A DNA stretch of 64,000 bases. Source: Acutalibacteraceae bacterium. GTDB lineage: Bacteria; Bacillota; Clostridia; Oscillospirales; Acutalibacteraceae. The notes beneath the pieces are model-generated. The model was not told the origin of the DNA, did not search any database, and saw only the letters and a program-made list of their open reading frames with translations. This document shows, in pieces, positions 1 to 64,000 of the stretch. Every line of letters begins with the position of its first letter. The stretch's first letter is position 1. The DNA lies in NCBI GenBank assembly GCA_045636705.1, contig JAZTYA010000033.1, positions 677 through 64,676 of the forward strand, given 5' to 3'. The position numbers were made by a program, and so were the translations under genes.

Positions 1-38
1 GTCCTCGGTCCTGTTTTTTTATTCGAGGGACAAAAATT

Positions 39-821
39 ATGAAGTTTGAGAAGATAACATCTCGTGATAATGGTAATATAAAGTTTGTATCTGCGCTTAT
101 TGGGAGCAGTAAAAAACGCCGCGAAAACGGTCTTTTCGTCTTAGAGGGATTAAGACTTGTTGCTGATGCGGCGGCAAGCGGTTATACCTTTCAAATGCTC
201 TTTTTAAGCGAAACTGCATTTGCTAAGAATGAAGACGAAGCATTAAGCCTTTCGGCTATTTCGGACAAAACTTTTCTTTTGCCCGATAGCCTTTTTGCAA
301 AGGTTTCTGATACGGTAAACCCACAAGGATTTCTTGCAGTTTTAAAAATCAGTAAGACCCTTCTATCCTTAAAGGCGGATGGAAAGTTCATTGCGCTTGA
401 AAATCTTTCAGACCCCTCGAATTTGGGCGCAATTTCGCGTACGGCAGAGGCTTTTGGCTTTGACGGAATCGTATTGTCGGCTGACAGCGTCGACCCTTAT
501 GCGCCAAAATCACTTCGCGCTTCAATGGGCGCGCTTTTTAGAATTCCGCTTATGATAACCGACGATATCATCGGCACTGCAAAAGAGTTTGGTATTACGA
601 CCTATTCTGCCGTTATAAGTGATAAGGCTGAAGTCATAAATAAGACAAGCTTTAAAAAGGGCAGTATGATTATTATCGGCAACGAAGCTAACGGAATAAA
701 AAAGGAAACCGCTGACAAATCAGACAGGCTAATAACAATCCCCATGTCAGGTAAGGCGGAGTCGCTTAATGCTGCAACAGCGGCATCAATCATTATGTGG
801 GAGATGTGCCGTAATTTATGA
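39..821 (+). CDS. TrmH/SpoU-family RNA 2'-O-methyltransferase
   Basis: 260-aa ORF with C-terminal SpoU-type motifs (IIGNEANGI, ESLNAATAASI). It overlaps the next gene by 4 nt. Confidence 0.8.
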   Translation: MKFEKITSRDNGNIKFVSALIGSSKKRRENGLFVLEGLRLVADAAASGYTFQMLFLSETAFAKNEDEALSLSAISDKTFLLPDSLFAKVSDTVNPQGFLAVLKISKTLLSLKADGKFIALENLSDPSNLGAISRTAEAFGFDGIVLSADSVDPYAPKSLRASMGALFRIPLMITDDIIGTAKEFGITTYSAVISDKAEVINKTSFKKGSMIIIGNEANGIKKETADKSDRLITIPMSGKAESLNAATAASIIMWEMCRNL

Positions 822-2032
822 TTTATTGGGTTTGGCTTAATAAAGCTTTAGGCGCAGGGAATACAAAGTTTTTACCGCTTATTGAAAAATATAAATCCGC
901 AAAGGCAATTTTCGATTTAAGCGAAAGGGAGCTTTCTTTAAATTCGTTTTTAAGTAAAACCGAAGTAGATAAGTTAAAAAAGAAAAACCTCTTTTTTGCT
1001 AAAAAGACGCTTGAAAGCTGTAAGCAGGATAATATTAAAATTATTACCTTTAACGATAAAAACTATCCGTCGGTTTTAAGGAGTCTTGTCAACCCACCGA
1101 TTTGTCTTTACGTTAAAGGTGAACTTCCGAATTTTGACACAACTCCCTTAATTTGTATTGTAGGAAAACGTGAATGTTCGGATTATGGCAAAAAGGTTGC
1201 CTGGTCACTTTCTGCACGGCTTTCTCTTGGCGGAATTACTGTTTTAAGCGGTGGCGCAAAGGGCATAGACGCGTTTGCACACAAAGGCGCTTTAGATGTT
1301 GGAGCAAAGACCGTAGCAGTTTTAGCTTGCGGCGTTAATTACGATTATCTTAAGGTTAATAAAGAACTTCGCGAGACTATTTCTAAAAATGGTTGCTTGA
1401 TAAGTGAATATACGCCAAATGAACCTGTTTATAAACAAAATTTTCTTGTAAGAAACAGATTGCTTGCGGCTTTAACCTACGGCACAGTTGTCGTAGAGTC
1501 GGGCGAGGGTAGCGGCGCTACTATTACTGCAAACCATGCGGCAGAGCAAGGCAAGGAAGTTTTTGTTATAACCGGCAAACCCGACGACCCTAATTATTAT
1601 GGAAACAATCAGCTTTTACGCGATGGAGCAAAACCTGTTTTTGAGGCAAACGACATTTTCTTGGAATACATATCTCGTTTTGGCGATAAAATATTACCAA
1701 ACAAGGCAAACGAGGTTAATTTATCGAAGATTTTCTCAGAGAAAAACGGCAAGTCTAATAAGCCTGGTAAGCAAATTTCACCTGCCAAAGAGAGTAAAGA
1801 GCAAAAAATTCCGGAAAAATGCAAAAAAATAGTAAATATTGAAAATTTACCCCTTTCAAAAAATGCAAAAGTAGTATATAATTGTATAGATAATAACTTA
1901 TTCATTTTGGATGATTTATTATCCTCAGGATTATCATTCGATGAATTATTAATTGCTGTTACCGAGCTGGAACTTTTAGGACTTATAAAGGCTATGCCCG
2001 GTGGCAGATATTCTGTTTTAAGTAAGGAGTAA
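818..2032 (+). CDS. dprA: DNA-processing protein DprA (Smf)
   Basis: Rossmann-like DprA core (SGGAKGIDAFAHKGAL, VVESGEGSGATITA), a Lys-rich linker and a C-terminal winged-helix tail. It sits directly upstream of topA, as in many Firmicutes. Confidence 0.85.
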   Translation: MIYWVWLNKALGAGNTKFLPLIEKYKSAKAIFDLSERELSLNSFLSKTEVDKLKKKNLFFAKKTLESCKQDNIKIITFNDKNYPSVLRSLVNPPICLYVKGELPNFDTTPLICIVGKRECSDYGKKVAWSLSARLSLGGITVLSGGAKGIDAFAHKGALDVGAKTVAVLACGVNYDYLKVNKELRETISKNGCLISEYTPNEPVYKQNFLVRNRLLAALTYGTVVVESGEGSGATITANHAAEQGKEVFVITGKPDDPNYYGNNQLLRDGAKPVFEANDIFLEYISRFGDKILPNKANEVNLSKIFSEKNGKSNKPGKQISPAKESKEQKIPEKCKKIVNIENLPLSKNAKVVYNCIDNNLFILDDLLSSGLSFDELLIAVTELELLGLIKAMPGGRYSVLSKE

Positions 2033-2037
2033 TACAG

Positions 2038-4131
2038 TTGTCTAAATTAGTTATTGTGGAGTCACCTTCAAAAATTAAAACTGTTAAAAAGACCTTAGGC
2101 TCTGAATATAACGTTATGGCTTCAAAAGGTCATATTCGTGATTTACCTAAATCAAAGTTAGGCATTGACGTTAAGAACAATTTTAACCTTCAGTACATTA
2201 ATATGCCTGATAAAAAGGAACTTATAAAAGAACTACAAACCGCTGCTGCAAACAGTGATTTTGTTTATCTTGCAACCGACCCTGACCGTGAAGGAGAGGC
2301 AATTTCTTGGCACCTATCGAAACTGCTTGCGCTAAATCCCAATGATGCAGTAAGAGTTTCGTTCAACGAAATTACCGAAAGCGGTATAAAGGCAGGTATG
2401 GCAGCACCAAGACAGATTGATATGAATCTTGTTGATGCACAACAGGCAAGACGTGTTCTTGACAGAATCATAGGTTACAACCTAAGTCCTTTCCTTTGGA
2501 AAAAGGTTAAGAGCGGACTTTCTGCAGGAAGAGTGCAGAGTGTTGCTTTACGCCTTGTAGTTGACAGAGAAAGAGAAATAGAAGCATTTAAAGCAGAAGA
2601 GTTTTGGACAATAGTTGCAAAACTTTCGGCTTCAAGAAAGACCTTAACTGCGACCTTTTATGGAGATAAAAACGGCGAGAAGATTGATATTTCCAACGAG
2701 GATACCGCAAACAAGATAGTAGCCGACCTTGACGGCGCAGAATATGTTGTAACTAAGGTTAAAAACGGTGTTAGAAACAGACAACCTGCATATCCGTTTA
2801 TTACGTCAACCCTACAACAGGATGCATCAAGAAAGTTAGGCTTTACAGGTCAAAAGACCATGCGTGTAGCACAGCAGTTATACGAAGGAATTGATATTAA
2901 AGGCTTTGGTACAACAGGTCTTATTACCTATATGCGTACCGACTCGCTTAGAATTTCTGACGAGGCTCGTGCTGCGGCACAAAACTATATTCAAAGAACC
3001 TTTGGCGAAAAATATCTACCCAAAACACAAAGAGTGTTTAAGTCAAAGAGCAATTCACAGGATGCGCACGAGGCTATTCGTCCTACCGACGTAGAGTTTA
3101 CTCCTGAAAAGGTTAAGGATAGCTTATCTTCTGACCAATATAAGCTTTATAAGCTTATTTGGGAAAGATTTGTAGCTTCTTTAATGGCAAACTGCGTTCA
3201 GAATACCGTTGCAGTTGATATCGAGGCAAAGAATTATGTCTTCAAGGCAAGCGGTTATTCAATTAAGTTTGACGGATTTACCGTTCTTTATGAGGAGGGT
3301 AAAGATGACGACGCTGATGAAAACAGCAATCTTCCGACAGTAAACGAGGGCGAGGTTCTAAAACTTAAGGACCTAGCACCAAATCAGCACTTTACTCAGC
3401 CACCAAAGAGATATAGCGAGCCCACGTTGATTAAGGCACTCGATGATAACGGTATCGGAAGACCTTCAACCTATGCTCCTATCATCACAAACATCCTTCA
3501 AAGAGAGTATATCGAAAGGGAGAAAAAGTCCTTAAAACCTACCTCTCTTGGTATGGTTGTTTCAGACCTTATGGTTGAGCACTTTAAAAAATTTGTTGAA
3601 ATTAAATTTACGGCAGGCATGGAAAACAGCCTTGATAAAATCGGCTCAGGCGACCTTGACTGGCTTGAAACCATCGCCGATTTCTATAAAGATTTTGAGG
3701 TTGCACTTAAAAAGGCAGAGGAAAGTCTTTCAGGCAAACGCGTTAAGGTTCCGGTAGAGGAGTCTGACGAGGTTTGCGAAAAATGTGGCAAGACCATGGT
3801 TATAAGAACAGGCCGTTTCGGTAAGTTCTTAGCTTGTCCTGCATATCCTGAATGTAAGAATACAAAGCCTTTAGCAGAGGAAGAGGTTAAAAAGCCTTGT
3901 CCAAAGTGTGGCTCAAAACTTTTAAAGAGAACATCCAGAAAAACAGGTAAAAAGTTTTATGGTTGCTCTAACTATCCCGCTTGCGATTTTGCGGCACCCA
4001 ACGTGCCGACAGGAGACGTTTGTCCTGAATGCGGCGGATATATCCTTTACGGAGTCAGAGGACGCAAATACTGTATGAACAGTGAATGCCCAACAAGAAA
4101 GACAGATAAAAAGAAGAATGAAAAAGATTAA
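2038..4131 (+). CDS. topA: DNA topoisomerase I
   Basis: 697 aa. Toprim N-terminus ([18 protein letters not shown]), the active-site region YMRTDS, and three C-terminal CxxC...CxxC zinc ribbons. Confidence 0.95.
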
Positions 4132-5422
4132 TGTAATAGGCGCAGGACTTGCAGGATGCGAAGCTGCTATTAGAATTGCTAATAGTGGAATAAAGGTTGA
4201 TTTATATGAAATGAAACCCGAAAAGCGCAGTCCTGCACATAAGACCGACCTTTTTGCAGAACTTGTATGTTCGAACTCGCTTAAGGCCGAAAGGGTAAAT
4301 TCTGCGGCAGGTCTTTTAAAGGCCGAAATGAGAAAATTTTCTTCGGTTTGCTTGACTGCTGCCGACAGTTGCAAGGTTGCGGCAGGCGGTGCTTTAGCGG
4401 TTGACCGTGAGTTGTTTGCCAAAGAGATAACAGAAAAAATAAAAAGTCATCCAAACATTACCATTAAAAATATGGTTGTTGATAAGATAGACGAAAATGA
4501 GGTTACGGTTATCGCAACAGGTCCTTTGACCGACGAGGCATTAACTAAGGAAATTAAACGCCTTTGTGGTAAAGATAATCTAAGTTTTTATGATGCCGCA
4601 GCGCCTATTGTTACCGCAGATAGTATTGATATGTCGATTGCCTTCAGAGCTTCTCGTTACGGAAAAGGCGATGACGACTATATCAATTGTCCTATGAACA
4701 AGGAAGAGTATGAAGCTTTTTATAACGAACTTGTTACGGCAGAAAGCGCCCCTTTAAAGGAATTTGACAAAGAAATTACCGTTTATGAAGGTTGTATGCC
4801 GGTTGAGGTTTTAGCCAAAAGGGGACATGATTCAATTCGATTTGGCCCCTTAAAGCCGGTTGGACTTCGTGACCCGAGAACCGATAAACGGCCTTGGGCG
4901 GTTGTTCAGCTTCGTAGCGAAAACAAGGACGGCACGCTTTATAATTTAGTAGGATTTCAGACCAACCTTAAATTTCCCGAACAAAAAAGGGTCTTTTCTA
5001 TGATACCGGGTCTTGAAAATGCCGAGTTTATGCGATATGGTGTAATGCATAGAAACTCCTTTATTGATTCCCCTAGAGTATTAAATAAAAATCTATCACT
5101 AAAAAATCACCCAAATATATTTTTTGCAGGACAAATCACAGGTGTAGAGGGTTATATGGAGTCTGCTGCAAGCGGCATTATCGCAGGTGTTAACGCAGTA
5201 AGGTATCTAAACGGACAAGAAGCTTTAGTTTTACCAAATACCACTATGATAGGTGCTTTGCTTGAATATATTACCGATGATTCGGTTAAGGATTTTCAAC
5301 CTATGGGAGCAAACTTTGGCATAATGCCACAGCTTGATAAGGTGATTAGAGATAAAAAAGAAAGGTATCAAGCTTTGGCTGACCGCTCGCTTGAAACCTT
5401 AAATTTAAACTATACGGAGTAA
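4118..5422 (+). CDS. trmFO: Methylenetetrahydrofolate--tRNA-(uracil-5-)-methyltransferase TrmFO
   Basis: FAD-binding N-terminus [14 protein letters not shown] and a Gid/TrmFO-like body. I prefer the ATG at 4118 over the GTG at 4082 in the ORF track. It overlaps the topA 3' end. Confidence 0.88.
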
Positions 5423-5425
5423 AAT

Positions 5426-6424
5426 ATGAGAATTGTAGTTGACGCTTTCGGAGGCGATAATGCGCCACTCGAAATTATTAAAGGCTCAGCCCTTGCAGAA
5501 AAAGAATATGGTGTAGAAATCATTCTTTGCGGTGATGAAGAAACCATAAAGAAGTGCATATCGGATAATGATATCAAGTTTAACAACCTAACTATCGTTC
5601 ATGCGCCAGATGTAATTTCAATGCATGATGACCCAACATCGCTTTTAAAAGCATTTAAGAATTCTTCAATGGCACAAGCTTTTAGAACCCTTGCTGAAGG
5701 AAATGCAGATGCATTCGTTTCTGCAGGCAGCACAGGCGCTGTTGTTGTTGGAGGAACCTTTATTGTTAAAAGAATTAAGGGTATAAAGCGTCCTGCTTTA
5801 GCCGCAATTTTACCAGCTACTAAGGGCAATGTTATGCTTATGGATATAGGCGCAAATGCCGAGTGCAGACCCGAAATGATAGCACAGTTTGGTACAATGG
5901 CTTCGGTTTATCTTGAAAAGGTAGAGTCTATTAAAAATCCTACGGTAGGACTTTTAAATATAGGCGCAGAGGAAACTAAGGGTACCGAAATTCATAAGGA
6001 AGCGTATAAGATTTTATCCGAATCGGGACTTAACTTCATAGGTAACGTTGAGTCAAGAGAACTTCTTAGCGGTGCGGCTGATGCCGTTGTAACCGACGGA
6101 TTTACAGGAAATATAGCACTAAAATTAATTGAGGGCACGGTTAAAACACTATTTTCAATGTTAGTGCCTGTATTTAAAAAGAATATATTTACAAAGCTTT
6201 CATTCTTAACCTTAAAAGACGGACTTAGAGGAATTAAGAAAAAACTTAATGCGGATGAGGTTGGCGGCGCGCCCCTTCTTGGAACTAAAAAGCCGGTGTT
6301 TAAAGCTCACGGAAGCTCTAATGCAGAGGCATTTAAAAACGCCATACATAAGGCAATGCTATTCGCACAAAACAATGTTATAGAAACAATAGAATCAAGT
6401 TATCAAAACGAGGAATTAGACTAA
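5426..6424 (+). CDS. plsX: Phosphate acyltransferase PlsX
   Basis: MRIVVDAFGGDNAP N-terminus and the FTGNIALK motif. Confidence 0.93.
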   Translation: MRIVVDAFGGDNAPLEIIKGSALAEKEYGVEIILCGDEETIKKCISDNDIKFNNLTIVHAPDVISMHDDPTSLLKAFKNSSMAQAFRTLAEGNADAFVSAGSTGAVVVGGTFIVKRIKGIKRPALAAILPATKGNVMLMDIGANAECRPEMIAQFGTMASVYLEKVESIKNPTVGLLNIGAEETKGTEIHKEAYKILSESGLNFIGNVESRELLSGAADAVVTDGFTGNIALKLIEGTVKTLFSMLVPVFKKNIFTKLSFLTLKDGLRGIKKKLNADEVGGAPLLGTKKPVFKAHGSSNAEAFKNAIHKAMLFAQNNVIETIESSYQNEELD

Positions 6425-6426
6425 TT

Positions 6427-7110
6427 ATGATTGCAGAGTTTGAACAGATTTTAAATTACAAATTTAATAATGTTGAACTGCTAAAAAATGCTTTAACCCA
6501 TTCATCTTATGCTAACGAAACACACTCGCACGGCGGCTCTAACGAACGACTCGAGTTTTTGGGAGACTCGGTTTTATCAATTGTAGTTTCAGACTATATT
6601 TATAAAAACTTCAAGTCACTCCCCGAAGGAGAGCTTACAAAACTTCGAGCATCCTTGGTTTGTGAAAAGACCTTGTTTTCTTTTGCAAAACAGATAAATC
6701 TTGGCGATTTTATTTTGCTTGGAAAAGGGGAACAGAACAACCAGGGTAACGAGAGAGCGTCTATTCTTTCGGATGCTTTTGAGGCAGTGCTTGCCGCAAT
6801 TTATCTTGACGGTGGTATTGATGCGGCTAGAAAGCATGTTTTACGCTTTATTGTGCCCGAACTAAAAAAGCACGATATAGAAACCTTTAAGGATTACAAA
6901 ACCGCTTTGCAAGAGGTTATTCAGCGCAACCCTGAGGAAAGACTAAAGTATGTATTGACCGATGAAACGGGTCCTGACCACGATAAACGTTTTACGGTTG
7001 AGGTTCACTTAAATTCAAACGTAATCGGATGCGGTGTCGGTAAAAGTAAAAAGCAAGCCGAGCAAGAGGCCGCAAAACAAGCTCTTCATTTAATGGGTCT
7101 TGAAGTATGA
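6427..7110 (+). CDS. rnc: Ribonuclease III
   Basis: RNase III signature ERLEFLGDSVL plus a C-terminal dsRBD (GKSKKQAEQEAAKQAL). Confidence 0.95.
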   Translation: MIAEFEQILNYKFNNVELLKNALTHSSYANETHSHGGSNERLEFLGDSVLSIVVSDYIYKNFKSLPEGELTKLRASLVCEKTLFSFAKQINLGDFILLGKGEQNNQGNERASILSDAFEAVLAAIYLDGGIDAARKHVLRFIVPELKKHDIETFKDYKTALQEVIQRNPEERLKYVLTDETGPDHDKRFTVEVHLNSNVIGCGVGKSKKQAEQEAAKQALHLMGLEV

Positions 7111-8093
7111 GTCACGCAAATATTTCTATATTTGTAACACATTTGGGTTGTCCTAATCAGTGTAGTTTTTGTAACCAAAGGCATATTGCCAAAACCGAAG
7201 CAATAACAGACACTTCTTCAATAGATAAGGCTGTTTTGCTTGCAAAAACCTCTAAAAACTATGACCCGAAAAACACACAAATTGCCTTTTTCGGCGGCAG
7301 TTTTACGGCAATTGACCGAGAATATATGCTTTCGCTTTTAAAGACGGCTTATAACTATATAAAAAGCGGCGATATTTCTGGCATTAGAATTTCAACCAGA
7401 CCTGACTTTATTGATGAAGAGGTCTTAGAAATTTTAAAAGAATACGGAGTTATCGCAATTGAGCTTGGCGCACAGAGTATGTGTGACGACGTTCTTTTGC
7501 TAAACGACCGTGGACATACTGCGGAAGACGTTAAAAAGGCGTCAAAGCTTATAAAGTCAAACGGATTTGAATTAGGCCTTCAAATGATGACGGGACTTTT
7601 TGGAGACTCGGATGAAAAGGCTATAAAAACCGCTCAAAAAATCATTGAGCTAAAGCCTTCAACTGTTCGAATTTATCCAACAATAGTTTTAAAGGGGACA
7701 AGGCTTGAACAACTCTTAAACACTGGGGAATATAAGCCGCAGACCTTAGATGAGGCAATTAGGCTTTCGATTGGTCTAAAAAATATGTTTTTGGAAAACG
7801 ATATTAAGGTAATTCGTTTAGGACTTCATACAATTGATGAATCAATGTTTGTAGCAGGTCCTTGGCATCCGTCTTTTGCCGAACTTTGCGAGTCGGAAGA
7901 GTATTTTAAAAGGTTTAAAGACCTTTTAAAAGAAAAGGGTTCATATGAGCTTTTTGTTTATCCTTCTGAATTATCAAAGGCAATAGGCAATAAACGTAAA
8001 AATATTAACAGAATGGCAGAGCTTGGAGTAAATTTAAAAATTTCTCCTAGCGAAAGTTTAGAAAAACACGAAATCAAAGTAGTGAAAAATTAA
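7107..8093 (+). CDS. Radical SAM protein (ELP3/MiaB-like fold), function unknown
   Basis: CPNQCSFC (CxxxCxxC) cluster motif near the N-terminus. 4-nt overlap with rnc. Confidence 0.7.
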   Translation: MSHANISIFVTHLGCPNQCSFCNQRHIAKTEAITDTSSIDKAVLLAKTSKNYDPKNTQIAFFGGSFTAIDREYMLSLLKTAYNYIKSGDISGIRISTRPDFIDEEVLEILKEYGVIAIELGAQSMCDDVLLLNDRGHTAEDVKKASKLIKSNGFELGLQMMTGLFGDSDEKAIKTAQKIIELKPSTVRIYPTIVLKGTRLEQLLNTGEYKPQTLDEAIRLSIGLKNMFLENDIKVIRLGLHTIDESMFVAGPWHPSFAELCESEEYFKRFKDLLKEKGSYELFVYPSELSKAIGNKRKNINRMAELGVNLKISPSESLEKHEIKVVKN

Positions 8094-8114
8094 AGCCCGG
8101 AGGGAAGTGAAATA

Positions 8115-11100
8115 ATGCTGTTAACATCTATTCAAATACAAGGCTTTAAATCATTTGCAGATAAAACTGTATTAAAATTCGGCAGAGGTGTTACCGCAGT
8201 TGTTGGACCTAACGGTAGTGGTAAAAGTAACATATCCGATGCGGTTCGTTGGGTTCTTGGTGAACAGTCCTTAAAAAGCCTTCGTGGACAGTCAATGGAA
8301 GATGTTATTTTTGACGGCACGGCAGATAGGTCTGCTCACGGTTTTTGTGAGGTTACACTTAATATTGATAATGCCGACAGAGAACTTAATTTTGACAATG
8401 ATTTTGTCTCTGTAACACGTAGATATTATCGTTCACACGATAGTGAGTATCTTATCAACGGCAACGTTGTAAGACTCCGCGATATACACGAACTCTTTAT
8501 GGATACAGGTCTTGGCCGCGATGGTTATTCAATTATCGGTCAGGGTAAAATTGATGCTATTATCAGCACAAAATCTCAAGAACGTCGTGATATTTTTGAA
8601 GAGGCTTCAGGAATTTCACGTTATAGATACAGAAAAGTTGACGCCGAGCGCAAGCTTGCCGCAGCCGATGAAAATATTCTTCGCCTTTTAGACATTATGA
8701 AGGAACTTGAGGGCAGAATTGGTCCCTTAGCCGAACAGAGTCGTAAGGCAGAGCTCTTTTTAACATTAGCCGAGCAAAAGAAGGAACTTGAAATAGGCCT
8801 TTGGGTTGACCTGCTCAATAACTCAAAGGAAAGACTTAAAACCCAAGAGGATAAGATTTCCTTAATTCAGTCACACTATAAGCAAATCGAGGACAAACTT
8901 ATAGGTTTTGATGAGCAGAACGAAAAGAATTCTGCAGATTTCATGCGTTTTTCTGCTCAAATCGAAGACAAAAGACAGAGAATTTCGGAGTATAACGAAA
9001 ACATTGCAAGACTTAACGGTGAAATCTCTGTATTTAATAACGACATCCTTCACAACAACCAAACTATCGAAAGATTAAAGGGCGAACTTTTAGAAATTTC
9101 AGGTTCTAAGGATAAGGAAAAGGATGAAATTGCATTAAAGCAGGAGCAAATTGCTGACAAAAACATAAAAATTGAAGGTCTTGACACGCTCCTTAAGGAT
9201 ACAGAAAAGGAATTAGCAGAGCTTCTTTTGAGTAGCGAATCTGTTTCTAAAAAGATAGAGAATCATATTATTTCTTTAAATGAAATTTCATCAAAATCAG
9301 CCGACGTTAAGGTTGAGGTTTTATCTGCAGCCTCTTCGGTTTTAGAAATCGAAGAAAGGAAGTCTACTGTTGACGAACTTTTAGCAGAGCAGAACAAAGC
9401 TTTTGAAGACCTTAAAACCGAAAACGATGAGATTGCAAAGCTTCTTGATAAAATAGAAGAGGATATCGCTTCCTATCAAAACTCTTTAAACGGTTATTTG
9501 CTTAAACTTAAAAACCGTAAAGAATCGGTTGATGAAATCAAGAATTCAGTTGATGAAATGCATCTCGATATCGAGGCAAAAAAGAGAAAAATTCAGATTT
9601 TAGAAGACCTTGAAAAGAATATGGATGGTTTCTCTCATCCTGTTAAGACTGTCATGAAGCAGGCAACTGATGGCACCTTAAAGGGTGTTTTCGGACCTGT
9701 TTTACGACTAATTTCCGTAAAGGATGAATATTCGGTTGCCATTGAAACCGCGCTTGGTACTGCAACACAAAACATCGTTGTAGATACAGAGGCTACCGCT
9801 AAGCGCGCCATTGAAATGCTTAAACGTTCAAATTCGGGCCGTGCTACTTTCCTTCCCGTATCTTCGGTTAAGGCAAAAGAATTTAAGGACGGCGATTTTG
9901 AGGATAAGTATGGCTACGTTGACGTAGCAAGTAACCTTGTTCAGTGTGATGAAAAGTTCAGAGAGATTGTAAATCATCTTCTTTCGGGCACAATAGTAGT
10001 TGAGGATATTGACTCGGCTATTGCAATTGCCAAGGAGTTTAAGTATCGCGTAAAGATAGTAACCCTTGACGGTCAGGTTGTTAACCTTGGCGGTTCTATC
10101 ACAGGTGGTTCGCTCGTTAAGAATGCAGGTCTCCTTTTAAGAACAAAGGAAATCGAAAAATTAAAGAGCGAGCTTGAAAAGTTAGAAGCAAAACTTAAGG
10201 AAAAACAAAAGCAGTATGACAATGCGCTTTTAGACCTTTCTTCAATTGAAGGCAGTATTGCGGCAGACCAAGATATCTTAAAAACTGCAAGTGAGGACAA
10301 AATCCGTTTGCTTGTTGAACTTAAGAGGGTTGCCGAACTTAAGGATTCTTCTGAAAAAATAATTAATTCACTCAAGGAAGAAAAGACTTCTGCAGATGAG
10401 AAAATACTTGCAATTAACAAATCTGCTGAAGCTTCTAAGGCGGAACTTGAAAAACTGGAAAATGAGAAGAAAGCTTTAAATAAGCTTATTTCGGAAATGT
10501 CTGACGGTAGGGAAGAACTTGGAACCAAGCGTGAAGAGTTAGCCTCAAAGATAACCGAAACAAAGCTTCTTATTATCGAGTTTGAAAAGGACGTTGAGGC
10601 ATTAAATGCTTCAATTGCTGCGCTTAACGCTTCGGATGCAAACCGAGTAGAAACCATTAAGCAATTAAACGAGGAAATCGAAAAATATACAAAGAGCAAC
10701 GAAGAAATCGGCGTCAATATTGCCGATATTAATACAACTGTTGAAACTCTTAAAAAGGCAATTTCCGACTTTAATACAGAAATCGAAACATATATAACCC
10801 GCAGAAATGATATCGAGCAACAGGGCGCAACCCTTCGTGGTGAGGAAAAAGAACTTTCCTTAGAACGCGAAAAGCTAGGTGGAGAGCTTGCTCGACTTTC
10901 TGAACGTAGGGATAATATGTTAAAAGAGTGTGAGGACGTTTTAAGACAACTCTTTGATGAGTATCAGCTTACCAAGACCGAAGCAGAGTCTTTAGATATA
11001 AAGATTGAAAATCCTGCAGCGGCTAAAAAGAATCTTGCTGAAATTAAGTCTAAAATCCGTTCGCTTGGCAACGTTAACGTTTCGGCAATTGAGGAATATA

Positions 11101-11693
11101 AAGAGGTTAGCGAGCGTTATTCCTTCATGAAGGAGCAGATGGACGACCTCGAGAAATCCAAGACCGAGCTTAGAAAACTTATCACACAGTTAACCGACCA
11201 AATGAAGGAACTCTTTATTACCGGATTTAATCAAATAGGCGAAAACTTTTCAACTACGTTCTCCGATTTATTTGGCGGAGGTTCGGCAAAACTTGTGCTC
11301 ACCGACCCCAATAACGTACTTGAAAGCGGAATTGATATTGTTGCAAAACTTCCGGGTAAAAACGTTCCAAGCCTTGACAGCCTTTCGGGTGGTGAAAAGG
11401 CGCTTGTTGCCCTTTCAATTTACTTCGCAATTATGAAGGTAAATGCACCTCCGTTCTGCTTCCTTGACGAGGTTGATACTGCGCTTGATGATATCAACGT
11501 TGAACGATTTGCCGATTATATGGTTAAATCCAACTTTAAAACACAGTTTATCTGCATAACACACAGACGCGGTACTATGGAAGCCGCAGATATGCTTTAT
11601 GGTGTTACAATGCAGGAAAAGGGTGTTTCAAAGCTTCTTGAACTTAATGTAACAGAGCTTGAAAAGCAGTTAAATCTTGAGAACAGGAGATAA
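8115..11693 (+). CDS. smc: Chromosome segregation protein SMC
   Basis: 1192 aa. Walker A GPNGSGKSN, long coiled coils, a hinge, the signature motif LSGGEKAL and Walker B FCFLDEVD. Confidence 0.97.
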   Translation: MLLTSIQIQGFKSFADKTVLKFGRGVTAVVGPNGSGKSNISDAVRWVLGEQSLKSLRGQSMEDVIFDGTADRSAHGFCEVTLNIDNADRELNFDNDFVSVTRRYYRSHDSEYLINGNVVRLRDIHELFMDTGLGRDGYSIIGQGKIDAIISTKSQERRDIFEEASGISRYRYRKVDAERKLAAADENILRLLDIMKELEGRIGPLAEQSRKAELFLTLAEQKKELEIGLWVDLLNNSKERLKTQEDKISLIQSHYKQIEDKLIGFDEQNEKNSADFMRFSAQIEDKRQRISEYNENIARLNGEISVFNNDILHNNQTIERLKGELLEISGSKDKEKDEIALKQEQIADKNIKIEGLDTLLKDTEKELAELLLSSESVSKKIENHIISLNEISSKSADVKVEVLSAASSVLEIEERKSTVDELLAEQNKAFEDLKTENDEIAKLLDKIEEDIASYQNSLNGYLLKLKNRKESVDEIKNSVDEMHLDIEAKKRKIQILEDLEKNMDGFSHPVKTVMKQATDGTLKGVFGPVLRLISVKDEYSVAIETALGTATQNIVVDTEATAKRAIEMLKRSNSGRATFLPVSSVKAKEFKDGDFEDKYGYVDVASNLVQCDEKFREIVNHLLSGTIVVEDIDSAIAIAKEFKYRVKIVTLDGQVVNLGGSITGGSLVKNAGLLLRTKEIEKLKSELEKLEAKLKEKQKQYDNALLDLSSIEGSIAADQDILKTASEDKIRLLVELKRVAELKDSSEKIINSLKEEKTSADEKILAINKSAEASKAELEKLENEKKALNKLISEMSDGREELGTKREELASKITETKLLIIEFEKDVEALNASIAALNASDANRVETIKQLNEEIEKYTKSNEEIGVNIADINTTVETLKKAISDFNTEIETYITRRNDIEQQGATLRGEEKELSLEREKLGGELARLSERRDNMLKECEDVLRQLFDEYQLTKTEAESLDIKIENPAAAKKNLAEIKSKIRSLGNVNVSAIEEYKEVSERYSFMKEQMDDLEKSKTELRKLITQLTDQMKELFITGFNQIGENFSTTFSDLFGGGSAKLVLTDPNNVLESGIDIVAKLPGKNVPSLDSLSGGEKALVALSIYFAIMKVNAPPFCFLDEVDTALDDINVERFADYMVKSNFKTQFICITHRRGTMEAADMLYGVTMQEKGVSKLLELNVTELEKQLNLENRR

Positions 11694-11695
11694 AG

Positions 11696-12610
11696 ATGGG
11701 CTTTTTCAATAAAATTAAAAGCGGTCTTGCAAAGACAAGAGATTCTTTTGTGGGCTCGGTTAACAGTATTATTAATAGCTTTACAAAGATTGACGAGGAA
11801 TTTATCGAGGAACTCGAAGAAATTCTGATTATGTCTGATATCGGCATTCATACCGCCGAGGCTGTTTGTGATGAGTTAAGACGACTCATAAAAGAAAACC
11901 GTGTTACCGAACCTAGCGAGGTTAAAAACCTTCTAAAAGAAGTGCTTTATAAAATGATGGAAGGGGACACCTCTTTAAAACTTGAAACAACCCCTTCGGT
12001 TATTATGGTTATAGGTGTAAACGGTGTTGGTAAAACAACAACTATAGGTAAGCTTTCGGCACAGTTAAAAGCAGAAGGCAAAAACGTTATGCTTGCAGCA
12101 GCAGATACCTTTAGAGCTGCCGCAATTGACCAGTTAGCCCTTTGGGCAGACCGTGCAGGCGTTACTATGGTTAAAAACGTGCCCGGTACCGACCCTGCAT
12201 CAGTCCTTTTTGATGCGGTTAATTCCGCAAAATCCAAAGGCGCCGACGTTGTTATTTGCGACACTGCAGGAAGACTTCATAATAAGAAAAACCTTATGGA
12301 TGAGCTTGCAAAAATGTATCGTGTAATCGAGCGCGAGTTACCGAATGCCTCGGTTGAAGCGTTACTTGTTTTAGATGCTACAACAGGACAAAATGCGGTA
12401 AATCAGGCAAGAGAGTTTAAAAACGTTACAAAACTTACCGGTATCGTTTTAACAAAACTTGACGGTACTGCAAAGGGCGGCGTGGTTCTTTCAATTAAGA
12501 ACGACCTTCAAATCCCTGTTAAGTTTATCGGCGTAGGCGAACAGATAGACGATTTAAGACCCTTTGATGCAAAGGAATTTATAGACGCTATTTTTGATGA
12601 GGAAAACTAA
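11696..12610 (+). CDS. ftsY: Signal recognition particle receptor FtsY
   Basis: SRP GTPase motifs GVNGVGKTTT, DTAGR and TKLDG. It follows smc, the conserved order. Confidence 0.95.
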   Translation: MGFFNKIKSGLAKTRDSFVGSVNSIINSFTKIDEEFIEELEEILIMSDIGIHTAEAVCDELRRLIKENRVTEPSEVKNLLKEVLYKMMEGDTSLKLETTPSVIMVIGVNGVGKTTTIGKLSAQLKAEGKNVMLAAADTFRAAAIDQLALWADRAGVTMVKNVPGTDPASVLFDAVNSAKSKGADVVICDTAGRLHNKKNLMDELAKMYRVIERELPNASVEALLVLDATTGQNAVNQAREFKNVTKLTGIVLTKLDGTAKGGVVLSIKNDLQIPVKFIGVGEQIDDLRPFDAKEFIDAIFDEEN

Positions 12611-12611
12611 A

Positions 12612-13208
12612 ATGGAGTTTTTTCTAGCTACAAAAAATTTAAAAAAACTTGATGAACTGCAAAGAATTTTATCCCCTTTGGGTATTAAGGTTCTTTGTGA
12701 ACGTGACTTAGATTTTTCGTTAGATGAGGTTGAGGAAAATGGTACAACCTTTGCGGAAAATGCACTTATAAAGGCTAAATACGCTATGGAGGTAACAGGA
12801 CTTCCCTCAATAGCGGACGATTCGGGTCTTTGCGTTGATGCCTTAGGCGGAGAGCCTGGCATATATTCTGCAAGATTTGCAGGAGAGCCTTGTGATAACG
12901 ATAAAAATAATCAAAAACTTTTAGCGCTACTCAGCGGAAAGCCAATTTCAGAGCGTACAGCTAAATTCGTTTCCTCGGTTGTTTGTATTTTCCCAAACGG
13001 AAAAACAATAACTGTTGAGGGCGAGTGCAAAGGCTATATTGCCGAGGATTTTGAAGGTAACGGTGGTTTTGGATATGACCCGTTATTTATATCCGAAAAG
13101 GGAAGTTTTGGGCTCTTAACCCCTGAAGAAAAAGACAGTATTAGTCATAGGGGCAGAGCGCTCAGAAAATTATATGATGAATTAGTAAAGGAATTAAAAG
13201 GGGAATAA
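12612..13208 (+). CDS. rdgB: Non-canonical purine NTP pyrophosphatase (XTP/dITP diphosphatase)
   Basis: Ham1/RdgB motifs (ATKNLKK, FAENALIKA, ADDSGL, GFGYDPLF, SHRG). The ATG at 12612 lies directly after the ftsY stop. Confidence 0.85.
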   Translation: MEFFLATKNLKKLDELQRILSPLGIKVLCERDLDFSLDEVEENGTTFAENALIKAKYAMEVTGLPSIADDSGLCVDALGGEPGIYSARFAGEPCDNDKNNQKLLALLSGKPISERTAKFVSSVVCIFPNGKTITVEGECKGYIAEDFEGNGGFGYDPLFISEKGSFGLLTPEEKDSISHRGRALRKLYDELVKELKGE

Positions 13209-13209
13209 T

Positions 13210-13503
13210 ATGTTAAACTCCAGACAAAGAGCACAACTCAGAGGTCTTGCAAACAGCCTTGACGCTATATTTCAGGTTGGGAAAAACGGCCTTAACGAGC
13301 AACTTTATATCGAGGTAGATAAAGCGCTTGAAGCACGCGAGTTAATCAAGCTTCGCGTTCTTGAAACATCTCCTGTGACTTCTCGCGAGGCGGCAGACAC
13401 AATAGCTGAAAACACAGGTGCAGACGTGGTTCAGGTTATCGGCTCAAGATTTGTGCTTTACAAGGAAAGCCGTGAAAATAAAACCATCGTTTTGGTTAAA
13501 TAA
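13210..13503 (+). CDS. yhbY: Ribosome-assembly RNA-binding protein YhbY (CRM domain)
   Basis: 97 aa. LRGLAN...FQVGKNGL is typical of the YhbY/CRS1 fold. Confidence 0.8.
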   Translation: MLNSRQRAQLRGLANSLDAIFQVGKNGLNEQLYIEVDKALEARELIKLRVLETSPVTSREAADTIAENTGADVVQVIGSRFVLYKESRENKTIVLVK

Positions 13504-13504
13504 T

Positions 13505-14107
13505 ATGGAAAACATAGCGGTTTTTGGCGGCACTTTTAACCCAATTCATATTGGACATATTGAGATGCTGGAAGCTATAAATTCTCAAGATTTTATAGAC
13601 AAAGTAATCATTATGCCTTCAAAAATTCCTCCTCATAAAGAGGTTGACTTTTTAGCAGAGGATAAACATCGTAAGGCTATGTGTGAGATAATGGCGAGTG
13701 GGTATGATAAGGCGTTGGTAAGCGACCTTGAATTAACAAGAGAAGGTAAAAGCTTTACCATTGATACCTTGTCGTCTTTAAAAGGCATTTACCCTGATGC
13801 CAAAATTTATCTTACTATCGGTGCCGATATGCTTTTGTCCTTTCACACCTGGAAGGATTATGAGAAGATATTAGATAAAGCGTCACTTATTTGCTTCAAC
13901 AGGGGAAAAAGTGATGAAACGACAATTTTAAATGCTATTTCTAATTTAGAGTCTAAAGGTGCGGAAATTATTTCGCTTCCAAATGAAATAACCGATATAT
14001 CTTCTACAATTATCAGAGAAAATATTGATAAGAGGGACCTGCTTGAAAGGTATGTTCCAAAGGCTATTTTAGATTATATATTTAAAAATTCTGTTTTTGG
14101 TGGATAA
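13505..14107 (+). CDS. nadD: Nicotinate-nucleotide adenylyltransferase
   Basis: The GGTFNPIHIGH nucleotidyltransferase motif follows the ATG at 13505. The longer start in the ORF track (13418) would overlap yhbY. Confidence 0.9.
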   Translation: MENIAVFGGTFNPIHIGHIEMLEAINSQDFIDKVIIMPSKIPPHKEVDFLAEDKHRKAMCEIMASGYDKALVSDLELTREGKSFTIDTLSSLKGIYPDAKIYLTIGADMLLSFHTWKDYEKILDKASLICFNRGKSDETTILNAISNLESKGAEIISLPNEITDISSTIIRENIDKRDLLERYVPKAILDYIFKNSVFGG

Positions 14108-14671
14108 ATGGATTATAGTGTTTATGTTGATTTGTTAAAACAAAAACTCGATGATTATAGGTTTAATCATTCGCTTTGTGTTGCGAAAGAGGCTAAAAGA
14201 TTAGCACAAAAATATGGTGCAGACCCAGAAAAAGCCTATTTAGCAGGACTTTTGCACGATATAACAAAGAATGAACCTCGGGATTTTCACTTGAACTATT
14301 TTAAAGAGTTTGATATAATACTAACCGATGTTGAAAATAAAAGTGATAGGCTCTGGCATGCAATCTCAGGCGCACTTTTTGTAAAGAATGAGCTTAAACT
14401 TTTAGATGAAGAGCTAGTTTTAGCAATTAGATATCATACCACGGCTAAAAGTGATATGACAAAGCTTGAAAAAATAATTTTTGTTGCTGATTTTACTGCA
14501 GAGGACAGAAGTTATAAAGATGTTTGCGTTATGAGAGAACTTGCCGATAAATCGCTTGAAGAAGCTATGATTTATGCTCTTTCATACACAATAAACAAAC
14601 TTGTTGAAAACAAGCAACAGGTACACCCCGATGCCGTGTCGGCATACAATTACCTACTTAATAAAAGATAA
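14108..14671 (+). CDS. yqeK: HD-domain bis(5'-nucleosyl)-tetraphosphatase YqeK
   Basis: HD motif LLHDITK. Conserved nadD-yqeK-rsfS order. Confidence 0.8.
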   Translation: MDYSVYVDLLKQKLDDYRFNHSLCVAKEAKRLAQKYGADPEKAYLAGLLHDITKNEPRDFHLNYFKEFDIILTDVENKSDRLWHAISGALFVKNELKLLDEELVLAIRYHTTAKSDMTKLEKIIFVADFTAEDRSYKDVCVMRELADKSLEEAMIYALSYTINKLVENKQQVHPDAVSAYNYLLNKR

Positions 14672-14686
14672 AGGAAGAAAAGTATT

Positions 14687-15049
14687 TTGAATTCGCTAGA
14701 TATTATAAAAACAGCAGTAAAAGCATTAGATGATAAAAAAGCTATGGACATATCTGTAATCCACGTTGGAGAGCTTACAGTAATTTCCGAATATTTTATA
14801 ATCGCTTCGGCAAACTCATCTTCGCAGGTAAAAGCACTTACCGATGCGGTGGATGAAAAGCTATCGGAACAGGGCGTTGAACCAGGTCACATCGAAGGAA
14901 AGGCAACAGGTTGGGTTTTACTTGACTACGGCTCTGTCGCAATTCACGTTTTCAAGAGTGACACACGCGAGTTTTACGGTCTTGACAGAATGTGGAGCGA
15001 TGGCGAAAAGCTTGATTTAAGTGAACTTTTAGACTCGGAGGAGAAATAA
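14687..15049 (+). CDS. rsfS: Ribosome silencing factor RsfS (Iojap)
   Basis: 120 aa with the [14 protein letters not shown] motif. TTG start. Confidence 0.85.
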
Positions 15050-15051
15050 TA

Positions 15052-17457
15052 ATGAACTATAATTATACCGAAATAGAGAAAAAATGGCAGGGAATATGGG
15101 ATGAAAAGCAGACCTTCAAGGCAAAGAAGGATTATACCCTTCCAAAGTTTTACGGTCTTGTTGAGTTCCCTTATCCTTCGGGACAGGGTCTTCACGTTGG
15201 ACATCCCCGTTCTTATACTGCGCTTGATATAGTATCCCGCAAGAAAAGACTAGAGGGCTTTAACGTTCTTTATCCTATGGGATGGGATGCTTTTGGTCTT
15301 CCAACTGAGAACTTTGCAATTAAGAATCATATTCACCCTGAAATCGTAACGAAAAACAACGTTGCTAACTTTAAAAAGCAACTTAAGAGTCTTGGTTTCT
15401 CTTTTGACTGGAGCGCCGAGATTAATACTACAGACCCTTCGTATTATAAGTGGACACAGTGGATTTTCATTAAACTTTTTGAGCAAGGTCTCGCTTATAA
15501 AAAGATGATGGCAGTTAACTGGTGTACATCCTGTAAGTGCGTTTTGGCTAACGAAGAGGTTGTAAACGGTGTTTGTGAGCGTTGTGGCAGTCAGGTTATC
15601 CGCAAGGAAAAAAGCCAGTGGATGCTCAAAATTACCGATTATGCAGAAAAGCTTTTAAATGGTCTTGACGACCTTGACTTTATTGAAAGAGTAAAAACTC
15701 AGCAAAGAAACTGGATTGGCCGTTCAACCGGTACTGAAATTAAGTTTTCTACCACAGCAGGGGATATATTAGAAGTTTTCTCCACCCGTGCAGGTACTCT
15801 TTTTGGCGCTACATATATGGTTATGTCGCCTGAACATCCTTTGCTTGAAAAGTGGGAAAGCATCCTTAAGAACAATGATGAAATTAAGGCTTACAAGTTA
15901 GAGGCCTCAAAGAAATCTGACTTTGAGCGCACCGAAATGGCAAAGGATAAGACAGGTGTTAAACTCCAAGGCGTTATGGCTATTAATCCCGTAAACGGCA
16001 AAGAAATTCCTATCTTCATTTCGGACTATGTTCTTATTTCTTACGGTACAGGCGCTATTATGGCGGTGCCTGCACACGATACTCGTGACTACGACTTTGC
16101 AAAGAAGTTTGACCTTCCCATTATCGAGGTTGTTTCGGGTGGAAATGTAGAAGAAGAGGCGTTTACAGATTGTGCTGTTGGCACAATGGTAAATTCAGGC
16201 TTCTTAGATGGATTATCTGTAGACGAGGCTAAGAAAAAGATTACCGAATGGTTAGAAGAGCGTGAGCTTGGAAATCTAAAGGTAAACTACAAGCTTCGTG
16301 ACTGGGTATTCTCAAGACAAAGATATTGGGGAGAACCCATTCCGATTGTTCACTGTGAAAAGTGCGGATACGTAACCCTTCCTGAAAATGAACTTCCTTT
16401 ACTTTTACCGACAGTTGATTCTTATGAGCCTACAGATAACGGAGAGTCACCCCTTGCAAAAATGACCGACTGGGTAAACACTACCTGTCCTAAGTGTGGC
16501 GGCAAGGCAGCAAGAGAAACAGATACAATGCCACAGTGGGCAGGTTCTTCTTGGTATTTCTTACGTTACTGTGACCCCGATAATGAAAACGAGCTAGCAT
16601 CTAAAGAAGCACTCGAATACTGGGGACCTGTTGACTGGTATAACGGTGGTATGGAGCACACAACACTTCACTTGCTATATAGCCGTTTCTGGCATAGATT
16701 CCTTTATGATATCGGCGTTGTTCCAAATCCAGAGCCTTATGCTAAACGTACAAGCCACGGTATGATTTTAGGAGAAAACGGCGAAAAGATGTCAAAGTCC
16801 CGCGGCAATGTCGTTAATCCCGATGATATTATCCGTGAATATGGTGCAGATACAATGCGACTCTATGAAATGTTCATAGGCGACTTTGAAAAGGCTGCTC
16901 CTTGGAGTTCGACTTCAATTAAGGGTTGTAAGCGTTTCCTGGAAAGAGTATGGGCTTTAGCCGATATGCTAATTGATGGCGATGAATATCGCGCAAGCCT
17001 TGAATCTTCATTCCATAGAACCATAAAGAAGGTTACCGAAGATATTGAAGAGCTCAAGATGAACACCGCTATTGCAACGCTTATGTCCTTGCTTAATGAT
17101 ATTTATGCAACCAAGCAGATTACAAGAAAAGAATTCAGCACCTTCCTAATCTTGTTAAATCCCTTTGCTCCGCATATTACAGAGGAACTTTGGGAACTTT
17201 GTAAATATGACGGTATGCTCAATGAGGTTGAGTGGCCAAAGTTTGACGAAGCAAAGTGCGTTGATGCTGCAGTTGAAATCGTAGTTCAGATTAACGGAAA
17301 GATTAAGGCAAGACTTACTATTCCTGCAACCGCTACCTCTGATGAAGCACTAGCTCTTGCTAAGGCAGAGGCTGCTATTGCCAAAGAGCTTGAAGGAAAA
17401 AGCATTATTAAGGAACTCTACGTTCCCAAAAAGCTTGTAAATATCGTCGTGAAATAA
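15052..17457 (+). CDS. leuS: Leucyl-tRNA synthetase
   Basis: 801 aa with HVGH (HIGH) and KMSKS motifs and zinc-binding Cys clusters. Confidence 0.97.
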
Positions 17458-17463
17458 TTATAT

Positions 17464-17504
17464 TTGCACAGGTGCGAAAATTTATCGCATCTGTGCAAAA
17501 TTTT
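17464..17504 (+). terminator. Intrinsic terminator after leuS
   Basis: 14-bp stem TTGCACAGGTGCGA/TCGCATCTGTGCAA (one G.U pair), 7-nt loop, then AATTTT. Confidence 0.7.
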
Positions 17505-17506
17505 CC

Positions 17507-17535
17507 TTGACAATCAAAACCTTAATTGATATAAT
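17507..17535 (+). promoter_or_regulatory. Consensus sigma-A promoter for tRNA-Lys
   Basis: TTGACA, 17 nt, TATAAT, about 18 nt upstream of the tRNA 5' end. Confidence 0.75.
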
Positions 17536-17552
17536 AATTAAGCTGCATTTTT

Positions 17553-17628
17553 GATCTATTAGCTCAGTTGGCAGAGCACTTGACTTTTAATCAAGGTGTC
17601 CGGAGTTCGAATCTCCGATAGATCACCA
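17553..17628 (+). tRNA. tRNA-Lys (anticodon TTT)
   Basis: Cloverleaf read by hand. Acceptor GATCTAT/ATAGATC, anticodon loop CTTTTAA, T-loop TTCGAAT, encoded CCA. Confidence 0.9.
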
Positions 17629-17631
17629 AAT

Positions 17632-17662
17632 AAAAAAACCGACCATTTGGTCGGTTTTTTTA
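17632..17662. terminator. Bidirectional terminator (tRNA-Lys / greA)
   Basis: CCGACC-ATTT-GGTCGG hairpin flanked by an A-run and a T-run. Confidence 0.8.
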
Positions 17663-17672
17663 TTTTTATAAT

Positions 17673-18176
17673 TTAATATTTTCTAATCTCTAAACTTTCA
17701 TCATCGACGCCTTTTTCAATACCTTTAATAATAGCGTAGTATTGGTTTGTGTCATCGATTTTAACAAGCACCTTATCTCCAACACGGTGACCGAGTAGGG
17801 CAGAACCCAAAGGGGATTTGTTGCTTATAATATTTCTTGAAGGGTCACGACGAAGGGTGGTTACAATTCGAACACTCTCTTCAAAGTCGTCATCTTCAAT
17901 AACAAAGGTTACCGTGTCAAAAAGTCCTACCGTATCTTCTGTGCTGTTATCATCAATTATAACAGCGGTTTTAATCATATTTCTTAAATATCTGATACGG
18001 CTTTCGTTAATTCCACGTTCTCTTTTAGCGGCATGATATTCGAAATTTTCGGATAAATCTCCATGGCTTCTTGCAAACTTTACGTCTTCAAGAATAGCAG
18101 GGCGCACAACGGTTATACGATGTTCAAGCTCTTCCTTCATTTTTTCAATATCAACCTTTGTAAGCTCATCATACAT
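17673..18176 (-). CDS. greA: Transcription elongation factor GreA
   Basis: N-terminal coiled coil with DLSENFEYHAAK and a C-terminal FKBP-like domain (SPLGSALLGHRVGD). Confidence 0.93.
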   Translation of the reverse strand: MYDELTKVDIEKMKEELEHRITVVRPAILEDVKFARSHGDLSENFEYHAAKRERGINESRIRYLRNMIKTAVIIDDNSTEDTVGLFDTVTFVIEDDDFEESVRIVTTLRRDPSRNIISNKSPLGSALLGHRVGDKVLVKIDDTNQYYAIIKGIEKGVDDESLEIRKY

Positions 18177-18212
18177 AAAAATAATCGCCTTTCATCCAAA
18201 TAGCAGTATGAG

Positions 18213-19784
18213 TTATTCCGTAAGGTGCTCACTCTTGCCAAGACCCCAGATTTCCACCTCGGCGCATTCATCAACAAGGCCAACGTAATAGGCACACAGA
18301 TTTGTGAATTTCTTGTTTATTGGTCCTAAATTTGCAAATCCCATAATATCGTTGGCATTTGTTTCGATTAAATAATCAACGTAAGCCTGAGGGATTTTAC
18401 TGTTTGCATAGTATAAATCGGGTGCGCCAAAGGCGTGTAAAATTTCGTGAGCAAAGGTTGCGGCAGGCATAATATAACTGCCTTCCGCATAAGTGGACCT
18501 GGCAAATATATTAATTACCTCTGTCTCTTTACTCTTAATACACCACGAACTTACAGTGTTGTTTTCATCGGTGTTAAAGTAAAGTATATATAGAATATTT
18601 TGAGCATTATACTTTTGCTTAAGTAGATTTGAATCAATATTATTTTCAATAAATTCGCATTGTTCATTATAACCTGTAGCATAAGGAGAAACCATCTTAC
18701 TTTCAGAAAAATCACAGGTATAATAAAGCTCGGGATGTTCCTTCCAGTCGGAAATAAATTTTGTGTCAGCGTTATAAAAAGAACCTTGTTCCTCTAACCA
18801 AAGAGTAGCTGAAATCAGGTTGGTGTGCAGAGTATCGATAAGCTGATTATCTTCTGCTGAATCAAAGTCCCAGGATGTTTCAGCATCATTTGCAAATATA
18901 GAAACAATTACAGTAGTATCATCAAACTTATCGGCAGAACCGCGTGTAACACCATCGTTTCTGATAATATCAATAACTCCCGTTTCGGTTGTGTTACAAA
19001 CGGTGCAGGTGTGCTCGCGTACGCCCTCTTTTTCGGCGGTAGCAAATTTCACAACCGACCAATCTCCAAAGGTGTGCTCGCTTAAAGCAACTTCCTTTTG
19101 TTCCTTTGTTATCTCGTTACAAACAGAACATATTCTGCCGCTTGTTTTACCTGTTTTGGTGCAGGTGGATTCAATACGGGGGATTTTAACCTCGGCATGA
19201 GGAAGCTTTTCTATTGTTTTCTGTTTTACTAAAACCTTATTACAAACCGAACAGTGAACACCTTTGGTTTTACCTTCAGAAGAACAGGTAGCCTTTATAG
19301 CCTTATCTGTGACTTTGGTGTGACCTAGTTTTTTAACGGTTTTTTGAGCAACTACAACTTCGTTACAAACAGAGCAGTGGGAACCCTTTGTTTTACCGGC
19401 TTTAGTGCAGGTAGGCTTTACAGCCTTATCTGTGACCTCGGTGTGACCAAGCTTTTGAATAGAGGTTTGAGTAACTAAAATTTCATTACAAACCGAGCAA
19501 TGTTTTCCTTCGGTTTTACCATCCTTGGTGCAGGTAGGGGAAACGGCATAATCGATAACCTCAATATGACCTGTGGCTTCGGTTGTTTTAGTTTCCTTTT
19601 CTCCACATTCGCAGACACGTTCTTCCTCTTTCTCTTCGGTGCAAGAGCCTTCCTTTAATGTTACCCATTCTCCAAAGGTATGGGAGTGGCTTGATGTTTC
19701 CGACTGCACAGTTTCATTACCACCACAGGCAGATAAAAGAAAAAGGCAAAGCAACGGCAAAATTACAGATATAATTTTTTTCAT
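18213..19784 (-). CDS. Lipoprotein paralog 1: Cys/His-repeat stalk plus C-terminal HExxH metalloprotease-like domain
   Basis: Lipobox LLSAC after MKKIISV (ATG at 19784, GAGG RBS). Four 41-aa H..C..CxxC repeats. [13 protein letters not shown] near the C-terminus. Confidence 0.8.
19080..19571 (-). repeat. 4 x 123-bp in-frame tandem coding repeats (41-aa Cys/His module)
   Basis: Repeating [24 protein letters not shown]....T..KL units. Boundaries are approximate, counted from the protein sequence. Confidence 0.65.
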
Positions 19785-19800
19785 TATAAAACCTCTATTT

Positions 19801-21522
19801 TTATTGTGAAGAATATACATATTCGGACTCAGGAATCAGATAGTAACTTTGCGCAAGACCCCACTTTTCAACATCTTCACACTTATCTGTAAGTCCGACA
19901 TAATAAGCGCATAGTTCGGAGAAAAAGACTGAAACCGATTGGCCAAAATTAACCGTGAACATAATATCGCTTGAATTAATGCTTGCAAGATAAGCAACGT
20001 ATTCCTTAGTAATTCTGGAAGAATGAGAATATAAGTCAGGTGCGCCAAATGCGTGCAAAATTTCGTGAGCGAAGGTTGCTGCAGGGGTATAAATATATTT
20101 GCCATCTTCATATTGCATTCTGTCAAGAATGTTGATTAGTTCGATATGGCTTGCGCTGCTGTTTGGAGCTTTAGAAGCACACCAAGAACGTGTAGTTATT
20201 GTTTCGGGCACGTCGTAATAAACGAAGTATAGAATGTTTTGAGCATTATGCTTTTGTAAAAGCTCCTCAGAATCTATATTTGTCTCGATAAATTCACGTT
20301 GTTGGGTAGAACTGCCGGTGCCTTCAAAAGTTTGTTCATAATATAAATCGGGATTTGCCTTCCAGTCGCAAATGAACTTTGTATCAACACCATAATTTTC
20401 ACCTTGAATTTCTAACCAACTGCAACCGTTTATTAAATGCTCATACATTAGTTCTTTTGCCTTGACGTCTTCGGGAGAATTTAGGTCCCACTGATAAGAA
20501 TCGTTGTTTGCAAAAATTGAAACAATAATGGTAGTTTCTGAAAATTTATAAGCAGAACCAAAAGCAGAGTTATATTCTCTTTTGTCGATAACGTCGGTTT
20601 CGGTTTTGTTGCATACAGTACAGGTGTGACTGCGCTTACCGGTCTTGGTTTTGGTAGCATATTTTACAACCGACCATTCGCCAAAGGTGTGTTCGCTTGT
20701 TTCCAGTTCCTTTTGCTCTTTGATTATTTCGTTACAAACCGTGCAGACCTTACCACTTGTTTTTCCTTTGGTTATACAGGTAGGTTCAACACGAGGAATT
20801 TTTTCTACGGTATGTTCAAGTTTTTCTATACTCTCTTGAGCCTTGAGCACCTCGTTACAAACCGAACAATGCTTGCCTTCTGTTTTACCTTCTTTAGCGC
20901 AGGTAGCTTTTACAGCCTTATCAATAACCTCGGTGTGTCCGAGCTTTTTGGTAGTTTTTTGAGCTTTAAGAACTTTATTACAAACCGAACAATGCTTGCC
21001 TTCTGTTTTACCTTCTTTAGTACAGGTAGCTTTTACAGCTTTATCAATAACTACGGTATGACCAAGTTTAACTGTTGCGGTTTGAGGTGTGATAATCTCG
21101 TTACAAACAGAACAATGCTTGCCTTCGGTTTTACCACCTTTAGTACAGGTAGCCTTTACAGCCTTATCAATAACCTCGGTGTGTCCAAGCTTAGCAACAA
21201 CCGTTTGTTCAACAATAACCTCATTACAAACAGAACAATGCTTACCTTCGGTTTTGCCGTCGGTAGTACAAGTAGCACTAACAGCGGCATCTATAACCTC
21301 TGTGTGTCCTGCAGCTTCGGTCTGTCTTTCTTCGGTTTCACCGCACTCGCAAGAACGAACTTCTTCTTTTCCTTCGGTGCAGGTTTCTTCTTTAACAAGA
21401 GTCCATTCACCAAAAACGTGTGTGTGGCTTGGAGTTTCCGACTGGACAGTTTCGGTATCTTTGCAGGCGGAGAGGAGAGATATGCAAAGTAAAAGTAAAA
21501 TTATAGATATAGTTTTTTTCAT
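19801..21522 (-). CDS. Lipoprotein paralog 2: five Cys/His repeats plus HExxH metalloprotease-like domain
   Basis: Lipobox LLSAC. One repeat more than its neighbours (41 aa longer). [13 protein letters not shown]. Its stop lies 16 nt before the start of paralog 1. Confidence 0.82.
20695..21309 (-). repeat. 5 x 123-bp in-frame tandem coding repeats
   Basis: Near-identical units such as [29 protein letters not shown]. Approximate boundaries. Confidence 0.65.
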
Positions 21523-21577
21523 TTTAAAACCCCCGATATTTAAAATTCTAATTAAAAGGAAAGAGATTTTTTAAAAG

Positions 21578-23176
21578 CTACTCGGCATCATAATAACTTT
21601 TTCCCAGGTTCCATTCCTCAACGTCTGCTGCTGAATCCTTAAGTCCGAGGTAGTAAGCGCATAATTCTGTAAAGCGTACGGAAATAGATTTGCCGACGTT
21701 TACTGTGAACATTATATCGCTTGATTTAATTTGGTTGCAGTAATCAACGTATTCCTGAGGAACACGGCTGTTTTTATAGTATAAATCGGGTGCGCCAAAG
21801 GCATGTAATATTTCATGCGCAAATGTAGCAGCAGGGGAGAGATAATACTGTCCTTCGCCGTAGCAGAACTTATTGAATATATTAATTACTTCCATGCTAT
21901 TACTGTTGCTATATGGAGATTTGTAGCTACACCAAGAACTTACGGTGTTAGTTACCGGAACGTCAAAATAAACTATGTATAAAATATTTTGCGCATTATA
22001 CTTTTGCATAAGTTCGTTTGAATCAACGTTTTCAGAGATGAATGCACGCTGTGTTGGAAGAAATTTGCCACTTGGAGTTATCATATCATCGCTTGAAAAA
22101 TCTGCAGTATAATATAGGTCGGGATTTTCTCTCCAGTCATAAATAAACTTTGTGTTAACACCATAAGTTTCACCTTGTGATTCCAACCAATATCCTGCAG
22201 AACATAAATGGTCGTACATAGTGTCTAAAGTTTTCTTATCTTCCTCGGAATCGAAGTCCCAAGAGGTGTTTTTGTCATTTGCAAATATAGAAACAATAAC
22301 GGTAGTTTCGCCAAAATATGCAGCAGAACCGTGCTTTGAATCTGTGTTTTTCATAGGATTAATTACACCGGTTTCGGTTGTGTTGCATACGGTGCACGTA
22401 TGTTTGCGTTCACCTTTTTTGGTTTCGGTAGCATATTTCACAACCGACCATTCTCCAAACTCGTGCTCACTGGTTGGAAGGTCTTTTTGCTCTTTAAGTA
22501 TTTCCTTACAAACCGAACAATATCTGCCTTTTGATTTGCCCGTTGTAGTGCAAGTGGGCTCAACACGAGGAATAATTACTTCGTCGTGTTCAAGTTTCTC
22601 TATAGTTGTTTGTGCAACGAGGACCTTGTTACAAACCGAACAATGCTTTCCTTTTGTTTTACCTTCTTTAGCACAGGTAGCCTTTACTGCCTTATCTACT
22701 ACTTCGGTGTGGCCAAGTTTAGCTACAACCTTCCTAGCGACAATAACTTCATTGCATACCGAACAATGCTTGCCTTCGGTTTTACCTTTTTTGGTACAAG
22801 TTGCCTTTACTGCCTTATCTATTACTTCGGTGTGACCGAGTTTTGCTACAACATTTTGAGCAACCAAAACTTCATTGCAAACCGAACAATGCTTGCCTTC
22901 GGTCTTACCGTCGGTGGTACAAGTAGCTTTAATAGCGGCATCAATAGCCTCCATATGTCCTGCGGCTTCGGTCCACTTACTCTCCTTTTCGCCACAGGCA
23001 CAAGAGCGTTCTTCCTCTTTTCCTTCGGTGCAGGTGGCTTCCTTAACTAGTACCCATTCACCAAAGGTGTGAGTATGAGCCTCTACTACCGGTTGGCTGG
23101 ATTCATTTCCACTATCACACGCCGATAGAACAAATACGCAAAGTAAAAGCAAAATAATTGATATTATTTTCTTCAT
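21578..23176 (-). CDS. Lipoprotein paralog 3: four Cys/His repeats plus HExxH metalloprotease-like domain
   Basis: ATG at 23176 (GGAGGG RBS), lipobox [18 protein letters not shown]. Confidence 0.8.
   Translation of the reverse strand: MKKIISIILLLLCVFVLSACDSGNESSQPVVEAHTHTFGEWVLVKEATCTEGKEEERSCACGEKESKWTEAAGHMEAIDAAIKATCTTDGKTEGKHCSVCNEVLVAQNVVAKLGHTEVIDKAVKATCTKKGKTEGKHCSVCNEVIVARKVVAKLGHTEVVDKAVKATCAKEGKTKGKHCSVCNKVLVAQTTIEKLEHDEVIIPRVEPTCTTTGKSKGRYCSVCKEILKEQKDLPTSEHEFGEWSVVKYATETKKGERKHTCTVCNTTETGVINPMKNTDSKHGSAAYFGETTVIVSIFANDKNTSWDFDSEEDKKTLDTMYDHLCSAGYWLESQGETYGVNTKFIYDWRENPDLYYTADFSSDDMITPSGKFLPTQRAFISENVDSNELMQKYNAQNILYIVYFDVPVTNTVSSWCSYKSPYSNSNSMEVINIFNKFCYGEGQYYLSPAATFAHEILHAFGAPDLYYKNSRVPQEYVDYCNQIKSSDIMFTVNVGKSISVRFTELCAYYLGLKDSAADVEEWNLGKSYYDAE
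22469..22960 (-). repeat. 4 x 123-bp in-frame tandem coding repeats
   Basis: Same 41-aa module as in paralogs 1 and 2. Approximate boundaries. Confidence 0.6.
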
Positions 23177-23307
23177 TATAAAGCCCTCCAAAATATCTAT
23201 ATTAACAATTTCATAATAACACACACTTCAAAATCTTTCAATTATTTTATTTCTTTTTTCATACAAACAAAAATACCGAACCAAACCAAAAGGTTTAATT
23301 CGGTATT

Positions 23308-23382
23308 TGGCAGGGGTGGCAGGATTCGAACCTACGAATGACGGAATCAAAATCCGTTGTCTTACCGCTTGACGACACCCCT
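23308..23382 (-). tRNA. tRNA-Gln (anticodon TTG)
   Basis: The reverse complement reads AGGGGTG...ACGGATTTTGATTCCGT...GGTTCGAATCC...CACCCCTGCCA. Confidence 0.88.
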
Positions 23383-23404
23383 ATATATAATATAGGTATA
23401 AAAA

Positions 23405-23482
<78 letters not shown>

Positions 23483-23495
23483 ATGCACGCAAATT

Positions 23496-23523
23496 ATTAT
23501 AACACAAAAAGTCGTTTTGTCAA
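23496..23523 (-). promoter_or_regulatory. Sigma-A promoter for the tRNA-His/tRNA-Gln unit
   Basis: On the minus strand: TTGACA, 16 nt, TATAAT, just upstream of tRNA-His. Confidence 0.7.
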
Positions 23524-23601
23524 CAGTTATTTTAGTGTTTATTTTGAAAATATTGTTTATATATTTATTTGCTGTTTTTTTAAAATATTAATTAAAAATA
23601 C

Positions 23602-23630
23602 TTGACATAACAGAACAAATAATATAAAAT
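23602..23630 (+). promoter_or_regulatory. Sigma-A promoter for tRNA-Leu
   Basis: TTGACA, 17 nt, TAAAAT, ending about 14 nt upstream of the tRNA 5' end. Divergent from the His/Gln promoter. Confidence 0.65.
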
Positions 23631-23644
23631 ACTTAAAGTGCAAT

Positions 23645-23731
23645 GCCGCTGTGGCGGAATAGGCAGACGCAAGGGACTTAAAATCCCTCGGTGGCAACAC
23701 CGTATCGGTTCAAGTCCGATCAGCGGCACCA
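23645..23731 (+). tRNA. tRNA-Leu (anticodon TAA), long variable arm
   Basis: GCCGCTG...AGGGACTTAAAATCCCT...variable arm CGGTGGCAACACCG...GGTTCAAGTCC...CAGCGGCACCA. Confidence 0.9.
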
Positions 23732-23736
23732 AAAAT

Positions 23737-23768
23737 AAAAGGACTACTTCGGTAGTCCTTTTATTTTT
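23737..23768. terminator. Bidirectional terminator (tRNA-Leu / XRE gene)
   Basis: GGACTAC-TTCG-GTAGTCC flanked by an A-run and a T-run. It abuts or overlaps the stop codon of the XRE ORF. Confidence 0.8.
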
Positions 23769-24033
23769 GTCCAATTACACTGTCTGGGAAAACGGAAGCT
23801 TTTATCAAGTCTTCGGGAGCGATATCAAGAGCATCGGCGATGCTATAAAACACATCTAAAGAAAAACTGTACGCCATATTGGGAGCTTCGATATTACTAA
23901 GCAGGGAACGGCTTATATTAGCTTTTTCTGCTAACTTTTCTTGCGATAAGCCACGAATTCTTCTAAGCGTGGAAATAGCAATACCAAGTTGTATGAAACG
24001 GTCTCTGTTTTTGTAATCAACTTCCTTTCCCAT
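23761..24033 (-). CDS. XRE-family helix-turn-helix transcriptional regulator
   Basis: 90 aa with a Cro/C1-type HTH (LRRIRGLSQEKLAEKANISRSLLSNIE). Confidence 0.85.
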   Translation of the reverse strand: MGKEVDYKNRDRFIQLGIAISTLRRIRGLSQEKLAEKANISRSLLSNIEAPNMAYSFSLDVFYSIADALDIAPEDLIKASVFPDSVIGQK

Positions 24034-24046
24034 AATTAAAACCTCG

Positions 24047-24091
24047 CTTTTGGAAAATAAATTTTATATATATAATTATATTTTCCAAAAG
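24047..24091. promoter_or_regulatory. Perfect 13-bp inverted repeat (candidate operator of the XRE regulator)
   Basis: CTTTTGGAAAATA-N19-TATTTTCCAAAAG, 14 nt upstream of the XRE start codon. The spacer contains TATATATATAAT. Confidence 0.5.
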
Positions 24092-24257
24092 AATTTCTTT
24101 CAGTATTTAGATATATACACTTGACTTTATTGGTCAGCAAATATATAATTTGATTTAAATTTGTCTTTGTTTATATGCAAAATTCGAAAACTTCTTGATT
24201 TTTATCAATTTGCACAAAAAACATAGATATTTATTTTTAATTTTGAAAAATAAATAA

Positions 24258-24286
24258 TTGACATAAAGAGGAATTTTGTATATAAT
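24258..24286 (+). promoter_or_regulatory. Perfect consensus sigma-A promoter
   Basis: TTGACA, 17 nt, TATAAT. Divergent from the XRE gene. Confidence 0.75.
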
Positions 24287-24379
24287 AGTCACAATCATTA
24301 TTTTATGGTACGAGATGAAGATACATAATCTCAAACTTATTTGATGAATTTAAAATTGAATTTGTGCCTGAGCCTAAGA

Positions 24380-24426
24380 GCCTGCGCCAAATAATCGTTG
24401 TATGCGATTATGGTGCAGGCTTTTTT
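24380..24426 (+). terminator. Strong intrinsic terminator inside the leader of the KTR gene
   Basis: GCCTGCGCC-AA-ATAATCG-TTGTATG-CGATTAT-GGTGCAGGC (16 bp, with a 2-nt bulge) followed by TTTTTT. Confidence 0.75.
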
Positions 24427-24464
24427 AATTGCCTCTTGCTGCAAGGAAAAATGAGGTGGTATTT

Positions 24465-24659
24465 TTGCAAGATATATTACATCCCAAACCAAAAACTGAC
24501 GAGGTAGCGTCGAACCGACGTCGTTTTCTCTGTCCATCATGCAACAAACATACGGTTTTGTGGCTATTGCCCAGTACTGAAATTAAGGACCTGCCTATCA
24601 AATGTAAACGATGTGGCAAAGAAAACATTATAAATATTATCCTAACCGGCGAGTCTTAA
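24465..24659 (+). CDS. Small cysteine-rich protein (Cys-rich KTR-like zinc ribbon)
   Basis: CPSCNKHTV...CKRCGKE (two CxxC pairs). TTG at 24465 lies 5 nt after GAGGTGG. The ORF track starts the frame at the TTG at 24429, so the start is uncertain. Confidence 0.6.
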   Translation: MQDILHPKPKTDEVASNRRRFLCPSCNKHTVLWLLPSTEIKDLPIKCKRCGKENIINIILTGES

Positions 24660-24776
24660 TATTTATATTGACATAAAACCCCAAATCCAGCGCAATATTT
24701 TCTCAAAATAAAAAGGTGTATCAAAAAAGTGTTTTGAACAACCTTTCCTCCGCAAGGTTAAGCGGATATTTGTGCG

Positions 24777-24802
24777 CAAACGCTCGGCGTTTGTATTATT
24801 TT
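24777..24802 (+). terminator. Terminator-like hairpin downstream of the KTR gene
   Basis: CAAACGC-TCG-GCGTTTG followed by TATTATTTTG. Confidence 0.4.
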
Positions 24803-24849
24803 GCTAAAAAATGTAGTAAACATTTACAGCAGGAAGGAGAAAGAAAAAA

Positions 24850-25440
24850 ATGAAGCAGGATGAACTCCGTCAAAAACTGATTGACGGCACGATCCATGTT
24901 ATTGCAAAAGAGGGACTTGATAAGGCTTCAACAAAACAAATCGGACTCGCAACCTCTATTAACGAAGCCTATATTTATCGTTGTTTTAAGGATAAGGAGG
25001 ATATGTTCGCAAAAGCATTCGCTTCACTTGATGAAGAACTGTTAGAAAAGACAATGCAGCATGTTTCGGTAATGTATATTAAAGAAATGAAGTACGAACT
25101 GCGTTGTTGGACATTCTTTATATCCATTTGGGAATTTATGGTTGAAAGGCGGGATAATTGCCTTGCCTTTATTCAATATTACTATTCTCCGTATTTTTCA
25201 AAGTATTCGGCAGAAGAACATAAGGTAAGATTTACTCCGCTTGTAGATAAGTTCAAGGATGCTTTTCGTGAAGAATCAAATGTATGGTTAATACTTAACC
25301 ACATATTAAATGTAATGCTTGATTTCGCTGTAAAAGTGCACAACGGTCAGATGCCCAAAGGAGATAGCTATGCCGAGCATATTTTCAGAGTAATCTACGC
25401 GTCTGTAAAACAGTATTTCAAAAAAGAGGAGAGGGATTAA
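24850..25440 (+). CDS. TetR/AcrR-family transcriptional regulator
   Basis: N-terminal TetR HTH (IAKEGLDKASTKQIGLATSINEAYIYRCFKDKEDMF) with an all-helical C-terminal domain. Confidence 0.85.
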   Translation: MKQDELRQKLIDGTIHVIAKEGLDKASTKQIGLATSINEAYIYRCFKDKEDMFAKAFASLDEELLEKTMQHVSVMYIKEMKYELRCWTFFISIWEFMVERRDNCLAFIQYYYSPYFSKYSAEEHKVRFTPLVDKFKDAFREESNVWLILNHILNVMLDFAVKVHNGQMPKGDSYAEHIFRVIYASVKQYFKKEERD

Positions 25441-25445
25441 CAATT

Positions 25446-26174
25446 ATGAAGAAAGCACTAAAAATAATAAAAACCACAGTGGTTTGGATGATGATACTGT
25501 TGGCTGTATCAATGATGATATTCACGGTTGTTTCTGTTACTACCTTCAATCGAAATGACCGCAGCCTTTTTGGCTTTAAGATGTACATAGTAAATTCTGA
25601 TTCTATGGCAGCCACTGACTTTAATGCCGGCTCTTTGATTCTTGTAAAAGAGGTTGAGCCTTCAACACTCAAGGAAGGTGACATTATTACCTTTATGTCA
25701 CAAGATACAAACAGCTTTGGAGAAACTATAACCCATAAGATAAGGACGATAACAACCGATGCCGAAGGAAATCCTGGTTTTATCACTTACGGTACAACAA
25801 CCGACACAAATGATGAAACGATAGTTACTTATCCCTATGTGCTTGGTAAGTATCAAGGTCATATTGCCGGACTTGGTACCTTCTTTAACTTCTTGAAGAC
25901 AACCCCAGGATATTTTGTCTGCATTTTCATTCCCTTTATGCTCATTATCCTTTATGAAGGGGTTAAGTTCTTTAACCTTTTCCGTCGATATAAACAGGAG
26001 CAAATGGAAGAATTGCAGGCTGAACGCAAAAAAATCGAAGAAGAAAAGGCAGAAACTGCCAGGATTTTTGAAGAACTACGTGTTTTGAAAGCGCAGTTAG
26101 AAAATCAAGAAACAGAAACGGTAGAAGCTAAGGCCGTATTGAACGCAGAGGAGAAATCCGAAGAAGATAGCTAA
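25446..26174 (+). CDS. ER/archaeal-type signal peptidase I, divergent SipW-like paralog with C-terminal TM plus charged coiled-coil tail
   Basis: N-terminal TM, NSDSM (catalytic Ser box), ITHKI (His box), a second TM (YFVCIFIPFMLIILY), then QEQMEELQAERKKIEEEKAE... The KGD box is replaced by YGTTTDTND. Confidence 0.75.
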   Translation: MKKALKIIKTTVVWMMILLAVSMMIFTVVSVTTFNRNDRSLFGFKMYIVNSDSMAATDFNAGSLILVKEVEPSTLKEGDIITFMSQDTNSFGETITHKIRTITTDAEGNPGFITYGTTTDTNDETIVTYPYVLGKYQGHIAGLGTFFNFLKTTPGYFVCIFIPFMLIILYEGVKFFNLFRRYKQEQMEELQAERKKIEEEKAETARIFEELRVLKAQLENQETETVEAKAVLNAEEKSEEDS

Positions 26175-26312
26175 TACCACGTCCCCGTAAGAAACGAGTT
26201 GATCCCCAAATGTTAAAAATTAATACAGGTGTTCTTGTAGGTGCAAATTTAGTTTATATTGTTTGTACCGACATAACAGACAAGCAACCCCACAATCAAG
26301 AAGGAAAAAACA

Positions 26313-26540
26313 ATGCCAGCAACTAATCCAGATACCGTGCTTTATCTACTCCTTGGTATTGTAGTCATTTTCCTAATGTTTTTATTGTTGATTGGGCTAG
26401 CAGACTTTTTCAACAATTTTTCTCGCGAACTCAAACGTATAAACTGCGAAATAGATCGCACTCAAGGTTCCAAGCGACGTTATTGGAAACGGAGAAAAAG
26501 GAGATTGTGGCTTTCCTTAATACCATTTATAAAGTATTAA
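26313..26540 (+). CDS. Hypothetical small membrane protein with a highly basic tail
   Basis: 75 aa: one TM (VLYLLLGIVVIFLMFLLLIGL), then KRRYWKRRKRRLW. AAGGA RBS 8 nt upstream. No recognisable family. Confidence 0.35.
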   Translation: MPATNPDTVLYLLLGIVVIFLMFLLLIGLADFFNNFSRELKRINCEIDRTQGSKRRYWKRRKRRLWLSLIPFIKY

Positions 26541-26642
26541 CCTAGCTTACATACGGAGCATATCCTCTGATCTTGTAAGCATGGTAATCGAAATATGGTT
26601 TATTTTGTCTTGTCTTCACCTGTTTTGGTTACCATGTGCCGT

Positions 26643-26708
26643 CCTAACTCCTTTTGGGAGTTAGGCGGTAATCAAATAACATAAATTTCGCATTTATGCT
26701 ATTTGATT
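26643..26708 (+). promoter_or_regulatory. Bipartite hairpin element, copy A
   Basis: CCTAACTCC-TTTTG-GGAGTTAGG, then CGG, then a 17-bp stem AATCAAATAACATAAAT/ATTTATGCTATTTGATT (one mismatch). Confidence 0.6.
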
Positions 26709-26755
26709 GCTGAAAATCTGGCAGACCAAGATTGTTATTTTGAAAGGGCAAACAA

Positions 26756-26938
26756 ATGAAAAAAGAGCAAATAAATGATAAAGTAATACACTGCTTTGAA
26801 TGCGAAAAGGAAACTGGCGGTTGGTGTACTTTATATGAACGAGTGGTATATCCTGACAATTTTTGCGACTTTGGAATAAAGAAAAGTAAAATAACAGGCA
26901 TTATTGAAAAAGGAGACCTTAAAAATGATAAAAGTTAG
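26756..26938 (+). CDS. Hypothetical small 4-Cys protein
   Basis: 60 aa with CFEC...C...C and an AAGGG RBS. Overlaps the next gene's start by 14 nt. No recognisable family. Confidence 0.35.
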   Translation: MKKEQINDKVIHCFECEKETGGWCTLYERVVYPDNFCDFGIKKSKITGIIEKGDLKNDKS

Positions 26939-28589
26939 AAACACGAAGAAAATGCTTCTTATGAGCGCTTTATCGCTCCTTATGTGCGTATCAATGCTCA
27001 TTGGTAGTACTTTCGCTTGGTTTACCGACAGCGTTACGAGTGCCGGTAACAAAATTCAAGCAGGTACTTTGAAAATCGACCTTGAACTGCTTGATAAGGA
27101 AGATGGCTGGGCTTCCATCAAGGAATCTAAGGCTCCCATTTTCAATTACGATCTTTGGGAACCCGGTTACACCGATGTAAAGGTACTAAAAGTTGAAAAC
27201 GAAGGTAGCTTGGCTCTCAAATGGATGGCTAAGTTCATATCTGAAGACGAACTCTCCATTCTTGCTAATGTGATTGACGTTTATGTTTGCCCGAGTGCAA
27301 CCGAACTTACATATCCTGCTGACCGTAATCTCGACGGTTACACCAAGGTTGGTACTGTTCGTGATTTTGTAAACACCATTGAAAGCACCACCCACGGCAA
27401 TCTTAAAGCCGGCGAAGTAGCATATCTCGGCATAGCTTTAAAGATGCAGGAGTCTGCTGGCAACGATTATCAGGCTCTTGACCTTGGTGCATTTGATATT
27501 CAAATTATTGCTACTCAGGATACTGTTGAGGAAGATAGTTTTGATAATCAATATGATGCCGGTGCGGAATATACTGCAACCAAAACAGTTGTTAATACTG
27601 TTGATGAGTTGAATAGTGCTATAAAGAACGCGAACGAGGGCGATGTTATAAGCGTTGAACCCGGCGTATATGAAATCGTAGATACTCCTACTACCTTTTT
27701 AACAAGAGCAAGAACTGTTTCTCCGGAAGAATATGGTAATACAAAGCCTCCGTTTCTTATTACCCAAAAAGTCACGATTGAAGCGAAAGACCCCACGAAC
27801 AAGCCGCAATTTAAATTTATTACAAGTGACACAGGAAAAATTACCCACGGTTTTGATATAAGAGCAAACGATGTAACTCTTAAGAATCTCATACTCGAAG
27901 CAGACACCACAGGTGACCGCTCGGGCAATTTGGTACAGATATCCGCCAATGGCAATGATTATTATTCAAACATTACTATTGAGGGTTGCGAGTTTATTGG
28001 TTCGGACCAGAGCATTGCAATGTATGGTGATAACGTTACTATCAAGAGTTGTATATTTGATGAGTCAACAGCTCCGGAACAAGGCAACATTATCTACGTT
28101 TGGGGAACTTCCGGTAAATTAACCATTCAAGGTAATACATTTATCGGAAATAACCAAAGAAAACACGGTATTTCATTCTATAATCAGTCAGCAGCAAGCA
28201 GGATTTCGGGTGAGATTTTAATTGAGAATAACACCTTTGAAAATGTGTATAAGGGCATCGTTCACGAAAGTGATATGGAATATAGCTGCGTTACTGTTAA
28301 AGTTCTAAACAACATGTTTAGTGACTGTCTAAAGAAGCCAATAGCAATTGATTATGGTAACTATGAGTCCTATTTAGTTGAAGGAAATGTGTTCGAAGAT
28401 ATCACACATAAAGACCCGCTTATTGATAACAAGGCCAATGCTCAAGTTTATGCAGATAAAAACTATTGGGATGATCCCACCCCTAATTTGAAGAGTGTGA
28501 TTAACAATGCAAATGTTATTGTGAATAACTACTATTCAGATAAAACTAAAGAAACGCTTGTTGAAATTTCTGCCTCGGAGGAGAATTAA
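26925..28589 (+). CDS. SipW-class secreted protein: TasA-like N-terminal module fused to a right-handed beta-helix domain (subunit 1)
   Basis: ATG at 26925 after AAAGGAG. Signal KKMLLMSALSLLMCVSMLIGSTFA/WFTDSVTSAGNKIQAGTLKIDL, then EPGY...ENEGSLALK and IIATQ. After the junction SFDNQYDAGA come PbH1-like repeats (VTIKSCIF, LTIQGNTF, ILIENNTF). Confidence 0.8.
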   Translation: MIKVRNTKKMLLMSALSLLMCVSMLIGSTFAWFTDSVTSAGNKIQAGTLKIDLELLDKEDGWASIKESKAPIFNYDLWEPGYTDVKVLKVENEGSLALKWMAKFISEDELSILANVIDVYVCPSATELTYPADRNLDGYTKVGTVRDFVNTIESTTHGNLKAGEVAYLGIALKMQESAGNDYQALDLGAFDIQIIATQDTVEEDSFDNQYDAGAEYTATKTVVNTVDELNSAIKNANEGDVISVEPGVYEIVDTPTTFLTRARTVSPEEYGNTKPPFLITQKVTIEAKDPTNKPQFKFITSDTGKITHGFDIRANDVTLKNLILEADTTGDRSGNLVQISANGNDYYSNITIEGCEFIGSDQSIAMYGDNVTIKSCIFDESTAPEQGNIIYVWGTSGKLTIQGNTFIGNNQRKHGISFYNQSAASRISGEILIENNTFENVYKGIVHESDMEYSCVTVKVLNNMFSDCLKKPIAIDYGNYESYLVEGNVFEDITHKDPLIDNKANAQVYADKNYWDDPTPNLKSVINNANVIVNNYYSDKTKETLVEISASEEN

Positions 28590-28593
28590 CAGT

Positions 28594-44266: not shown

Positions 44267-45473
44267 TTTGTCTTCTGCTATTTCTGTAAGACAACTGAAT
44301 TTTTATATCAAAAGCCTTCTTGAAGCAGACGGAAAGCTTGCCTTTATAAGCGTTATAGGAGAGATATCTAACTTTAAAGAGCATTTCTCCAGCGGACATT
44401 TGTACTTTACCTTAAAGGATGAATCGGCAGCTATAAAGTGCGTTATGTTTAATGCAAATGCGAGACGACTAAAATTTTTACCAAAAGATGGTATGAAGGT
44501 TGTTGTCCGCGGAAGAATTTCGGTTTTTGAAAGAGACGGAGCATATCAACTTTATGCAGAGGATATGACGGTTGATGGCGAAGGGGACCTTCTTCAAGCT
44601 TTTGAACAGTTAAAGGAAAAACTTGAAAAGGAAGGTTTGTTTTCAAGTGCCAGAAAAAAAGCCATTCCACCATTTCCTTCAAAAATTGCGGTTATAACCT
44701 CAAGCACGGGAGCCGCAGTTAAGGATATTTTTAATGTTTTAACAAGAAGATATCCAATAGCAAAGGTTGAATTGATTCCTGCAATAGTACAAGGCGCAGA
44801 GGCTCCAATGAGTCTTTGCAAAGCTTTAGATATAGCCTATAACGACCCCGAAAACCAAGTAATCATTATCGGTCGAGGCGGTGGTTCGGTTGAAGACCTT
44901 TGGTGCTTTAACGACGAAGGGTTAGCCAGAAAAATAGCCGAGTCAAAAATTCCCGTAATTTCGGCTGTAGGCCACGAAACCGATTTTACAATTTGCGATT
45001 TCGTATCAGACCTTAGAGCGCCGACACCTTCTGCGGCGGCGGAACTGGCGGTTCCTGATATTGATGAATTATCCCTTTCGGTAAACACCTATTCAAATAT
45101 AATTTTTTCAGCAGCCGAAAACATTTTAACAAGACACTTTTTGCTTTTAGACAAGGTTAAATCTTTGCCTGTTTTCTCAAAACCTTCTGAAACTTTAATT
45201 GAGAAAAAGGCTATAGAGGTTGATAGACTAGCAGATAATATTTTTAACAAAGCAAATGAAAAGTTTGAAAATATAGATAAGGCATTTACTAAAATCACAT
45301 CAAAAATAGATGCCTTAAGCCCTTTAAAAACACTTGCCAGAGGTTATTCTGTTGCGGTTAAAGGCGGCAAAGCGGTTACAGATTCTAAAGCTCTTTTAGA
45401 AAACGATAACCTAAACGTCAAATTTTCAAAGGGTAGCGCAGACTGTAAAGTTATTAAAGTTTATGAGGAGTAA
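44259..45473 (+). CDS. xseA: Exodeoxyribonuclease VII large subunit
   Basis: OB-fold N-terminus (ISNFKEHFSSGHLYFTLKD) and GRGGGSVEDLWCFN. Confidence 0.93.
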   Translation: MSNLSSAISVRQLNFYIKSLLEADGKLAFISVIGEISNFKEHFSSGHLYFTLKDESAAIKCVMFNANARRLKFLPKDGMKVVVRGRISVFERDGAYQLYAEDMTVDGEGDLLQAFEQLKEKLEKEGLFSSARKKAIPPFPSKIAVITSSTGAAVKDIFNVLTRRYPIAKVELIPAIVQGAEAPMSLCKALDIAYNDPENQVIIIGRGGGSVEDLWCFNDEGLARKIAESKIPVISAVGHETDFTICDFVSDLRAPTPSAAAELAVPDIDELSLSVNTYSNIIFSAAENILTRHFLLLDKVKSLPVFSKPSETLIEKKAIEVDRLADNIFNKANEKFENIDKAFTKITSKIDALSPLKTLARGYSVAVKGGKAVTDSKALLENDNLNVKFSKGSADCKVIKVYEE

Positions 45474-45476
45474 CTT

Positions 45477-45680
45477 ATGGATGAAAAGAATTTAAGCTTT
45501 GAAGCGGCATTTAACGAGCTTAAAGAGGTTGCGGAAAAGCTAGATGACAATAGCCTATCATTAGATGAATCGTTAAAACTTTTTGAAAAGGGAATAGAAC
45601 TATCTAGATATTGCAACGAAGTTTTAACAAAGGCAAAAGAAAAGCTAGATAGTATTAAAAGCCTTGAGGTAGATAAATGA
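45477..45680 (+). CDS. xseB: Exodeoxyribonuclease VII small subunit
   Basis: 67 aa with SFEAAFNELKEV...LDESLKLFEKG. Confidence 0.9.
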   Translation: MDEKNLSFEAAFNELKEVAEKLDDNSLSLDESLKLFEKGIELSRYCNEVLTKAKEKLDSIKSLEVDK

Positions 45681-46555
45681 TTGAAAAAATGATTAAGGCC
45701 TATTCGGCAGAGTTTGAATCAAAAATAGATAAGTTTTTGCCTACCGTTTTAGAGGACTATAAAATAGTTTATGATGCTATGATGTATAGTCTAAAACTTG
45801 GTGGTAAGAGACTTCGTCCATTCCTTGTGAATGAGTTTTATAAAATTTGCGGTGGAGTTGGAGACGTTCCTGCGCCCGTTTCGGTAGCAATTGAGTCGAT
45901 ACATACCTACTCACTTATTCACGATGACCTACCTTGTATGGATAACGATGATATGAGACGCGGAAAACCTTCATGTCATATTAAGTTTGGTGAGGAGTAT
46001 GCGTTGCTTGCAGGAGACGCTCTTTTAACCGAGGCTTTCGGTGTAATTGCGAATGCAAAGGATATCGAGCCCAAGGCAAAGGTAAAAGCAATTTCTGCAT
46101 TAGCCCATTATTCAGGCATAAACGGAATGATTGGCGGACAGACGGTTGATTTGTTATCAGAAAACACAGAAGCTTCAGAGGAAAAACTATTACTTATTTG
46201 CAAGTTAAAAACGGCGGCGCTAATTAAGGTTTCCTGCCTGCTTGGTTGTATTTTAGCTGGTGCAGACGAAAAGCAATGTATGGCCGCTAAAGAATATGCA
46301 GATAATTTAGGTTTAGCATTTCAGATAATGGATGATATTTTAGACGAAATAGGCGAAAGCGAAAAACTTGGTAAACCTATTCATAGCGATAAAGAAAATG
46401 CAAAATCAACCTTTGTTTCGGTTTACGGCATTGAGGACTGTAAAAGTAGGGTTGAAAATTTAACAAATAAGGCAAAGGCGGCATTAGACATATTCGGAGA
46501 GAAGTCTTCTACATTAAAGGCTTTAGCCGATTACCTTTGCAACAGGGAATATTAA
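45677..46555 (+). CDS. ispA: Polyprenyl (farnesyl) diphosphate synthase
   Basis: HDDLPCMDNDDMRRG and FQIMDDILD Asp-rich motifs. Confidence 0.9.
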   Translation: MIEKMIKAYSAEFESKIDKFLPTVLEDYKIVYDAMMYSLKLGGKRLRPFLVNEFYKICGGVGDVPAPVSVAIESIHTYSLIHDDLPCMDNDDMRRGKPSCHIKFGEEYALLAGDALLTEAFGVIANAKDIEPKAKVKAISALAHYSGINGMIGGQTVDLLSENTEASEEKLLLICKLKTAALIKVSCLLGCILAGADEKQCMAAKEYADNLGLAFQIMDDILDEIGESEKLGKPIHSDKENAKSTFVSVYGIEDCKSRVENLTNKAKAALDIFGEKSSTLKALADYLCNREY

Positions 46556-46571
46556 AAGGGAAGTTGATTTT

Positions 46572-48398
46572 TTGGAATATAGTTTTTTAAAGGAGATTAA
46601 AACTCCTAGTGACCTTAAAAAACTAAATAATGAAGAACTGGAACTACTTTGCGCAGAGATACGTGATAAGCTTTTGCATGTTGTTTCTGTAAATGGTGGA
46701 CATTTAGCATCAAATATGGGCGCAGTTGAATTAACCGTCGCTTTACATCGCGCTTTTGAGTCGCCTAAAGATGCAATAATTTTCGACGTAGGACACCAGT
46801 GCTACACTCATAAGCTTTTAACAGGCAGATATGAAACCATTGATACACTACGAAAAGAGGGTGGCATATCGGGCTTTATGCGCCCTAGTGAGAGTGAACA
46901 TGACCAGTTTGTAACAGGACACGCAAGCAACTCTATTGCAGCCGCTTTTGGAATTCACATGGCTAAAAAATTAAGCGGTGAAGAGGGAACGGCAGTTGCG
47001 GTTATAGGGGACGGCGCCTTAACAGGTGGTCTTGCATTTGAGGCCCTTAATAATATCGGCACTTATAAAGGCAACTTTATTGTCGTTGTCAATGATAACG
47101 AGATGTCTATCTCTTTAAATGTCGGTTCGGTTTCAAAACATCTTAATAAAATACGTTTAAAACCGGGGTACCATAAGCTAAAATCAAAAACAGAGTCATT
47201 TCTTTTTAAAATTCCTCTTGTTGGAAGTTTTGTTCGCAAAACACTTTCAAAAATCAAAGATTTCTTTAAACGATTTATTTATAAAGACAATATTTTTGAA
47301 GCGCTTGGATTCAACTATATAGGACCCGTTGACGGCCACGATATTGAAAAGCTAGATACCGCTTTATCCATTGCAAAAATGCAGTCTGACCCTTGTGTTA
47401 TTCACGTCTTGACAAAAAAAGGTAAGGGATATGAGTTCGCTGAAAACGAGCCTGACTCTTATCACGGCGTATCCGCTTTCAATATGGAAGAAGGCATTTC
47501 TAATACTGCTTCTGACAGTTTTTCTAATATCGCAGGCAACGCCCTTTTAGACCTAGCAAAAGAGGACGAAAAAATTTGCGCTATTACGGCCGCAATGCCT
47601 AGCGGTACAGGACTTGAAACTTTTGCTTCTTTAATGCCTAACAGATTTTTCGACGTAGGCATCGCCGAAGAATATGCTGTGACTTTTTCTGCGGGACTAG
47701 CCTCAGGCGGTGCAAAGCCTTATTTTGCGGTTTACAGTTCATTCCTACAAAGAGCTTACGACCAAATTATTCACGATACCGCAATCCAAGGTCTTCCTTT
47801 AAGGCTCTTAGTTGACCGCGCAGGTCTTGTAGGCGAGGACGGAGAGACACATCAAGGCGTTTTTGATGCGGCGTTCTTATCAGGAGTGCCTAATATGACC
47901 ATCTATTCTCCTGCAAGTTATAGCGAGCTTGAAGGTTATATCAAACTTACAAAAGATGCAACTTCTCCTGTTGCAATCAGATACCCAAGAGGCAAGGAGA
48001 TAATTGATTTTAAATTCAGCAAAAAAGATTTCACAGTATTTAAAAACGATGGAAAAACAGCTATTGTTACCTATGGGCTTAATACTGTTGAGGCGATTTT
48101 TGCACAACAAAAGCTTAGAGAAGAGAATATTTTAGTTGACGTAATTAAACTTAATAAAATTTTCCCGATAAGCCAAAAGTTAATTGATATCTTAAATCAG
48201 TATGACCGTGTTGACTTTTTTGAAGAAGGTATCAAAAAAGGCGGTATATTTGAGCATATAGCTTCTAAGGTTACAACCAAAAAGGATATTACTGCTATAG
48301 AGGGCAAGTTTATCCCTGCTATGACTCGTGAAGCGGCTTTAAAATACTGCAAGCTTGATAGAAATTCTATTTATAAAAAAATAAAAGGTGGCAAATAA
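46572..48398 (+). CDS. dxs: 1-deoxy-D-xylulose-5-phosphate synthase
   Basis: 608 aa with GGHLASNMG and GDGALTGG TPP motifs. TTG start. Confidence 0.93.
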   Translation: MEYSFLKEIKTPSDLKKLNNEELELLCAEIRDKLLHVVSVNGGHLASNMGAVELTVALHRAFESPKDAIIFDVGHQCYTHKLLTGRYETIDTLRKEGGISGFMRPSESEHDQFVTGHASNSIAAAFGIHMAKKLSGEEGTAVAVIGDGALTGGLAFEALNNIGTYKGNFIVVVNDNEMSISLNVGSVSKHLNKIRLKPGYHKLKSKTESFLFKIPLVGSFVRKTLSKIKDFFKRFIYKDNIFEALGFNYIGPVDGHDIEKLDTALSIAKMQSDPCVIHVLTKKGKGYEFAENEPDSYHGVSAFNMEEGISNTASDSFSNIAGNALLDLAKEDEKICAITAAMPSGTGLETFASLMPNRFFDVGIAEEYAVTFSAGLASGGAKPYFAVYSSFLQRAYDQIIHDTAIQGLPLRLLVDRAGLVGEDGETHQGVFDAAFLSGVPNMTIYSPASYSELEGYIKLTKDATSPVAIRYPRGKEIIDFKFSKKDFTVFKNDGKTAIVTYGLNTVEAIFAQQKLREENILVDVIKLNKIFPISQKLIDILNQYDRVDFFEEGIKKGGIFEHIASKVTTKKDITAIEGKFIPAMTREAALKYCKLDRNSIYKKIKGGK

Positions 48399-49240
48399 TG
48401 GCAAGCAAAATTAGGCTTGATGCGGCTGTTTTCGAAAAGGGCTTGACCGAGAGCCGTGAAAAGGCAAAAGCGCTTATTATGGCAGGTCAAATATACGTTA
48501 ATAATCAGAAGTCGGATAAACCGGGCACACAGGTAAAGCCGGACGATATCATTGAACTTCGCGGAGAAAAACTAAAGTATGTTAGCCGTGGAGGACTTAA
48601 GCTTGAAAAAGCGGTTGAGCGTTTTTCATTTAGCCTTGAAAATAAGGTTTGTGCCGACATAGGCGCTTCCACAGGCGGATTCACCGACTGTATGCTACAA
48701 AATAACGCAACCAAGGTTTATGCTATCGACGTAGGATATGGCCAACTTGCTTGGAAACTTCGTACCGATAACCGTGTCGTTAACCTTGAAAGAACCAACT
48801 TTAGATATGTTACAAAGGCTGAAATTCCCGACCCGTTAGAGTTTTGCTCGGTTGACGTTTCCTTTATTTCGCTTTCAATTATTATCCCTGTTATGAAAAC
48901 CTTGATGAAAGAGGATGCCGAGGCGGTTTGTCTTATTAAACCACAGTTTGAAGCGGGCAAGGAAAAGGTGGGCAAAAAGGGCGTTGTTAGAGACCCTGAT
49001 GTTCACGTTGAGGTAATTGAAAAGATTATGTCTGTGGCTAAAAACGAAGGATTTTCGGTACTTAATCTTGATTATTCTCCAATCAAAGGTCCCGAAGGCA
49101 ATATTGAATATTTAATTCATTTAAGAAATGATAATAAGGGCGATATCAGCGCAGAAATTTCTGCTAGCGAAATCGTAAAGCAATCACACAACACACTAGA
49201 TAGTAAGGGGGAGGAAGATGAAGGCAGCAATATTCACTAA
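48398..49240 (+). CDS. tlyA: TlyA-family rRNA 2'-O-methyltransferase
   Basis: S4 domain N-terminus (RLDAAVFEKGL) and FtsJ-like DIGASTGGFTD. Confidence 0.88.
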   Translation: MASKIRLDAAVFEKGLTESREKAKALIMAGQIYVNNQKSDKPGTQVKPDDIIELRGEKLKYVSRGGLKLEKAVERFSFSLENKVCADIGASTGGFTDCMLQNNATKVYAIDVGYGQLAWKLRTDNRVVNLERTNFRYVTKAEIPDPLEFCSVDVSFISLSIIIPVMKTLMKEDAEAVCLIKPQFEAGKEKVGKKGVVRDPDVHVEVIEKIMSVAKNEGFSVLNLDYSPIKGPEGNIEYLIHLRNDNKGDISAEISASEIVKQSHNTLDSKGEEDEGSNIH

Positions 49241-50045
49241 CACCAAAAAAATAGGAGCTTGCGAAATCACCGAAAAGGTAATTGATAAACTTATAAGCTT
49301 GGGAGTTGAAGTTTTAACAACAAAGCAAGACAAAAAGAAAAGATGCACAAAGCTTAGTGAAAAGGATGTTTTTCAGTCTGCCGACCTTATAATTACTGTC
49401 GGTGGTGACGGAACGTTAATAAGCTATGCTAAAAAAGCTGCTACATACCAAAAACCCGTTTTAGGTGTTAATGCGGGCAGACTTGGTTTTTTAACCGACG
49501 TTGAAAAGGATAACCTTGACCTTTTGGAAAAGCTAGTAAGCGGTGACTATACTGTTGAAAATAGAATGATGATAAAGGCATCTGTTATAAAGAATGGAAA
49601 AGAAGTCTTTTCAGACGTAGCCCTTAACGACGTTATTATTTCGGGTGGAGATATAGCAAGAATTGCCGATATCGAGGTAAACGTAGGAAACGATTTGATT
49701 TCCTATCGTGCGGACGGCATCATTTTTTCAACTCCAACAGGCTCAACCGCCTATTCAATGTCGGCAGGTGGACCTATAATAGACCCATCGATGCGCGCAT
49801 TTAACCTTACCCCTGTATGTTCTCATTCCTTGACGGCAAGACCAATGCTAATAAATGCGGAGGAGAAAATAAGGGTTACTATTCCGGACACGTCGCGCTC
49901 TGCTGTATACCTAGGAATTGATGGTGCTCGCTATAAGGAAAGTCTTTCTGAACAGGAAATCGTGCTTTCTATGTGCGATTTTGATGCAAAGCTTATCAAT
50001 ATTTCGGGTAGAACTATTTTTAAAACATTATCAATGAAATTTTAG
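49218..50045 (+). CDS. nadK: NAD kinase
   Basis: GGDGT and NRMM...DGIIFSTPTGSTAYSMSAGGPI. Confidence 0.92.
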   Translation: MKAAIFTNTKKIGACEITEKVIDKLISLGVEVLTTKQDKKKRCTKLSEKDVFQSADLIITVGGDGTLISYAKKAATYQKPVLGVNAGRLGFLTDVEKDNLDLLEKLVSGDYTVENRMMIKASVIKNGKEVFSDVALNDVIISGGDIARIADIEVNVGNDLISYRADGIIFSTPTGSTAYSMSAGGPIIDPSMRAFNLTPVCSHSLTARPMLINAEEKIRVTIPDTSRSAVYLGIDGARYKESLSEQEIVLSMCDFDAKLINISGRTIFKTLSMKF

Positions 50046-50054
50046 GATGAAGAT

Positions 50055-50507
50055 ATGAAACATATAAGACAGCAAAAAATATTAGAACTCATCAAACTTA
50101 ATACCTTAGCAACTCAAGAGGATTTGCAAGAGGCACTAGAAAATTTAGGTTTTAATGTTACGCAATCGACAGTTTCTCGTGATATTAGGGAACTTAAAAT
50201 TGTAAAAGCAAGGGATAAAAACGGTATATATCGTTATGTTTCTTCGGCAGAAAATCACGGAAACGAGCGAAACGGCAGTCATTTTGAAGAAACCTTTAAA
50301 AGAGCCGCTGTAAGCGTTATTTATTCTATGAACACCGTAATAGTTAAGTGTTATCCCGGAATGGCTTCAAGCGCAGGCGTTGCTGTTGATAACCTTTTTA
50401 GTGATATCATTTTAGGTTCACTAGCAGGGGACGATACTGTTTTTGCTATAACTGCCAGCGAACAAGATTCAATACTACTCACAAAAGAACTTAAAAAACT
50501 AATTTAG
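50055..50507 (+). CDS. argR: Arginine repressor
   Basis: Winged-helix N-terminus (TQSTVSRDIRELK) and a C-terminal GDDT oligomerisation/arginine-binding motif. Confidence 0.9.
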   Translation: MKHIRQQKILELIKLNTLATQEDLQEALENLGFNVTQSTVSRDIRELKIVKARDKNGIYRYVSSAENHGNERNGSHFEETFKRAAVSVIYSMNTVIVKCYPGMASSAGVAVDNLFSDIILGSLAGDDTVFAITASEQDSILLTKELKKLI

Positions 50508-50518
50508 GACGTTTTAAT

Positions 50519-52183
50519 ATGCTAAAATACCTACATATTGAAAATATTGCGGTAATTGAATCGGCTAGTATTGAACCAACCGAGGGCTTTAACGTCCTGT
50601 CTGGTGAAACGGGCGCAGGTAAGTCAATTATTATAGATTCAATTAATGCAATTTTAGGTGAAAGAACATCTAAAGAGCTTATCCGTAACGGCAAGGATAA
50701 AGCGGTGGTTTCGGCACTCTTTTCGGATTTGTCCGCAGAGGCTAAGGCAAATATTGTTGATGGTGGATTTGAACTCGATGAAGATGGCAACCTGCTAATT
50801 CAAAGGGTGTTATCTAACAGCGGAAACGGCAGTATAAAAATTAATAGCCGTCCCGCTACCGCTACTGTTTTAAAGGAAATCGGAAAGAACCTTATAAACA
50901 TTCACGGTCAGCATGATAGCCAAATGCTTTTAAAGCCTGAAAATCACTATATTTATCTCGATTTACTTGCGGGCAATAAAGATTTATTAGATGCATACCA
51001 TACCGCCTTTAAGCAGTTTACCGACATAAGAAGAGAGATTAAAGCGCTTGAAACCGATGAGGATAAAAAGTACGAGCGAATGGACCTTCTTCGTTACCAA
51101 ATCAATGAACTTGAGTCGGCAAACCTTAAAGCAGGCGAGTATGAAGAACTTAAAAAGAATAAAGATTTAGCCGAAAACAGTGAAAAAATCGCTAAGAGAA
51201 TTAAAGAAAGCATTTTTCTTTTATCTGGTGACGACGATACTGACGGCGCAATAATCAGTACCGACAAGGCTGTTAAGTTGCTAACCGACATAGGTGTACC
51301 TGAGTCTGAAACTACCTTAAACGAGCTTTCAACGGCCAACGATACCCTTCATAACGTACTTGCATCTTTAAGAAGTCTTTTGGAAAGCGTTTCTTTTGAC
51401 CGAAATTATTTTGAAAATTTGCAAGATAGACTTGAAATAGTGCATACCTTAATGTTAAAATATGGTGGCACCGAAGAGAAGGCTATTGAGTTTTTAAATA
51501 GGGCTCGAAAAGAACTTGAAACAATAGAACTTTCAGAAGAAAGACTAAACGATTTACAACAAGAACTCTTAGATGCTGAGCAAAACCTTATTTTAGCAGG
51601 GGACAGGCTTACAGAATCAAGAAAAAACGCCTCTTCCTTCTTTGCACAACAGGTTTGTGAAGCACTTTCCTCAATGGATATGGATAACGTTGAGTTCGTT
51701 GTCAGTGTAAATGAGGGCAAATATACAAAGACCGGTAAGGACGTTGTTGAATTTATGATTTCAACCAACGCCGGAGAAACAATAAAGCCTCTTTATAAGA
51801 TTGCATCTGGCGGTGAGCTTTCACGAATAATGCTCGCTATTAAGAGCATCATTGCCGACAAGGACGATGTTGATACCCTTATTTTCGATGAAATTGACAC
51901 CGGTATTAGCGGTAGAGCGGCTTCAAAGGTTGCTATTCGTTTAAGACAGGTTTCAAAAAGCCGACAGGTTATCTGTGTAACCCACTTAGCGCAGATAGCG
52001 GCGGCGGCCGAGGGACATTTCCTTATTGAAAAGAATGTTTCTGAAGGCAAGACTTATACAAAGGTTGAACTGTTAAAAGACAATGCCAGGGTTGAAGAAA
52101 TCGCTAGGATTATGTCGGGCACAGTTCTAACAGAAAAAACAATTCAAACAGCTAAGGAATTATTAGATAGGAGTAATATATAA
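50519..52183 (+). CDS. recN: DNA repair protein RecN
   Basis: Walker A GETGAGKS, a coiled coil, the signature SGGELSR, and FDEIDTG. Confidence 0.95.
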   Translation: MLKYLHIENIAVIESASIEPTEGFNVLSGETGAGKSIIIDSINAILGERTSKELIRNGKDKAVVSALFSDLSAEAKANIVDGGFELDEDGNLLIQRVLSNSGNGSIKINSRPATATVLKEIGKNLINIHGQHDSQMLLKPENHYIYLDLLAGNKDLLDAYHTAFKQFTDIRREIKALETDEDKKYERMDLLRYQINELESANLKAGEYEELKKNKDLAENSEKIAKRIKESIFLLSGDDDTDGAIISTDKAVKLLTDIGVPESETTLNELSTANDTLHNVLASLRSLLESVSFDRNYFENLQDRLEIVHTLMLKYGGTEEKAIEFLNRARKELETIELSEERLNDLQQELLDAEQNLILAGDRLTESRKNASSFFAQQVCEALSSMDMDNVEFVVSVNEGKYTKTGKDVVEFMISTNAGETIKPLYKIASGGELSRIMLAIKSIIADKDDVDTLIFDEIDTGISGRAASKVAIRLRQVSKSRQVICVTHLAQIAAAAEGHFLIEKNVSEGKTYTKVELLKDNARVEEIARIMSGTVLTEKTIQTAKELLDRSNI

Positions 52184-53403
52184 TGGCACTATACGAAGAA
52201 TTAATTGAGCGTGGGCTTATCGCTCAGGTTACAAATGAGGAAGAAATCCGCAATATGATTAATGAGGGTAAGGCTACCTTCTATATCGGATTTGACTGTA
52301 CTGCGGATAGTCTTACTGCAGGACACTTTATGGCTTTAACCCTTATGAAGAGACTTCAAATGGCAGGCAATAAGCCAATTGCCCTTATCGGTGGCGGTAC
52401 TACAATGATTGGCGACCCTTCGGGAAGAACCGATATGAGAAAGATGCTTACCATTGAGGATATAAGACATAATGCCGACTGCTTTAAGCGTCAGATGGAA
52501 AGCTTTATCGATTTTTCAGACGGCAAGGCTTTAATGGTAAACAATGCAGACTGGCTTTTAGACCTAAATTACGTTGAGCTTCTTCGTGAGGTTGGTGCTT
52601 GCTTCTCGGTTAACAATATGCTTCGTGCCGAGTGCTATAAGCAGAGAATGGAAAAGGGCCTTTCCTTCTTTGAGTTCAACTATATGATTATGCAGTCTTA
52701 TGACTTCTATCATCTCTTCAAAAACTATAACTGTAACATGCAGTTTGGTGGCGATGACCAGTGGTCTAATATGCTTGGCGGTACCGAGCTTATCCGTAAA
52801 AAACTCGGCAAGGATGCGCACGCTATGACAATAACCCTTCTTACCGATTCTCAGGGTAAAAAGATGGGCAAAACCGCAGGAAATGCAGTTTGGCTTGATG
52901 CTAATAAAACCACACCTTATGAGTTTTATCAGTATTGGCGCAACGTTGATGATGCCGACGTTATCAAGTGTATTAAGATGTTAACCTTCATCCCAATTGA
53001 AACCATACGCGAGTATGAGAAGTGGGAAGGAAGCGACCTTAATAAAGCTAAGGAAATTTTAGCTTATGAGCTTACCTCTATGATACACGGCACCGAGGAA
53101 GCAGAAAAGGCACAAAACGCCGCTAGAGCCATTTTTGGCGGCGGTGCAGACGATGCTAATATGCCTACAACCACTTTGGAAGCATCCGACTTTTTGGATG
53201 GCGAAATCGGTCTTTTAACCCTTATGTCAAAGGCAGGACTTATCGCATCTAACGGAGAGGGAAGAAGACTTGTTCAACAAGGCGGCGTAATGGTTGACGG
53301 CGAAAAGGCAACCGACCCCGCAATGAAGATAAGCCTTGATAAATTCGCAGACGGCGTAGTAATCAAAAAAGGCAAAAAAATCTTCCACAAGTTTACAGTA
53401 TAA
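52183..53403 (+). CDS. tyrS: Tyrosyl-tRNA synthetase
   Basis: TAGH (HIGH-like), KMGKT (KMSKS) and a C-terminal S4 domain. Its ATG overlaps the recN stop (TAATG). Confidence 0.95.
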   Translation: MALYEELIERGLIAQVTNEEEIRNMINEGKATFYIGFDCTADSLTAGHFMALTLMKRLQMAGNKPIALIGGGTTMIGDPSGRTDMRKMLTIEDIRHNADCFKRQMESFIDFSDGKALMVNNADWLLDLNYVELLREVGACFSVNNMLRAECYKQRMEKGLSFFEFNYMIMQSYDFYHLFKNYNCNMQFGGDDQWSNMLGGTELIRKKLGKDAHAMTITLLTDSQGKKMGKTAGNAVWLDANKTTPYEFYQYWRNVDDADVIKCIKMLTFIPIETIREYEKWEGSDLNKAKEILAYELTSMIHGTEEAEKAQNAARAIFGGGADDANMPTTTLEASDFLDGEIGLLTLMSKAGLIASNGEGRRLVQQGGVMVDGEKATDPAMKISLDKFADGVVIKKGKKIFHKFTV

Positions 53404-53460
53404 GAAAAATCCACCCGTGAGGGTACCTTCTATAAAGCAGGTTGACCTGTGCCCTATAAT

Positions 53461-53496
53461 AAAAGGACAGAGAATTTCACGTTCTCTGTCCTTTTT
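53461..53496. terminator. Bidirectional intrinsic terminator after tyrS
   Basis: AAAA-GGACAGAGAA-TTTCACG-TTCTCTGTCC-TTTTT. Confidence 0.85.
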
Positions 53497-53653
53497 CACA
53501 CGCCTTGCCCTGCAAGGTATAGTGTGTTACGTCTTGTAGGTGTACTATTGGGTGGTAAATAGCCTCCCTTTACACAAGGGGGCCTTAGTTTTGTGTGCCT
53601 CGAAAGTTCGTCTATTTTCTTGACAAGCACTGCTTTTGAGGGCACAAAAGCGA

Positions 53654-53674
53654 AGCCCCGCGCGAGGCGGGGCT
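53654..53674 (-). terminator. GC-rich terminator hairpin after the HTH regulator gene
   Basis: AGCCCCGC-GCGA-GGCGGGGCT. On the minus strand it is followed by TTCGCTTTTGT. Confidence 0.65.
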
Positions 53675-53681
53675 GAATAAC

Positions 53682-54788
53682 TTATTTCGCATGCTGATTC
53701 AATTTCTCGATAATTGAAATGAAACGGGGCTCCTGACGAATGCAATCATATCGAGGATGCTGCATTTTTTCAAGAATATGATAGCATTCTGTATGCTCTG
53801 TACACTCGTGAAAATCTTTGCTCGGTTCAGGATAAATCAATTTATCTGTAAGAATTGATGTGAAAAATTTACCGTGGTCATTTATATACGCTTTATCGTG
53901 TTCAATAGCGTGATAACACATTTTTTCAAGAAATTCAATGGTTCCATCTATTTTGCCTTGTGCAATTTGATAGGTGGAGATCAACCAATAATTTCTGGAG
54001 AGACGAACATGATAAAACATGAGATTATCCCCGTATATCTTCTTATATAGATGGTTGGAAATAGTAAGCATTTCAATTTTTTTATCCCAAGTTGATGGGT
54101 CGTCTGGCAAATCTTCATGTAGCACAAGATTGTGAATGGACAATCCCAAGCCATCGGTAAATTTATCAATCTCGTCTTGAATATAAAATTCTGTATTTCC
54201 ATCACCAATTCCGCAAGCAAGAGCAGTTTCGCGGCAGTACTTCATCGGCGAGAGCAATTCTAATGTGCTTCTCGCTTTTTGTATTTCTCCCAATTCGTTA
54301 TATATGCTACTTAAAGTACAAATTGCTTCATAACGTATGTCTTCATCATGGCAGTTGTCAATTACCGATAAACATAGGGTTTCAGATTCATGAATCAGGG
54401 ATTTCTCGTGTGTATTGCTCCATTCGTCCAACAAACAGGCAGCAAGATAAACTTTGATTTTGGAATCGTTAGGAAATTTAACAAACGCATCGCGCACGAA
54501 AGAAAGCCTTTCTTGATGCGTTCCCACTTCTGCCAAACGTCGCAATTCTTTTTTAATATTAGCAAGTTCTTCTTCTCGCTCCGACAGCTTATATCCAAGA
54601 AGCTCATCCGTACTGACCGAGAAAAAGTCTGCCAACGCCGGAAGAAGTTCTATATCGGGATAACCACCTTCGGATTCCCAACGAGATATCGCTTGAGGCG
54701 TAACGCCTATAGCGGTGGCAAGGGTGTCTTGTGTAATATTATTATTTGCACGAAGTTTTTTGATAATCGCACCTATTTTAATGTTCAT
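53682..54788 (-). CDS. XRE-family HTH regulator with a large helical-repeat (TPR-like) C-terminal domain
   Basis: N-terminal HTH (LRANNNITQDTLATAIGVTPQAISRWESE) plus a helical domain of about 300 aa. Confidence 0.8.
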   Translation of the reverse strand: MNIKIGAIIKKLRANNNITQDTLATAIGVTPQAISRWESEGGYPDIELLPALADFFSVSTDELLGYKLSEREEELANIKKELRRLAEVGTHQERLSFVRDAFVKFPNDSKIKVYLAACLLDEWSNTHEKSLIHESETLCLSVIDNCHDEDIRYEAICTLSSIYNELGEIQKARSTLELLSPMKYCRETALACGIGDGNTEFYIQDEIDKFTDGLGLSIHNLVLHEDLPDDPSTWDKKIEMLTISNHLYKKIYGDNLMFYHVRLSRNYWLISTYQIAQGKIDGTIEFLEKMCYHAIEHDKAYINDHGKFFTSILTDKLIYPEPSKDFHECTEHTECYHILEKMQHPRYDCIRQEPRFISIIEKLNQHAK

Positions 54789-54945
54789 ATTATACCTCCG
54801 AAAAGTTTATCACCGGTGTAATTATAATATAGCATATATTTTTCAAAAAACAATTATCAATTCGTTGTTAAATAGGTAAAGCAGTACTTTACATCAAGAA
54901 GAAGTAAAATACTGATTTACGGCAGGTGCGCCAAGGGTGGATTTT

Positions 54946-56217
54946 TTATTTTGCTATCTTTTCTTTATTTATCTGTTCCATACGGAGTTTATAGATTTCT
55001 TCGGTCGCAAACGAAAGCTTTGTTACTACATTCTGCTTTTCAGGGTAGCAATAGAAGGAGTCCTTGTCTGTCGAAATATCGATACAGTCAAAAGGCTTTA
55101 TATAACAGTAATCGTATTCCACGTGAACGCCGTACATACTTTCTGCCGAACGATGAACCTCATAATCTTCTCCGTTATAGTGGCCCAGAAGTTTAAAGCC
55201 GTCTAGTGAGTGGGTAAGAACAGCATCCCCTAAATGTTCAAACTGCATACAGCGTGGAAGGGAATAAACATCAACCTTGTCTTCAAAGGAATATTCACCC
55301 TTTTCAATTTGTTCTCTAACTTGACTACGTTCCCACTCGAACCAGTCGGGGATATGCGAAAACTCGGTTTCGCCATTTGTTGCGCAAAGAACACCCAGTT
55401 CATCCATAACCCACTCTTTGCCACACTCTTCGCAAAATAAACTAGCACCGCTACTATTCATTTTAAATTCGGTTTTACAGTGTGGGCACTGATATAAAAC
55501 CTTGTGTAAACCTTCGGCTCTAAAGTCTTCGGTAATCTTAATATTTTGGTCCTTTTGCCATTTGTATTCATCATACTGCATAGCCTGTCTTATAGTAGCG
55601 TTAATTTCATCCACGCTCATATTTTTAAGGTCTTCGGCAGTTAAAATTTGCTCCATTGTAGTATAAAGCGGAACCTTTCTTACCTTTCTGTAGTTCCAAA
55701 AAGGAGTTCTCAAGTAATTACCGTGATGAAGAAGCACAACAACAGGAACCTTGCAACTTTTTACAAGTTTGCCTAAAGAATCGGGGAGAATAGCGGTAGT
55801 TCCAATGGGCGTGTATCTGGCTTCCGGGTACATACAAAGCACGTCGCCACGGCTGAGCACCTTCTTTATAGACTTAATAAGGTGCAAATCGGTTGTGAAT
55901 TTTCTTTTACAAATACAACCTAAAAGTTCCATAAGCCAGGGTCTTCTATAGTAACCGTCAACCGTTGCAACGTTGTTTACTCTATGTGGAAATGTGGCAA
56001 TCGCAGAAAGCTCAAAATCTATAAAATAGTGGTGATTGCTTAGCAAAATATACGGTGGTTTTAAACCCTCCATATTTATTTTTTCGATTTTGTACTTTAC
56101 GCCAAACATTAAAACTATTTTGCTTACAATATAAAGCAAAAAGGTCATAATCTTTGGTTGTCTTATCGGGTATTTGGCAGTATTATAATATTTTTTATTT
56201 TTATAATTTACTTCCAT
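54946..56217 (-). CDS. PlsC-family (lysophospholipid) acyltransferase with internal zinc ribbon
   Basis: HxxxxD motif (NHHYFIDFE), PEARYT, and CPHCKTEF...CEECGKEW. ATG at 56217, 6 nt after AAGGAG. Confidence 0.7.
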   Translation of the reverse strand: MEVNYKNKKYYNTAKYPIRQPKIMTFLLYIVSKIVLMFGVKYKIEKINMEGLKPPYILLSNHHYFIDFELSAIATFPHRVNNVATVDGYYRRPWLMELLGCICKRKFTTDLHLIKSIKKVLSRGDVLCMYPEARYTPIGTTAILPDSLGKLVKSCKVPVVVLLHHGNYLRTPFWNYRKVRKVPLYTTMEQILTAEDLKNMSVDEINATIRQAMQYDEYKWQKDQNIKITEDFRAEGLHKVLYQCPHCKTEFKMNSSGASLFCEECGKEWVMDELGVLCATNGETEFSHIPDWFEWERSQVREQIEKGEYSFEDKVDVYSLPRCMQFEHLGDAVLTHSLDGFKLLGHYNGEDYEVHRSAESMYGVHVEYDYCYIKPFDCIDISTDKDSFYCYPEKQNVVTKLSFATEEIYKLRMEQINKEKIAK

Positions 56218-56311
56218 CGATAACTCCTTAGATTTATTTATAAAAAGTATATTATATAGAAATATGTTTGTCAAATAAAAAAGTAGCAGTCAAACTGACT
56301 GCTACTAATCT

Positions 56312-57067
56312 TTAAAACTTAACTATATCGTTCATATCATAAAGTCCTGCTTCTTTTCCTGCTAAGAAAACAGCCGCCTTAATTGAACCTTCGGCAAAAA
56401 CTTCCTTTGAAGAAGCGTGATGCGAAAGGGTAATAACCTCATCGTGTCCCGCAAAAATAACGTCGTGCTCACCAACAATGGTGCCGCCGCGAATAGAATG
56501 AATACCAATCTCATTTTTTGCGCGCTTCTCGCGTTTTGAATGACGGTCATAGGTAAACATCATCTTATCGTCCAAAGCCTCGTTAACGGCATTTGCAAGC
56601 ATAATAGCGGTGCCCGAAGGAGCATCAACTTTAAGGTTGTGATGCTTTTCAACAATCTCAATATCAAAGCTGTCACCTAAAATAGATGCGGCCTTTTTTG
56701 AAAGGGCAACCAAAAGATTAATACCTAGCGACATATTAAATGTGAAGAAAAGGGGAATATCCTTTGATGCTAATTTTATCTTCTCTGTTTGCTCTGCAGA
56801 ATAACCTGTTGTAGCAATAACAACGGGTAGGTTATTTTTCTTTGCAAATAAAAGCAGAGAATCAAGCAAAGCGGGATTTGAAAAGTCAATAATTACATCG
56901 GCTTTTTCGGTTACCTTATCAAAGGAACTGTATATCGGAAAATCGGCAGAGCCATCGGTATAAAGGTCAATACCTGCTACTATCTTGCAGTCTGAATAAG
57001 CCTTGATACAGTTTGCGATAACCCTTCCCATTTTGCCGGCAGCACCACACAAAATAATATTTGTCAT
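56312..57067 (-). CDS. dapB: 4-hydroxy-tetrahydrodipicolinate reductase
   Basis: GAAGKMG NAD(P) motif and EKHHNLKVDAPSGTA. Confidence 0.93.
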   Translation of the reverse strand: MTNIILCGAAGKMGRVIANCIKAYSDCKIVAGIDLYTDGSADFPIYSSFDKVTEKADVIIDFSNPALLDSLLLFAKKNNLPVVIATTGYSAEQTEKIKLASKDIPLFFTFNMSLGINLLVALSKKAASILGDSFDIEIVEKHHNLKVDAPSGTAIMLANAVNEALDDKMMFTYDRHSKREKRAKNEIGIHSIRGGTIVGEHDVIFAGHDEVITLSHHASSKEVFAEGSIKAAVFLAGKEAGLYDMNDIVKF

Positions 57068-57093
57068 ATTTTAAACATCCTTAAAGATTTTTC

Positions 57094-57984
57094 TTATTTA
57101 ATAAGTTCAAATTTTTTAAGCTCGTTTATGAGAACAGCCTTAGTATTAGGCTCCATAGGAGTCATAGGAAGGCGAACAGGACCCATATTCAATCCCATTT
57201 CATTCATTGCTTCCTTAACGGGAATTGGGTTCACCTCAATAAACAAAGCATCAATTAAAGAAGAAAGTTCAATCTGCATAGCAGCGGCACCCTCAAGGTC
57301 ACCACTTAGCATCTTGTCGCACATCTCAACGGTTTCTTTAGGCATTACGTTTGAAAGAACCGAGATAACACCCTTACCGCCAAGAGCCATAATAGGAACG
57401 ATTTGGTCATCGTTGCCCGAATAGATATCAAGCTTATCTCCGCATAGAAGTCTTGTCTTTACAACGCTTGAAACGTCGCCGTTAGCTTCTTTAATAGCAA
57501 CGATATTTTCAACCTCTGCAAGTTTTGCGTAGGTTTCAGGCTTAATGTTTACGCCTGTTCTTGAAGGAACGTTATAAAGAATGATGGGAAGAGATACACG
57601 CTCTGCAATATACTTATAATGAGCCACAAGACCTGCCTGTGTAGCCTTATTATAGTAAGGAGTTACGATTAAAAGTGCATCAGCGCCTGCTTCTTCTGCC
57701 TCAATAGCTAGGTCAGCGGCACACTTTGTATCATTACTGCCTGCGCCTGCAATAATCTTAACTCTGCCGTTTGCGTGCTTGATAGCTTCACGAATAACCT
57801 CAGAATGCTCTTCAAGTGTCATTGTAGCAGATTCACCGGTTGTACCGCAAATAACTAAAGCGGGAATACCTGCTTCAATCTGCTCATCAATTAAAGTACG
57901 AAAACGCGGAAAGTTAATTGAACCGTCAGGGTTCATAGGAGTAACAAGTGCTGTAGCAACGCCTGTAAAAATAGTTTTTTTCAT
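57094..57984 (-). CDS. dapA: 4-hydroxy-tetrahydrodipicolinate synthase
   Basis: GTTGES, YNVPSRT and AIKEA motifs. ATG at 57984, 6 nt after AAGGTG. The ORF track's GTG at 57993 is the alternative start. Confidence 0.93.
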   Translation of the reverse strand: MKKTIFTGVATALVTPMNPDGSINFPRFRTLIDEQIEAGIPALVICGTTGESATMTLEEHSEVIREAIKHANGRVKIIAGAGSNDTKCAADLAIEAEEAGADALLIVTPYYNKATQAGLVAHYKYIAERVSLPIILYNVPSRTGVNIKPETYAKLAEVENIVAIKEANGDVSSVVKTRLLCGDKLDIYSGNDDQIVPIMALGGKGVISVLSNVMPKETVEMCDKMLSGDLEGAAAMQIELSSLIDALFIEVNPIPVKEAMNEMGLNMGPVRLPMTPMEPNTKAVLINELKKFELIK

Positions 57985-58013
57985 TAATTTCACCTTCTAA
58001 ATAAAATAGGTAA

Positions 58014-59093
58014 TTAATCCATATAACCCTTAGCACAGAGAAGCTCTGCAAGTAAAACAGCGCCGCCTGCTGCACCACGAAGGGTGTTGTGTGAAAGACA
58101 AACAAACTTGTAGTCATACTGACTATCTTCACGAAGACGACCGATAGAAACAGCCATACCACCTTCAAGACCACGATGAAGTTTTGTCTGAGGCATATTG
58201 TCTTCGGTAAAGTAGTTTAAGAACTGCTTTGGAGCGCTTGGAAGCTCTAGCGCCTGAGGAGCGCCTGAGAACTCCTTCCAAACCTTTAAGATTTCTTCCT
58301 TTGAAGGTTTGTTATCAAAAGAAACGAAAACTGCAGCCATGTGACCGTCAGATACGGGAACACGTAGACACTGAGCAGTAAACTTAGGAGAATCAGCAAG
58401 GGCAATCTTGCCATCTTCAACCTTACCCCAAATCTTTAAAGGCTCTTTTTCACTCTTTTCTTCTTCGCCACCAATGTAGGGGATTACGTTATCAACCATT
58501 TCAGGCCAACGCTCAAAGGTTTTACCTGCGCCTGAAATTGCCTGATAAGTACAAACTAAAGATTTAGAAATTCCAAATTTTGAAAGGGGATAGAGAGCAG
58601 GCACGTAGCTTTGAAGTGAGCAGTTTGACTTAACTGCGATAAAGCCCTTCTTTGTGCCAAGTCTTTTTCTTTGTGCCTCAATAACGTCGGTGTGGTCATC
58701 ATTGATTTCAGGAATAATCATAGGAACGTCATCGGTAAAACGATGTGCGCTGTTGTTAGAAACAACGGGGCATTCAAGCTTTGCATAAGCTTCTTCTAAA
58801 GCCTTGATTTCATCCTTCTTCATATCAACTGCGCAGAAAACAAAGTCAACGCTAGCGGCTATTTTTTCCATATCTTTCTGTGCGTCGCAGATAACCATAT
58901 CTTTTAGAGCCTCAGGGATGGGTGTAGTCATTGCCCAACGGTCCTTAACACACTCCTCATAGGTTTTGCCTGCACTTCTTGAGCTTGCAGCTAAAACCTT
59001 TACCTCAAACCAAGGATGAGGGTCAAGTAGAGTAGCAAATCTTTGACCAACCATACCGGTGGCGCCTATAATTCCAACATTGTACTTTTTCAC
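58014..59093 (-). CDS. asd: Aspartate-semialdehyde dehydrogenase
   Basis: GATGMVGQR and SNCSLQ (active-site Cys), and LSHNTLRGAAG. Confidence 0.93.
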   Translation of the reverse strand: MKKYNVGIIGATGMVGQRFATLLDPHPWFEVKVLAASSRSAGKTYEECVKDRWAMTTPIPEALKDMVICDAQKDMEKIAASVDFVFCAVDMKKDEIKALEEAYAKLECPVVSNNSAHRFTDDVPMIIPEINDDHTDVIEAQRKRLGTKKGFIAVKSNCSLQSYVPALYPLSKFGISKSLVCTYQAISGAGKTFERWPEMVDNVIPYIGGEEEKSEKEPLKIWGKVEDGKIALADSPKFTAQCLRVPVSDGHMAAVFVSFDNKPSKEEILKVWKEFSGAPQALELPSAPKQFLNYFTEDNMPQTKLHRGLEGGMAVSIGRLREDSQYDYKFVCLSHNTLRGAAGGAVLLAELLCAKGYMD

Positions 59094-59264
59094 AGTAATT
59101 CACATTCCTTCTAAAACAAGATAAAATTTTGGTTGATATATACTATCATATCTAATATAATATATTTATGCCATTATGATTAAATATATCATTTATAATA
59201 ATGCTTGTCAAACATAATTTGTTACAAATTATAGGAAAATCTCTTATTAGGAATTGTGTAGAAT

Positions 59265-60287
59265 ATGAAAACAAAGGATTTCTTTTATCATTTGCCGGAG
59301 GAATTAATAGCACAAACACCGATTGAGCCTAGAAATTCTTCACGTCTTATGGTGCTTAGTAAAGATAAAAAAACAATTGAACATACAGTCTTTTCGTCAC
59401 TTTTTGATTTTCTTAAAAAAGGCGATACTTTAATACTTAACGATACTCGTGTTTTACCTGCAAGAATTTACGGAACAAAGAAGGATACAGGCGCTACGGT
59501 TGAATTTTTGCTTCTTAAAAACTTGGGTAACAATAATTGGGAAGCTTTGGCAGGCCCCGGAAGAAGAGCAAAACCGGGTACCGAGTTTAAGTTTAGCGAC
59601 AGGCTTTCGTGTAAGGTTTTAGAAACAACTCCTGAGGGCAACCGAATTATCCATTTCGATTACGAAGGCGAGTTTTTCTCCTTGCTTGATGAGGTAGGAC
59701 AAATGCCCCTACCACATTATATTACCGAAAAGCTTAAAGATAACGAAAGATATCAAACGGTTTATTCAAAAGAGATGGGCTCTGCAGCGGCTCCTACAGC
59801 CGGTCTTCACTTCACCGAGGAAATGCTAGAGGAACTAAAGAACAAGGGGATTAATATCGGCTACGTTACGTTGCATGTAGGTCTTGGAACCTTTAGACCC
59901 GTTAAAGCTGAAAATATAACCGACCACACAATGCATACCGAACATTATATTGTTCCGAAAGAAACGGCAGAGCTTATAAACAAAACAAAAGAAAACGGCG
60001 GAAGAGTTATTGCTGTAGGCACTACAAGTTGCAGAACCCTTGAAAGCGCTGCCACAAAAGAGGGCAAGCTTACAGAGTGTAGCGGAGATACAAGCATTTT
60101 TATCTATCCGGGCTATACGTTTAAATGCATTGACGGACTTATTACTAATTTCCATCTACCCGAAAGCACTTTAATTATGTTGGTTTCTGCATTTGCGGGA
60201 TACGAAAATACAATGAATGCTTATAAAACGGCTGTTGAAGAAAAGTATCGCTTCTTTAGCTTCGGCGATGCTATGCTTATTATTTAG
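59265..60287 (+). CDS. queA: S-adenosylmethionine:tRNA ribosyltransferase-isomerase
   Basis: [25 protein letters not shown] and [10 protein letters not shown]. Confidence 0.95.
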
Positions 60288-60295
60288 GAGAAAAA

Positions 60296-61438
60296 ATGGA
60301 AAAATCAAAATTCACATTACTTAAAACTGAAGGGAAGGCAAGAAGGGCTACCTTTGAAACGGTTCACGGGACCGTTCAAACCCCGGCCTTTATGAATGTT
60401 GCAACCTGTGGCGCAATTAAGGGAGCCGTTTCGGCAGAAGACCTTAAAGAACTTCATTGTCAGGTTATGCTTTCTAATACATATCATCTTCATATTCGTC
60501 CCGGAGATGAAATAATTAAAGAGTGTGGCGGTCTTCATAAGTTTACTACTTGGGAAGGTCCAATTTTAACTGATAGTGGTGGGTTTCAGGTCTTTTCACT
60601 TGCTTCTCTTCGCAAAATTAAAGAAGAAGGCGTAACCTTTGCTTCTCATGTGGACGGTCGTAAAATTTTCATGGGACCTGAAGAGAGTATGCAAATTCAG
60701 TCAAATTTAGGCTCTACTATTGCAATGGCGTTTGACGAATGTGTTGAAAACCCTGCCGAATATAACTATGCTAAAGAATCTTGCGCAAGAACAACCCGTT
60801 GGCTTAAACGCTGCAAGGTTAAAATGGATGAACTTAATTCTTTGCCAAATACGGTAAACCCAAAGCAAATGCTTTTTGGTATAAATCAGGGTTGCACCTA
60901 TTCCGACCTTAGAATAGAACATATGAAAGAAATTGCCGAGCTTGATTTAGACGGATACGCTATTGGTGGTCTTGCCGTTGGTGAACCTGCCGAAGTTATG
61001 TATAAGGTTATAGAAGATGTTGAACCGTATATGCCAAAAGGCAAAATTCGTTATCTTATGGGTGTTGGAACCCCTTCTAATATTCTTAATGCTGTGGAAA
61101 GAGGAGTGGACCTTTTCGACTGTGTTATGCCTTCTCGTAATGCGCGTCATGGTCATCTTTTTACTTGGAACGGAATTATGAATATTAACAACAATAAATA
61201 TGCGTTCGATATGCGACCAATCGATGAAAACTGCGGTTGTCCTGTTTGCAAAAGATATAGCAGAGCATATCTTCGTCACCTTCTTAGAAGTACCGAAATG
61301 CTTTCTCAAAGGCTTCTTGTAATGCACAACTTGTGGTTCTATAACACCCTGATGGAAGAAATCAGGCAAGCCCTTGACGAAGGTAGATTTGCTGAATATA
61401 AAGCAAAAATGGACCCGATTATTTCAAAAAGAATTTAG
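60296..61438 (+). CDS. tgt: Queuine tRNA-ribosyltransferase
   Basis: TDSGGFQV, GLAVGE and the zinc motif CGCPVC...H. Confidence 0.95.
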   Translation: MEKSKFTLLKTEGKARRATFETVHGTVQTPAFMNVATCGAIKGAVSAEDLKELHCQVMLSNTYHLHIRPGDEIIKECGGLHKFTTWEGPILTDSGGFQVFSLASLRKIKEEGVTFASHVDGRKIFMGPEESMQIQSNLGSTIAMAFDECVENPAEYNYAKESCARTTRWLKRCKVKMDELNSLPNTVNPKQMLFGINQGCTYSDLRIEHMKEIAELDLDGYAIGGLAVGEPAEVMYKVIEDVEPYMPKGKIRYLMGVGTPSNILNAVERGVDLFDCVMPSRNARHGHLFTWNGIMNINNNKYAFDMRPIDENCGCPVCKRYSRAYLRHLLRSTEMLSQRLLVMHNLWFYNTLMEEIRQALDEGRFAEYKAKMDPIISKRI

Positions 61439-61441
61439 GTC

Positions 61442-61470
61442 TTGCAATGAGTAAGTTTTTAGTGTATAAT
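61442..61470 (+). promoter_or_regulatory. Sigma-A promoter upstream of yajC
   Basis: TTGCAA, 17 nt, TATAAT. Confidence 0.6.
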
Positions 61471-61509
61471 TCCTTATGAATTAATTGAACTTTTTTGGAG
61501 GTATAAAAA

Positions 61510-61842
61510 ATGTCTTTATTTTTACTCGAAAACACTTCTAGTGCTGTTGATACAACAGGCGGTGCAATGAGCTCTTTAGCTATGCCCATTACACTCGTTT
61601 TAATGTTCGCTATTATGTATTTTGTTATGATTCGTCCTCAGCGCAAAAAGCAGAAGGCTGAAGAGAAGATGAGAAACAGCATCCAAATCGGCGACGAAAT
61701 TCTCACAATCGGCGGTTTTTACGGCAGAGTTGTTTCAATCAAAGAAGATTCTTTAGTAATTGAGTCAGCAGGCGACCGTTCAAAGCAGAAGATTGCTCGT
61801 TGGGCTGTTCAGCAGAATATGACCATTCACGAAGAAGCTTAA
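61510..61842 (+). CDS. yajC: Preprotein translocase subunit YajC
   Basis: Single TM, then IRPQRKKQK and GDEILTIGGFYGRV. Confidence 0.9.
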   Translation: MSLFLLENTSSAVDTTGGAMSSLAMPITLVLMFAIMYFVMIRPQRKKQKAEEKMRNSIQIGDEILTIGGFYGRVVSIKEDSLVIESAGDRSKQKIARWAVQQNMTIHEEA

Positions 61843-61853
61843 AATTAAACTTT

Positions 61854-61882
61854 AGCAGGTGGTTAAACCACCTGCTTTTTTC
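61854..61882 (+). terminator. Intrinsic terminator after yajC
   Basis: AGCAGGTGG-TTAAA-CCACCTGCT-TTTTTT. Confidence 0.85.
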
Positions 61883-61927
61883 ATATCTTTTTATTTGCTC
61901 TCATATATTTTTTACGGGAGTGATAGA

Positions 61928-62329
61928 ATGAAAAACGAATCAATTTATAATGCTAAGGAAAAGGCTTTAATTTTTGCGCTTGCAATAAGCGTAGGCGTCG
62001 TCATAAGTTTAGTGTCGGTGCTAGTCTTTGCACTTATTTCTCTTTTCTTAGATTTGCCCGAGTCGGCAGCTTCAATGTTCGCTATGATGAGTCTTGCCAT
62101 TGGTGGCTTTTCTTCGGCATTTTTAAGCTCTAAAAAGTTTAAGAAAAAGGGAATAATTAACGGACTTATTTGCGCCGCCGTGACCTTTTTACTAGTCTTT
62201 TTTATATCCTTGATAGTCGATAAAGGGGGCATCACCCTAAATACTCTTTTCAACCTTATTGCAACCTTGCTGTCGGGCCTTATCGGTGGCATAGGCGGTG
62301 TTGGTCAAAAGAAATATGGTAGAATTTGA
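61928..62329 (+). CDS. Small integral membrane protein (4 TM), function unknown
   Basis: ATG at 61928 after GGGAG. The upstream extension in the ORF track runs through the yajC terminator. Confidence 0.6.
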   Translation: MKNESIYNAKEKALIFALAISVGVVISLVSVLVFALISLFLDLPESAASMFAMMSLAIGGFSSAFLSSKKFKKKGIINGLICAAVTFLLVFFISLIVDKGGITLNTLFNLIATLLSGLIGGIGGVGQKKYGRI

Positions 62330-62377
62330 TATCTTGTTGAAAAGATAAAGAAAATTTGATATATTAAGGTTATAGCG

Positions 62378-63115
62378 ATGAATATCTATAAAAAGAGTTT
62401 TAACAGTTTATTAGCTGTTATTTTAGTTTTGGTAGTTTCTTTTATTTCAACGGCCACAGTCCCAAAAACAGTACAGACGATGTCGGATAATAGCATTAGT
62501 GGGACAATAATCATTGATGCGGGCCACGGCGGTTTTGACGGAGGCGCAGTTGCAAGTGACGGCACGGTTGAAAAGGATATAAATCTGATTATTGCAACAA
62601 AACTAAAAAACATGTTGGTCTTGTCGGGTTATGACGTAATGATGACGCGTGAATCAGATAGTTCTACAGACACAAGTGAGTCTAATGTTATATCCGATAA
62701 AAAGAAAAGCGATATGAAAAACCGTTTAAAGCTTATTAATTCTAACGAAAACGGAATTTTCGTAAGCATCCATTTAAACAAGTTTACAACCTCTTTAGCA
62801 AATGGAGCGCAGGTTTTTTATTCGCCAAATCATTTAGGTTCAAAAGCCCTTGGAACAACCATCCAAGCGGTAATTAAATCTAAACTGCAAACCGAAAACG
62901 AACGATGCGCAAAGCAGTCTACAAAGGACACTTATCTGCTTTATAATGCGCAAATTCCTGCAGTAATAGTTGAGTGCGGATTTTTGAGCAATGCGGCAGA
63001 ATTAAGACTCTTAAAAACAGAGGATTATCAAGGTAAGGTCGCTTTTACCATTTTTTGTGGGATAAGTGAATATTATAAAAATCAGGAGAAGCTAGATTAT
63101 GGCAACAAAAATTAA
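62378..63115 (+). CDS. cwlD: N-acetylmuramoyl-L-alanine amidase (CwlD-like, germination-type)
   Basis: N-terminal TM, Amidase_3 motifs IIIDAGHGGFDGGA, EKDINL, SIHLN and VECGFLSN. Confidence 0.75.
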   Translation: MNIYKKSFNSLLAVILVLVVSFISTATVPKTVQTMSDNSISGTIIIDAGHGGFDGGAVASDGTVEKDINLIIATKLKNMLVLSGYDVMMTRESDSSTDTSESNVISDKKKSDMKNRLKLINSNENGIFVSIHLNKFTTSLANGAQVFYSPNHLGSKALGTTIQAVIKSKLQTENERCAKQSTKDTYLLYNAQIPAVIVECGFLSNAAELRLLKTEDYQGKVAFTIFCGISEYYKNQEKLDYGNKN

Positions 63116-64000
63116 GACGGTTTACGTATGTGAAGAATGTGGTTTTGAAAGTCCGAAATGGTCGGGTCAATGTCCCGGTTGTAAGGCTTGGAACACACTT
63201 ACAGAACAAACTGTAAATCTTACTAGTGCGCAAACAATTTCAAAGCCTTTGTCTTCTATCAAGGCTTTCCCGCTAGACCAAATTACCTTTGAACAGGAGC
63301 ATAGAATTAAGACCGGAATTTCTGAGCTTGATAGGGTTCTTGGCGGCGGAATAGTAAAAGGCTCAGTTTCTTTAATCAGTGGTGACCCCGGTATTGGTAA
63401 GTCTACAATTCTTCTGCAAATATGCAAATTTCTTCCCGAGGAATATTCAATTCTTTACGTATCGGGAGAGGAATCTGCCGTTCAAATAAAGCTTCGCGCA
63501 AACAGGCTCGGAGTTGAAAACACCAACCTAAAACTAATGGCGGAAACCGACGTTTTGGCGATTTGCGAGTATATTAAAACAGCAAAGCCACACCTTGTAA
63601 TGATAGACTCAATTCAGACCATGCGCATATCCGAGCTTTCTTCTTCAATTGGAAGCATCGTTCAGACAAGGGAGTCGGCTAACCTTTTAATTTCCGTAGG
63701 TAAGGCGCTTGATATTCCGATAATAATAGTAGGTCACGTTAATAAAGGCGGAGATATTGCAGGTCCAAAGGTTTTAGAGCATAGCGTCGACACTGTGCTT
63801 TATTTTGAAGGAGAACATAATCAGTCCTATAGAATTCTTCGCGCTGTTAAAAACCGTTATGGCTCAACAAACGAAATCGGTGTTTTTGAAATGACTGAAA
63901 AGGGTCTAAATCAGGTTGAAAATCCTTCTGCAATGCTTTTGTCGGGTAGAATAAGCGGAGTGTCGGGCTCTGCTATTACCTGCGTTATAGAGGGAACAAG
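63099..64000 (+). CDS. radA: DNA repair protein RadA/Sms (5' part, runs off the window)
   Basis: Translated by hand: MATKIKTVYVCEECGFESPKWSGQCPGCKAWNT zinc ribbon, then GDPGIGKST (Walker A). It is absent from the ORF track because there is no stop codon in the window. Confidence 0.9.
   Translation, partial: MATKIKTVYVCEECGFESPKWSGQCPGCKAWNTLTEQTVNLTSAQTISKPLSSIKAFPLDQITFEQEHRIKTGISELDRVLGGGIVKGSVSLISGDPGIGKSTILLQICKFLPEEYSILYVSGEESAVQIKLRANRLGVENTNLKLMAETDVLAICEYIKTAKPHLVMIDSIQTMRISELSSSIGSIVQTRESANLLISVGKALDIPIIIVGHVNKGGDIAGPKVLEHSVDTVLYFEGEHNQSYRILRAVKNRYGSTNEIGVFEMTEKGLNQVENPSAMLLSGRISGVSGSAITCVIEGT

Follow-up and report, generated by a model that had tools for sequence, protein, structure and literature searches.

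Three consecutive minus-strand genes at 18213-23176 of the window (the whole 64,000-nt stretch of Acutalibacteraceae DNA that was analysed) share a common architecture in their open reading frames and translations, and we consider it likely that they encode paralogous, membrane-anchored lipoproteins in which a rod of putative zinc modules carries an endopeptidase of the metzincin clan, from an undescribed family. Sequence conservation and the predicted fold support the assignment of lipoprotein-type, extracytoplasmic, metzincin-like zinc metallopeptidase domains to these genes. The pairing would join a catalytic family that appears undescribed to a type of stalk recently found in the IgAse of Thomasclavelia ramosa.

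Gene organization

The translations bear out the architecture proposed in the initial annotation. In A, B and C, a signal peptide with its lipobox (LLSAC in the first two genes and VLSAC in the third, Cys20 standing at the lipid-acceptor position) is followed by an N-cap (H.H.FGEW..C..C.CGE), by exact 41-aa repeats ([31 protein letters not shown]...KL; four, five and four units in A, B and C, seen as period-123 arrays by TRF in every one of the three genes), by a C-cap (EH.FG(E/D)W...HTCTVCN) and by a C-terminal domain of 259-268 aa that carries [17 protein letters not shown] and then (N/S)DIM. This domain had been described as ending in its zinc-site motif; the motif is present, but some 70-80 aa lie between it and the C-terminus in all three proteins. 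Pairwise identity among the paralogs is 71-79% in the repeats and 53-59% in the C-terminal domains, close to the earlier estimate by eye of about 60% for the latter and much more for the former. Gene B starts at an ATG with the ribosome-binding site GGGGG upstream and gene A at the ATG at 19784 (MKKIISV); an in-frame ATG upstream, at 19820, was rejected as the start of gene A, as the AGAGG site goes with 19784.

The genes are as tightly packed as first noted, with gaps of 55 nt (C-B), 16 nt (B-A) and 36 nt (A-greA). The terminator scan found none between gene A and greA, and, past the three genes, the sole convincing minus-strand terminator is the hairpin that follows greA, in agreement with the earlier remark that the array runs into greA with no obvious terminator. 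The position of greA next to these genes is kept in two relatives (L081 and L083), in which the order copy-copy-greA-leuS is conserved, and the three genes are possibly co-transcribed with greA. No conserved gene neighbourhood pointing to a substrate was found.

Table 1. Features of the three-gene array and its surroundings (window positions; residues in protein numbering).
Feature	Position	Strand	Details
Gene C	21578-23176	minus	532 aa; 4 modules; RBS GGAGG before ATG; closest ortholog P0001, 71% identity
Gene B	19801-21522	minus	573 aa; 5 modules; orthologs P0004, P0005 and L081 gene 2, 80-84% identity
Gene A	18213-19784	minus	523 aa; 4 modules; RBS AGAGG before ATG; ortholog P0006, 85% identity
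Promoter-like site upstream of gene C	23213-23241	minus	TTGAAA-17-TATTAT, extended -10 TG; consensus scan only
Stalk, gene C	22382-23077	minus	residues 34-265; N-cap, 4 repeats, C-cap; predicted all-beta rod
Stalk, gene B	20608-21426	minus	residues 33-305; 5 repeats; TRF period-123 array 20849-21309
Stalk, gene A	18993-19688	minus	residues 33-264; 4 repeats; TRF period-123 array 19228-19520
Catalytic domain, gene C	21581-22381	minus	residues 266-532; AF2 and Foldseek
Catalytic domain, gene B	19804-20607	minus	residues 306-573; family-profile hmmsearch E 2e-98
Catalytic domain, gene A	18216-18992	minus	residues 265-523; family-profile hmmsearch E 1e-102
Zinc-site motif, gene C	21779-21817	minus	[13 protein letters not shown]; H454-Y466
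Zinc-site motif, gene B	20029-20067	minus	
Zinc-site motif, gene A	18411-18449	minus	
Candidate Met-turn DIM, gene C	21710-21718	minus	residues 487-489
greA	17673-18176	minus	Pfam GreA_GreB_N and GreA_GreB
Terminator hairpin	17628-17665	bidirectional	after greA and tRNA-Lys

The stalk

The AF2 model of the gene C stalk is all-beta (pLDDT 95.6, pTM 0.55), and the His and Cys columns are conserved among 76 homologs. A stalk profile matches the IgAse chain 9qa6_A at its ZBD1 and ZBD2 regions (hmmsearch, E 3.6e-4), and hhalign of the stalk against the IgAse ZBD gives a probability of 94% (E 1.3e-7); by these profile comparisons, the stalk modules are homologs of ZBD1 and ZBD2, spacer domains that putatively bind zinc. 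IgAse is an igalysin (MEROPS M64), an antibody-cutting protease of a gut bacterium, and its ZBDs, with a predicted fold and putative zinc sites, have been proposed as rigid zinc-stabilised spacers that distance the catalytic domain from the cell (PMC12237041). That proposed role matches the original suggestion of a stalk that holds the enzyme off the membrane. The likening of the stalk to a zinc ribbon stood only in part: the idea of a His/Cys stalk holds, but a classical zinc ribbon does not, the predicted fold having no match in the PDB. At least 2,800 surface proteins of Clostridia contain modules of this type, which elsewhere are joined to dockerin, cohesin, SLH, LRR_5, FN3 and VanY domains; as judged from such sequence matches, the module is already described, very widespread and not peculiar to this protease family.

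The C-terminal domain

The AF2 model of the gene C domain (pLDDT 92.5, pTM 0.91) returned only metzincins among its best 50 Foldseek matches in the PDB (adamalysins/ADAMs, ADAMTS-5 and fragilysin), 39 of them at E <= 1e-3 (best 4.8e-5, probabilities ~1.0); the likeness to these solved structures is moderate (target-normalised TM 0.4-0.54, rmsd 6-11 A over ~230 columns). The best matches in the viral library were all weak (best E 4.5e-3) and likewise mostly zinc metalloproteases. In the model, the zinc motif falls in a predicted helix (190-200) and the turn that follows it, and DIM in an irregular stretch that separates two predicted helices.

Conservation points the same way. The H, E, H, G, D and Y of the motif are invariant in all 52 homologs, of 192 family representatives, 187 have an intact HE..H..G..D.Y, and all but one of these carry a downstream x[IVLM]M triplet (DIM in 147), the I and M of DIM being at least 90% conserved among the 52 homologs. 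In the domain described here, the Met stands 25 residues after the Asp. Roles in metzincins have been described for a tyrosine switch, a Met-turn and a segment that forms the S1' wall, and in snapalysins and thuringilysins the third zinc ligand is an Asp (PMC12237041). The initial reading of a protease-like domain with Asp at the third-ligand position agrees with both the fold matches and the conserved motif, and that of DIM as a possible Met-turn agrees with the conserved Met.

The family comprises ~1,400 clusters at 50% identity, mostly from gut and rumen Clostridia and without annotation, and its representatives diverge to ~30% identity. Neither Pfam nor NCBIfam gave a match to the C-terminal domain above a curated cut-off, PDB sequence searches with the catalytic domain gave nothing relevant above threshold, and a profile of 52 family sequences found no PDB metalloprotease at E <= 10; judged by the Pfam/NCBIfam profiles, the family tests negative for membership in M7, M6, M12B and M64. 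The view that no characterised family fits was thus upheld. The leaning toward snapalysin was not: the motif spacing does equal that of snapalysin, but the fold is nearest adamalysin/fragilysin and the weak sequence signal is nearest an M6 model, not M7 (Pfam Peptidase_M7 matches one of the 52 members, at E 0.022).

History of the paralogs

In the tree, each paralog clusters with its own orthologs from other genomes (71-85% identity), and synonymous sites between the paralogs are saturated (pS 0.6-0.74). Compared domain by domain, dN between paralogs is 0.34-0.41 in the catalytic domains and 0.15-0.21 in the stalks, with dN/dS ratios of 0.1-0.25 between paralogs, 0.10-0.21 for their catalytic domains and 0.08-0.09 for the catalytic domains of the gene B orthologs tested, all as whole-domain values. 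Corresponding repeat units are positionally orthologous (64-83% nucleotide identity) with no sign of recent conversion. By these comparisons the triplication is old and all three copies are under purifying selection; the description of the family as expanded and "diversifying" is unsupported, because the copies are ancient, each with an ortholog elsewhere, saturated synonymous sites and low dN/dS. The paralogs differ mainly by indels, in two upper-subdomain loops and in the segment after the Met-turn, with subfamily-specific indels before the active-site helix and after DIM. Since the segment after the Met-turn walls the S1' pocket in metzincins, the three enzymes probably differ in the substrates that they prefer.

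Alternative explanations

It is unlikely that the domain belongs, as a divergent branch, to a family already in MEROPS (M6 or a bacterial reprolysin-like M12B group would be the best candidates) and so represents no new family. Of the 52 members, 31 do match the M6 domain model TIGR03296 below threshold (best E 8.5e-6), in the region of the active-site helix and of the strands that precede it, as do all three window proteins (gene B residues 364-510, E 2e-4). However, the best score of a window protein, 23.4 bits, falls short of the curated cut-off (110.8), most matches span little beyond the motif region, and Pfam Peptidase_M6 has no match at E <= 1. The domain has the GxPDxY motif in common with M7, and the motif of InhA and thuringilysin (M6) is of the same type as in snapalysin. 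Sub-threshold matches to Reprolysin_5 (9 of 52 members), Reprolysin_4 (7 of 52) and also Reprolysin_3, together with the first rank of adamalysins in Foldseek, favor M12B, yet the third ligand is Asp, as in both M7 and M6 (PMC12237041), and not the His of M12B; the failure of the 52-sequence profile to find any PDB metalloprotease likewise argues against placement in a described family. We give almost no credence to a catalytically dead or non-peptidase zincin-fold protein such as a binding module: the domain has no curated family and its activity is predicted only, but ~97% of the 192 representatives retain the two His, the general-base Glu, the Asp, the Tyr and the Met, and such conservation over deep divergence is typical of active enzymes.

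A recent triplication under diversifying (positive) selection, driven for example by an arms race against targets of the host or of phages, is quite improbable: the catalytic domains are more diverged than the stalks and the differences cluster in loops near the predicted active site, but the saturated synonymous sites, the low whole-domain dN/dS, the closer orthologs in other genomes and the positionally orthologous repeats all speak against it. Instead of a passive spacer, the His/Cys repeats could also be a Kazal-like inhibitor or pro-region under which the protease stays latent, or could bind ligands as an array. Weak matches to Kazal_1 (E 0.02-0.04), ovomucoid (PDB, E 0.36), SPINK5 (PDB, E 0.68) and proteinase inhibitor IIA (E 0.035) hint at this; protein binding has been considered for the IgAse ZBDs, and in vitro they hamper the cleavage of IgA (PMC12237041). 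The Kazal matches, however, are below threshold and rest on C..G.T.G..C..C, with three Cys and a His against the six Cys of Kazal domains, and the same module accompanies the quite different partner domains listed above. The module is also absent from ~90% of sampled family members (present in 14 of 192), and the catalytic domain therefore needs no such module for latency, which makes this reading very improbable.

Proposed model

In the preferred reading, of stalked metzincin-clan lipoproteins, cleavage by SPase II in this gut-type, Gram-positive Clostridia bacterium would leave each protein tethered through its lipidated Cys20 to the external face of the cytoplasmic membrane. The stalk would string 6-7 small modules of three beta strands each (N-cap, 4-5 41-aa repeats and C-cap) into a rod, and each module is predicted to bind structural zinc through its invariant His/Cys set. 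As 129 residues span ~110 A in the IgAse model, stalks of 232-273 aa would extend roughly 20-23 nm, long enough for the C-terminal domain to reach into the cell wall or pass beyond it. That domain, of ~260 aa, would act as the zinc endopeptidase, with H454 and H458 of HExxH and D464 (gene C numbering) as predicted zinc ligands, E455 as predicted general base, Y466 as candidate tyrosine switch and M489 of DIM as candidate Met-turn residue. The paralogs, old and conserved, would differ in substrate preference through their diverged loops and post-Met-turn segments.

Comparison with known systems

Snapalysin (M7), the Streptomyces neutral protease, is a minimal secreted enzyme of ~130 aa, half the size of the domain here, and no snapalysin structure is among the best 50 Foldseek matches. 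The two agree in their motif spacing (HExxHxxGxPDxY), in the third ligand, an Asp, in a Tyr close by and in a conserved Met downstream (PMC12237041, PMC3890501). With thuringilysin and immune inhibitor A (M6) the domain shares the Asp ligand, and TIGR03296 is the most consistent weak sequence signal, although the window proteins score at most ~23 bits and Pfam Peptidase_M6 has no match. M6 enzymes are, moreover, secreted proteins of several domains and far greater size. Adamalysins/ADAMs (M12B) and fragilysin, the toxin of Bacteroides fragilis and likewise a gut-bacterial enzyme, supply the best predicted-fold matches, but at the modest TM values given above and with no curated threshold reached, and they differ in their His third ligand (HExxHxxGxxHD), disulfide-rich lower subdomains and prodomains.

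As predicted for the proteins here, IgAse is a surface-anchored metzincin of a gut Firmicute; its third zinc ligand is an Asp, a Tyr stands two residues further on, and it also has an xIM Met-turn and ~40-aa His/Cys beta modules of this kind. Its catalytic domain nevertheless shows no detectable sequence similarity to that of this family, which has no Peptidase_M64 match and, for the gene C domain, no igalysin structure among the best 50 Foldseek matches; its motif has one more residue (HExxHxxxGxxD), and it has a required wrapping domain and an N-terminal lectin-like domain, unlike the proteins here. In IgAse, the catalytic domain is followed by the spacers, five modules broken by an Ig-like barrel, and then by a C-terminal sortase/TM anchor, whereas here the order is reversed: an N-terminal lipid anchor, then 6-7 uninterrupted modules, then the predicted catalytic domain.

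Gene organization and domain architecture

Dissection by script of the products of genes A, B and C, three tandem paralogs on the minus strand, recovered the genes, repeats, caps and domains that the initial annotation had described, so that its account of the architecture proved accurate. Each product begins with MKK, followed by about 13 hydrophobic residues and L-S-A-C with the cysteine at position 20 (lipobox LLSAC or VLSAC); these N-termini thus have the charged n-region, hydrophobic h-region and lipobox ([LVI][ASTVI][GAS]C) of a predicted lipoprotein and SPase II substrate. A linker of 12-13 aa leads to an N-terminal cap common to all three (H.H.FGEW...C...C.CGE), then to exact 41-aa repeats (four in A, five in B and four in C, of the pattern H-x11-C-x10-C-x2-C plus a second His), which TRF reports as period-123 arrays in each gene, and to a C-terminal cap (EH.FG[ED]W...HTCTVCN); caps and repeats together are here called the stalk. 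The C-terminal (catalytic) domain of 259-268 aa completes the protein, with the Met of (N/S)DIM lying 25 residues beyond the Asp of the protease motif. That motif, said to end the domain, is indeed present but lies 70-80 residues before the domain end, and the impression that the C-terminal domains were less alike than the repeats was borne out by pairwise identities of 53-59% versus 71-79%.

A Shine-Dalgarno sequence precedes each ATG, the intergenic gaps are short, a promoter-like site lies directly beyond the terminator of an upstream tRNA-His/tRNA-Gln pair, and the next convincing minus-strand terminator follows greA; co-transcription of the three genes, perhaps together with greA, is plausible. 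The plus-strand ORFs of 154-288 aa that run antisense to the repeat arrays are low-complexity shadows of the 123-nt repeats and not genes. Beyond the paralogs, the plus-strand genes from 24850 to 29217 look like a SipW/TasA-type fibre or biofilm-matrix cluster.

Features of the three-gene locus and of the neighboring cluster in the window
Feature	Coordinates	Strand	Remarks
greA	17673-18176		36 nt beyond gene A
Gene A	18213-19784	minus	ORF, 523 aa; gap from gene B 16 nt
Gene B	19801-21522	minus	ORF, 573 aa; gap from gene C 55 nt
Gene C	21578-23176	minus	ORF, 532 aa
Antisense ORFs	20626-21574 and 22221-23050	plus	opposite the repeat arrays
Promoter-like site	23241-23213		TTGAAA-17-TATTAT with extended TG; upstream of gene C
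Terminator of the tRNA-His/tRNA-Gln pair	23308-23271
TetR regulator	24850-25440	plus
Membrane protein	25446-26174	plus	242 aa; no Pfam match
Secreted protein	26904-28589	plus	561 aa; camelysin/TasA match at the N-terminus (Peptidase_M73, E 6e-7), then a probable beta-helix region
ORF	28558-29217	plus	weak signal-peptidase S26 match

The catalytic domain: sequence family and predicted fold

Pfam and NCBIfam scans of the full A, B and C proteins gave no match above cut-off; below it were spurious Kazal, EGF and HEPN matches, a lipoprotein signal peptide and a weak M6 signal. Searches of PDB sequences with one protein and with a 52-sequence profile returned no metalloprotease, and the 51 homologs found by word-indexed search carried neither a Pfam domain nor any name beyond "hypothetical protein." When 1.84 billion cluster representatives (clusters at 50% identity) were searched exhaustively with the profile, 1,443 matched at E <= 1e-3, of which 808 reached E <= 1e-10 and 358 reached E <= 1e-30. 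Scanned member by member, 25 of 52 homologs weakly matched NF038115 (SVAGG GlyGly-CTERM family). Literature searches turned up nothing specific on this family or its repeat beyond papers on the Thomasclavelia ramosa IgA protease (IgAse) and on mini-zincins.

H195, E196, H199, F201, G202, A203, D205, Y207, Y249, Y250 and G252 are invariant in the 52-sequence alignment, in which I229 and M230 are at least 90% conserved. Among 192 representatives of the family, 187 have HE..H..G..D.Y exactly (the other five have lost the G, the D or HExxH), and 186 of those 187 carry a downstream x[IVLM]M triplet, which in 147 is DIM, the candidate Met-turn.

An AlphaFold2 model built from the family alignment was confident (pLDDT 92.5, pTM 0.91). 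HExxH falls within a predicted helix (190-200) followed by a turn, and DIM lies in a non-regular segment between predicted helices 215-223 and 245-250. The fold search that the initial annotation had suggested returned metzincin catalytic domains for all of the best 50 Foldseek matches in the PDB, among them snake-venom adamalysins, ADAM8/10/17/22/33, ADAMTS-5 and Bacteroides fragilis fragilysin; 39 of these 50 had E <= 1e-3 (best 4.8e-5) and probabilities were about 1.0, while the structural similarity was moderate (TM 0.4-0.54, target-normalised up to about 0.54). Among viral models the best matches, all of them weak (best E 4.5e-3), were again mostly zinc metalloproteases. A metzincin catalytic domain comprises an upper subdomain, in which a beta-sheet is joined by the backing and active-site helices, and a lower subdomain, which is small. 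The order of strands and helices that DSSP assigns to the model agrees with this layout. The Met-turn of metzincins is a tight turn that places a conserved Met under the zinc site and leads into a C-terminal helix.

The metzincin motif is HExxHxxG/NxxH/D. Asp is rare as its third ligand and occurs in the snapalysins (M7) and thuringilysins (M6) and also in the igalysins (M64), whose motif is one residue longer; a Tyr located two positions beyond the third ligand can serve as a "tyrosine switch," and the stretch after the Met-turn (CIM in IgAse) forms a wall that gives the S1' pocket its shape (PMC12237041; PMC3890501). Each of these features has a counterpart in A, B and C, the Met-turn and the wall segment as candidates. 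In its motif and in its modeled fold, then, the domain has the predicted attributes of clan MA(M).

The stalk and its homologs

No Pfam model describes the stalk module, which drew just spurious zinc-ribbon and EGF matches. At least 2,813 proteins are nevertheless homologous to it, nearly all of them from Clostridia among the matches listed, in architectures that include dockerin, cohesin, SLH, BspA-type LRR, FN3 and VanY domains. The His and Cys columns are invariant or almost so in a consensus of 76 homologs. The AlphaFold2 model of the stalk is all-beta (pLDDT 95.6), with a low pTM (0.55), as a rod would be expected to give, and Foldseek found no meaningful match for it to a solved fold in the PDB.

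The stalk profile did match PDB 9qa6_A ("IgA protease") at residues 852-1025 and 1102-1142 (E 3.6e-4), regions that correspond to the putative zinc-binding spacer domains ZBD1 and ZBD2 of IgAse. Alignment of the profile with the ZBD1 segment by hhalign gave a probability of 94% (E 1.3e-7), BLASTP of the stalk against the ZBD segment gave E 0.006, and the C-terminal cap closely resembles IgAse AHTAGEWIVDTPATATTAGTKHKECTVCH. Taken together, these profile, hhalign and BLASTP matches identify the stalk, by sequence homology to ZBD1/ZBD2, as a known and recently described module. In IgAse both domains are long chains whose subdomains fold as three-stranded antiparallel sheets (34-56 residues in ZBD1), with predicted structural zinc sites at the subdomain interfaces formed by 2 His + 2 Cys or 3 Cys + 1 His; a stretch of 129 residues measures about 110 A, and the domains were proposed as spacers that hold the catalytic domain out from the cell surface, their binding of zinc being a prediction only (PMC12237041). 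The stalk would fit this pattern as an elongated chain of beta subdomains of about 40 aa with four predicted His/Cys ligands per site. Scaled from the IgAse model, we infer a length of roughly 20-23 nm.

History of the three paralogs

The initial annotation had proposed an expanded and diversifying family, a view that the history of the genes does not support. In a neighbor-joining tree of catalytic domains each window paralog groups with its own orthologs, at identities of 85% for A (homolog P0006), 80-84% for B (P0004, P0005 and gene 2 of locus L081) and 71% for C (P0001), whereas the three are 51-58% identical to one another. Between paralogs, synonymous sites are saturated in the Nei-Gojobori comparison (pS 0.6-0.74) and dN/dS is 0.10-0.25 in every domain, a magnitude that is unreliable because dS is saturated; comparisons of gene B with its orthologs were therefore added, and these gave an omega of 0.08-0.09 for the catalytic domain, in keeping with purifying selection. 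The repeats are positionally orthologous (C1 with B1 and A1; the last units C4, B5 and A4 with one another), corresponding units being 64-83% identical in nucleotides, and there has been no recent homogenisation. Relatives carry two repeats versus the four or five here, and the stalk therefore differs in length from lineage to lineage. On two metagenomic contigs of related organisms (L081 and L083) the order is copy-copy-greA followed by a convergent gene, the same order as in the window with its three copies, and the adjacency to greA is therefore ancestral in the clade. The product of the convergent gene is 804 aa in L081, where from its position and size it is taken to be leuS, and is cut at 143 aa in L083. 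The public call of the second copy in L081 (1463-2860, 465 aa) reads through two stops and into greA; under table 11 the ORF stops at 2806 (447 aa), and the longer call is probably a gene-calling artefact or reflects another genetic code.

Differences specific to the subfamilies cluster at three places: a 7-aa indel in B, in the loop after the second strand; a 6-aa indel in A, in the loop that leads to the edge strand preceding the active-site helix; and the segment directly after DIM, which is FTVNVGKSISVRF in C and different in A and which, by analogy with other metzincins, would line the S1' pocket. Overall, the evidence points to old, subfunctionalised paralogs and not to a recent diversifying expansion.

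Distribution of the family and its gene neighborhoods

At least 355 loci were confirmed in species-representative genomes, mostly of gut and rumen Clostridia; hosts include Lachnospiraceae, Oscillospiraceae, Ruminiclostridium, Butyrivibrio, Pseudobutyrivibrio ruminis DSM 9787, Anaerostipes sp. MSJ-23 and Faecousia intestinalis. The best species-representative match to the window, among the matches listed, is just 47% identical, and in a collection of 15 billion proteins clustered at 90% identity each of the window proteins stands as a singleton. A typical member has 290-420 aa, comprising a signal peptide, often a lipobox, a short linker and the catalytic domain, and is encoded by a gene that is single-copy at its locus (78 of 84 loci). 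His/Cys modules occur in just 14 of 192 representatives. One protein of 1,487 aa from an uncultured Clostridia MAG (L007, 87-4550) has five such modules, with a long N-terminal region ahead of them and the catalytic domain at the C-terminus (residues 1209-1484). In homologs P0013 and P0015 another Cys-rich spacer with repeats of C.xPKTC..CG...H.W replaces the 41-aa module; the same catalytic domain has therefore apparently acquired stalks made of different Cys modules.

Across 80 loci no neighbor is conserved, the recurring genes being generic ABC and two-component superfamily members of variable position and orientation that give no clue at the level of operons. At three distant loci (L063, 5771-9491; L056, 4266-8888; L018, 6573-8540) the family gene adjoins a response regulator, histidine kinase and/or ABC ATPase, in a layout that recalls Bce-type peptide-sensing modules; it occurs in three to four of the 80 loci, so there is no general association. 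Members at 34-40% identity were seen in a few MAGs labelled as Treponema/Spirochaetaceae (L028, L039, L069) or Bacteroidaceae (L046), and could reflect either horizontal transfer among gut and rumen bacteria or binning errors.

Discussion

We conclude from sequence and model that the C-terminal domain is a predicted zinc endopeptidase domain of the metzincin clan, from a family absent from the curated libraries searched. The core of the initial reading stands: the predicted metalloprotease would be extracytoplasmic and tethered, its Asp motif is of the snapalysin type, and its stalk is predicted to bind metal. What is new is the family and its architecture within a well-known clan; the stalk module has already been described.

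Among the metzincins are enzymes important to the way in which gut bacteria interact with their host, fragilysin and IgAse for example, and a sizeable family lacking curated annotation (about 1,400 clusters at 50% identity, at least 355 loci) is now delineated. Its catalytic signature is intact and its fold prediction confident, so the family is a ready target for substrate discovery. In 2025 the ZBD was reported from a single protein, as what may be a novel metal-binding fold (PMC12237041). As the present searches indicate, it is a very widely used component of the surface proteins of Clostridia, present in at least 2,800 of them and lacking a proper Pfam model, and the models suggest that it may build long rods without interruption. 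Because the putative S1' walls of the three paralogs differ, these old and conserved genes amount to a natural experiment on specificity. We put forward tentatively, as somewhat less than an even prospect, that the domain would define a new metzincin family at MEROPS level, at home in Clostridia of the gut and rumen; beside snapalysins, thuringilysins and igalysins it would be the fourth group to use Asp as third ligand. In the same proposal it would be carried here on a zinc-stiffened ZBD rod whose repeat number (two in relatives, four to five here) would serve as a ruler for the reach of each of three specificity-diverged proteases through the cell wall.

The initial annotation could place the proteins in no characterised family, and this held for each known group considered, some of which lie close in one respect and not in another. 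Kinship with the botulinum neurotoxin (BoNT) A light chain was rejected: the active-site region of gene C (21779-21850, minus strand) resembles DPAVTLAHELIHA of that protein (PAxTxAHExxHA; phmmer with an 85-aa active-site query, E 0.004), and the resemblance, in sequence, is at the level of the motif only; BoNT is a gluzincin, whereas the fold search points to metzincins. Thuringilysins (M6) provide the sole recurrent sequence signal: TIGR03296 ("M6 family metalloprotease domain") is reached by A, B and C at E 1e-4 to 6e-3 (16-22 bits) and sub-threshold by 31 of 52 members (best E 8.5e-6), and the M6 protein InhA presumably has a motif in common with this domain. Over all scans, scores in A, B and C are nonetheless 16.5-23.4 bits versus a curated cut-off of 110.8, none of the 52 members is shown above it, and there is no Peptidase_M6 (PF05547) Pfam match.

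By predicted fold the catalytic domain is nearest to adamalysin/fragilysin, and it fails the family-level tests for M7, M6, M12B and M64. For M12B, Reprolysin_3, _4 and _5 gave only sub-threshold matches (best E 8e-4; Reprolysin_5 in nine and Reprolysin_4 in seven of the 52 members), and that family has HExxHxxGxxHD with His as third ligand, whereas all 187 motif-bearing representatives here have Asp. The likeness to snapalysin (M7, PF02031) stood for the motif, as the spacing HExxHxxGxPDxY and the position of the Asp ligand are the same in A, B and C, but not for kinship: A, B and C had no Peptidase_M7 match at E <= 1 and one of 52 homologs had E 0.022, the weak sequence link being to M6 and the predicted fold adamalysin/fragilysin-like. 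As to igalysins (M64), no Peptidase_M64 match, no PDB match of the catalytic profile to IgAse and no igalysin entry such as 3P1V or 4DF9 among the best 50 Foldseek matches were found; their motif, HExxHxxxGxxD, has an extra residue before the Gly, whereas here the canonical two residues separate His and Gly. With IgAse these proteins share the stalk module, here an uninterrupted array of six to seven ZBD-type units.
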